Source of the DNA: an uncultured Bacilli bacterium
Lineage (GTDB): Bacteria > Bacillota_I > Bacilli_A > RF39 > UBA660
Direction of reading: 5' to 3'
Assembly (NCBI GenBank): GCA_947591575.1
Contig: CANQDI010000003.1
Coordinates: 1 to 36,156, forward strand
DNA length: 36,156 bases
Shown one piece after another: positions 1 through 36,156 of the stretch (position 1 is its first letter; every line of letters starts with the position of its first letter). The notes below the pieces were generated by a model, which worked only from the letters and a program-made list of their open reading frames with translations, made no database searches and was not told the DNA's origin. The translations under genes and the position numbers were made by a program.

Positions 1-83
1 CAAGCAGCATGCACATCTATTAGTTGAAAAGTCCATAGAAAAGCAATGAAAAAGAATAAATTCAAAAGCAAACGTTTTTTCAC
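1..83 (-). CDS. N-terminus of a secreted protein (Sec signal peptide), truncated by the window edge
   Basis: GTG start with GAGGTG RBS; reads MKKRLLLNLFFFIAFLWTFQLIDVHAA (basic n-region, hydrophobic core, VHA-A cleavage); extended -10 TGATATACT upstream; not in the ORF track. Confidence 0.65.
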   Translation of the reverse strand, partial: MKKRLLLNLFFFIAFLWTFQLIDVHAA

Positions 84-247
84 GATAACACCTCTTAATA
101 TGAGTATATCATATACTATTTTCTCTTTAAAAATTTTACATTCATAATTTTTTTCTTGACACTTTTATTTGACACGTTTATGTAGTTTCATTCCAATGAT
201 ATCTAAAAGCTTCTTTCTATTTCCAACAACAAATAAAAAGTAGTACC

Positions 248-514
248 CTACTTCTTATTTGTTATTAATATTAACTCACTACCATTTCTAATATTTGTAT
301 TGATGATAATTTCATTATTATCATACACTTTACTGTCATCCTTGTTCATTAGAATATAATCTTCTTGAATATCTAATGCTACTCCTGTTAAATCAGAAAT
401 TGATTTAATGAGCATTTTTTTAATTTTCCAAACAATCTCATTAACAGGAATAAAGATATCATAAGTTTGCCCAAGCTCTGGTAGGATTAATTTTATAATG
501 ACCTTATTTTTCAT
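248..514 (-). CDS. esaB: YukD/EsaB-like ubiquitin-fold T7SSb accessory protein
   Basis: 88 aa; pattern 'TYDIFIP...IRNGSELILI' resembles YukD/EsaB; overlaps the essC stop by 11 nt. Confidence 0.7.
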   Translation of the reverse strand: MKNKVIIKLILPELGQTYDIFIPVNEIVWKIKKMLIKSISDLTGVALDIQEDYILMNKDDSKVYDNNEIIINTNIRNGSELILITNKK

Positions 515-3500
515 CTAAATCATCCTCCTGAGTCACAAAATCAATGAGTCTACATAAGGTGCCTACACTTTCATTGATGACATATCCCATATCATTTTTA
601 TATTCTTTTTGCATGTCTCTATTAATTGTTGTTAAATGGAATAAACTTTGATCAGATAATCCTTTTCCTATCCATAGACCATCATTCAGACTAAAGTCAT
701 TTGTAAACCATTCCTCAAAGCTAAATGATTTAATCTTAGAAGGTTCATCCATCAAAACAATACTTGCTTTTTCATATTCTTTTAATTTACTGATTAATTC
801 AGATATTTTAGTGGAATCAATTAATTTATTGATTAATTTATTTAATCCATAAACAAATATAACTCCTCTCATATCACTATTACTTTCTTTTAATTGGTCA
901 ATATAATGAATGATGGCATCTATTTTTTCATCGAATTGATCTATATAGTAGTTTGGCATTTTTTGTTGATCAATCGACAATTGTTTTAATGGATCCAGTA
1001 CGACTATAAATAGATTTTTCATATGTAGCAAAACTGTCAGCAAACTCATAAAGAACTTATTCATATTATTAAGTTTATTCGATGAAATAAGATAGCCACA
1101 ATTTGATAACAAATCTATTTTCATCACTTCTAAGTCTTTTTTACTAATTCCAATAGGTATATCATTTAAATCTGTAATTTCTTTTTGAATATGTTCCATT
1201 CTAACAATACTTGGTAATGTTTGAATTTGTTCTGCACTGATTGGATTAATTGTTTTTTGTTGATCAATGAAAATAAGTATTTTTTCATTCAATTCTTCTT
1301 CATTGGACGTAATTTTAGCTGTTTGAAATTCATGAATATCATCAATAAAACAAAGTCCTCTACCAAAGATATCCCTAGGAACTAATATTTTTTTACTATT
1401 GAATACAGTTTGATAATCGCTGCTATCTTTTAATTTGAATGCATAACTAGTTTGACAATCTTGAGAAATTTTACTATGAACAGAATTAATTGCATTAGCA
1501 GTAATTAAAAAGATAACTCCATATCTTTCTGAATCTCTAATAAGATCAGAAATATCTTCTACAAAATCTGGATTAGCATCATAAATAGAATCATAATTAT
1601 TAAAGATAACCACTTTTAATGGAAGTTTTTGAGTACTATTATGAATATAGTTTATATATTCACCGCCATAATCAGCAAAGAGTCGTTTTCTCTGTTGTAG
1701 TTCTTCTCGAATGGTTTTTAATAAATTATGATATTTTTCGTCATCTGAAGCATATACAATACCTCCAATATGTGGTAATTTTTCAAATCTACGTAATGAT
1801 TCAGATCCGTAATCAACAATATAAAAATTCACTTCATTTACTCGATGATTTTTAGCTGCGGAATAAATGAGGGTACTAAGTAGATTTTCTTTTTCGCTAC
1901 CATCATTTCCATAAATTATTGTATTTCCATTTTCTAAATAGTTATAGATGACACATCCTTGCGTCTGTCTTTCTGGAGCATCATATTCTCCTACAATAGA
2001 TTGAACATGATACGGTTCTACTGGAATTCTATATTTTTGTTCTATCTGTTCTACTAAAATATTATCTTGAATGTTTTCTAACCATAACCGTTTAGCATAT
2101 TGACCTGTTTTTTTTGCAACATCAATAATTACTTTCATAATTGCTGAGATTTGTTCTCCTTCAGCTACTACTTTTCGATTGGTTCCTGCTTGAATGCTTT
2201 TTACCGGGATACCATTATCATCTATAAAATTAATACTTTTATCCACTTGCTTTTCAATTTTATCTGATGGATAATATTTGGCCCCACACCAACCAGATTG
2301 TCCTAATACAAAATATTCATCATATCCAACTTGTAAGAAAAATCTACCTGTTTGCTTTAATGATGCTGCATCCGGTTTTTTTAACATCTCTTTACTATCT
2401 GCCTCATCTTGTACTTTTAAACAAACATGAAATTTTGCATTAGACCAAATTTGGTCTGTAACAACACCACTTGGTTTCTGTGTTGCTAAGATTAAATGAA
2501 TACCTAAACTACGTCCAATACGGGCAATACTAATTAGATTATCCATAAAATCTGGTTGTTGACTTTTTAATTCAGCAAATTCATCACATACGATAAACAA
2601 GTGTGGGATAGCTTCTTCTAATTTTCCTTCTTTATAAAATTTTTGGTATTTATAAATATCGATTGTACTTTCTCCAAGTTTATCTCTTGCCTCGTTAAAC
2701 TTCATCTGTCTTCTTTTTACTTCACTATCAATACTTACAAGGGTTCTATCCATCTCTGCTTTATCTAAGTTTGTAATCGTTCCTGCAAGATGAGGAAGAA
2801 AAATGCCAGTCATTTTGTTTTCAAAGGCAAAAGCAAGTCCTCCTCCTTTATAATCAATAAGAATAAAAGAAACATCTTCTGGACTATAATTAATTGCCAT
2901 AGAAAGAATATACGTAATAATAAATTCCGATTTACCACTACCTGTCATACCTGCAATTAATCCATGAGGTCCATGTGCTTTTTCATGCAAATCCAAATAT
3001 AATAATTGTCCGTCTTCATCTATTCCTACTTCTGCTTTTAAACTGGTTGTTGCATCATTGGTTTTCCAACGATTCAAAATATTTAATTGTTCAACTCTAC
3101 CTACTTTTTCCATTTCCAAAAAATTAATAGACTCTGGTAGCATTTTTAATCCTTCTTCAAATTCAATAGGAATATTAGATAATATTTTGGTAATTTGCAT
3201 CATATCAATTTGTTGTTGTAGTTCATCTTTAAAAGAGATTTGTTCTTGTTTTTCAAATGAATTTTTGAGTACTCCAGAGACATTCGTTCCCAATGTAATG
3301 AAGTTATTACATTTACTAGGAAGTTTACTGATTCTTTCTTCTAATATGACCACACTAAATCCTAAATCTACATCTGTCTCTGTAATGGTTTTAATAAATT
3401 CAAACCGTTTTACTGCATCATAATTATCAATAATAATTAAAAAATGTGGTTTAAATGAAGATACTTTTTTTTCTTCATAGGAACTTAATCGACTATTGAC

Positions 3501-5063
3501 TTCGCCATTTAATACTTCTGCAAGTATCTTCGTACTTTCTTCATCAGATGCAAAAAAACGGAAGCTTTTATTGTTCGTAAATGTATGATTCAAATACTTC
3601 ATATATTCCCAATTATCTTTATTTTTATGATCTGTAAAAATAGCAAATTTTAAATCCTCATAACTATAGAAAGATAATAATTGAACAAGCATATTATTCA
3701 TGAAAGTAGTCTTTTGGTTTCCCATAATAGCAGTAATTCTATTTTCATAAAAAGAATATCCAATTGGAACATTTTCAATATATTTAAATTCTTGTACCAA
3801 TTGATCTGCATTCTTTCTTAAAACACTTTCTTCTACAGAAAAATCTTCTTCAGCATAAGATACTTTTACATTTAATAACTCATTACCAACACCAATTCTT
3901 ACAACTAAAAAATCACTTTGATCAATTCTTTTATCCCACAAACCAACTGATCTATTCATAATATTTTTTAAACATTCTTCTGTTGTCAACAAATTTTCAA
4001 CAAGAATTTCTTTTTGTAATCTAGCAATTTCTGTTAATTCTGTTCTCTTTTCATTTAAATAAATATTATATTTTTTAATCATATCTTTATTTTTTTTCTT
4101 TTTTAATCTCTTGTTATAAATTCTAGTTAGAAAAGGCCATAGTAACATAGACATTAGCATTGCACCACTTGTTACCAAAGAAGGCCAAGTATCTTCCATT
4201 GTATCTTTTCCATCAGAAATTCTCATAAGTATACTCAATAATGTCACTGCTGAAGTAATTCCCATTGTTAACATAGGACCTACTGTAAGAATGGCTGGTA
4301 ATTCATCATTTCCTTCTGGTTTTGGTGGAGAACTAATTTTGAGTTCTGCTTCTTTTACCATTCTTCTTAATCTAGGAGATTTTGAAAAATAATTATTTTT
4401 ATTATATAAATCTATATCTTTAATTTCAATTTCTTGTGGTTCACTATTTGTTAAAAATACTTTCTTATGTATTTTTGATTGTTCTTCGTTAAGAATTACT
4501 CTGTTTCCACATTTGTTGATGAGAAGAACGCCATTTAAGAAAATAATTTTTAGTCCATAAAGATTAATTTCATCACTATTTTGGATGACATAATTTTGTA
4601 GAAGTAAACGATTATTATTAATATATAAACAAGTTTCTTTACTAATCGTTAATAATAATTGTTGATTTTGATAATGAATCGTAATTACAAATCCATTTAG
4701 ATAAGGACAATTATAGATAATAGAATTTCCATTTGTATTGCCAATGGATAAATTGATCTTTTCATCATAGGAATAAATGCTAAAATCATTCTCATATAAA
4801 TCTGTTACGTATACTAAATAACTTTTATTATTTTTTTGGATGACATAAAATGCATTGTTTTTTAAAGCAATATCAGGAATAAAAGCGTTGGTTCCTACAA
4901 TTTTAGATGCTTCCGTAGAATACATGAACCATTCATTATCCTTTGCTACTACATTAATTAATTTACTTTCATCATCTTCAAAATCAAAACCAAAATTACC
5001 AGACACTTCTTTTGGCAATGTATAAGTTAAAAGTTTATCAGGCAAAAATAAATAAATCTTCAT
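504..5063 (-). CDS. essC: Type VII secretion FtsK/SpoIIIE ATPase EssC/YukB
   Basis: N-terminal FHA-like region, FSKSPR motif, two TM helices, GPHGLIAGMTGSGKSE Walker A, IVCDEFAEL Walker B, RIGRSLGIHLILATQKPSG, then degenerate ATPase domains 2 and 3. Start placed at ATG 5063 (GGAGG RBS) instead of 5075. Confidence 0.92.
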   Translation of the reverse strand: MKIYLFLPDKLLTYTLPKEVSGNFGFDFEDDESKLINVVAKDNEWFMYSTEASKIVGTNAFIPDIALKNNAFYVIQKNNKSYLVYVTDLYENDFSIYSYDEKINLSIGNTNGNSIIYNCPYLNGFVITIHYQNQQLLLTISKETCLYINNNRLLLQNYVIQNSDEINLYGLKIIFLNGVLLINKCGNRVILNEEQSKIHKKVFLTNSEPQEIEIKDIDLYNKNNYFSKSPRLRRMVKEAELKISSPPKPEGNDELPAILTVGPMLTMGITSAVTLLSILMRISDGKDTMEDTWPSLVTSGAMLMSMLLWPFLTRIYNKRLKKKKNKDMIKKYNIYLNEKRTELTEIARLQKEILVENLLTTEECLKNIMNRSVGLWDKRIDQSDFLVVRIGVGNELLNVKVSYAEEDFSVEESVLRKNADQLVQEFKYIENVPIGYSFYENRITAIMGNQKTTFMNNMLVQLLSFYSYEDLKFAIFTDHKNKDNWEYMKYLNHTFTNNKSFRFFASDEESTKILAEVLNGEVNSRLSSYEEKKVSSFKPHFLIIIDNYDAVKRFEFIKTITETDVDLGFSVVILEERISKLPSKCNNFITLGTNVSGVLKNSFEKQEQISFKDELQQQIDMMQITKILSNIPIEFEEGLKMLPESINFLEMEKVGRVEQLNILNRWKTNDATTSLKAEVGIDEDGQLLYLDLHEKAHGPHGLIAGMTGSGKSEFIITYILSMAINYSPEDVSFILIDYKGGGLAFAFENKMTGIFLPHLAGTITNLDKAEMDRTLVSIDSEVKRRQMKFNEARDKLGESTIDIYKYQKFYKEGKLEEAIPHLFIVCDEFAELKSQQPDFMDNLISIARIGRSLGIHLILATQKPSGVVTDQIWSNAKFHVCLKVQDEADSKEMLKKPDAASLKQTGRFFLQVGYDEYFVLGQSGWCGAKYYPSDKIEKQVDKSINFIDDNGIPVKSIQAGTNRKVVAEGEQISAIMKVIIDVAKKTGQYAKRLWLENIQDNILVEQIEQKYRIPVEPYHVQSIVGEYDAPERQTQGCVIYNYLENGNTIIYGNDGSEKENLLSTLIYSAAKNHRVNEVNFYIVDYGSESLRRFEKLPHIGGIVYASDDEKYHNLLKTIREELQQRKRLFADYGGEYINYIHNSTQKLPLKVVIFNNYDSIYDANPDFVEDISDLIRDSERYGVIFLITANAINSVHSKISQDCQTSYAFKLKDSSDYQTVFNSKKILVPRDIFGRGLCFIDDIHEFQTAKITSNEEELNEKILIFIDQQKTINPISAEQIQTLPSIVRMEHIQKEITDLNDIPIGISKKDLEVMKIDLLSNCGYLISSNKLNNMNKFFMSLLTVLLHMKNLFIVVLDPLKQLSIDQQKMPNYYIDQFDEKIDAIIHYIDQLKESNSDMRGVIFVYGLNKLINKLIDSTKISELISKLKEYEKASIVLMDEPSKIKSFSFEEWFTNDFSLNDGLWIGKGLSDQSLFHLTTINRDMQKEYKNDMGYVINESVGTLCRLIDFVTQEDDLDEK

Positions 5064-5129
5064 GGGCCCCTCCATATTCTACTTATTTAGTATATCATAA
5101 AATGAGAAAAGAGATAGGTCATAAGAAGA

Positions 5130-5158
5130 AAAAAATGTAATTTTTTGTTACATTTTTT
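5130..5158 (-). terminator. AT-rich hairpin (probable terminator) between the small helical genes and essC
   Basis: AAAAAATGTAA-7nt-TTACATTTTTT; essC has its own extended -10 (TGATATACT, ~5090-5098). Confidence 0.45.
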
Positions 5159-5164
5159 CATATT

Positions 5165-5407
5165 TCATAATTTACTATTGATTCTTGGGATAATAGTATT
5201 ATCAATTTCTTTGGAAATACTTACAATATCATTTTGCATTTTATTCATTCTTTCAAGCTCTGGAATTTCATGATCTAAAAGGATAGAATTTTTTAATTGG
5301 ACTTTTAAATCATTATAGAGCGTATTTAATTGATATAATTGATTTTTAATATTGTACATATTCCGATATAAATTTCGATATTTATTTTTTATATATTCAT
5401 CATTCAT
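5165..5407 (-). CDS. Small helical protein, putative T7SS substrate or partner
   Basis: 80 aa amphipathic helix-turn-helix pattern; coupled to the upstream gene; adjacent to essC. Confidence 0.55.
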   Translation of the reverse strand: MNDEYIKNKYRNLYRNMYNIKNQLYQLNTLYNDLKVQLKNSILLDHEIPELERMNKMQNDIVSISKEIDNTIIPRINSKL

Positions 5408-5408
5408 A

Positions 5409-5708
5409 TTATAAATCCCTTTTTATTCTAGAAAATTTTTGTTCTGTTTGTTTTCTTACTGTTTTATATTTTAACACAGTCTTTTTAAATATTGTAATAT
5501 AGTCATTGTGAATGCGATGGATTGTATTAAATTTGCGATTAAAATTGCATTGCGTTTCATATAAAAGAGTACTATTTTTACTTGTATAATCATACTGCAT
5601 ATCTCTCATCAATCTTTTTAAAGTTTCAAAATTGATCGATTCATCTCTTATATACATTTCTAATTTTTCAATAGTCTTTAATAATTTTTCTTCATCAATA
5701 TAGTTCAT
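5409..5708 (-). CDS. Divergent WXG100-like protein
   Basis: 99 aa with two long helices; starts 'YIDEEKL'; central YTS where WxG normally lies; T7SS context. Confidence 0.55.
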   Translation of the reverse strand: MNYIDEEKLLKTIEKLEMYIRDESINFETLKRLMRDMQYDYTSKNSTLLYETQCNFNRKFNTIHRIHNDYITIFKKTVLKYKTVRKQTEQKFSRIKRDL

Positions 5709-5716
5709 AAATCACC

Positions 5717-6277
5717 TTATATATATTCACCAATATTGATATCTTTTAAAATTTCAATATGGATTTTATTATTTTTTGATTTGACTGTTCGTTCAGTTTC
5801 TTCTACTAAATTAAAAATATTTTTTATATTTTGCTTCATATTAATGCTACTATCTCTCATTTTTATTAATTTTTGTTTTTCTTGATTTAAAAAATAAGCT
5901 TCATTCGGACAAAAGCTTACATCTAATCCTTGGTAATAGGAAATAATATTATTTAGTTGTTGAATATAGTGATCAATTGCGCTAATAACATCATTCCTAT
6001 TTTCTACTTTTATTTTCACTTTTGATCCTAAAGATTGATATTGATCGATGATATACTGATATACATTGATCATCTTATTTAATTCCTGTATATTTTTATC
6101 AATTTTATGTCGTTTTTCTTCTACACAGCTAAAAAACCTATTAGAATATTTATCATTCCAATAAGAAGAGCTTTGTATTAGATGGTGATAGATATTGATA
6201 TAATTATCATCATATTGATTTACTTTCTTTCGTAACTCAGTTAAATTTATTTTTAAGTTAGAAATATTTATTTCCAT
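5717..6277 (-). CDS. WXG100/LXG-like helical protein, about two domains long
   Basis: 186 aa; 'SSYWNDKYSNRFF' at the WxG position (~residue 40); helical throughout; AAGGTG RBS. Confidence 0.55.
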   Translation of the reverse strand: MEINISNLKINLTELRKKVNQYDDNYINIYHHLIQSSSYWNDKYSNRFFSCVEEKRHKIDKNIQELNKMINVYQYIIDQYQSLGSKVKIKVENRNDVISAIDHYIQQLNNIISYYQGLDVSFCPNEAYFLNQEKQKLIKMRDSSINMKQNIKNIFNLVEETERTVKSKNNKIHIEILKDINIGEYI

Positions 6278-6294
6278 CGATAATCACCTTATCA

Positions 6295-6347
6295 TTTTCC
6301 AAATATACAACAATTAAAGTTACATTAATTGTCATATATTTGGAAAA
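6295..6347 (-). other. 23-bp RNA stem-loop inside the T7SS substrate operon
   Basis: Minus-strand arms TTTTCCAAATATATGACAATTAA / TTAATTGTTGTATATTTGGAAAA, fully paired with two G-U pairs, 7-nt loop. Confidence 0.7.
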
Positions 6348-6362
6348 AGATTTCCAAATTTC

Positions 6363-7007
6363 TTATTCATTTGCTGAAAAAGCTTGTGATACTTTTCCTT
6401 CAAGATCACCATAATTAGATACAGTATCTTTCAATGCTTGTTGCGTTGTATCAGTTAACTCCTTAGTAGCTTGTGAAACTTTGCTCTTAATTGTACTAAG
6501 TGAATTAATTAAGCTTTGTGCTTGATCACCACCGACAAAACCACAACTTTGTACAGCTCTTTGTGCTTGTGATAAAGCACTTGTAGCAGATGATTCAATC
6601 GTTTTTAATTTAGCAATAACTGTTCCAGCATTAGCATAATCAATACCTCTTACTCCACCAATATTTTCTTTAATACTACTCGTATTAATTCTCACATTTT
6701 TTGGTGAAAAAGATACACGACTATATGAAGTTCCTGTTCTTTCAGCCCAAGCTTGAGCAGCACTATTCATAGATGCTACTACAGAACTAAAAATATTATC
6801 TGATGATGTTAATAGTGAATCTACAGCTGGTTTAAATGAATTTCCAAAGAAAGTTTGTGCTTCTTTACATGCCCATTTATCAGCCATCCCTTTCACAAAT
6901 TGATTTTGCATATTTGTATATAATGCTGTCATTAAACTGTCATATGCTTTAATTACTGCATTAATGGATGTCCTTACTTGTGACGGATTAAAACCTGTTA
7001 ATGCCAT
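6363..7007 (-). CDS. Tandem WXG100-like protein, putative major T7SS substrate
   Basis: 214 aa, Ala/Ser-rich; two ~100-aa helical hairpins with turns KWACKEA and GFVGGDQ; C-terminal YGDLE matches YxxxD/E. Confidence 0.6.
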   Translation of the reverse strand: MALTGFNPSQVRTSINAVIKAYDSLMTALYTNMQNQFVKGMADKWACKEAQTFFGNSFKPAVDSLLTSSDNIFSSVVASMNSAAQAWAERTGTSYSRVSFSPKNVRINTSSIKENIGGVRGIDYANAGTVIAKLKTIESSATSALSQAQRAVQSCGFVGGDQAQSLINSLSTIKSKVSQATKELTDTTQQALKDTVSNYGDLEGKVSQAFSANE

Positions 7008-7152
7008 TTTTTATCTCCTACCTTTCCTAGTTTAGTAGATCTATTCTACTTAATTTGATTATAGATTAGATAAAGTGTAAAATTCAAGCAATGTAAGATC
7101 ATTTGACACTTTAGGACAGTTTTTCCTTTTGCAACGGTCTTTTTCTCTTCGC

Positions 7153-7181
7153 TTGTAGAATAATAAAATTTAGGCTATAAT
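7153..7181 (+). promoter_or_regulatory. Sigma-A-type promoter of the murJ-like gene
   Basis: TTGTAG-17nt-TATAAT. Confidence 0.55.
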
Positions 7182-7210
7182 AAAAATAGAATTTTAAAGT
7201 TGGTGATGTA

Positions 7211-8845
7211 ATGAAAAAAGATTCCTTTATTAAGGGAGCAATGATTTCGACGATTTGTATTGTATTAAGTAAAATCTTAGGAATTATCTATGTGATTCCT
7301 TTTCATTCGATTATAGGAACGAGTGGGAGAGCACTTTATGGTTATGCTTATAATGTATATATGCTTTTTCTACAATTTTCTACGGTAGGAATTCCACTTG
7401 CGATTAGTAAAATGATTAGTGAATATCATTCTTTAGGATACGAAGATGCAAAACGAAGAACATATCGTATTGCACTTCAAATTACTTTTATCATGGCTAT
7501 TTTATCAACAGTGATTCTCTTTATTAGCGCACCAATGATTGCAGAGGCGATTATTGGTGGTGTAAATGGTGGAAATACCAAAGAAGATATTACCTTCGTA
7601 TTGCGAGTTTCAACAACAGCAATTCTCATCTGTACTATGCTAAGTGGAATGAGAGGATACCTACAAGGTCATAAATATATTACCCCATCTTCTATTAGTC
7701 AGGTCATTGAACAATTGGTAAGAGTAATTATTATTATCTTTGGAAGTTATATCGCTATACAATTATGGGGAACAAAAGAAGCTGTTGGAATTGCAATCTT
7801 TGGTGCTACTGCCGGAGCGATTGTTGCTTTCTTCTATCTTGAGAAAAAAATGAAGGAAGAAAGAAAAAAAGAAAAAGAGAAGAAAATTCTAGAAGAAGAG
7901 AAAAAAATATCAAATCAATACCTTTTCAAACAGTTAATTCGTTATACAATACCATTTGTCATTGTTTCTATTGCAGTTCCACTTTATAATACAATTGATA
8001 TGTTTAGCATTGTAAAACCGCTCATAAAATACACATCACTCACTACTCAAGATGCTGAAACTGTCCTTGCAATTATTACAACTTGGGGAGCAAAATTAAA
8101 TGTCATTGTCACTGCGATTGCATCTGGTTTAGTCGTTTCTGTTTTACCTAATATTACCAGTGATTTTATAAAGAAGAAGGAAAAAGAAGTCAATCGTAAA
8201 ATCAACAAAACTTTACAAATTATTATCTACTTTGTACTGCCCATGGTCGTTGGTCTTTCCTTCTTAGCAGAACCTGTTTGGTGTGTTTTCTACGATCGAA
8301 GTCATTTAGGAGTTCTTGTTTTTGCTTATAGTATCATAACCGCTTTTTTTTATTCCCTGTTCTTAAATCTACATACTATTTTGCAAGCAATTGATCATCA
8401 TAAAGCTGCAAATAGAGCTATTTTACTAGGACTTCTTACCAAACTCATTTTAACAGTTCCATCCATTCCACTTTTCGCCAAAATAGGCATTCCTGCTTAT
8501 TATGGTCCTATCACTGTTACCATTATTGCTTATTTAATCCCAATGATTGTCAGTATCTATGACCTAAAGAAAAGCCTTCACACTTCTTTCCAGGATACGA
8601 TTAAAAAAGCAGGAATTAGTGCTTTGGCTTGTTTGATCATGTTAGTGGTACTTTCAAGTTTAAAACTTCTTATTCCTCTTTCTGGAAATCGTCTTTATTC
8701 TACATTCATCATTTGTATTTATGCAGGAATAGGAGCATTGATTTACTTTTTTATTACTATCAAAACAAACGTTTTTTCTTCCATTTTTGGATGTAATTTA
8801 CGAGATTTTATGAAGAAAAAATTACGTAAAGTAAAAAGGAATTGA
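7211..8845 (+). CDS. MOP-family flippase (YtgP/MurJ/SpoVB-like polysaccharide biosynthesis protein)
   Basis: About 14 TM segments; SKILGIIYVIPF, GIPLAISK, RGYLQG and SQVIEQ motifs. Confidence 0.85.
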   Translation: MKKDSFIKGAMISTICIVLSKILGIIYVIPFHSIIGTSGRALYGYAYNVYMLFLQFSTVGIPLAISKMISEYHSLGYEDAKRRTYRIALQITFIMAILSTVILFISAPMIAEAIIGGVNGGNTKEDITFVLRVSTTAILICTMLSGMRGYLQGHKYITPSSISQVIEQLVRVIIIIFGSYIAIQLWGTKEAVGIAIFGATAGAIVAFFYLEKKMKEERKKEKEKKILEEEKKISNQYLFKQLIRYTIPFVIVSIAVPLYNTIDMFSIVKPLIKYTSLTTQDAETVLAIITTWGAKLNVIVTAIASGLVVSVLPNITSDFIKKKEKEVNRKINKTLQIIIYFVLPMVVGLSFLAEPVWCVFYDRSHLGVLVFAYSIITAFFYSLFLNLHTILQAIDHHKAANRAILLGLLTKLILTVPSIPLFAKIGIPAYYGPITVTIIAYLIPMIVSIYDLKKSLHTSFQDTIKKAGISALACLIMLVVLSSLKLLIPLSGNRLYSTFIICIYAGIGALIYFFITIKTNVFSSIFGCNLRDFMKKKLRKVKRN

Positions 8846-8866
8846 CTTCAAGTTCAATTCCTTTTT
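8833..8866. terminator. Bidirectional terminator between convergent genes
   Basis: AAAAAGGAATTGA-8nt-TCAATTCCTTTTT. Confidence 0.75.
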
Positions 8867-8872
8867 TCATGC

Positions 8873-10006
8873 TTACTTATTTGTTTCTAATTTGGAAAGC
8901 GTTATTTCTATCGTCTTTTCTTTTCCATCTCGAATATATTCTACTTCAATTGTTTCTCCTGGTTTATGGAAATACAATTCATAACGGAGATAAGCTGAGT
9001 TTTTGACTTTATTTCCAGCAATTTTCGTAATGACATCCCCTTTTTTTAAACCAGCTTTATCAGCGCCACTATTTTCTTCAACACCTGCGACTACTACACC
9101 TTGATCCATATCTTTAGAAATTGTAATACCTTCTCGATAAAGTGCTATCAAATCCGTCGTATTAATCATTGTAACACCTAACATTGGCCACTCAATTTCT
9201 TTTCCTTTTTCAAGGGTTTCTATATGACTTACTGCATATTCAATTGGAATTGCAAAGCCCATTCCTTCTACTTCTGTTTCAACTAATTTCATAGAATTAA
9301 TTCCAATCACTTCACCGTTTATATTGAAAAGAGGTCCACCCGAATTGCCTGGATTAATTGCTGCATCTGTTTGTAAAACTTTCATGACCCAATCCGTACT
9401 ACTTGAATTACTTGTACTGACACTTATCATACGATCTTTTCCTGACAGATGTCCTGTGGTAATACTTCCTCGATATTCATATCCAAGTGGAGACCCAATA
9501 GTAAATACAAAGTCACCTAATTTCGCATTTTCACTATTTCCAAGTGGAAGCGGTGTTAAGCTATCATTTTTATCAATTCGTAAAACAGCAATATCAATAT
9601 ATGTGTCTCCTCCTAATATAGTTGCTTTTATCTCTTCATCTTTTGAAGTAATAATTTTAACTTGATCTCCGCCTGCTACAACATGTTGATTGGTCATTAA
9701 ATACGTATATTTATCATCTTTTTTATAAGCAAAACCTGTTCCTGTCGATGTTAATTGATCATCTTTATAGGTTTGTACCAACACTACACCATCATATACT
9801 TTTTGAACGGAATCAGAAACACCACTTTCATCGACGACTACTTTCGTACAGTTTTTAGCACTACAAGTCGTTCCCATCGTAGTCGTAGTTGTTTCATTCG
9901 TTCCTCCTAATAGATTTCCACCATCTACAATTGCAAAGGTAAACACACCACCTATTACAAAAGAGATAATAATGGTCAATGCATTTTTTAGTCTTTCATT
10001 CTTCAT
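8873..10006 (-). CDS. htrA: HtrA/DegP-family serine protease (TM anchor, trypsin domain, PDZ)
   Basis: TNQHV (His), DIAVL (Asp), QTDAAINPGNSGGPL (Ser), C-terminal PDZ. Confidence 0.92.
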   Translation of the reverse strand: MKNERLKNALTIIISFVIGGVFTFAIVDGGNLLGGTNETTTTTMGTTCSAKNCTKVVVDESGVSDSVQKVYDGVVLVQTYKDDQLTSTGTGFAYKKDDKYTYLMTNQHVVAGGDQVKIITSKDEEIKATILGGDTYIDIAVLRIDKNDSLTPLPLGNSENAKLGDFVFTIGSPLGYEYRGSITTGHLSGKDRMISVSTSNSSSTDWVMKVLQTDAAINPGNSGGPLFNINGEVIGINSMKLVETEVEGMGFAIPIEYAVSHIETLEKGKEIEWPMLGVTMINTTDLIALYREGITISKDMDQGVVVAGVEENSGADKAGLKKGDVITKIAGNKVKNSAYLRYELYFHKPGETIEVEYIRDGKEKTIEITLSKLETNK

Positions 10007-10958
10007 TTAAATGACTCCTTTCTATATTGGCAAGATTCTTCCAATTGGCTGGAAATCCCATTCTTTCTAATATTTTAGTAATTGGGATTGTATTTAAATT
10101 ATATGTTAAATTATCAATATGTTCTTCTATTTCAAGGACAAATCCCTGAAATTCTTCTTTAGATAACATCTGCTTCATAATAAGAAACAAAGCAAATAAA
10201 TCATTTTTTCCATAAATATATTCATCCTCTTCTTTGGGAATTCCAAGAAGTTGGTGATACAGTGTATTATTAATTGATTTTTGTGTTTTATTATCATACA
10301 AAATATCTTCATGAGCACAAAGATTTCTATAATTTGCTAAAATAGGCAAATAGCTCGACATTGTTTCAATATCGATTCCATAGATATCACATATACTTTT
10401 TTGATCATCTATTTTCAAAATGGAAAAAAGCTCTCCTACAATGCCAAAAGATAAAACTTTTACAAGAATCCACAGTGGAATATACCCATAATTAGTAATA
10501 TAGTGTTTGGTAGCACTATGTTGTGCTCCATTTACTCGAATTTGTCTTTTCATTTTGTGAAGTAAGTCCGCAACTTGTCTTTGTTTTGTACGATCACTTG
10601 TAAAATTTTTCGCTTTTAAGTAATCTTTCTCACGATATCCATATTTTTTGGATAATTGATACGAAACAATAGATTTTATATTATTTTCGATGACAAGTAA
10701 GTGTTTAAAAATAACATTTCGAATTCTTCTATCAAATAGAAAGAGACTATATAATTCTAAAAAAGTTGTACCTTCTATAAACCTTTTTTCCTGTTTTGAT
10801 TGAAAAAATGGATAACGGTACCCATTTAAGAAAAAATAATTTTCTCTTAAAAGAATCTCTTTTGCATAATTTTCATCTTCTATTTTAAGTCCTTTATATT
10901 TTAAAATTTCAATTTGTTCATCTAAATTTTTAAAATGTTTTTCCATCATTTGCATCAC
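9996..10958 (-). CDS. Abi family (AbiD/AbiF-like) HEPN protein
   Basis: EQIEILK.KGL, NYFFLNGY, LFLFDRRIR, IPLWILVKVLSFG, and HEPN motif RNLCAH; true start probably ATG ~10949 after AGGTG. Confidence 0.8.
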   Translation of the reverse strand: MMQMMEKHFKNLDEQIEILKYKGLKIEDENYAKEILLRENYFFLNGYRYPFFQSKQEKRFIEGTTFLELYSLFLFDRRIRNVIFKHLLVIENNIKSIVSYQLSKKYGYREKDYLKAKNFTSDRTKQRQVADLLHKMKRQIRVNGAQHSATKHYITNYGYIPLWILVKVLSFGIVGELFSILKIDDQKSICDIYGIDIETMSSYLPILANYRNLCAHEDILYDNKTQKSINNTLYHQLLGIPKEEDEYIYGKNDLFALFLIMKQMLSKEEFQGFVLEIEEHIDNLTYNLNTIPITKILERMGFPANWKNLANIERSHLNEE

Positions 10959-11008
10959 CTATTATAAATTATAGCACAAAAAGTGCATAAATTTGTGAAC
11001 TTTTCATG

Positions 11009-11037
11009 AAAAAAAAGAATAGTCTATTTGACCATTC
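11009..11037 (-). terminator. Intrinsic terminator after spo0A
   Basis: Minus strand GAATGGTC-AAATA-GACTATTC followed by a T run. Confidence 0.6.
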
Positions 11038-11043
11038 CATGAT

Positions 11044-11820
11044 TTATTCTTCTACTGGTAATTTATGGTATTCAAGACGGAGTTTATCAGCGACCGTCAC
11101 AATAAATTCTGAATTGGTAGGTTTTGCTTTATCAATATCAACACTATGTCCAAAAATCTCTTCCATTAGTTTCCAGTTACCTCGATTCCAAGATACTTCA
11201 ATGGCATGTCTAATAGCTCTTTCTACACGTGAAACCGTTGTATCAAACTTTTTAGCAATATCAGGGTATAATTCTTTGGTAATACCACCTACAATACCTG
11301 GATTCTCATAGATAACACTAATTCCTTCACGAATATACTGATATCCTTTAATATGAGAAGGAACTCCTAATTCATGCAGAATCTTCGTGATGGAGATTTG
11401 AAGGTTACTATGATATAAATCAAGGGAACCACCTTCTATTTTCTTATTTTTACTACATTCTAAAATTCTTTTCTCCAAGTCCATTAGTTCAAATGGTTTT
11501 AATATGAAATAACCGATTCCAAAACTAGAAACTTTTTGAATCATTTCTTGAGCATTATAAGAAGTTAAAACAATAACTTTCTTATGAATTCCCTTTTCTT
11601 TCATCTCCTCTAACACTGCAATACCATCTTTCTTTGGCATAATAAGGTCTAACAAAATGAGGTCATATTCATTTTCATTCTTTGTGATCTTTTCCAATCC
11701 TTCTACTCCATTATTTGCAGTAAGAGCAATTTCAATACTTGCGTGACTACTAAAATATTCCTTAACCATGTCGATGAGTTCTACATTATCATCGATCATT
11801 AAGACTTTTATTGTATCCAT
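11044..11820 (-). CDS. spo0A: Sporulation master response regulator Spo0A
   Basis: Receiver domain ([11 protein letters not shown]) plus Spo0A effector domain ([44 protein letters not shown]); start at 11820 preferred from RBS GGAGAAG. Confidence 0.97.
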
Positions 11821-11885
11821 TTCTTCTCCTTCCATTTTACTACACGCACTTACATTATATAACAGGAATTTCTAAAATGATAGAG

Positions 11886-11928
11886 AAAAAAAAGACTACT
11901 TTTGTCGAATAACGACAAAAGTCATCTT
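11886..11928 (-). terminator. tpiA terminator containing a perfect 0A box
   Basis: ACTTTTGTCG-AATAA-CGACAAAAGT stem with a T tract on the minus strand; TGTCGAA at 11903-11909. Confidence 0.6.
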
Positions 11929-12612
11929 TCATGCATTTTGAATTAATTGAATAACATCATCTACTTGTAAACTCATTCCTCCTATTAAAAAACCATCTAA
12001 AGTAGGTATCTTTTGAAAATCATGAATTTTTGTTAACTGAATGCTTCCACCATAAAGCACTCTACTTCCTGTTTGTTGCTTTATAAAAAGAGTTATTTCT
12101 TCTAACAATTTAACATCAATGACTTTCCCTGTTCCAATTGCCCAAATTGGTTCATAAGCAATAATTGCCTTTTTCCACATCTCTTGTGGAAAAGAGAAAA
12201 GAACTTGTAATTGTTTTTGCAATACTTCTTTTGTATTTCCCTGTTGATAATCTTCCAAACTTTCACCAATACAGAGAATTGGAGTCATTCCAGCATTAAA
12301 TATTTGAGCCATCTTTTGTTCTAAAAGCTCATTATTCTCATTGAAATAAGTTCTTCTTTCACTATGACCGACTATCCCATAAGAAACCCCTAAAGAAGCT
12401 AGACTTTTAGCAGCTTCTTCTCCTGTATAAGCTCCAGTTGGAAAAGGACTTACATCTTGTGCACAAAGAGAAAAATCTTCAAAAAAAGGAAGGAAACACA
12501 TAGAAGGAGCAAAAATAACATTTTCTTTTAAAGGGAGAGGGGATAGTTTTTGCCGATACTTTAAAATTTCCTGTTTCGTAAAATGACTTTTCTGGTTTAA
12601 TACATATAACAT
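11929..12612 (-). CDS. tpiA: Triosephosphate isomerase
   Basis: NQK, GAYTGE, GHSERR, AYEPIWAIGTG, LYGGS and GFLIGG motifs. Confidence 0.93.
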   Translation of the reverse strand: MLYVLNQKSHFTKQEILKYRQKLSPLPLKENVIFAPSMCFLPFFEDFSLCAQDVSPFPTGAYTGEEAAKSLASLGVSYGIVGHSERRTYFNENNELLEQKMAQIFNAGMTPILCIGESLEDYQQGNTKEVLQKQLQVLFSFPQEMWKKAIIAYEPIWAIGTGKVIDVKLLEEITLFIKQQTGSRVLYGGSIQLTKIHDFQKIPTLDGFLIGGMSLQVDDVIQLIQNA

Positions 12613-13842
12613 TTAACGTTTTCCTTTCTTGAATAAGTGTAGTATAGCTGTGGTAAAAGTTTTTCGATTTTTATATTCTTTGATCGTTCTTCGATATACA
12701 TCTAAAGCACTTTCTGCAAAGTGAGCAAGAGAAAAATGCTCAGCCTGAATACGTGCCTGTGTACTCATGCGCTCCAATTTTTTTCGATCTTGATATAAGG
12801 TAACAATGAGTTTTTTTAGTTCTGATTCATTTGTAAATAAATTCCCATTTAAATCATTAATGACAACACTCCGGAAAGCTTCATCATCAATTGCGAGAAC
12901 AGGTACACTACTTGCCATCGCTTCAATGACAGTTAACCCTTGTGTCTCTGTCGTTGATGCGGTTACAAAAAGGTTAGCAATATTATAATAGTAAGGCATT
13001 TCATCAAAAGAAACTTTTCCAACAAAAAATACTTTGTCTTTGAATTTACTTTCACTTACTGTTTTTTCATACTTTTGTTTATCAGGCCCATCCCCTATAA
13101 TATAAAGTTTTATATTCGAAACTTCTTTAGATACCTCTTCCATAACTCGAAATAAAAAGGGAATATTTTTTTCTTCAGCAATTCTACCTACAAAAATAAT
13201 AACAAAATCAAGTGCCTTTATTTTTAATTGCTTTCTTATGTTCATTAACATCTTTCCATCTAAATTTTCTTTATAAAATCTTGTAACATCCATTCCTGTA
13301 GGAATAATATTAATAGGTTTATCATAATGGTATTTTTCTTTGAAAAGGCGATATGTTTTCTCGGTGGGTACAATTAATTCTCTTGCTGTTTTATCACAAT
13401 AGAACATCGTTAAATATTCAACAATTTTTTTACTAGATTTATTAAAATAACCTTTTGTAATATAGTGTGTGTAATCTTCGTACATTGTATGATATGTATG
13501 AACAAGAGGAATACTTTCTTGCTTTGCAAAAAGGCGAGCAAAAATACCAATACCAAATTCAGTATGAGAATGAATAATATCCAACTTCCATGACTTCATT
13601 TGATTGATGACTTTTAAGGGATAAATGCGACTGAGCCTATAGTCATAAATTCCAATAGGTACCCCAGGAATACGAAGAATTCTATTTTCTTCATCATAGT
13701 CATACTTTAAGGCATTTTGTCCTACGGTTACAACATAAACAATATGCCCTTTTTGTTCTAAAGCTTTCTTTAACATACTGACACTAGTTGAAACTCCATT
13801 AATAAAAGGAGGATAACTATCTGTAAATAAACCAACTCTCAT
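12613..13842 (-). CDS. GT4 glycosyltransferase, probable 1,2-diacylglycerol glucosyltransferase
   Basis: FTDSYPPFINGVSTS, HSHTEFGIG, HTYHTMYEDY, ETQGLTVIEAMA. Confidence 0.85.
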   Translation of the reverse strand: MRVGLFTDSYPPFINGVSTSVSMLKKALEQKGHIVYVVTVGQNALKYDYDEENRILRIPGVPIGIYDYRLSRIYPLKVINQMKSWKLDIIHSHTEFGIGIFARLFAKQESIPLVHTYHTMYEDYTHYITKGYFNKSSKKIVEYLTMFYCDKTARELIVPTEKTYRLFKEKYHYDKPINIIPTGMDVTRFYKENLDGKMLMNIRKQLKIKALDFVIIFVGRIAEEKNIPFLFRVMEEVSKEVSNIKLYIIGDGPDKQKYEKTVSESKFKDKVFFVGKVSFDEMPYYYNIANLFVTASTTETQGLTVIEAMASSVPVLAIDDEAFRSVVINDLNGNLFTNESELKKLIVTLYQDRKKLERMSTQARIQAEHFSLAHFAESALDVYRRTIKEYKNRKTFTTAILHLFKKGKR

Positions 13843-14846
13843 TTTTGACTCCTTCCATGATGAAAGTTAAAGCAAATTGCTCCTACAATCATTCCTAAAT
13901 AATATGTAATAAAACGCCAAATTAACAAGACGGCTGATATTTTACTTCCTGCAATAAAGTTTCCAAAAAATTGTACAAAACCATATTCAATACCACCTGA
14001 AGCACCAGGAATGGGAACAAATGATCCCATAATCAAAACATAGGCAGAAGCAGTAATTGCTTCAAAAAGATGAAGAGATGTAAAATCGTGGAGACTATAT
14101 ACAATAAAAAGTGGAATAGCATAAAAGCAGAATAAACCAATAAAATTGGCAACGACTCCTACAAAAAATAATGTTTTATTTTGCTTGAGTTCTTTGGTAT
14201 ATTGATGGAAGTCATTTAAACGCTCTTCCCACTTTTCCTTTTGTTCCTCTCGATTTTTTATAAAATGAAATTTTTCTCCTAACTTTAAGAAAACGGATAC
14301 AATAAGATTTGTAAATTTTTTTGAAGAGGCAAGAAAAAGAAGAAAGAAAGCAATTCCTGTATTAATAAGAAATCCTATTAATACTAAACTTCCTAAAAAT
14401 TGATGATAAGATAAAACACCTGTTATCTGGTTATAAATAACAGCACATATTCCAAAAAGAACTAAGGCTACTTGGTAAAAAATAAAATTTAACATGATAA
14501 TGTTAGTAGCTTTTGTAGAGCGAATCCCATGTTCATGAAGCATATAAATTTCCATAGGTTGTCCACCTGTAGAAAAAGGAGTAATCCCATTAAAAAATTG
14601 TGTAATAATATTATGTTTTACTGCTTCTAATAACGAAATTTTTTTGGCATCTCCTACAGAAATATAGGTTACCCAAGCTTTTAAGAATATATATACAGCA
14701 TAGCAGCAGATAGCAACTAAAATAAATTTTAAATCAACACGTAATAAGGTAGTAACAACCTGTTGAAATTGATCTTTCAAAGAAAAATATAGAACGCCTA
14801 ATGTAATAATTAATATAATGATTGTATTTCGTTTTAAATTTTTCAT
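13839..14846 (-). CDS. Lysylphosphatidylglycerol synthase TM-domain / flippase-like membrane protein
   Basis: ITPFSTGGQP, PIPGASGGIE, WRFITYY motifs; multiple TM segments; overlaps the GT4 gene. Confidence 0.8.
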   Translation of the reverse strand: MKNLKRNTIIILIITLGVLYFSLKDQFQQVVTTLLRVDLKFILVAICCYAVYIFLKAWVTYISVGDAKKISLLEAVKHNIITQFFNGITPFSTGGQPMEIYMLHEHGIRSTKATNIIMLNFIFYQVALVLFGICAVIYNQITGVLSYHQFLGSLVLIGFLINTGIAFFLLFLASSKKFTNLIVSVFLKLGEKFHFIKNREEQKEKWEERLNDFHQYTKELKQNKTLFFVGVVANFIGLFCFYAIPLFIVYSLHDFTSLHLFEAITASAYVLIMGSFVPIPGASGGIEYGFVQFFGNFIAGSKISAVLLIWRFITYYLGMIVGAICFNFHHGRSQK

Positions 14847-14862
14847 ATTCTACATACCTCTT

Positions 14863-15291
14863 TCATATTTCTTTTACAATAGAATATATATATAAACCTT
14901 CATCATCCTCATCTAAAAGAGAAATATCATATCCTAATTCTTTTAATAATTTTTCAATCTTAGTATCGTTTACTTTTACAACAATATCCCAAATCGATTC
15001 GGTAGTAAAAAGATATTCTATACAATTTTCTAGTAAAGTAAAGACTTCTTTTATAGAATGTTTTTCTTTATTGACTATTTGTATAGATGCTTTTTTTAAA
15101 TCTTTTTCCAGTTGCACTTTACAATTTTCTAAAATGACATCATTATGAATTAAAAAGAAATCGAAATTTTTTTGATAAAATTTTTCATCTTTTGAATCAA
15201 TAGAATAAGTATCCATTGCATTTTTTTTGCAAAAATCTTGATACATAGCAAGGTGCTTTGGATTATTGAAATTAGCCTTAATGATTTGCAT
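14863..15291 (-). CDS. Hypothetical protein (possibly a degenerate GNAT-like fold)
   Basis: 142-aa ORF overlapping the pgk stop; 'EKLLKELGY' recalls the GNAT C-terminal motif, weak. Confidence 0.55.
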   Translation of the reverse strand: MQIIKANFNNPKHLAMYQDFCKKNAMDTYSIDSKDEKFYQKNFDFFLIHNDVILENCKVQLEKDLKKASIQIVNKEKHSIKEVFTLLENCIEYLFTTESIWDIVVKVNDTKIEKLLKELGYDISLLDEDDEGLYIYSIVKEI

Positions 15292-16471
15292 TCGATTGTT
15301 CTACAGCTTTTAATCCTACAAGTGTTTCAGATTCTAGGTAATTGAGGGTAGCTCCTCCTCCTGTTGATAAATGATATAATTCTTTCTCCAAATGATTCTT
15401 CATAGCACAAGCAACTGTATCTCCTCCACCAATAATTGTTCGAATTTGTTCTTTTTTTGATGCAAGATATGTAAGAAGCTCTTGGGTTCCTTTTTGATAA
15501 GATGAAAGTTCATAGGCTCCCATTGGACCATTCCAAAGAACCGTTTTAGCATCTTGTAATTGATTTTTAAAAATTTGAATCGTTTGTGGACCAATATCAA
15601 GTCCCATATCATCTATTTCCAATTTTGTAATATCTTTATAAGCAGGAGATCCATCTTTCCATTCTTTTGAAACAGCAAGATCCACGGGCAAAATGATTTT
15701 ATCTTTATATTTTTTTAACATTTTTTTACAAAAATCAAGTGAATCTTCTTCCTTCATAGAAGAACCCATAAAATATCCTTCTGCCTCTAAAAAAGGAAAA
15801 GCCATTCCTCCGCCTATTAAAATCCGATCACATTTTGGTGCAAATTTTTCAATCACACCAATTTTATCTTTTACTTTAGCTCCTCCTAAAATAACAATAA
15901 ATGGTTTCTTAGGACAAAAAACAGTATGTAATCTTTCTATTTCTTTTTCGACTAAAAAACCAATTCCACTAGGTAATAATTTTGAAATACCTACATTCGA
16001 TGCATGAGCACGATGCATAGTACCAAAAGCATCGTTAATAAAAACATCTCCTAAACTTGCCCAAAATTGTGCAAGAGAAGGATCATTCCCACTTTCTTTT
16101 TTACCATCTAAATCTTCAAATCTTGTATTTTCAAGAAGCAAGATTTCTTTTGCTTTTAATTGATTGACTGCATCTTCTACTTTTTTTCCAACACAAGCAT
16201 CTACAAAAATGACTTTTTGCTGCAACAATTGTTCTAATCGTTTAGCAACAGGTGCTAAAGTTTTTCCTTCTTTATCACTTTCTTCTTTCACTTTTCCAAG
16301 ATGGGATAATAAAATGACTTTTGCTTGATGAGAAATGGCATATTGAATGGTTTCCATTGCACCCTTAATCCTTGTATCATCTATAATCTTTCCATCTTGC
16401 ATAGGAACATTAAAGTCACAACGAATCAAAACTTTTTTATCTTGTATGTTAAAATCTCGTATTGTTTTCAT
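15278..16471 (-). CDS. pgk: Phosphoglycerate kinase
   Basis: RCDFNVP, LLENTRF, NDAFGTMHRAHAS, GGAKVKDK, WNGPMG, STGGGA. Confidence 0.97.
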   Translation of the reverse strand: MKTIRDFNIQDKKVLIRCDFNVPMQDGKIIDDTRIKGAMETIQYAISHQAKVILLSHLGKVKEESDKEGKTLAPVAKRLEQLLQQKVIFVDACVGKKVEDAVNQLKAKEILLLENTRFEDLDGKKESGNDPSLAQFWASLGDVFINDAFGTMHRAHASNVGISKLLPSGIGFLVEKEIERLHTVFCPKKPFIVILGGAKVKDKIGVIEKFAPKCDRILIGGGMAFPFLEAEGYFMGSSMKEEDSLDFCKKMLKKYKDKIILPVDLAVSKEWKDGSPAYKDITKLEIDDMGLDIGPQTIQIFKNQLQDAKTVLWNGPMGAYELSSYQKGTQELLTYLASKKEQIRTIIGGGDTVACAMKNHLEKELYHLSTGGGATLNYLESETLVGLKAVEQSNANH

Positions 16472-16511
16472 ATAGCCTCCACTTTACATCCATTATAACA
16501 GCTTTTGAGCA

Positions 16512-16535
16512 AGAAAAAAAGAGCTTGTTGCTCTT
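16512..16535 (-). terminator. Terminator or attenuator between gap and pgk
   Basis: AAGAGC-5nt-GCTCTT with a T tract on the minus strand. Confidence 0.5.
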
Positions 16536-17541
16536 ACCTTATTTCAAGCCAATATTTTGCAGTACGAAGCATCTGTGCAGAATAACCCATTTCATTATCA
16601 TACCAAGCAACGACTTTGACAAGTTGCTTTCCTTCTACTTCAGATACTGACGTTAAAAGACTATCGACTAATGAACCACAATGCTCTCCAATAATGTCAC
16701 TTGATACAATAGGATCTTCTGTATACATTAATGTCTCATTTGTATTGTTTTTGAATGCATCATTAACTTCTTCGACAGTAACATTCTTCCCCAATTTTAA
16801 TACCAAATCAACAACAGATCCTGTTGTCACTGGAACTCTCATAGCAGTTCCTTCTAATTTTCCATCTAATTGAGGAAGGACTTTTCCAATTGCACTTGCA
16901 GCCCCTGTCGATGCTGGAATAATATTTGCACTCGCAGCACGACCACGTCTTGAATAAATTCCCTTTTTGTGTGCGACATCTAACGTTGCTTGATCATTTG
17001 TATAAGCATGTACTGTTGTCATAAATCCTTGCAATACACCAAATGTTTCATCTAATACTTTTAATACAGGAGCTAGGCAATTCGTGGTACAAGATGCAGC
17101 TGAAATAATATCTTCACTACCATCCAAATCCTCGTGATTGACATTGTATACGATAGTTTTCATGTCTCCTTTTGCAGGAGCTGAAATAATCACTTTCTTT
17201 GCGCCAGCATCAATATGTGCTTTGGCTTTATCGTAACTTGTAAAAAATCCTGTACATTCCATGACAACATCAATATCCATCTCTTTCCATGGAAGGAGAG
17301 AAGGATCCTTTTCAGAAAGAACCTTAATAGTACGGTTTCCAACGACAATTCCTTCATCATTAAAAGAAATCTCATCTTTTCGATAACTTCTATGAGAAGT
17401 ATCATATTTCAGTAAGTAAGCTAGTTCTTCTGCATTCGTTAAATCATTAATGGCAACTACTTCAAAAGAAGCATCTTCTTCCATCAAACGAAATAAAATT
17501 CTACCAATTCTTCCAAAACCATTCAATGCAACTCTAATCAT
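16534..17541 (-). CDS. gap: Type I glyceraldehyde-3-phosphate dehydrogenase
   Basis: NGFGRIGR, ASCTTNCLAP, WYDNEMGYS. Confidence 0.98.
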   Translation of the reverse strand: MIRVALNGFGRIGRILFRLMEEDASFEVVAINDLTNAEELAYLLKYDTSHRSYRKDEISFNDEGIVVGNRTIKVLSEKDPSLLPWKEMDIDVVMECTGFFTSYDKAKAHIDAGAKKVIISAPAKGDMKTIVYNVNHEDLDGSEDIISAASCTTNCLAPVLKVLDETFGVLQGFMTTVHAYTNDQATLDVAHKKGIYSRRGRAASANIIPASTGAASAIGKVLPQLDGKLEGTAMRVPVTTGSVVDLVLKLGKNVTVEEVNDAFKNNTNETLMYTEDPIVSSDIIGEHCGSLVDSLLTSVSEVEGKQLVKVVAWYDNEMGYSAQMLRTAKYWLEIR

Positions 17542-17615
17542 TTTTATCTTTTCCTTTCTATTTTACTATAACAAATAAAATTCATCTTGTCGATTCCTCC
17601 TACAATTCTTTACAA

Positions 17616-19274
17616 TTATTTTGCATTAAAGTAACTTCCTCCAATAAATTCTCTCAAAATCGAATCATCCGGAATATCCTCTGATGAAATAGGTAAAATA
17701 AAGTGAAGAATATTTAGTAATCTTTTGGCCTCTTCATAATAAGGTGAATCTTCTCGAATTGAATATAAAAGAGGTTCTACATATGTTTTTAAAACACCCA
17801 GTTCATATATCAATTCTGTATTAAAAATGACATCTGCTTCATCCTGATATGGAAAGATATTTTGTTCTTCTCCATTTCGAACATTAGGCCATGTAGCAAG
17901 CGTTTTTTCAATAGAATATCCTCTTGTTCTATTATCTCTTATCATTCTTCTTAAAAGGCGATTATCTGTTGTAGAAAAACGATTTTGATTATCAATTCTT
18001 AATTCTGTTAAAGCAGATAAGTAAATTTTATATTTACAAACACGAGGAAGGTTTGTAAGAAGTGTGTCATTTAAGGCATGAATTCCTTCGATTAAAAGAA
18101 TATCATTCTTTCCCAGCTGTATCTTACTTTTAAATTCTTTTTTTCCTGTGTAAAAATTATAGGTTGGAATGAGCACTTCCTCTCCTTTAAATAATCTTTC
18201 GATTTGTTCATCAAACAGTGAAATATCAAGAGCCTTGATGGTTTCAAAATCATATTCTCCTGATGATAGAGTTGGAGTCTCATCGCGATTTACAAAGTAA
18301 TCATCCATTGAAATCATTTTGGGATTTAGTCCAAAACTTTTTAAATACATACATAACTTACTTGTTGTTGTTGTTTTTCCACTAGAAGAAGGCCCTGCAA
18401 GCAAAACAATTTTTAATTTATCTTTCTTTGCATAAATATTTTTAGCAATTTCCAATAAACGGTTATTTTGAAGCGTCTCATCCATGCGTATTAATTCTTT
18501 TACTTTTCCAGTTGAAACAACTTCATTTAAATCAGCAATTGTTTCAATTCGTAAATTTTTCCCAAATTCTTTTGCTTCTTCAAATACATCAAACATCAAA
18601 GGATGATGCTTATAAGGCATGATTTTTTCAGATTGATAAACAGTGGGAAACTGTAAAACTAAGCCTTCTTCACTTACGTATGTAACGTCAAAATCTTTTA
18701 AAAGAGAAGTTTCAACTGGCATGTAATGATAAAAATAATTATATAGATTTTCAAGGCGATAAACGGTTACATAAGTATTGGTATTATACCGCATAATTTT
18801 TGCTTTAGCATGATCATTTATTTGTTCAAAATAACGAATTGCATCAATTCTTTCTACATTCATTTTCGTAATTTTAAGATTCTTTTCTACTAAGTCATTC
18901 ATCTGTTTTTTTATATCTTCTACTTTTCCTTGATCTAAAGAAAAATTTGTCTCGATATAAATTCCTTTATCAAGAGAATGTTCTACAACAATAGAGGCGT
19001 TTTTTCCATATAAATCTTTAATTGCTTTCAACAACAAAAAAGTTAATCCTGCAATGTGTGCTCTAGAACCAATCCGTGAAGTTAAATCAAAAAAGATAAT
19101 GAAAGAATCTTCATCGACACTGTCACTTAATTCATGATAAAATCCATTGACACTCGCAAGGAGAATTGGATAGCAAAATTTTTCCTGAAAAGATTTACTA
19201 ATTTCTAATAGAGTACTTCCTTTTGGAACTTCTATCATCTTATCTAATACTGTCACTTTAATGTTCTCAATCAC
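17616..19274 (-). CDS. Nucleoside (uridine) kinase with an N-terminal ThrRS-like domain
   Basis: N-terminal TGS/ThrRS-N-like region; AGPSSSGKTT P-loop, SMDDYF, IEGIHALN, RLLRRMIRD; GTG start. Confidence 0.85.
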   Translation of the reverse strand: MIENIKVTVLDKMIEVPKGSTLLEISKSFQEKFCYPILLASVNGFYHELSDSVDEDSFIIFFDLTSRIGSRAHIAGLTFLLLKAIKDLYGKNASIVVEHSLDKGIYIETNFSLDQGKVEDIKKQMNDLVEKNLKITKMNVERIDAIRYFEQINDHAKAKIMRYNTNTYVTVYRLENLYNYFYHYMPVETSLLKDFDVTYVSEEGLVLQFPTVYQSEKIMPYKHHPLMFDVFEEAKEFGKNLRIETIADLNEVVSTGKVKELIRMDETLQNNRLLEIAKNIYAKKDKLKIVLLAGPSSSGKTTTTSKLCMYLKSFGLNPKMISMDDYFVNRDETPTLSSGEYDFETIKALDISLFDEQIERLFKGEEVLIPTYNFYTGKKEFKSKIQLGKNDILLIEGIHALNDTLLTNLPRVCKYKIYLSALTELRIDNQNRFSTTDNRLLRRMIRDNRTRGYSIEKTLATWPNVRNGEEQNIFPYQDEADVIFNTELIYELGVLKTYVEPLLYSIREDSPYYEEAKRLLNILHFILPISSEDIPDDSILREFIGGSYFNAK

Positions 19275-19428
19275 ATTCTCACCTTCTTACTCTTCTATAA
19301 TAGTATATCATACTCTTTCTTATTCTTCCTACTTTCTTTTCTCTTTTTATCAGTTTAAGAAAAATTTGTCATTTTTTTAAGGGTATCTTTTCAGATGATT
19401 CTTCCTAAAATATCAATAGGTGATAAAC

Positions 19429-20013
19429 ATGAGCTTAGTACCAATGATTATTGAAAAAGAAATACAAGGAGAAAGAAGTTACGATATTTTTTCGAGACTA
19501 TTAAAAGACCGCATTATTCTATTAACAGGAGAAATTAATGATTCGTTGGCAAATGTTGTCGTAGCACAACTTCTTTATTTAGATTCTATCAATCATGAAG
19601 ATATATCAATCTACATTAATTCTCCAGGAGGATCGATTACAGCCGGCATGGCCATTCATGATACTATGCAGTTTATTAAAAGTTCTGTATCAACTATCTG
19701 TATTGGTATTGCGGCATCGATGGCTGCCTTTCTCTTAGCAGCAGGAGAAAAGGGAAAACGTTTTTGTCTTCCGAATAGTGAAGTGATGATTCATCAACCC
19801 TTAGGAGGGGCAGAAGGACAAGCAACTGAAATTCAAATTGCGGCCAAACATATTTTAAGAATTAAAACAAAAATGAATCGAATGCTTGCAAAGAATACAG
19901 GAAAATCATTAAAAATCATTGAACAGGATACAGAAAGAGATTACTTTATGGAAGCAAATGAAGCGAAGGAGTATGGACTTATCGATTCTATTTTAGAAAA
20001 AAAGAAAGTTTAG
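19429..20013 (+). CDS. clpP: ATP-dependent Clp protease proteolytic subunit
   Basis: [26 protein letters not shown] (Ser), MIHQPLGG (His), ERDYF (Asp); ATG 19429 follows AGGTG. Confidence 0.97.
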
Positions 20014-20173
20014 TACATATTAAAAATAAAGAGGAAAAGATTCAAATAGAAATCAAAAAAAAGCCTCTTTTTTTTATTTTTAAGAGAAAAAGAAGCAATA
20101 TTTTTAAAATCGCTTCTTTGCACTATTCAATGAACTTTGCTATTTTAGAAAACGTTAAGGAAAGGAGAAATGT

Positions 20174-21676
20174 ATGAAAAAAATATTATGGTTCTTAACG
20201 ACACTTTTAGGAATTGCCTGTTTTCATATTCCATCAGTTGAAGCACAAACCGCACAATTTTATGAAGCAGAGTATATTCCAAATGTTTATATTGTAAGGG
20301 AGAGAAATGGAGTAAGATATTATCAACAAGGAAGATTTTTTCGGAATACTGTAACACAAGAACTTGCTTATTGTTTACAACCTTTCTCTAGTTTTGATGC
20401 AAATGCAACTTATGATGTTCAAGAAAAGCTAGCGGCACTTGATGATGAAACAACGAATAAACTGAAGGCTGTTGTAGCTTTTGGTTATCCTTTTATTAAT
20501 AGTGATCCTGCTTATTACATAGCTACCCAACTTAAAATTTGGCAGATCTTAGAGCCTAATGATCAATTTTACTTTACAAAAGGTTTAAATGGACCTAAGA
20601 CAACGGATTATGACTATTTATTACGATTTATTGATAATACGATCAATGTCTATAATCAAACACCAGAATTTGCTAATCAAATCTATACAACCACTGTCAA
20701 TGGCGATGTTTCTTTAAATATGCCACTTAGTAATTATTATGAGGATATTATTGAAACAGAATTATCCTATGAAAGGCATTATGATACTGTTACTTTTAAA
20801 AACTTAAAAGCTGGAGATTATACAATTAAAGTGACAAGAAAATATCAAAATGTTTCCAATACACCCATGTTATTTTACTATCATCAAAACAGTCAATGGT
20901 TGATGAATCGTGGCCTTATTGAAGATAAACATTATACTTTTCAAATCAAGGTAGTTGATACTTCCATTCATGTAATAAAAGTTGATGCAGATACAAAGAC
21001 AAAGAAACCAAGTGGAGAAGCCTCTTTGCAAGGTGCTGTTTTTTCTCTTTATCAAGGAAAAGAAAAAATAGCAACAATTACATTTGATGAATCTTTAGAA
21101 GCAATGATTTCTGTTTCCAATAAAACAATCGATTACTTACCTTTTGGAACTTATACTTTAAAAGAAGAAAAGGCAGGGAAAGGATATTTATGTAATGATA
21201 AAGAAATTGAAATCACACTTGATGCAACACATCCCAATATTGAAATTGTCCTTGAAAATAAAGTGATACAAAATAAAGTTACCATTCAAAAATTTTATGG
21301 GACAAAGCAAATCATTAAAAGTGAAAGTAACGTTTTATTTGAAATTTATGACAAAGATGGAAATATCATAAAAACAATTATGACAGATCAAGATGGAAAA
21401 TGTATATTTTATTTACCTTTTGGCAAATATACCATTCATCAAAAAACAACTATAGAAGGATATCAAAAAGTAGAAGATTTTGATATAGAAGTGAAAGAAG
21501 ATCAAAAAGAACATCACTTTACATTATATGACCAAGAAATTCCTAAAGAAGAAAAGCCACAGGAACCAACCGTTGAAATTGAAGTTCCCGATACAAGTGC
21601 AAAAGCGATATCACCCTTTTTTATCATTGGAGCAATAGCAGGATTATCTTATGTCCAAAAGAAAAATAGGATGTAG
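20174..21676 (+). CDS. Sortase-anchored surface protein with thioester domain and SpaA/CnaB-type domains
   Basis: Signal peptide (VEA-Q); YCLQP and TQLKIWQ thioester-domain motifs; KVDAD...LQGAVF...GTYTLKEEKAGKGY repeats; VPDTS + TM + basic tail. Confidence 0.8.
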   Translation: MKKILWFLTTLLGIACFHIPSVEAQTAQFYEAEYIPNVYIVRERNGVRYYQQGRFFRNTVTQELAYCLQPFSSFDANATYDVQEKLAALDDETTNKLKAVVAFGYPFINSDPAYYIATQLKIWQILEPNDQFYFTKGLNGPKTTDYDYLLRFIDNTINVYNQTPEFANQIYTTTVNGDVSLNMPLSNYYEDIIETELSYERHYDTVTFKNLKAGDYTIKVTRKYQNVSNTPMLFYYHQNSQWLMNRGLIEDKHYTFQIKVVDTSIHVIKVDADTKTKKPSGEASLQGAVFSLYQGKEKIATITFDESLEAMISVSNKTIDYLPFGTYTLKEEKAGKGYLCNDKEIEITLDATHPNIEIVLENKVIQNKVTIQKFYGTKQIIKSESNVLFEIYDKDGNIIKTIMTDQDGKCIFYLPFGKYTIHQKTTIEGYQKVEDFDIEVKEDQKEHHFTLYDQEIPKEEKPQEPTVEIEVPDTSAKAISPFFIIGAIAGLSYVQKKNRM

Positions 21677-22217
21677 TCTTCTCATTCTTTTCCTTGTAGT
21701 AGGACTTAGTATATTTATAACAAGAAAAGAAGAAAACATGGTAACCACTGTTTTTTCTTCCTTTCAAGAAAGAATGAGTGTTGGAAGAAAAAAATTAGCA
21801 TTGAAAGAAGATACAGCAATTGGAAGTCTTTTAATTCCTAAAATTCATTTACAAAAAAAGCTCTATGCAGTGGAAGATAAGAGAAATACGATCTCACAAA
21901 ATGTTACAATATTAAAAGAATCTAATTATCCTGATCAAGAAGGAAGTACGCTTTATTTAGCTGCACATTCCGGAAATGCCAAGAATTCTTATTTTGAAAA
22001 ACTAGATCAATTAACTATTGGAGATTTCGTAGAAATACATTTTAAAAAGAACGTTTACACCTATCAAATTGATCAAATAGAAAGTCAAGTAAAAACAGGA
22101 AAAATTACGGTTCCTATTTCCGCTAAGAAACAACTGATTCTAACAACTTGTCATCCTAAAGAAAAAGATAAGCAATTAGTTTTAGTGGCTTATATCCAAA
22201 AAGAAACAGATTCTTAA
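21651..22217 (+). CDS. Sortase (class C/D-like)
   Basis: N-terminal TM, LLIPKI, LAAHSG (His), F..LDQL..GD, LTTC (Cys); overlaps the substrate gene. Confidence 0.85.
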   Translation: MSKRKIGCSLLILFLVVGLSIFITRKEENMVTTVFSSFQERMSVGRKKLALKEDTAIGSLLIPKIHLQKKLYAVEDKRNTISQNVTILKESNYPDQEGSTLYLAAHSGNAKNSYFEKLDQLTIGDFVEIHFKKNVYTYQIDQIESQVKTGKITVPISAKKQLILTTCHPKEKDKQLVLVAYIQKETDS

Positions 22218-22231
22218 AGAGTCTGTTTCTT
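22201..22231. terminator. Bidirectional terminator between sortase and clpB
   Basis: AAGAAACAGATTC-5nt-GAGTCTGTTTCTT. Confidence 0.7.
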
Positions 22232-24324
22232 TATTGAATTTGAATTTCTCCGTTTTTCAAAGTGAATGTAATAATATCTCCATACTGTACTTTTCCTTCA
22301 ATGATTCTTCTTGCTAGTAAACTTTCGATTGTTTTACTAACTATTCGCTTTAAAGGACGAGCACCATATAAATGATCATAACCTTCCTCAACCAGTTTTT
22401 CTTTGACGCTATCTTCTAAATGTAGATGAATATCTCTATCTTGAAGTCGTATTTCTATGTCTTTTAAAATCTTCTCTAAAATTTGATACATGACTTCTTT
22501 AGACAGAGGATTAAATACAATTACTTCATCAATGCGGTTGATAAATTCAGGGCGAAATGTTTCTTTTAATTCTTGTAAAACTGCTTCTTTCTTTCCTTCT
22601 AAGATATGATCACTACCTAGATTAGAAGTCATAATAATAATTGTGTTTTTAAAATCAACGGTTCTTCCATTTGAATCTGTAATACGACCATCATCCAGAA
22701 TTTGTAAAAGTAAATTTAATACTTCAGGATGGGCTTTTTCAATTTCATCAAACAGCACAATACTATAGGGATTCCTTCGAACTGCTTCTGTTAACTGTCC
22801 TCCTTCTTCATAGCCAACATAGCCAGGAGGAGATCCAATCAAACGAGAAACACTAAATTTTTCCATATATTCACTCATATCAATTCGAACCATATGTTTT
22901 TCATCGTCAAATAAAGCATCGGCAAGGCTCCTTGCCACTTCTGTTTTTCCGACTCCTGTTGGTCCTAAAAAGATAAAGGAACCAATAGGACGATTTGGAT
23001 CTTTAATTCCACTACGAGATTTTAAGATTGCTTCACTGACTAAGTGAAGTGCCTCCGTTTGTCCAATCACTCTTTTTGAAAGTGTTTCCTCAAGATGCAA
23101 TAATTTTTCTTTTTCTCCACTTAATAATTTACTTAAAGGAATATGTGTCCATTTTGATATGACCGTACAAATATCTTCTTCACTGACGGTATCACTTAAA
23201 AGTTTTCTTTTATCATTTTCCTTTAAGGCTTGAAGCTCTTTTTCAAGTTTTGGAATTTCTCCATGACGAAGACGTGCTGCTTTTTCTAAATCATATTCAT
23301 TTTCTGCTTGCTCTAATTCAAAGCGTGTTTTTTCTAATTCTTGCTTTTTTTCTTTGATCTGATTTAAAATATCTTTTTCTTTTTGCCACGATGTATTCAA
23401 TGTCTTTTCTTGTTCTTTTAAAACAGTTAATTCTTTTTCAATTTCTTCTTTTCGTTTCATTGAAAGTGGATCCTTTTCTTTCTTAATTGCTTGCTGTTCA
23501 ATTTCTAGTTGCATAATTTTTCTTGTTAAACTATCAAGCTCATTTGGTACAGAATCCATTTGTACTCGAATCGTTGCACATGCTTCATCTACTAAATCGA
23601 TGGCCTTATCCGGTAAATAACGATCAGTAATATAACGATTTGATAGGGTTGCTGCTGCTACCAATGCTTTATCCTGAATAGAGACACCATGATGAATTTC
23701 AAAACGTTCTTTTAAGCCTCGTAGAATCGTAATTGTATCAACTACGGTTGGTTCGCTTACCTTTATTTTTTGAAAACGCCTTTCCAATGCACCATCTTTT
23801 TCAATATACTTACGGTATTCATTAAGAGTCGTTGCACCAATGACATGAATTTCTCCACGGGCAAGCATTGGTTTTAAAATATTGGAAGTATCCATAGCTC
23901 CCTCCATATTACCAGACCCTACAATTGTATGAATTTCATCGATAAATAAAATAATTTCTCCTTCACTCTTTTTAATTTCATTGAGAACATTTTTAAGTCG
24001 CTCTTCAAACTCACCACGGTACTTTGCTCCTGCTATTAAACTTGCCATATCAAGTTCCCAGATCATTTTATCTTTCAAACTATTCGGAACATCACCTTTT
24101 ACAATTCGAAGTGCTAATCCTTCTACAATAGCGGTTTTTCCAACACCAGGTTCTCCAATCAACACAGGATTATTTTTCGTTTTTCGAGAAAGAATACGTG
24201 TAATTGCTCTAATTTCTTCGTCACGGCCAATAACGGGATCAATTTTGCCATTTTTAACCGCGTCATTAATATTTCGACCATATTTTTCTAGTACTTTTTC
24301 TTCTTGTTCTTGATTTGGATACAT
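22231..24324 (-). CDS. clpB: ClpB-type AAA+ chaperone lacking the N-terminal Clp-repeat domain
   Basis: GEPGVGKT and GPTGVGKT Walker A motifs, long coiled-coil M domain, GYVGY pore loop; begins directly at NBD1. Confidence 0.9.
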
Positions 24325-24347
24325 TATTTTTGCCTCCTTTTGTTCTT

Positions 24348-24375
24348 ATTATATGCAAAAATTAGCAAATGTCAA
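24348..24375 (-). promoter_or_regulatory. Sigma-A promoter of clpB
   Basis: TTGACA-16nt-TATAAT, then GGAGG RBS. Confidence 0.75.
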
Positions 24376-24388
24376 TAGAGAGTGCTAA
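24362..24388 (-). promoter_or_regulatory. CIRCE element (HrcA operator)
   Basis: TTAGCACTC-N9-ATTTGCTAA versus consensus TTAGCACTC-N9-GAGTGCTAA; overlaps the -35. Confidence 0.85.
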
Positions 24389-24410
24389 AAAAGAATAAAA
24401 AAAAGAAGAC

Positions 24411-25676
24411 TTATTTGTTAGATAAGACTTCGATAGCCCTTTGCAGTTGATTATCATCTTCCTCTAAACCACTTTCTAAAAACGCTTCATTTAAAGGAAC
24501 TTCTTCTGTTGGCGTAACACCTATCTCATTTAACCATTCTCCTTTGGCCGTAAACCATTTTTGCGTTGTGTACTTAATCATAGAACCATTACTTAATGTA
24601 ATACTTCTTTGAACTGTTCCCTTTCCGTAAGTAGTCATTCCAATAATATCTGCTTTATAAACTTCTTTCATACATGAGGCTAAAATTTCAGAGGCAGAAG
24701 CACTTGATTCATTGGTTAAAATTACAACGGGATAAGTCCTTTTTTCATTACTTAAAGCATAAATTTTCTTTTTCTTTCCATTTTCTTCCAACTGATACAT
24801 CAATTGTTTTTTTGTAAGGAAGAAAGACAGTATTTCAGAAACTTGAGTAAGATGTCCACCTGGATTATCACGGACATCAATGATGAGCGCATCGATTTTT
24901 TCCTTTTCGATTTTCTTTAAATTCTCTTCAAATTGTTCTGCTGTATTCGCTGCAAATACACTTACCCCTAAGTATCCTATTTTTTTATTTTCTTGCGAGT
25001 AAATTTTTGAAGTAACTGAAGAGATTTCAATCGTTTCTCTGGTAACTTCTATTTCTTTAAGTTCATTATCCCTTAAAACTTCTAATTGAACACGAATCCC
25101 TTTTTTTCCTTTAATAAGAGCAGAAATTTCTGTCAATGTTTTACTACTAATATCTTCACCATCAACTTTTTTTAATATATCATTATTTTTAAGACCTGCT
25201 TTATCGGCAGGGCCATTTTTCACAATATCAACAATCGTAGATTTTCCATTTTGATAAAGCAAGCTAGCTCCAATACCAATATATTCTCCATCAATCGTTT
25301 CTTTTAAGTTTTTAGATGCTTCACCGTCTAGATAAGCAGAATATGGATCATCCAAGCAACCTACCATACCAGCAATCGCTGCATTCAGTAAATCTTTTTT
25401 ATCAACATCATCATAGTAATTTTCTATAATATCATTGTATGTTGTAACGAATTCTTCTAAATCTTTTGGTACATTTGTAGAAATCGCTGTATCTTTAGCA
25501 AAATCGACTAAATTTCCTATTAAAAAACCAAATAAAATGGAAATAGACATGATAATAATAACTTCTAAATAATTAAAACCAACTTTTCTTTCAATAATAA
25601 TTTCTTTTACTTCTTCTGAATCTCTCTTTTTTTGTTCTTGTTTTTGCGCTATTTCATCTTGTTTCTTTCTAGGCAT
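24411..25676 (-). CDS. S41 C-terminal processing peptidase (CtpA/CtpB-like)
   Basis: TM anchor, DPYS, PDZ (GIGA), DVRDNPGG, SASASE, TYGKGTVQ. Confidence 0.9.
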   Translation of the reverse strand: MPRKKQDEIAQKQEQKKRDSEEVKEIIIERKVGFNYLEVIIIMSISILFGFLIGNLVDFAKDTAISTNVPKDLEEFVTTYNDIIENYYDDVDKKDLLNAAIAGMVGCLDDPYSAYLDGEASKNLKETIDGEYIGIGASLLYQNGKSTIVDIVKNGPADKAGLKNNDILKKVDGEDISSKTLTEISALIKGKKGIRVQLEVLRDNELKEIEVTRETIEISSVTSKIYSQENKKIGYLGVSVFAANTAEQFEENLKKIEKEKIDALIIDVRDNPGGHLTQVSEILSFFLTKKQLMYQLEENGKKKKIYALSNEKRTYPVVILTNESSASASEILASCMKEVYKADIIGMTTYGKGTVQRSITLSNGSMIKYTTQKWFTAKGEWLNEIGVTPTEEVPLNEAFLESGLEEDDNQLQRAIEVLSNK

Positions 25677-25766
25677 TTTAGCTTCACCCCTTACTTTTTA
25701 ATCATATCATAAATAAGGATTTTTTAGAACCATTTCCAACAGGATTTGACAATAAAAAAAAGAGAA

Positions 25767-26249
25767 TTATTGATAATCCTCTACAAAACTTTGGATAGCA
25801 TCTTCTCCTTCTATATAGTCTTCAATTTTTTGATTATGAATATGAATAAGTGTTGAACCATTTATTTTTAATTCACTCGATTTTGTTGCATTTGGATTTC
25901 CTTCATTTGAAAGAAGACCTTTATTGAATGCATGAGACAAATCGACCGTATATACTTTTATTTTATCAGCAGACATTAAAGTACTGACAGTCGTAGAAAG
26001 ATTAGTTGTTTTATCTTTCTTATCATAACAAAGTACTAAATACTCATCTTCATTTTTTGAAAAAACTTCTCCCAATATAATTTCACTATATTGAATCGAA
26101 ACACTTCCATTATCTATGGTTGTTTTTTCTATATATTTATTCTTTTTTACAAGTACACTGGTTAAAAAGTACATTCCCCCTAAGAAAAGTAATACAACAA
26201 GTCCATAGATTATCATCTTTTTTCCTGTATTGTCGCTTTGTTTTTTCAT
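25767..26249 (-). CDS. Membrane-anchored hypothetical protein
   Basis: 160 aa with a single N-terminal TM; thioredoxin-like pattern without CxxC, weak. Confidence 0.65.
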   Translation of the reverse strand: MKKQSDNTGKKMIIYGLVVLLFLGGMYFLTSVLVKKNKYIEKTTIDNGSVSIQYSEIILGEVFSKNEDEYLVLCYDKKDKTTNLSTTVSTLMSADKIKVYTVDLSHAFNKGLLSNEGNPNATKSSELKINGSTLIHIHNQKIEDYIEGEDAIQSFVEDYQ

Positions 26250-26307
26250 TTTGCATCACCATTTAGAGTATACCATAATCATGACGAAAAATAAACACTC
26301 CATGTGT

Positions 26308-27306
26308 TTATTTCATAGTCGGTAAAACGCTAATAGATTCAGCCACTTCAATCAATTCATCTTGATTTAAAACATCGCTTACAAGATAATACTCCATCCC
26401 ATTGACAACCCAAGAAAGTGAGTTGTCTGCAAGAGCACCTATCGTATCCATAAATTGAAATGGTTCTCCATAAGTTGGTACAATAGTAAATTCATCTTCT
26501 TTACTGACCGTTTCTTCCACTAATAAAAATGGTTTTTCTCCTTCAAAAGTTAAAATAACTCTTTCTCCATCTACCTTGGTTACCTTTTCTTCACTTGTTA
26601 ACTTCGTTCCTTCTGGAATGACAAGTGGGTAAATAATATCCTCAATGACACTTGTTGTCTCTATTTCTTCTGTTAAACTAGCTGATTTCATGGACTCTTC
26701 TAAACTGAAGTACTCAGTTTTAAAGTTCGGCTTCCAATCTATCTTTGAAAAAGTCATTGTCATTTCAGGAATATCATTATCATCAAACACTCTTACTGTT
26801 TTTAGGTTTAATTCTTTATCAAAAGTCACTTCTTGTTTTTTTAGCTTTCGATTATTTGGATAATTCACTGTACTTGTAAATACATATGATTTTTCATTTG
26901 CTTTAAAAGTACGATCTTGATCATTTTCCAAATCATCGATGATAGATTCTAATAAGTAAATTTGTGAATTGTTATAAGGCCAATCGCTTTGGAATTTAAA
27001 ACTTTTATTTAATGAAGGTGTTAATACATAAACAGCTGTATCATTTTTTAAAATAATTTGCTCGTGATTATTTGCATCATTTTTTAAACTTACCTTGTAA
27101 TAATCATCTTTTTTATAAGAAGTTTTTACTGTGTAATTATAAATATCATCATTATTAACAATTTCTAGCTTTCCTTCTAAATAATAAGCATTGGTATTTT
27201 TTATTTTATTTTTTAAATCCTTTATAATATCTTCTTCTCCATATTTTCCACATCCAGTCAAACAAAATAAAAAGAATAGTGCCACAATAAGACAAATTTT
27301 TTTCAT
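26308..27306 (-). CDS. LolA-like lipoprotein (YdcC-like)
   Basis: Lipobox LTGC; QIILKND..VYVLTPSLNKSFKFQSDWP.N.SQ.YL resembles B. subtilis YdcC. Confidence 0.75.
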   Translation of the reverse strand: MKKICLIVALFFLFCLTGCGKYGEEDIIKDLKNKIKNTNAYYLEGKLEIVNNDDIYNYTVKTSYKKDDYYKVSLKNDANNHEQIILKNDTAVYVLTPSLNKSFKFQSDWPYNNSQIYLLESIIDDLENDQDRTFKANEKSYVFTSTVNYPNNRKLKKQEVTFDKELNLKTVRVFDDNDIPEMTMTFSKIDWKPNFKTEYFSLEESMKSASLTEEIETTSVIEDIIYPLVIPEGTKLTSEEKVTKVDGERVILTFEGEKPFLLVEETVSKEDEFTIVPTYGEPFQFMDTIGALADNSLSWVVNGMEYYLVSDVLNQDELIEVAESISVLPTMK

Positions 27307-27417
27307 TTTTTCACCTCAATTTCTTATTCATTACACTATATGGTATTTTTTTTAAAGTATTCATGAATAATTTGGAAATTTTGAAGCATTCTATAAACAA
27401 AAGTAAAGGAGGATTTT

Positions 27418-27621
27418 ATGGAAGCAATTAAAAAAATAGCACTTGTGCTTGTCATTATTGGCGCATTAAACTGGGCACTTGTGGGACTTTTTGATATGGA
27501 CCTTGTTGCCACCATCTTTGGTAGTTCAGAAAATATCATTGCAAGAATTGTCTATATTATTATAGGAATTTGCGGTCTCATTTGTATTCCTATTTTATTC
27601 GATGATCTAGAAAAAAAATAG
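27418..27621 (+). CDS. DUF378 small membrane protein (YuzA-like)
   Basis: IIGALNWALVGLF..DLVA.IFG...ARIVYIIIG; AAGGAGG RBS. Confidence 0.85.
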   Translation: MEAIKKIALVLVIIGALNWALVGLFDMDLVATIFGSSENIIARIVYIIIGICGLICIPILFDDLEKK

Positions 27622-27641
27622 AAGGTTTCCCCTCTATTTTT
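27614..27641. terminator. Bidirectional terminator
   Basis: AAAATAGAAGG / CCTCTATTTT arms between convergent genes. Confidence 0.55.
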
Positions 27642-28995
27642 ATTTTGCGGTAATACGTACTTTTACTTTCTTTGTTTTCGATGAATAAGAAAGACGAACA
27701 TCATCACCTGTAACTTTCACTTCTACTTCATGTTCTCCTGGACCATAATCTTTTAAATCAATATAAGGATGAAGTGAAGAACTTTCTAGGCCATCAATGA
27801 TGTCTTTACTTCCCTTTACCACTACAGTCACAATGCTATCTGCTTCTGTTAGTGCTTGTACTCGGTAATTTTGATTTAAGTTTTCTGTAGCGATATGAAT
27901 TCCTTCAAATTCTTTTGAAGCTAAGTTATCAATTGTTACTTTCACAGTAACGGTTTTTACACTAATTTCTGTTATTCCATTTGGTCGCTCTAATGTCACT
28001 GTAAAGTCTTTATTTTGATTTAGTCCTTCAACATTGATTTCTACTGGAATAGACGTTACTGCAGCAAGTGCTTCTTCACTACCATAAATTGTAACATTAC
28101 TTACAGAAGAGCTTAATGATTTAATAGACTTACCAAATGCAAGTTCTCCTTTTGGAACAATTCTTAATGGCACTTCTTTACTAGGTGATGTAATTTTAAC
28201 TTTTGCAGTAACCGTTTTTGGAACAATTTCTACATCCATGATTTTTCCATCTATATCATAAGCTTTTAATGGAACATTTTCAAGAACTAAATCTCCCGCT
28301 TGTGGTTTTGCAAAATCATCAACGTCTACCAAGGCTTTCACGGCAGCTACTTGATCAAGACGATATTTAGCACCTTTTACAATGACTTCGCTACGATCCA
28401 GTTCAACACTATCAATATTGAGTTTTGTATCCAAATTATCTTTATGTAAAATATCGGTTGTAAGTGCTTTGGTCTGAGATGCTTTCTCATAAATCGTAAT
28501 ACTTACTTCACTTGGATCCAATCGATAATCTAGTGACTTTAAGCGTTGTGAGTATTTTAATGTTACTTTGTGTGTACCTGGCTTTAATCCTGTAAGATCA
28601 ACTGTAACTCCTCCAGAGGGAGATTGCTTTGCAAGAAAAATATGTCTCTTTTGGCCAACTAATGTAATATCAACTGTCTTAGGAAGTCCTTCTACAACAT
28701 AAGCCTCTTCATTATAAGTTGCAGTGACAGGTTGATTATAAAGTACTTCTGCATATTGATCAATTAAAGTATTACTTTCTCCATCAATGATTAAGAAAAT
28801 ACTAAAAGCAAGAATTAATGAGATGATAATTAATGTTTGTTTTTTTCCTAAAAAACGTTCAAAAGTTCTACCATTACTTTTAAAAAATTCACTGACTCGT
28901 AATACTACTTTTGTAATGGGGGTAATTAACCATTTATCAAAGAATAAACCAATATGACGAAATACGTTTTTAATACCTTTAATTATTTTCTTCAT
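27640..28995 (-). CDS. cdaR: CdaR (YbbR) diadenylate cyclase regulator
   Basis: TM followed by beta-rich YbbR-type repeats; overlaps cdaA. Confidence 0.85.
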   Translation of the reverse strand: MKKIIKGIKNVFRHIGLFFDKWLITPITKVVLRVSEFFKSNGRTFERFLGKKQTLIIISLILAFSIFLIIDGESNTLIDQYAEVLYNQPVTATYNEEAYVVEGLPKTVDITLVGQKRHIFLAKQSPSGGVTVDLTGLKPGTHKVTLKYSQRLKSLDYRLDPSEVSITIYEKASQTKALTTDILHKDNLDTKLNIDSVELDRSEVIVKGAKYRLDQVAAVKALVDVDDFAKPQAGDLVLENVPLKAYDIDGKIMDVEIVPKTVTAKVKITSPSKEVPLRIVPKGELAFGKSIKSLSSSVSNVTIYGSEEALAAVTSIPVEINVEGLNQNKDFTVTLERPNGITEISVKTVTVKVTIDNLASKEFEGIHIATENLNQNYRVQALTEADSIVTVVVKGSKDIIDGLESSSLHPYIDLKDYGPGEHEVEVKVTGDDVRLSYSSKTKKVKVRITAK

Positions 28996-29812
28996 ATATC
29001 TCTTCCTCTTCTAATGCTTCTTCATCTAAATCTATACTTTGTTTAGGTTTTAACTCATCAATTAACATCATTCTTACATCATCAATTGTTAAATTATAAA
29101 AAAGTTCTCCCTTCACAGCAATAGATAATCTTCCCGTCTCTTCTGAAACAATTAAAGCAATCGCATCAGTTTCTTCAGCAATTCCTAAAGCAGCACGGTG
29201 TCTTGTCCCTAGTCGTTTAGATATTTTGCTACTACTACTTGTTGGAAATACTGCCCCAGCACAAGTAATACGATCTCCTTGAATGATAACTCCTCCATCA
29301 TGAAGAGGATTATTAGGAAAGAAGATAGATATTAATAGATCACTGGATAAGTCTCCATAAATTTTTTTCGCTTTATCAATATAATTTCCAAGACTAATAT
29401 CTCTTTCTAATACAATCAACGCTCCGATTCTTTGTTTTCTAAGTTGATCTGTTGCTTGAACAATTTCATATACAAGGCGTTCTCTTTCATCTACTGTTAA
29501 GACTTTATGTCTTCCTAATAATTGGCTTCTTCCTAATTGCTCTAAAATGGTACGAATTTCTGGTTGAAAGACAATGATGAGTGCAAGAGGTCCCCACATA
29601 ATTACATACTCAAGTAAAACACCTACTGTTGTAAATCCAAAGAAATCACTTGCTAATTTTAATAATACAATGAGAATAACTCCCTTAAATAAAAGAGTTA
29701 ATTTTACATTGTTTCTTATATTTTTTAAAATAACATAGATTAACATCCAAACAATTGAAATATCAATAATTTTTTTGATAATTGATAAGATGGTTGACAT
29801 GTTTATAAGCAT
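28979..29812 (-). CDS. cdaA: Diadenylate cyclase CdaA
   Basis: Three N-terminal TMs, IVFQPEIR, PLHDGG, GTRHRAA. Confidence 0.95.
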   Translation of the reverse strand: MLINMSTILSIIKKIIDISIVWMLIYVILKNIRNNVKLTLLFKGVILIVLLKLASDFFGFTTVGVLLEYVIMWGPLALIIVFQPEIRTILEQLGRSQLLGRHKVLTVDERERLVYEIVQATDQLRKQRIGALIVLERDISLGNYIDKAKKIYGDLSSDLLISIFFPNNPLHDGGVIIQGDRITCAGAVFPTSSSSKISKRLGTRHRAALGIAEETDAIALIVSEETGRLSIAVKGELFYNLTIDDVRMMLIDELKPKQSIDLDEEALEEEEIYEENN

Positions 29813-29876
29813 TTCTTCTTCCTCCTATTTTCGACATATTTTACAGTATATCGTATTTTTATCGTCATTTCAAGTT

Positions 29877-30683
29877 TTACTTTTGTTCCTTTAAAGGCTC
29901 TACGTTTGGTACTTCTACTACAGGAATCGTTACAGGATTTGTTGATGGCGGCACTGGTTGAGAAGGAGAAAGAGGGGGTACTGGTATAGATACTTGCGTT
30001 TCATTTTGTGTCGTAGGTTGAGGAATGACAGGAGTTGGAATAGACACTTCAGGTGTTGACACCATCGTAGTTCCTTCTGCACTATCCGTTGTAATTGGAT
30101 TCACTTCCGGAATTGATTCTGAAACAGGTTGAATAGGAGAAGGTATTTCTGGGGGAACGGGAGCTGAATCTCTAACTTCTTCTATAGTAGGTTCGACAAC
30201 AGGAATGGTTGGAATAGATGGAGGAGGTGTCACAACAGGTGTAGAAACTTGATTAGAAGAGATAGGCTCACTAATAGGTGAAACTGCTACTGGAGGAGTC
30301 ACTTCAGCAACAGGAGTTACAATTGTATTTTGTGCTTCTGTTAACACATTAGTCGAAGGAATTGATTCTGGTGGAGACATTGGAGAGACTACTGATACTT
30401 GAGGGGGAACAGGAATATTTGAGATAGGAGTTTGTTCGACTGGTGTTGAAAGGGGAACTTCTGCTGCCTGAGTCCCAGTAACTTCCTCTATAGTAGCTGC
30501 TTTTTGAGAAGAAGCATCTACTGTTGCATACTTTTCTTTCTCTTTCTTATCCTTGAGCTTTCTTTCTGCTAAATAACCAATACACGCAAAAAGTAAAATG
30601 ACACATAAAACAACCGTTGCAATATATAAAGGGCCATCTAAAGTATCCCTAAAAAAATAAATTATTTTATCCATTTTCTTCAC
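29877..30683 (-). CDS. Membrane-anchored Pro/Thr/Val-rich low-complexity protein
   Basis: GTG start, one TM, then ~200 aa of P/T/S/V/E-rich sequence. Confidence 0.7.
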   Translation of the reverse strand: MKKMDKIIYFFRDTLDGPLYIATVVLCVILLFACIGYLAERKLKDKKEKEKYATVDASSQKAATIEEVTGTQAAEVPLSTPVEQTPISNIPVPPQVSVVSPMSPPESIPSTNVLTEAQNTIVTPVAEVTPPVAVSPISEPISSNQVSTPVVTPPPSIPTIPVVEPTIEEVRDSAPVPPEIPSPIQPVSESIPEVNPITTDSAEGTTMVSTPEVSIPTPVIPQPTTQNETQVSIPVPPLSPSQPVPPSTNPVTIPVVEVPNVEPLKEQK

Positions 30684-30750
30684 CCTCTATTCTTTTATAC
30701 TATCATATCATTTCACCTTCTATAATTCAAGTTTGATTTCTCAATCCAAG

Positions 30751-30775
30751 AAAAAACTGACACTATTTCAGTCAG
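30751..30775 (-). terminator. Terminator after sod
   Basis: CTGAC-9nt-GTCAG with a T tract on the minus strand. Confidence 0.5.
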
Positions 30776-30779
30776 ATAT

Positions 30780-31379
30780 TTATTTATAATGTTGATTCGC
30801 ATACGAAAAATTGGCAATTTCAAAAAAGTTCTCTAAGTATTTCCTTTTATCATCTTTATTATTCAAATAATATGCATGTTCCCACATATCCGTACAAAAT
30901 AAAGGTAGATACCCATATTGTAAGGGATTATCTTGATTCATTGTCGTAATGATTTCAATATTATCTTTACCCGTTTTAACAAGAAATACATAGCCCGACC
31001 CTTTTATATTAAGGGCATACTCTATCCATTTTTCTTTCATCTTATCAAAGCTTCCAAATTTTTGATTGATAGCTTCTTTTAGTGGACCTGTGGGAAGTTC
31101 TTTATTTTTAGGATTGATAGATTGCCAATATAAATCATGATTTAAAACACCACCTAAATAAAAAAGCAACTGATTTTGTTCTTTAGGTGCAAATGAGGAT
31201 AAATGATGATATAGTTCTTCCATAGGATAAGAAAAAGAAAAAGCATTTTTTAAAAGTAACTGATTGAGTTGATTTAAATAATTTCTTTGATGTTTCTGAT
31301 AATGTAGTCCCATCGTATGAGTATCAATAAATGGTTCTAAATCCTGATATAAAAATGGTAATGATTTTAATGAATACAT
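30780..31379 (-). CDS. sodA: Fe/Mn superoxide dismutase (Mn-type signature)
   Basis: LEPFID..TM.LHYQKH, GG..NHDLYW, NQDNP, DMWEHAYY. Confidence 0.88.
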   Translation of the reverse strand: MYSLKSLPFLYQDLEPFIDTHTMGLHYQKHQRNYLNQLNQLLLKNAFSFSYPMEELYHHLSSFAPKEQNQLLFYLGGVLNHDLYWQSINPKNKELPTGPLKEAINQKFGSFDKMKEKWIEYALNIKGSGYVFLVKTGKDNIEIITTMNQDNPLQYGYLPLFCTDMWEHAYYLNNKDDKRKYLENFFEIANFSYANQHYK

Positions 31380-31434
31380 ATAACCTCCACTTTATCATAT
31401 GATAACAAAAAAAAAGAAAGAACCTTTTTATTTC

Positions 31435-32151
31435 TCATTTTTGTTTGGCATAAGAAGATGCTTCTTTTAAAAAACGTTTTAAAATAAGCGATGCATATTG
31501 ATCATAGGAAATCATACTTTCTGGATGCCACTGAACACCTAAAACAAACCGTTTATGAGGATCCTCTATTGCTTCTATTAATCCATCTTCTGAATAACCA
31601 CAAATTTTTAAATGATTGATTTTCTCCGCATGATAACGATGTCTACTATTTACCTTTATTGTATCTACTTTTACAATATCACTTAACAAAGTATCCTTTA
31701 CAATATTGACTTCATGTACATACTGTTTTTCTCGATCATTATGATTGATTTTAGTATCATTTATCACTGTGTTATCATATGCGATATCTTTCATATTGCA
31801 ATCCATTTTTGCCATCATTTGCATTCCTAAACAAATTCCTAAAATCGGCATATTAAGTGCAAGAGCTTCCTGATAAATATACTCATCATAAGCTTCCCAC
31901 TTATATCCTCCTTGTAATAAAAGGCCATCACATAGACTTAATATTTTTTGAATATCTGCTTTTTCCTCGTTATAAGATTTCTTTAAATCTATAGTAAGAT
32001 GTTTTGGTACTAATAAAATAGGAATCCCGCCTTCTTCATCAATACTTTTTTGAATATGTTCCCACATGCAAAATGCCTTGTCATGATCCCATAGCTCATC
32101 AAATCTTCCTACAACACCAATTATTGGTTTAAAACAATTCATGAATATCAT
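31435..32151 (-). CDS. Gamma-glutamyl-gamma-aminobutyrate hydrolase family (peptidase C26)
   Basis: DGLLLQGG, PILGICLGMQ (Cys), VNSRH, GVQWHPE. Confidence 0.85.
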   Translation of the reverse strand: MIFMNCFKPIIGVVGRFDELWDHDKAFCMWEHIQKSIDEEGGIPILLVPKHLTIDLKKSYNEEKADIQKILSLCDGLLLQGGYKWEAYDEYIYQEALALNMPILGICLGMQMMAKMDCNMKDIAYDNTVINDTKINHNDREKQYVHEVNIVKDTLLSDIVKVDTIKVNSRHRYHAEKINHLKICGYSEDGLIEAIEDPHKRFVLGVQWHPESMISYDQYASLILKRFLKEASSYAKQK

Positions 32152-32275
32152 CTCCTTTCAATTTATTTTATGAAATAGGTCTACAAGATTACTATATTTA
32201 TTACATATTATTTGTCTTAGAATAAAGTTAAATGAATGATAACAAGAAAAAGAGGACAGGAAACGTCATTGTGAA

Positions 32276-32304
32276 CCTAAGAGAAGAAGTATGACAACTA
32301 TTTT
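32276..32304. repeat. Half copy of array repeat R at the array/core junction
   Basis: CCTAAGAGAAGAAGTATGACAACTATTTT is 25/29 identical to 35175-35203. Confidence 0.7.
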
Positions 32305-32429
32305 TACTTAAATAATAATAGAAAATATTAAAAAAGACAGTCGAAATTATGCTATAGTTGCAACAATGTAAAGAGTGTTTTTTAATTATCAAAAGATAAG
32401 GTATCTTTTTGGTCAATTAACATAGTAAT

Positions 32430-32936
32430 CTACATTTTCTTTAAAACTTTCTGGTTCTCTAATTCAATATGTTTTTCTACGATTATGCCAGCCAAAAATA
32501 TTAAATTATGGATTCCATCTATAGAAATAGTTTCTTCGTCTTCTACATTATTTTTTAAACTAATTATTTTTATTTCACTAAATATATTAGGATCTATCCT
32601 CTGTTCCTTTGGAATAAAATATACATAACCAATTGTTACTCTTTTATTATTTTCTTCAGATATTTTTTGGGCCATTGTTTTAGTTTTATCCATCTCATCT
32701 TTGGAAAAATAATCAGATCCATCTAACAATATAAAATCACAATTTTTAGGAATATCTTCTTTTCTCAACCGTGTGTACGCAGTTCCACTACCAAAAATAT
32801 AGGCATGAAAATTATCATATTTTCTTTCTAGTATTGTAAACTGGCTCCAATAGGCATTATGTGCCATAAGCATAAAACTTGTGTTTACTCCGTTGTTCAA
32901 TCTTTTTATAAAAGGATTATTTTCTATAGTATTCAA
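32430..32936 (-). CDS. Hypothetical protein (array gene)
   Basis: Frame is open to 33044, but TTG at 32936 with a GGGGGA RBS is the likelier start; ends KVLKKM. Confidence 0.6.
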   Translation of the reverse strand: MNTIENNPFIKRLNNGVNTSFMLMAHNAYWSQFTILERKYDNFHAYIFGSGTAYTRLRKEDIPKNCDFILLDGSDYFSKDEMDKTKTMAQKISEENNKRVTIGYVYFIPKEQRIDPNIFSEIKIISLKNNVEDEETISIDGIHNLIFLAGIIVEKHIELENQKVLKKM

Positions 32937-33139
32937 ACAAAATCCCCCAATCAATATTATAATATTATTTTTAAAGTTATTTATAATAATGGGCATATTA
33001 TATACCGCCATTAATCCTGTTCCACCAATCATAGAAATCATCATAAAATCTCTAACTTTTTGAAATCTGTATCTAATTTTCCAAAATTTTTCTTGTAAAA
33101 CTTTTTTCAGTAATAGTTATACATATTTTTTCTTTTGGT

Positions 33140-33478
33140 CTAAAATTTCACTGATTTTTTCAATACCTTTTCTAAAAATATTTTATTTTCAAATGTTCCC
33201 TTTTTTGTTCCTTTTTCTTGTGCGATAGCAATAACTTCCTCTAATGTTGCATTTTCTAATCTAGCTAAATATTTCATTATTTCTAACATATCGGCTAACT
33301 CTTCTATTCTATCCTTTCCAGTTGCGTTTAAAACTTCTTGATATTCCTCATTTAATTTTTTTTCTAGTTCAACTTTATATTCTTCATCAGTTAGAATTCT
33401 AGTAATTGGTTCTTCATCATTTGATTTAATTATTTCAGGTATCTTATCTCTTACCAATTTATTATATATTTGTTCCAT
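33140..33478 (-). CDS. MazG-like / phosphoribosyl-ATP pyrophosphohydrolase-like NTP pyrophosphatase
   Basis: YNKLVRDKIP, KL.EE..E, EELADMLE, K..KKG.F..KIFL. Confidence 0.82.
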   Translation of the reverse strand: MEQIYNKLVRDKIPEIIKSNDEEPITRILTDEEYKVELEKKLNEEYQEVLNATGKDRIEELADMLEIMKYLARLENATLEEVIAIAQEKGTKKGTFENKIFLEKVLKKSVKF

Positions 33479-33509
33479 ATTTTATCTCCTCTTTCTATAT
33501 TGATATTGT

Positions 33510-33540
33510 TAATATGTAGGTGTATTTTCTAGTTTGACAA
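33510..33540. repeat. 31-bp box P, copy 1
   Basis: TAATATGTAGGTGTATTTTCTAGTTTGACAA, 31 nt upstream of the ATG at 33478. Confidence 0.7.
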
Positions 33541-33566
33541 GAGTCAATTTCAAACTATAAATAGTT

Positions 33567-33654
33567 TATCATAAATCGAAAGATCTTAAAACTCGAACTA
33601 TAAAAGTCCAAATTTTCTATCACCTAGTGCCCTAAAGGAAAGAGTATGACAACT
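33567..33654. repeat. Array repeat R, copy A
   Basis: Shares an exact 24-mer TTAAAACTCGAACTATAAAAGTCC with copy C, plus GTGCCCT and GACAACT; abuts the stop codon at 33655. Confidence 0.85.
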
Positions 33655-34158
33655 TTATTTAATCAATTTTTTACAGATATTTGTAAAATTATTTTGATAG
33701 TTCTGACATTTTAAAAACATTGAACTAAATGCTGAAGCTATTATTTCATTTTTACTACCACTTAAACAAAAACAAATAGGACATAAAAACTTGTTATTAA
33801 ATTCTCGATTAGGATTTTGATAAAATCTAATAGAAAAAGTATTATTTTGAAATGTAATTATTAATTTATTCGCTTTTTCGTAAATTCCGTAATCTTCACT
33901 ATCCCATGTAAAAATATTATTAATTAGTGTTTTATTATAGGGATCATCGTATTTTTGAATAATTTTAAACAATTGCTGCATCTTAGAAAATAGAAAAGAA
34001 TCGTCTTCAGTCACATTAAATTCGTTATGTTCATCATAATGTAACATAATCCAATAAAAATCAGCTCCACTAAATTGCATTAGAAAACTTTGGTTTTTAT
34101 CATTTTTTAACTCAATCGAGCATCTTCGATTACTATCTTCTATTTTATTGATTTCCAT
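33655..34158 (-). CDS. Hypothetical protein (array gene)
   Basis: 167 aa; AAGGAG RBS; ends KKLIK. Confidence 0.7.
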   Translation of the reverse strand: MEINKIEDSNRRCSIELKNDKNQSFLMQFSGADFYWIMLHYDEHNEFNVTEDDSFLFSKMQQLFKIIQKYDDPYNKTLINNIFTWDSEDYGIYEKANKLIITFQNNTFSIRFYQNPNREFNNKFLCPICFCLSGSKNEIIASAFSSMFLKCQNYQNNFTNICKKLIK

Positions 34159-34192
34159 TTAAAAAATCACTCCTTATGTATATTGTCTTTGT

Positions 34193-34223
34193 CAATACGT
34201 AAGTATGTTTTCTAAGTTGACAG
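34193..34223. repeat. 31-bp box P, copy 2
   Basis: CAATACGTAAGTATGTTTTCTAAGTTGACAG, 27/31 identical to copy 3; 34 nt upstream of the ATG. Confidence 0.8.
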
Positions 34224-34313
34224 AGAATAATTATTATAGATATCAATGGAATTTAAAAAAGGGCATCCTTAACATATTCATCATAACCTGAAGAAGAACT
34301 TTTTGCAAGTTCT

Positions 34314-34372
34314 CTATATTAAAGTTCGAGCAGATTCGTAAATGGTGCGATTATGTAAGATATCTACAACTT
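34314..34372. repeat. Divergent variant of repeat R (copy B)
   Basis: Keeps AAAGTTCGAG...TGGTGC...ACAACT at nearly the same spacing as copies A and C. Confidence 0.6.
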
Positions 34373-34390
34373 ATAATAAACTTATAATTA

Positions 34391-35017
34391 TTACTTTTTT
34401 AATTTTTTTATAGAATTATTTTGTAATAAATCTTGATACTCTCCAGTTTTAGATACAATATTATATGGATGTGATTGTCTAAAAAGTTTACGTTCTTCTT
34501 GAGGCATTTCCAATACCTCATCCGCTATATCTATATGTAATATACCATCTAAGTGATCCATCTCATGCGATAAAACAGTTGATTCAAATCTTTCAAAAAT
34601 CTCTCTATGTTTTTCTCCATCCATATCAAAATATTCAACTAAAATTTTATATGGTCTTTTTACATGTCCCATAAAGTCCAAACAACTAGCACAAGCTTCC
34701 CAATAATCAGTAAGACCATATCTTTCAATAATCACTGGATTGATTAACACTCTTGCTTCATTATAATTTTCTTCATTTTCAGTAGTTTCGTTTTTCTGCA
34801 TTTTATTAATAATGTCCAAATTTGTATTTTTGAGATATACAAGTCTTTTTGGAATTCCAAGTTGTACAGCAGCCATTGCCATTACTTCATTTTCCTTACA
34901 AAACTCTGCTAGCACATTAATATTATTCTTCAAATTTTTGTCATTTAAATTAACCTTGGCGGAAACTTGTCTCAAATATTTTTCATTATCTTTTATTGTA
35001 ATTGCTTTTATTTTCAT
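34391..35017 (-). CDS. def: Divergent peptide deformylase
   Basis: MAMAAVQLG, LINP, EACAS and HEMDHLDG correspond to PDF motifs 1-3; ends IKKLKK. Confidence 0.88.
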   Translation of the reverse strand: MKIKAITIKDNEKYLRQVSAKVNLNDKNLKNNINVLAEFCKENEVMAMAAVQLGIPKRLVYLKNTNLDIINKMQKNETTENEENYNEARVLINPVIIERYGLTDYWEACASCLDFMGHVKRPYKILVEYFDMDGEKHREIFERFESTVLSHEMDHLDGILHIDIADEVLEMPQEERKLFRQSHPYNIVSKTGEYQDLLQNNSIKKLKK

Positions 35018-35050
35018 ATTTAATTTCTCCCTTCAGAATATTGCTCATTT

Positions 35051-35081
35051 CAATATGCAAGTATGTTTTCTAAATTGACAA
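35051..35081. repeat. 31-bp box P, copy 3
   Basis: CAATATGCAAGTATGTTTTCTAAATTGACAA, 33 nt upstream of the def ATG. Confidence 0.8.
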
Positions 35082-35109
35082 ATATATCAATTAAAATCTA
35101 CAAAAATTA

Positions 35110-35198
35110 TATAATAAATTTAAAGATTTTAAAACTCGAACTATAAAAGTCCGAGTTTCATATTAATCTGGTGCCCTCAGGGAAGACGTACGACAACT
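35110..35198. repeat. Array repeat R, copy C (most intact)
   Basis: Internal inverted repeat AAACTCGAACT-ATAAA-AGTCCGAGTTT, then TGGTGCCCTCAGGGAAGACGTACGACAACT. Confidence 0.85.
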
Positions 35199-35229
35199 AT
35201 TTTCTTTGTTAACACGCATATAATTTTGA

Positions 35230-35260
35230 CAATTTGCAAGTGTGTTTTCTATATTAACAA
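35230..35260. repeat. 31-bp box P, copy 4 (no gene downstream)
   Basis: CAATTTGCAAGTGTGTTTTCTATATTAACAA. Confidence 0.65.
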
Positions 35261-35276
35261 AGTAAAATTATTCCAA

Positions 35277-36095
35277 TTATTTTTGTTTATTTTCTATCTT
35301 TTTTACAAGTCTTTTTAATAACATTTGTTTATGCTTATAATCATCGTTAATTATTTCATTGCTTCTACTTTGTTCGGTATCTGCAAGTGTTTTATATCCA
35401 TCTTCTATAGTATCAATATTTATTAAAATAAATTGTTCTTTTAGTTTTTCTAACTCTTCAAATGAGATTTCATCAATTTTATTTTCTATTTGATAATTAA
35501 TTACAGAATCAATAAAGCATTTAACATATGGGAACCCTTTAAAACTTATATTTTGATTAACTCTACACATTCCATCTGTCTTATAAAATGATAATTCATT
35601 AGGCCATTTACTTTGTGACCATTCATCACATAATTTAATTGCTAAACCATTTTTCAATAAATAATTAATATATCTTGCTTGTACTCTTCTAGGATCTTTA
35701 ATTTTTTCAATTATATCCTTTGACATAATCATAAAAATATTCCAAAAAGCTGCAGGCGACTCACCATCAACATGATATAATAAACTTTGTGGAACATAAG
35801 TTTTTCCTTCAAAAGTACTAATAAGTTCACTCAAAACTATACTAATATCTTCTCTATTTAAAATAGAATATTTTTCTATAAGATTGCAATAATTATATGT
35901 TTCAATATATGCAAATTCAAACTCATTCTCATATTTTCGATCTAAACTTGCATATTTTTCTTCAATTTTTTGTATTGCCTCTTTAATTTCTTGTTCTTTA
36001 CTACTATTTAAATCTTTTCTAGATTGTAATAAACTACTTTTTCTATTTCTTAATTTACTCAAACTTGCATTAAAATCCACTTTCAAAACCTCCAT
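35277..36095 (-). CDS. Hypothetical coiled-coil protein (array gene)
   Basis: 272-aa ORF; probable GTG start at 36080 after GGAGG; ends KRLVKKIENKQK. Confidence 0.7.
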   Translation of the reverse strand: MEVLKVDFNASLSKLRNRKSSLLQSRKDLNSSKEQEIKEAIQKIEEKYASLDRKYENEFEFAYIETYNYCNLIEKYSILNREDISIVLSELISTFEGKTYVPQSLLYHVDGESPAAFWNIFMIMSKDIIEKIKDPRRVQARYINYLLKNGLAIKLCDEWSQSKWPNELSFYKTDGMCRVNQNISFKGFPYVKCFIDSVINYQIENKIDEISFEELEKLKEQFILINIDTIEDGYKTLADTEQSRSNEIINDDYKHKQMLLKRLVKKIENKQK

Positions 36096-36110
36096 TAAAC
36101 ATGATTATTG

Positions 36111-36156
36111 TATCATAAATTTAAAAATTTTAAAACTTGAACTATAAAAGTCCGAG
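36111..36156. repeat. Array repeat R, copy E (cut by the window edge)
   Basis: 43/46 identical to 35110-35155. Confidence 0.85.

Follow-up and report, generated by a model that had tools for sequence, protein, structure and literature searches.

The window (the whole 36,156-nucleotide stretch that was analyzed, from the genome of an uncultured Bacilli bacterium) carries six codirectional minus-strand genes at positions 248 to 7007 (Table 1), with open reading frames (ORFs) placed exactly as in the first-pass annotation. All six ORFs are intact, and the last 11 nt of essC are shared with the start of the gene for an 88-amino-acid (aa) protein. [quoted passage not shown]

Table 1. Features of the essC locus and the adjoining intergenic region
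Feature	Position	Strand	Basis or remark
214-aa helical protein (F11)	6363..7007	-	First gene of the cluster
AU-rich 23-bp hairpin without U-tract	6291..6351	-	Between the 214-aa and 186-aa genes
186-aa protein (F3L)	5717..6277	-	N-terminal WXG100-like hairpin and helical C-terminal half
99-aa protein, WXG100 superfamily (F3s)	5409..5708	-	Profile comparison, local HMM
80-aa helical protein, family unknown (F10)	5165..5407	-	End of the helical gene set
EssC-type FtsK/SpoIIIE ATPase, 1523 aa	504..5075	-	TIGR03928
88-aa ubiquitin-like protein, EsaB/YukD/TsxB type	248..514	-	AF2 fold
Divergent intergenic region, 214-aa gene/murJ/spoVB-like gene	7008..7210		Likely cluster promoter region

The gene divergent from the cluster (7211-8845) encodes a member of the SpoVB/MurJ flippase family (Polysacc_synt, 97.9 bits; TIGR02900, 168 bits, and TIGR01695, 34 bits, both under the cut-off), in line with the murJ-like flank noted earlier. 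The intergenic region that it shares with the 214-aa gene contains a promoter-like TTGAAT-18-TATAAT (7087-7058, minus strand) and is likely the promoter region of the cluster; we infer this role, since promoter-like sites occur no more often than expected by chance in DNA so rich in AT (50 found vs 53.7 expected from shuffles). A separately promoted Sec-secreted protein gene had also been claimed on the other side of the cluster. An ORF that opens near base 82, ∼165 nt downstream of the 88-aa gene, does have a signal-peptide-like start before it runs off the sequence, but the promoter count lends nothing to its separate promotion. The hairpin in Table 1 was detected as an inverted-repeat self-match, and its RNA fold (−27.7 kcal/mol; z, −5.2) was equaled by 0 of 200 shuffles; the terminator scan makes no call there, and the hairpin is possibly an RNA processing or stability element.

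The genome is a metagenome-assembled genome (MAG) of 73 contigs, 95.88% complete, and the bin holds no second copy of the locus. The two unusual junctions were checked against per-run contigs of four runs from one rabbit gut sample, probably the source sample. That between the 80-aa gene and essC is spanned by sample contigs X1 record 3, X3 record 20, and X4 record 30, and that between the 214-aa and murJ-like genes by X2 record 16 and X4 record 32. Base 1 of the window is the contig end, 247 nt beyond the end of the 88-aa gene, and missing genes just past the left edge were therefore at first a genuine worry; sample contigs X1 record 1 and X4 record 25 extend 1.1 to 1.5 kb further left.

The 1,523-aa protein, the single EssC of the genome, scores 926.4 bits against TIGR03928 (cut-off, 778.4 bits) over residues 227 to 1502 and matches Pfam FtsK_SpoIIIE (E, 5.9e-47). 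Its N terminus (residues 1 to 226) is FHA-like, the clade profile matching FHA domains in the PDB (GarA/OdhI; E, 2.7e-6; profile positions 110 to 180), and is followed by two hydrophobic segments (∼259 to 287 and ∼298 to 320). The first ATPase domain, D1, has intact Walker A (GMTGSGKS; residue 709) and Walker B (residue 826) motifs. Equivalog score, FHA-like N terminus, hydrophobic segments, and Walker motifs are all those of a T7SSb-type EssC.

The 88-aa protein is not matched by the Pfam YukD model or recognized as YukD by NCBIfam, and its assignment comes from its fold. The AlphaFold (AF2) model (pLDDT, 92.5) has a beta-grasp/ubiquitin fold in beta-beta-alpha-beta-beta order. A Foldseek search of the PDB gave 470 matches at an E of ≤0.001; among the matches listed, all are ubiquitin-like, and the top TM-score (TMq, 0.76) belongs to the Ubl domain of EccD5 from the ESX-5 T7SS. 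The C terminus (...ITNKK) lacks Gly-Gly. A small ubiquitin-like protein without this ending is what defines EsaB/YukD, and the esaB-like identity first proposed for this gene is upheld.

Pfam and NCBIfam recognize none of the four helical proteins as WXG100, and the Pfam WXG100 model has no match anywhere in the genome; profile-to-profile comparison nevertheless places two of them close to this superfamily. When the 186-aa protein is compared by hhalign with sister-clade proteins that Pfam verifies as WXG100, the probability is 91.4% (E, 9.3e-7), and the W residues of the two sides are aligned with each other. Its motif, formed by the invariant W40 and D42, is W-x-D and not W-x-G, and the protein is one of just two genome matches to a local WXG HMM (E, 0.0042). 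The 99-aa protein aligns to WXG100 over its full length (hhalign probability, 92.2%; E, 5.9e-7), matches the local WXG HMM (E, 3.1e-5) and, under the cut-off, NCBIfam ESAT6_2 (E, 0.0011), and its own HMM recovers Pfam-verified WXG100 proteins of sister loci. On profile evidence, both proteins are classed as WXG100-like. The two are fused in single ORFs in loci L008 and L170, where the 99-aa HMM matches the C-terminal parts (residues 200 to 291 and 208 to 286), and the 99-aa protein is probably the partner of the 186-aa protein.

The AF2 model of the 214-aa protein (pLDDT, 91) has helices at residues 8 to 42, 48 to 90, 124 to 154, and 160 to 199, so that a single chain forms two helical hairpins. 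The first turn carries W45, which all seven sequences compared share, within a W-A-C and not a W-x-G motif. Of 30 feature matches in the ESM Atlas, 13 fall in clusters with PF06013 WXG100 (best score, 0.91); hhalign against WXG100 gives no profile support (probability, 13%), and the fold search returns generic four-helix bundles only. A Pfam Flagellin_C match is above the cut-off (33.5 bits) and is carried by only 5 of 98 homologue clusters. The gene adjoins essC-esaB in relatives, and its product is a probable secreted substrate of the WXG100 type. The 80-aa protein has homologues in the same position in L003, L006, L009, and L010 (29 to 35% identity) and receives no WXG100 support from hhalign (6%) or from the ESM Atlas.

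Among 65 distinct essC loci, an esaB-like homologue was found in 62, lying immediately downstream of essC in 54, immediately upstream in 4, and 2 to 6.3 kb away in 4; in 3 it was not found. Next in frequency come WXG100, in 34 of 66 locus rows, and DUF4176, in 19, with no other family in more than 12. The ubiquitin-like gene is the only near-universal neighbor of essC, and the lineage-conserved machinery consists only of the FHA-bearing, two-transmembrane (TM) EssC and the ubiquitin-like EsaB/YukD-type protein. Scanned flanks are all housekeeping genes, and the same neighborhood recurs between such genes in relatives that have long contigs; in a genome of the same genus (G007), the full six-gene set lies midcontig between a LysM protein gene and a murJ-like gene. 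The earlier description of the locus as rearranged is correct relative to T7SSb, but the gene order in the window also departs from that usual in its own clade, where the helical genes come after essC-esaB in 9 of 10 loci. Relatives carry toxin-like cargo modules (DUF4176 plus 700- to 1,100-aa proteins) between esaB and the helical genes; there is no toxin cargo at the window's locus.

The first-pass claim that EssA, EssB, and EsaA are missing withstood searches of increasing breadth. First, the family models were negative across the genome: PF10140 (EssB), PF10661 (EssA), TIGR03929 (EsaA), PF06013, and PF08817 gave nothing at an E of ≤1, and TIGR03926 (EssB) and TIGR03062 (YhgE/Pip C terminus) gave nothing at an E of ≤10. 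The best EssA match to TIGR03927 had an E of 0.081 and none was accepted; a weaker one (E, 0.24) falls within a PrkC-like kinase ORF on contig C6. HMMs built from canonical EssB, EsaA, EssA, EsaB, and EsxA of the same class produced one 11.7-bit match only among 4,131 ORFs. Second, in a sample of 121 genomes of the order, EssC is above the cut-off in 66, some with two or three copies, while EssB and the EsaA N terminus are above it in none. Five EsaA matches of 50 to 70 bits include one in a genome (G020) that is not among the EssC-positive genomes listed. Marginal EssA matches (24 to 27.5 bits) in 6 of the 121 genomes involve only the C-terminal end of the profile, lie inside 450- to 606-aa ORFs, and in three cases are in genomes not among the EssC-positive ones listed; with so short and weak a model, an EssA that is very divergent could go unnoticed. 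Third, in control genomes EssB adjoins essC in all three same-class genomes with canonical EssC and in neither of two with the variant EssC of this lineage, and essB is directly upstream of essC in 22 of 22 canonical loci from 22 genera (258 to 433 bits), the position taken in the window by the 80-aa gene. Judged by sequence profiles, which would miss a nonhomologous or very divergent membrane partner encoded elsewhere, EssB, EssA, and EsaA homologues appear to be truly absent.

EssC phylogeny separates the locus from T7SSb. In both trees ('quick' LG+G4 searches, rooted on long-branched FHA-less sequences and holding no named T7SSc-j references), variant EssC forms its own clade (SH-aLRT, 99), separate from the canonical EssB-linked clade (SH-aLRT, 100) and outside a 99-supported group that joins the latter with 11 other Clostridia types. 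Nor does it include the kinase, phosphatase, and FHA-protein types that were sampled from Clostridia: L187, whose EssC is kinase linked, is a weak sister (SH-aLRT, 92), the kinase/PP2C/FHA locus L182 branches in another part of the tree, and L181 and L183, both T7SSf-like, sit beside the canonical clade and not with the variant. EssC is thus not nested in the EssB-linked T7SSb clade, which was the check initially suggested.

The stripped-down T7SS subtype first suggested is supported by this separate EssC clade and by the absence of EssB, EssA, and EsaA from the genome and the order sample. We consider it probable that the cluster is an intact T7SS locus representing a distinct, lineage-wide, reduced subtype in uncultured Bacilli of the gut that have small genomes (0.6 to 1.6 Mb) and are of the Candidatus Onthousia type. 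Our picture of how secretion with these parts would work is an analogy to the YukB-YukD structure of B. subtilis, where the FHA and DUF domains of YukB enclose YukD and are stabilized by it (Oka et al. 2025, bioRxiv 10.1101/2025.01.24.634720, as far as the available part of that study describes). EssC would oligomerize into membrane channel and motor; the ubiquitin-like protein would bind EssC, clasped between its FHA and DUF domains, and stabilize the assembly; and the four helical proteins, i.e., the one-chain double hairpin, the WXG100-like pair of 186 and 99 aa, and the 80-aa partner, may be exported as substrates or cosubstrates. A bolder proposal, that the EssC oligomer and its ubiquitin-like clamp alone are a complete Gram-positive protein export channel and thus a natural minimal T7SS, is advanced tentatively and with more doubt than conviction.

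The strongest competitor to the reading as an intact, reduced subtype is that the T7SS is real and reduced but is minimal only in its gene cluster, with one or more unrecognized, nonhomologous membrane- or wall-spanning partners encoded elsewhere. Among the subtypes, characterized or proposed, that are described in the available part of a recent survey, none does without some additional component (Garrett, Higginson & Palmer 2024, PMC11217815). In B. subtilis, a dimer of YukC (EssB) sits on the FHA2 tip and forms an outer crown (bioRxiv 10.1101/2025.01.24.634720, available part), and retention of the FHA-like N terminus, which there docks the EssB pseudokinase, hints at some partner here too; the FHA2 of the window's EssC is, however, degenerate and has lost the GR and SxxH phosphothreonine-binding motifs. 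The sister clade keeps two conserved proteins beside essC, the 305-aa F7 (9 of 66 locus rows) and the ∼520-aa F8, but neither has TM segments, and F7, which has no Pfam match and no PDB sequence match, has no homologue in the window's genome. That the genome is a MAG in 73 contigs speaks for such a partner; against it, the order's genomes of 0.6 to 1.6 Mb leave little room for unlinked accessory genes, and no family but the esaB-like one is common to more than 34 of the 66 locus rows. We regard such a partner as unlikely, although it is the alternative that weighs most.

That the locus survives as a relic, or serves a new purpose in which EssC no longer exports proteins, is much less probable. 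Loss of the other T7SSb parts, the lack of cargo at the window's locus, and the state of the distal ATPase domains would fit: D2 has a degenerate P-loop (GNDGSEKE at residue 1056), and a pattern search finds none in D3. The same search, however, finds a P-loop in D1 only in two canonical EssC proteins (Staphylococcus and Bacillus), and decay is hard to reconcile with six intact ORFs, intact D1 motifs, a full-length EssC above the equivalog cut-off in more than half of the sampled genomes, coupling of esaB to essC in 58 of 65 loci, and the DUF4176 cargo-like modules of relatives. An ordinary T7SSb with essB, essA, and esaA just past the contig end or unassembled, suggested by the abrupt contig end and the incomplete MAG, is already largely refuted and can be set aside with little risk, since relatives with 10 kb on both sides (L010, L015-L023, L039) have none of these genes, EssB is above the cut-off nowhere in the order sample, the canonical essB position is otherwise occupied, and EssC falls outside the EssB-linked clade.

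A reduced, lineage-wide subtype would matter since the T7SSb translocation channel and its indispensable components are still debated. A cluster of motor ATPase, ubiquitin-like helper, and four helical cargo-type proteins may reveal the smallest set of T7SS parts, and if EssC and its clamp suffice, EssB, EssA, and EsaA (EccB/D/E in T7SSa) would be accessories and not the conduit. With EssC and the YukD-like protein as its only conserved machinery, a natural system found in 66 of 121 sampled small genomes is a simple test case: the two-protein complex is amenable to cryo-EM, and the six genes could be moved to a T7SS-free host. The locus would also extend the range of subtypes to uncultured, genome-reduced gut Bacilli outside RefSeq-based surveys and suggests that T7SS-type export, probably for competition, is kept under strong genome reduction.

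Compared with T7SSb (S. aureus Ess and B. subtilis Yuk/Yue), the locus is alike in several respects. Its EssC passes the Firmicutes equivalog model and combines FtsK-type ATPase domains with an FHA-like N terminus and a pair of hydrophobic segments; the ubiquitin-like protein is small, is encoded separately, and lacks C-terminal Gly-Gly; and small WXG100-like helical proteins and, in relatives, DUF4176-linked cargo accompany them. It differs in that EssB, EssA, and EsaA are gone from genome and order sample, EssC forms a separate clade, and the Pfam YukD and WXG100 models miss its small proteins. The clade arranges its genes as essC-esaB-substrates and the window as substrates-essC-esaB, vs esxA-esaA-essA-esaB-essB-essC in T7SSb. 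EspB of ESX-1 is a fused PE/PPE-like four-helix T7SSa substrate. The 214-aa protein likewise has two helical hairpins in one chain, and EspB is among its longest-aligned fold matches (181 residues), but the Z score of 8.3 is below the chance level for helical bundles and there is no sequence similarity, so the likeness is one of analogy and not of membership.

The YukB-YukC-YukD core unit, as described in the available part of its report, supplies a mechanism for the two conserved genes, with the differences that there is no YukC here and that the window's FHA2 is degenerate. A T7SS without EssA, EssB, and EsaA is not in itself a new idea, since the RefSeq-based survey, in the part available, describes Bacillota variants T7SSc-j that lack all three and keep TsxC, mostly TsxB, and WXG100 proteins (PMC11217815). 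Their extra conserved parts include kinase TsxD, PPM phosphatase TsxF, FHA/DUF6382 TsxJ, AAA+ TsfV, DUF5050 TsgL, EspG-like TsxG, Ig-like TsxI, and small TM proteins H and K; FHA-bearing ATPases occur in T7SSd, e, f, i, and j, T7SSg is termed "relatively simple," and T7SSi has no fixed tsxA, with WXG100 genes beside substrates (PMC11217815). None of these extra parts adjoins essC in the scanned loci, and phmmer searches of the genome with 22 components of other subtypes turned up nothing beyond HtrA, a PrkC/PrpC-like pair on contig C6, and ORFs on contigs C1 and C15 that match weakly (E, 0.00077 to 3.2e-08). The kinase, phosphatase, FHA-protein, EspG-like, and Ig-like components of other sampled subtypes also seem, from these searches, to be truly absent.

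Taken by subtype, T7SSc, d, e, and j are disfavored by scanned flanks with no TsxD kinase, PPM phosphatase, or FHA protein, the sole kinase/PP2C pair of the genome being that on C6, away from the locus. The marks of T7SSf are a TsfF phosphatase, TsfJ (DUF6382 plus FHA), and the AAA+/TadZ-like ATPase TsfV; phmmer with L181, L182, and L183 proteins detected in the genome neither an FHA protein that stands alone nor a convincing homologue of AAA_31 (best match, E of 0.00077, 16.8 bits, contig C1). The T7SSg ATPase is FHA-less, in contrast to the FHA-like N terminus here, and that subtype has the DUF5050 beta-propeller TsgL and Tad pilus genes next to it, whereas Pfam-scanned flanks here have no propeller or Tad matches. 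Neither the EspG-like TsxG nor the kinase-like TsxM of T7SSh/i occurs at the window's locus or in its close clade. Since these comparisons are with descriptions and not with named reference sequences, the locus could still be identical to one published subtype, above all T7SSi. We read it as a further T7SS variant, simpler than T7SSc-j, each of which has extra parts.

The six ORFs of the cluster form a head-to-tail array on a single strand, in which the start of the 88-aa esaB-like ORF overlaps essC, lying 11 nt ahead of its stop. The cluster combines a real, intact EssC with genes for a ubiquitin-like protein and for WXG100-like proteins, and no EssB, EssA, or EsaA homologue accompanies them.

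[quoted passage not shown]
Feature	Position	Strand or orientation	Basis or remark
F11, 214 aa	6363-7007	minus	ORF
Hairpin, 23 bp, AU-rich, no U-tract	6291-6351		between first and second helical genes; fold z −5.2
F3L, 186 aa	5717-6277	minus	ORF
F3s, 99 aa	5409-5708	minus	ORF
F10, 80 aa	5165-5407	minus	ORF
EssC, 1523 aa	504-5075	minus	ORF; TIGR03928 and FtsK_SpoIIIE
esaB-like, 88 aa	248-514	minus	ORF
SpoVB/MurJ-family flippase	7211-8845	divergent from cluster	Pfam/NCBIfam
HtrA-like protease and Abi_2 (abortive-infection-like) gene	8873-10958		adjoining T7SS cluster
Spo0A	11044-11835		Spo0A_C, 137 bits

Left of the 88-aa gene, another ORF begins ∼165 nt away; its start resembles a signal peptide, and it continues past the sequence end. 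The hairpin may set expression of the F11 gene apart from that of the other cluster genes; promoter and terminator scans of the window found sites no commoner than chance. The metagenome-assembled genome (MAG; 950,836 bp in 73 contigs, completeness 95.88%, contamination 1.86%) keeps Spo0A and the SpoVB-like flippase despite its size of 0.95 Mb, and YabG, Veg, and SpoVG are retained beside essC in relatives (loci L005 and L041), which suggests that sporulation genes survive in this strongly reduced lineage.

EssC scored 926.4 bits over residues 227 to 1502 against TIGR03928, the NCBI equivalog model for Firmicutes EssC (cut-off, 778.4), and Pfam places FtsK_SpoIIIE domains in the protein. The first ATPase domain has intact Walker A (GMTGSGKS at 709) and Walker B (826) motifs, and two hydrophobic segments lie at ∼259 to 287 and 298 to 320. 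Positions 110 to 180 of the N-terminal clade profile match GarA and OdhI FHA domains (E = 2.7e-6). At the presumed phosphothreonine-binding positions, the sister clade retains G-K, S-x-x-H, and N, and the window's subclade has lost G-R and S-x-x-H. In a search of 1.84 billion proteins, a profile of the N-terminal 240 residues of this EssC type matched 204 representative clusters at E ≤ 1e-30, many of which are fragments; the full-length ones among the 150 best matches listed have 1459 to 1579 aa.

No Pfam or NCBIfam model identified any of the other five proteins of the cluster as a T7SS component. The AlphaFold model of the 88-aa protein, built with 21 relatives (pLDDT 92.5; order beta-beta-alpha-beta-beta), gave 470 PDB matches at E ≤ 0.001 in Foldseek, the matches listed being ubiquitin-like; the top query TM-score was 0.76, to the ubiquitin-like domain of EccD5 of the ESX-5 T7SS. 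Its C terminus (...ITNKK) lacks Gly-Gly. In hhalign profile-profile comparisons with twenty Pfam-verified WXG100 proteins from sister loci, F3s aligned over its full length (probability, 92.2%) and the N-terminal hairpin of F3L aligned W to W (probability, 91.4%), and the comparison was unsupportive for F11 (13%) and F10 (6%). A hidden Markov model (HMM) of the sister-locus WXG100 proteins matched F3s and F3L alone among the 4131 ORFs of the genome, and the F3s-family HMM recovered Pfam-verified WXG100 proteins. The latter also matched toward the C terminus of two ORFs, of 301 aa in L008 and 288 aa in L170; the occurrence of F3L and F3s as a single fused ORF in these two relatives argues that they act together.

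The model of F11 (pLDDT 91) consists of two helical hairpins (helices 8 to 42 and 48 to 90, then 124 to 154 and 160 to 199), and all seven sequences compared share a tryptophan in the first turn. Among the F11 matches by ESM Atlas features, 13 of 30 lie in clusters with WXG100; the same search with F10 found nothing. No family could be assigned to F11 on the basis of fold: Foldseek gave no match at E ≤ 0.001, a VIA-wide fold search returned solely generic four-helix bundles (e.g., Dps and ferritin), and the match to EspB of ESX-1 (Z 8.3, 181 aligned residues) was under the helical noise level. Sequence profiles of the F11 family, the esaB-like family, and F7, a 305-aa protein of the sister clade, found nothing useful in the PDB, and none of the 98 clusters from the F11 homologue search had an informative name. 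A Pfam Flagellin_C match (33.5 bits) is read as helical similarity, given that Flagellin_N is absent, Flagellin_C occurs in 5 of the 98 clusters, and the gene lies beside essC in relatives. The one-chain double-hairpin layout of F11 is shared by a 219-aa ORF that follows esaB in L186, a variant-type locus (the EssC type of the window's lineage) from the Clostridia-class sample, which has two W-containing hairpin motifs and a Pfam WXG100 match of 35.4 bits.

The first-pass annotation had described the locus as lacking EssA, EssB, and EsaA, and HMM searches of the full genome came out empty, with positive controls elsewhere. Six-frame searches of the genome found nothing at E ≤ 1 with PF10140 (YukC/EssB), PF10661 (EssA), TIGR03929 (EsaA N terminus), PF06013 (WXG100), or PF08817 (YukD) and nothing at E ≤ 10 with TIGR03926 (EssB) or TIGR03062 (YhgE/Pip C terminus). 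The best E value for TIGR03927 (EssA) was 0.081, and one of the weak matches to this model lies inside a PrkC-like kinase ORF on contig C6. HMMs of canonical EssB, EsaA, EssA, EsaB, and EsxA from same-class genomes gave a single 11.7-bit match. The searches were sensitive enough, because all controls with canonical EssC were positive: EssB was found beside it in three same-class genomes (172 to 269 bits), and YukC (258 to 433 bits) was the ORF directly upstream of essC in every one of the 22 canonical loci, which span 22 genera, including Staphylococcus, Streptococcus, Listeria, Bacillus, and Enterococcus. EssB was absent from two genomes with variant EssC.

In a sample of the order (121 genomes of 0.6 to 1.6 Mb, nearly all of one family), EssC exceeded its cut-off in 66 genomes (42 of 73 genera), against none for EssB or the EsaA N terminus. 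Five weak EsaA matches (50 to 70 bits) included one in a genome, G020, unlisted as EssC positive. The EssA model gave marginal matches (24 to 27.5 bits) in six genomes, three of them likewise unlisted, and all six cover the profile end alone, inside ORFs of 450 to 606 aa. The lack of EssB, EssA, and EsaA homologues is a property of the lineage and not of one bin. The concern that the missing genes lie beyond the left edge was justified, as base 1 is a contig end, but the genome contains no homologue of the three and no EssB or EsaA exceeded its cut-off across the order. This end could not be joined to another contig of the bin, which holds no second copy of the locus.

Partners that are not homologous to EssB, EssA, or EsaA could be encoded elsewhere in the genome, the main rival reading, which we consider somewhat unlikely. 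Across the genome, a phmmer search with 22 components of other T7SS types matched HtrA, a PrkC/PrpC-like pair encoded on contig C6, and, weakly, ORFs on contigs C1 and C15 (E = 0.00077 to 3.2e-08), with no further convincing homologue. The Pfam-scanned flanks of essC loci are all housekeeping genes (those for FtsY, enolase, CysRS, KsgA, YabG, Veg, SpoVG, acetate kinase, RNase III, TIM, and Spo0A), and beside essC they contain no kinase, PP2C, stand-alone FHA protein, AAA+ ATPase, propeller, or Ig-like membrane protein.

Phylogeny places this EssC outside the EssB-linked clade. In a first tree (40 rows, 1470 columns, IQ-TREE quick search, LG+G4; root, four EssC-like proteins without FHA from a neighboring family), the 20 EssC rows without EssB at the locus formed a clade (SH-aLRT 99), as did 16 EssB-linked (canonical) rows (SH-aLRT 100). 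A second tree of 48 rows added 16 loci from a 350-genome Clostridia-class sample, with neighbors typed by Pfam: three with EssB, FHA-protein types (one with AAA_31, T7SSf-like), kinase/PP2C/FHA, kinase, several others, and the variant-type L186. The variant clade was again monophyletic (17 rows, SH-aLRT 99), and of the other types, all grouped with the canonical clade (a 26-row group, SH-aLRT 99) except one kinase-linked EssC, weakly placed as sister to the variant (92). Variant EssC thus forms a separate clade in both trees, which are quick searches with long outgroup branches and many rows of unusual letter make-up, leave out 18 and 26 rows, respectively, that were near-duplicates or came from additional canonical genera, and include no named references for T7SSc-j, the published Bacillota subtypes.

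Conservation of the neighborhood across related MAGs extends to the coupling of essC with esaB but not to the order of the helical genes. The 66 essC loci gathered (65 distinct) comprise the window, 21 related loci, 4 fetched earlier, and 40 from the order sample, chosen among its 66 positive genomes for their score and their position on the contig rather than at random. In the distinct loci, the esaB-like gene directly adjoined essC on the downstream side in 54 and on the upstream side in 4 and lay 2 to 6.3 kb away in 4; the remaining 3, including one truncated by a contig end, showed no such gene. The next commonest neighbors over the 66 locus rows were WXG100 (34) and DUF4176 (19); every other family occurred in ≤12, and those in 9 to 12 are synteny genes such as HtrA and Abi_2. 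The recurrence of this pair downstream of essC clusters in 11 to 12 of the 66 rows indicates that the T7SS site is syntenic, though its internal order varies. A same-genus genome, G007, carries in midcontig essC, esaB, F11-like and F3L-like genes, and two small ORFs, between a LysM protein gene and a murJ-like gene. Identity between this locus (L039) and the window is 79% for MurJ, 53% for EssC, and 24 to 26% for the helical proteins, so the T7SS locus diverges much faster than its surroundings, through either rapid evolution or exchange. Same-genus genomes also hold a second, very different essC type (L040 and L041; 36 to 37% identity).

The rearranged gene order noted initially does differ from that of T7SSb but is atypical within its own clade: helical genes follow essC-esaB in nine of the ten loci with an F3L-family gene, and the window is the sole one of the ten with them ahead of essC. 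WXG100 genes are upstream of essC in two other loci (L144 and L151), and L012 to L014 have essC-esaB without helical genes. As far as can be told, the order is not an assembly artefact, because contigs assembled separately from four runs of one rabbit-gut sample span both unusual junctions. This sample is probably the source sample, and the run contigs are therefore not independent biological support. All four runs also gave contigs that match positions 5148 to 5668 alone, a stretch with the 80-aa gene and most of the 99-aa one, and are unlike the flanks on both sides; a co-resident strain or relative supplies this second context, which the sample has and the bin lacks. A deletion form suggested by a joint 5168->5648 was not counted as real, its shorter side being 21 letters alone. 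One variant-type locus, L010, comes from a MAG labeled “uncultured Muribaculaceae” (Bacteroidota), others being labeled Clostridium or Erysipelotrichaceae, and NCBI labels in this lineage look unreliable.

We postulate that EssC and its ubiquitin-like clamp would constitute the working core of an export system and that the helical proteins would be exported, F3L and F3s as a pair. Four relatives carry a cargo-like module (DUF4176 and a 700- to 1100-aa protein) between esaB and the helical genes, and one of these large proteins has a transglutaminase-like Cys-His-Asp region, seen by eye; such toxin-like modules may be swapped in and out among relatives. In Bacillus subtilis, according to a recent preprint (bioRxiv 10.1101/2025.01.24.634720), YukB clasps YukD between its FHA and DUF domains and carries a YukC dimer on FHA2. 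By analogy, the interaction of EssC with the 88-aa protein could be kept here, and FHA2 has no YukC partner.

Other compact layouts were encountered. In three Clostridia loci, L182, L184, and L185, the gene directly after essC and before those for YukD and WXG100 encodes an unannotated protein of 265 to 268 aa; this protein was rejected as a component of the variant, having no homologue in variant loci or the window's genome. L184 and L185 are possibly another small T7SS layout, as no kinase or phosphatase was seen nearby. Two loci of the Clostridia-class sample (L173 and L174) have EssC at canonical level (1510 to 1529 bits) and, upstream, a 400-aa single-TM protein with an AMPK1_CBM/CBM_48 N terminus in place of a Pfam-recognizable YukC. 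A neighboring family, f9, has a compact T7SS-like cluster in six loci (L046 to L049, L051, and L052), with two WXG100 genes (one in L048), a ∼700-aa Big_2 protein, an FHA-less EssC-like ATPase of 1250 to 1300 aa, and a ∼80-aa ORF; except in L048, it directly follows the nusA-ylxR-L7Ae-infB-rbfA operon.

A T7SS without EssA, EssB, and EsaA is of a known kind, because subtypes T7SSc-j, in a survey that drew on RefSeq, are all described without them (PMC11217815, Garrett, Higginson and Palmer 2024, in the portions drawn on here). Full-text searches of the literature found no such system described for these uncultured Bacilli, nor any subtype past “j”; the supplements of PMC11217815 might list relatives. 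In those portions of the survey, none of T7SSc-j is described as an ATPase, a ubiquitin-like protein, and WXG100 proteins alone; each holds further conserved parts.

Follow-up and report, generated by a model that had tools for sequence, protein, structure and literature searches.

The window analysed in the current work is an entire contig of 36,156 nt from an uncultured Bacilli bacterium, and it ends in a stretch with five open reading frames (ORFs) on the minus strand, specifying proteins of 272, 208, 167, 112 and 204 aa, only two of which (those of 208 and 112 aa) are named by Pfam. The interval encompassing these genes (32270-36156) probably forms the distal portion of an array of four small integrative cassettes, lacking a recombinase and arranged in tandem; the head of this array is located beyond the contig end and is probably tRNA-Thr(cgt). 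The general order within a cassette is a left end (type T1 or T2), a promoter-like repeat (named "P box"), one or two genes and a right end (type [a] or [b]); all features specified below are located on the minus strand.

Cassette 1 begins with a T1-type left end (36096-36156; hairpin plus TGnTACAAT box, repeat family D2, nhmmer E 5e-09) which is cut by the contig end, with the CCA joint and the array head lying outside the window. Its gene (35277-36095, 272 aa) was assigned to no family in Pfam and NCBIfam scans, and the protein has matches at 31% aa identity in loci L169 and L117. An orphan P box (35222-35262; repeat family D1, nhmmer and motif count) separates this ORF from the right end, which is of type [a] (35169-35197; pseudo-tRNA 3' end, ...GGGCACCA, 1 mismatch), the joint being located after 35169. 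Cassette 2 is composed of a T1 left end (35106-35168; spacer, 11-bp hairpin and -10-like box, from motif and DNA fold), a P box (35040-35080; TTGTCA-18-CATATT, repeat families D1/D4 and motif), the gene for a divergent peptide deformylase of 208 aa (34391-35017) and a right end of type [b] (34343-34370; GTTGTAGATATC...TCGCACCA, 0 mismatches). The deformylase had already been named in an earlier reading made from the sequence only, and a Pfam match at E 1.6e-32 bears this out; its NCBIfam scores are below the equivalog cut-offs, and a second def-like gene is present on contig C30.

Cassette 3 has a T2-type left end (34287-34342; TTTACGAATCTGCTCGAAC plus a second hairpin, from motif and fold), a P box (34169-34226; nhmmer E 3e-11 and motif), an ORF of 167 aa (33655-34158) without a family in the Pfam and NCBIfam scans, and a right end of type [a] (33625-33653; ending ...GGGCACTA, 2 mismatches). 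Cassette 4 consists of a T1 left end recovered by nhmmer (33563-33624; degenerate hairpin and TGATAAACT box), a P box (33497-33540; repeat search and promoter scan), a first gene of 112 aa resembling MazG/PRA-PH proteins (33140-33478), and an ORF of 204 aa with no family in Pfam (32430-33044) which is either a second gene or the remainder of a fused cassette, there being no end motif found between the two genes. The earlier MazG-like label keeps its family resemblance and is a weak call only, since the score (E 0.0049, 17.7 bits) is under the Pfam cut-off of 21.3. The array is closed by a terminal right end of type [a] (32270-32298; …CTTAGGTTCACA, repeat family D3, 4 mismatches), beyond which follow a degenerate T2-like sequence (ATGACGTTTCC) and a core peptidase-C26 gene.

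Halves and joints of the repeat

The sequence-only reading had placed copies of one repeat of about 88 bp between these genes, and the copies were recovered at their sites: 33563-33612 (copy A) is 84% identical to the reference 35106-35155 (copy C, family D2), and 36107-36156 (copy E), within which the contig breaks, is 92% identical to it (46/50 positions, against an earlier count of 43/46). The exact 24-mer described as common to copies A and C (TTAAAACTCGAACTATAAAAGTCC) is legible in both aligned rows, and copy A, as noted, abuts a stop codon, ending at 33654 directly at that of the 167-aa ORF. Considering that the proposed nhmmer profile of the repeat recovered copies C and A (E 2.9e-47 and 1.1e-39), and that the genome contains 8, 3, 11, 9 and 7 matches to the [a], [b], T1, T2 and P motifs as compared to 0, 0, 1, 0 and 0 matches to the corresponding reversed patterns, the repeat is not due to chance.

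The 88-bp repeat is a hybrid joint at which two neighbouring cassettes meet, its halves being the right end of the first and the left end of the second. Right ends are pseudo-tRNA 3' ends of 28-31 nt finishing in CACCA, and left ends consist of a spacer of ~10 nt followed by a short hairpin. Real tRNA ends, [a] or [b] are joined to T1, T2 or unrelated sequence in all pairings, and similarity stops directly after CCA at the joints. The window's end motifs have degenerated in part. The P box is a second, separate repeat, predicted from its sequence to be promoter-like, and is conserved 20-40 nt 5' of the start codon in all window cassettes except the first. The P box, the two-half nature of the joint, the terminal half-copy at 32270-32298 and the contig break in copy E did not feature in the earlier reading. 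The hairpin which had been ascribed to the repeat is clear in copy C (11-bp stem, z -2.47, by DNA folding) and is not clear in copy A (z +0.98), the hairpins being modest. The loosely inverted symmetry ascribed to a segment of ~50 bp is weak, as is, by eye, the dyad symmetry around the joint that would be expected of the sites of a large serine recombinase (LSR).

tRNA-linked arrays and recombinase-bearing relatives

Of the 29 tRNA genes of this genome, six have T1 immediately behind their CCA, followed by small accessory ORFs and [a] or [b]. Every copy of [a], [b] and P lies in an array that starts at a tRNA 3' end or runs off a contig, and the REP/MITE-like scatter which the earlier reading had put forward as its own refutation was not seen; besides the arrays, the genome contains a few isolated T-type matches. 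That the arrays are anchored at the CCA end of tRNA genes does not feature in the earlier reading. Since tRNA-Leu(taa) and tRNA-Ser(tga) are separated by 5-46 nt in 10 of 20 family loci (and by at most 201 nt in 13 of 20), as compared to 1314 nt in this genome, where T1 opens the insert directly after CCA, the arrays represent insertions. Synteny at the window locus is variable within the genus: in species G003 the C26 gene adjoins the next core gene directly, and in species G005 the same interval contains tRNA-Thr(cgt) followed by a T2-like sequence, an ORF of 125 aa, a [b]-like end and an ORF of 335 aa. The [a] end is a conserved 29-mer with 35 sites, distributed over 26 of the 151 family genomes (reversed pattern, 0).

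Related genomes contain elements of 5-10 kb with the organisation tRNA, T end, small ORF, LSR, cargo and [b], in which the LSR is located just inside the left end. The reference LSR carries the Pfam domains Resolvase (PF00239, 2.5e-33) and Recombinase (PF07508, 4.2e-18), and homologues occur in 81 of the 151 family genomes at E<=1e-30. A tRNA 3' end is found 430-1093 nt upstream of the LSR in 26 of 40 fetched loci, its CCA being immediately followed by a T-type left end, and the tRNA genes behind which these elements sit are many and different. All eight complete LSR units that were delimited (4.9-9.5 kb) end in [b]; one further locus, in the same genus, has an LSR element on a contig that stops before its right end, and the window itself has no LSR by an end. 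A MobV relaxase was detected in the one LSR element scanned (Mob_Pre E 6.7e-10), on the basis of which the LSR elements would be integrative mobilizable elements. The earlier proposal of LSR-type att sites agrees with these findings, as the same T1/T2 and [b] ends bound LSR-bearing elements in relatives, and so does that of SCC/orfX-like tandem accretion, as arrays of units with matching ends are found behind tRNA genes.

Next to the eight LSR units, 41 units without LSR, bounded by T1/T2 and [a]/[b], were delimited (n=49; the loci were sampled via [a] or via LSR, which biases the unit proportions). The LSR-less units measure 539-3321 bp (median 982), and 30 of the 41 have the T1...[a] design. 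Two cassettes recur in other genera at 90-94% nucleotide identity, and for one of the two the tRNA differs. The MazG-like cassette has a counterpart in another genus, a stand-alone T1-P-gene-[a] cassette identical to it at 307/327 nt, with unrelated flanks (39/109). A cassette encoding 156 aa, which lies at tRNA-Thr(cgt) in one genus and at tRNA-Leu(taa) in a second, is identical at 424/471 positions between the two loci, the identity extending through [a] (29/33) and being gone after CCA (43/101). The last 5 nt are identical at both ends in 30 of the 49 units, and pseudo-ends copy the array-heading tRNA over ~5-7 nt only. Among ten cases with a discriminator base other than A, the right end copies that of its tRNA in eight, and two break the rule.

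Proposed mode of movement and alternative explanations

The explanation to which we assign a probability of roughly 0.7 is that four cassettes have accreted behind a tRNA gene, with ends common to LSR elements, and were moved in trans. The LSR would recombine the joint of an element ([a] or [b] adjoining T) with a tRNA 3' end or an existing joint, the crossover possibly taking place within or beside the last ~5 nt (N-CCA). This would leave the tRNA intact, generate a short direct repeat and allow arrays to lengthen, and mini-cassettes would be mobilised by an LSR supplied in trans, which is in line with the earlier suggestion of a recombinase outside the window: the cassettes share the ends of LSR elements and hold no recombinase. 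Given that none of the eight LSR units carries [a], its use as an LSR substrate is assumed. The cassettes may still be mobile in this genome at present. Excised circles, empty sites or strain-level polymorphism were not encountered. A metagenome scan for same-species contigs found none; the DNA is present in contig-level runs of one sample only, where the joints have sides of 20-37 nt in repeats.

It is also conceivable, if rather unlikely, that homologous recombination, for instance following DNA uptake, accounts for most of the exchange of mini-cassettes, with the P box (or T1) and [a] acting as portable homology anchors and the LSR elements sharing end ancestry with the cassettes without moving them. 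The blocks of identity indeed run approximately from the P box to [a], with 83% or 80% identity in the 60 nt upstream and 69% or 51% beyond these; if units were always transferred from T1 to [a], T1 should not be so much less similar (69% and 51%) than P and gene (80-94%). The absence of [a] from LSR-bearing units suits this explanation as well, as does the recombinase search recommended earlier, which found the clade LSR in relatives, the same genus included, and not in this assembly (96% complete), whose three LSRs share only 23-28% identity with the reference and lie beside neither tRNAs nor T ends. However, homology stops to the base after CCA in every pairing of halves, which suits site-specific better than homologous exchange, one cassette is found behind different tRNAs, and the T discriminator at the right ends of cassettes L165 and L141 is that of the neighbour on their left.

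Decay in situ, by which the units would be fixed remnants of LSR elements after deletion of recombinase and relaxase (CIMEs by decay, not self-mobile), is judged improbable. If decay were random, [b] ends should persist and a P box common to the units would not be expected, and it is therefore the stereotyped T1-P-gene-[a] design of 30 of the 41 LSR-less units, set against eight of eight LSR units ending in [b], that counts against it, together with near-identical single cassettes in different genera. In its favour, many LSR homologues are truncated or have internal stops, remains of decayed LSRs are located behind some [a]/T2 joints (L160, 6758-6949; L159, 1745-2203), and both the missing end within cassette 4 and the partly degenerate end motifs of the window, including the fold of copy A, would fit. 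Finally, a regulatory or RNA-processing module (tRNA-like 3' end, trailer hairpin and promoter) spread by duplication, rather than a recombination site, is very nearly negligible as an explanation. On this view, the mRNAs of the cassettes would acquire processed 3' ends like those of tRNAs. It would account for the length of the pseudo-end (28-31 nt, as for T arm, acceptor 3' strand and NCCA combined), for its terminal CCA and for the trailer hairpin behind it, which is that of real tRNAs, and also for the stem of copy C, in which a G-T pair of the gene strand corresponds to an A-C mismatch on the opposite strand. However, the repeat has no Rfam match, the pseudo-tRNA end folds into no T-arm-like hairpin, the terminator scan yielded no candidate that passed, and the LSR elements with the same ends and the insertion into a tRNA operon are left unexplained.

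Relation to known systems of gene accretion

In integrons, attC sites are imperfectly palindromic, contain R''/L''...L'/R' boxes (RYYYAAC...GTTRRRY) and adopt a bulged hairpin fold, and the mostly promoterless cassettes are driven by Pc, with IntI, attI and Pc beside the array. The integron-like label given to the locus earlier holds by analogy: here too, rows of unrelated, mostly single-gene cassettes of ~0.5-1.3 kb lie in one orientation, each with a conserved recombination site, and the recombinase is encoded outside the cassettes. It does not hold for the machinery, as the platform is a tRNA gene and neither an attC structure nor an IntI was found. Read by eye, GTTGTCG departs from GTTRRRY and lacks an inverse core; the hairpin seen in single-strand folds is local and confined to the T half; and a conserved promoter-like P box precedes the genes of all window cassettes but the first. 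A search of the window and the whole assembly for PF00589 (the array head being off-contig) returned none in the window and two full-length genes plus one fragment in the assembly, the full-length genes having XerD-like (beside deoB-like) and XerC-like (beside topA) contexts. An island of a tRNA-targeting tyrosine integrase was likewise rejected, as the shared tRNA part is ~5-7 nt rather than ~15-60 and an LSR is the recombinase found at the ends. For REP/BIME, MITE and IS200/IS605 elements, which go with a RAYT/Y1 transposase or TnpB and with copies scattered over many intergenic regions, PF01797 and PF07282 gave no match in the assembly, and [a], [b] and P are all in arrays.

SCC and pseudo-SCC islands at staphylococcal rlmH (orfX) use the LSRs CcrAB/CcrC, keep the 3' end of an essential gene intact, and form tandem stacks split by short direct repeats, in which recombinase-less units are thought to move in trans. 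The arrays described here resemble them in LSR-type recombinase, 3'-end integration without gene breakage, tandem stacking and recombinase-less units; they differ in using the CCA ends of many tRNA genes rather than one protein gene, in consisting mostly of ~1-kb one-gene cassettes each with a conserved promoter-like box, and in an LSR which is not Ccr (CcrB, 118 bits against a cut-off of 900). PMC3146451 also describes SCC, along with Dehalococcoides islands that integrate in tandem, with direct repeats, in the 3' part of the tmRNA gene ssrA, have the CcrB-like serine recombinase DsiB beside attL, and in some cases lack the integration module and are proposed to be cis-mobilizable. Those islands are large and confined to the single site ssrA, with a 20-bp repeat and T-loop crossover (PMC3146451), whereas here many tRNAs, ~5-7 nt shared at the very end and tiny cassettes with their own end type [a] are involved. 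In the review PMC5704250, streptococcal IMEs and CIMEs show site-specific tandem accretion, and decayed CIMEs without integrase keep attL/attR; tandem accretion and a MobV-type relaxase are common to those IMEs and the present elements. According to the same review, tyrosine integrases target tRNA 3' ends in streptococci and serine-recombinase IMEs enter dispensable genes (PMC5704250). Here, by contrast, it is a family of serine recombinases that is associated with tRNA 3' ends.

Tycheposons of Prochlorococcus reportedly use tyrosine recombinases and longer partial-tRNA repeats, whereas the recombinase here is an LSR and the repeat very short. Tycheposons are reported to comprise cargo elements and degraded remnants that pile up behind several tRNA genes (bioRxiv 10.1101/2020.12.28.424599), a likeness in that accretion downstream of tRNAs drives the flexible gene pool of a streamlined genome. 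The present system is classed as a variant of IME/CIME or SCC-like accretion and not as an integron, and the earlier overall reading is largely supported. The window units are LSR-less mini versions of larger LSR-bearing relatives, and the repeat looks like the mark of a gene-collecting site in a small-genome gut bacterium.

The array in the window and the two halves of its joints

The assembly under study (G000; 950,836 bp in 73 contigs, completeness 95.9%) has a G+C content of ~26-33% over its contigs and of 30% in C3, which is one whole contig of 36,156 bp. From 32,430 to 36,095 this contig carries five minus-strand ORFs of 272, 208, 167, 112 and 204 aa, two of which receive a name from Pfam. 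The deformylase named in the sequence-only reading is borne out for the 208-aa ORF (Pfam peptide deformylase, E 1.6e-32; NCBIfam scores lie under the equivalog cut-offs, and NCBIfam contributes nothing more on the array ORFs), and of the MazG-like assignment of the 112-aa ORF what stands is a weak PRA-PH/MazG likeness, under the cut-off (Pfam E 0.0049). The copies of a non-coding repeat noticed between these genes were recovered at the same positions by a repeat family search within the window, copies C and A being matched by nhmmer at E 2.9e-47 and 1.1e-39, far above chance.

On the gene strand, every intergenic region is composed of an AAGTTGT...CACCA block of 28-31 nt (the right end of one cassette), followed by a spacer and hairpin block (the left end of the next) and then by box P (TTGTCAATTTAGAAAACAYACTTGCATATTG), a conserved promoter-like sequence located 20-40 nt upstream of the start codon. 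The right end is of type [a] (GTTGTYRTACKYCTTCYYTWRGGGCACCA) or type [b] (GTTGTAGATAWCT...TCRCACCA), and the left end is of type T1 (GATTGATAGGAAACTCGGACT-loop-AGTTCGAGTTTTAAAAT, followed by a TGnTATAAT-like box) or type T2 (TTGACGAATCTGTTCGAAC..., followed by a second hairpin). In the genome and its relatives, left halves are found with right halves in all combinations, the likeness ending to the base after CCA, and the length of the right end is that of a T arm, an acceptor 3' strand and NCCA together. By motif reading on the minus strand, [a] is joined to T1 at 35169/35168 and at 33625/33624, and [b] to T2 at 34343/34342; the terminal [a] at 32270-32298 is followed only by a degenerate T2-like stretch. 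The end of C3 falls inside copy E, and the assembly therefore broke on the repeat.

Across the genome, the motifs and their reversed patterns are found 8 and 0 times for [a], 3 and 0 for [b], 11 and 1 for T1, 9 and 0 for T2, and 7 and 0 for P. The designation of the repeat as non-attC is upheld, as it lacks R''/R' boxes and folds as a local T hairpin only (z -2.47 for copy C and +0.98 for copy A). Rfam gave no match at E<=1 in window 31000-36156, and at one T1 locus matched the tRNA only. A terminator scan returned zero sites, leaving a terminator label for the T1 hairpin unsupported, and a promoter scan (36 sites against 31.5 expected) is uninformative in such AT-rich DNA.

Non-coding features were also observed beside these motifs. 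An orphan P box (35222-35262), located after the 272-aa ORF and just before the [a] of its cassette, points into that end, and could be left over from a lost cassette or yield a short transcript. Directly behind some T1 left ends lies a conserved non-coding stretch of ~330 nt (C6:22925-23290 and C20 ~1100-1455 in G000; L149:5197-5560, L109 and L111 among the fetched loci), with its own promoter-like box (TTGTCAAGGAAACTTGCATAAAAT), a G+C-richer core and no Rfam match, which may represent an element-borne small RNA or leader.

tRNA genes as anchors, and related cassettes at different loci

Among the 29 tRNA genes detected by ARAGORN in the genome, six are directly followed by T1 (Leu-caa, Arg-tct, Leu-tag, Leu-taa, Lys-ctt and Thr-ggt) and tRNA-Gly(gcc) by a T2-like sequence, behind which P boxes, 1-4 small ORFs and [a] or [b] ends are located. 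Considering that tRNA genes, too, have T ends directly behind them, the pseudo-ends of the joints occupy the place of a tRNA 3' end. They are not copied from the heading tRNA; for example, the [a] on C10 behind tRNA-Arg(tct) is unlike that tRNA. A repeat scattered in a REP/MITE-like manner, which the sequence-only reading had named as contrary to a cassette array, does not agree with the distribution observed, since all copies of [a], [b] and P lie within arrays on C3, C6, C10, C20, C35 and C43.

The gap between tRNA-Leu(taa) and tRNA-Ser(tga) measures 5-46 nt in 10 of 20 fetched family loci and at most 201 nt in 13 of them. In G000 it measures 1314 nt; the inserted sequence opens with T1 right after CCA and carries two ORFs together with a P box and an [a]-like end. 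On such sequence comparisons, the arrays are read as insertions. An insertion after tRNA-Met in G021 was rejected as a further case because it is without any of the end motifs.

At the window locus, the core order lipoprotein, CdaR, CdaA, membrane protein, (SOD) and peptidase C26 is kept in three species of the genus. The next core gene directly follows the peptidase in G003; in G005 it is preceded by tRNA-Thr(cgt) joined to a T2-like end, a 125-aa ORF, a [b]-like end and a 335-aa ORF, and in G001 an oppositely oriented tRNA-Thr(cgt) carries a T2 unit ending in [b]. This tRNA, absent among the tRNA genes found in the G000 assembly, is our guess for the head of the window array. The peptidase C26/GATase gene adjoining the array (31435-32151) is syntenic core in the genus, and homologues of it are cassette genes elsewhere, at L167:5294-6016 (tRNA-Leu(caa), P, 240 aa, [a]) and at C43:3361-4050 of G000, behind tRNA-Lys(ctt) and T1. 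A 268-aa protein with an N-terminal membrane helix and a long low-complexity tail rich in Pro/Thr/Val/Ser (29877-30683) is likewise conserved in position within the genus.

Homologous cassettes were found at different loci. The 112-aa MazG-like protein is 94.5% identical (307/327 nt) to that of G170, a genome of another genus, where the gene resides in a stand-alone 539-bp cassette (T1, P, gene, [a]) directly behind the [b] of a large serine recombinase (LSR) element; the flanks of the two genes agree at 50/60 positions before the start codon, 71/103 further up and 39/109 downstream. A 156-aa cassette found in G169 behind tRNA-Thr(cgt), and in G167 in the gap from tRNA-Leu(taa) to tRNA-Ser(tga), agrees at 424/471 ORF positions, at 29/33 positions from the stop codon through [a] and at 43/101 past CCA, and a 275-aa cassette recurs behind tRNA-Cys and behind a non-tRNA end. 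Between homologous cassettes identity climbs only from approximately the P box on, the T1 parts being less alike, a pattern compatible with gene conversion between the numerous T1 copies as well as with cassette exchange through homologous recombination.

The array stretch is present, as contigs only, in four sequencing runs of one rabbit gut metagenome sample, perhaps the one from which it came. Joints in those runs (e.g. 33655 to 35052, 34336 to 35052 and 35260 to 35084) were rejected as excision products or circles, as their sides are 20-37 nt long and fall inside repeats, at 90% likeness. Among the metagenome contigs searched there was no same-species contig, the best match being 47% identical, and these contigs and runs yielded no excision product, same-species empty site or strain polymorphism. 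An indel between L053 (10920-12667) and L056, observed in one metagenome strain of a related species, is an IS-like insertion of 1.75 kb that has terminal inverted repeats and has duplicated its target, and was set aside as unrelated to the repeat.

Repeat copy C has matches in 22 of 24 other family genomes versus 3 of 16 outside the family. With up to 3 mismatches allowed, the [a] 29-mer was located 35 times, in 26 of the 151 family genomes (25 of 150 genera), the reversed pattern used as control giving 0 matches. The C26 protein is only ~50% identical between species of one genus, yet [a] is well kept, so that [a] is either strongly constrained or moving between genomes. In the 28 loci fetched around [a] sites and annotated, the canonical unit is a tRNA gene followed by T1, P, 1-3 ORFs and [a], the last joined to the next unit.

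Large serine recombinase elements and the proposed position of the crossover

An element of ~6.8 kb on contig C7 of G059 (loci L160 and L159) consists of tRNA-Leu(caa) followed by T2, a 91-aa ORF, a 637-aa protein, more ORFs and [b] joined to T1. Pfam, run on selected proteins of this element, identifies the 637-aa protein as an LSR (Resolvase 2.5e-33, Recombinase 4.2e-18) and one ORF as a MobV relaxase (Mob_Pre 6.7e-10); an alpha/beta hydrolase and a NUDIX protein are among the cargo. NCBIfam scores of the LSR lie far under the XisF and CcrB cut-offs, and it has no relative above ~34% identity among deposited phages and plasmids. At E<=1e-30, homologues are present in 81 of 151 family genomes, many truncated or with stops, and none is found in the G000 assembly; the window array may thus be dormant, or served by an unassembled element.

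Forty LSR loci were fetched (the 20 best intact ones and 20 more distant), in 26 of which the LSR starts 430-1093 nt downstream of the end of a tRNA gene (Cys, Thr-cgt, Thr-ggt, Leu-tag, Leu-caa, Leu-gag, Phe, Gly-tcc, Gly-gcc, His, Trp or Met). Most of these 26 have a spacer-plus-hairpin left end right after CCA, a tRNA-like remnant intervening in one of them (L203), and in another 8 of the 40 a T1/T2 or [b] motif takes the place of the tRNA. T1 left ends (n=6) occur with LSRs 44-51% identical to the query, and T2 with the 55-86% group. In G002, of the same genus as the window, tRNA-Gly(tcc) is followed by a T2-like end, small ORFs and an LSR (57% identical). By position and co-occurrence, the LSR would be the enzyme for these sites.

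Some of these loci have further features. A ~90-aa ORF (...IEFICDFCN...), which might encode a regulator or directionality factor, separates the T left end from the LSR in both LSR elements checked (L160:3127-3402 and L209 ~1607-1880) and follows the T2 end of an LSR-less unit (L047:6135-6410); the L160 copy, when scanned, matched no Pfam family. A 288-aa ORF in L150 carries the first 13 residues of this ORF and is then like a MobV fragment. In L203 (~938-1010), the remnant that immediately precedes the T-type left end and the LSR gene is a tRNA-Gly(gcc)-like sequence without a T arm, possibly a target tRNA that was damaged.

Units, measured from a T start to the next [a] or [b] end in all sequence gathered (n=49), fall into two size classes, in a sample biased by the choice of loci through [a] or LSR, and including a few doubtful G000 [a] calls with 4-5 mismatches. 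Eight of the 49 bear an LSR (4864-9548 bp, median 6740), all with a [b] right end; the other 41 are LSR-less (539-3321 bp, median 982), 30 of them running from T1 to [a]. With 826 and 718 bp, the window units fall into the small class.

In all nine LSR elements for which a tRNA was called and a right end identified, that end shares its last 5-7 nt with the 3' end of the tRNA, the discriminator base (T for Gly and Cys, G for Trp) included. When all units are counted, 8 of 10 non-A discriminators are matched and 2 are not. Identity extending through the discriminator suggests that crossover would occur at or just left of this base, or that identity is required there; the two mismatched cases disagree with this.

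Other enzymes were considered for the arrays of G000. Its own LSRs (contigs C9 and C26) are 23-28% identical to the tRNA-linked clade and adjoin neither a tRNA nor a T, [a] or [b] motif. A Xer-dependent module was rejected: judged by their gene context, the two full tyrosine recombinases resemble XerC and XerD, and they are unlinked to the arrays. Insertion 3' of a pentanucleotide in the manner of IS200/IS605 finds no Y1 transposase or TnpB in the assembly, which likewise contains no IntI. The region C9:19900-25400, with two adjacent LSR genes (524 and 540 aa) and a 244-aa ORF adjoining ~1.5 kb of apparently broken frames, is probably a decayed, unrelated mobile element.

Relation to known systems and meaning for the family

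Serine recombinases are usually described as using one specific site, often within a gene. Passages on Dehalococcoides describe a CcrB-like serine recombinase that stacks islands at the tmRNA gene, with repeats of 20 bp and with some units devoid of an integration module (PMC3146451), and passages on accretion of integrative mobilizable and cis-mobilizable elements place serine-recombinase elements within dispensable genes and name tRNA 3' ends as targets of tyrosine integrases (PMC5704250). Relative to what these passages describe, three features are new: a target that can be any one among many tRNA CCA ends, a shared sequence that is very short, and stereotyped, self-promoted one-gene cassettes with their own end type. 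Full-text literature searches listed no account of serine-recombinase elements at tRNA CCA ends or of such mini-cassettes.

The most far-reaching reading compatible with the data, given a probability of roughly one in three, is a working Gram-positive analogue of the integron. Dedicated, self-promoted, recombinase-less cassettes of ~1 kb (T1, P, gene, [a]) would be captured, stacked and shuffled behind any tRNA gene by the LSR clade, which would read generic T arm/acceptor DNA, cross at the discriminator/CCA and rebuild the tRNA end, thereby providing reduced-genome gut Bacilli with a distributed, tRNA-anchored pool of flexible genes.

Cassette stacks with repeated joints would also account for the places at which assemblies of these bacteria break. 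If the proposed mechanism holds, an LSR clade landing exactly after the CCA of at least 12 different tRNA genes would be unusual biology, and might supply integrases whose target is 'safe' and universally present. The same single-gene cassettes recur in different genera, being 90-94% identical at the nucleotide level, and genomes of the family measure ~0.8-1.3 Mb; again provided that the mechanism holds, tRNA-anchored cassette stacks, present at no fewer than six loci in G000, may be a main route by which accessory genes are gained and swapped.
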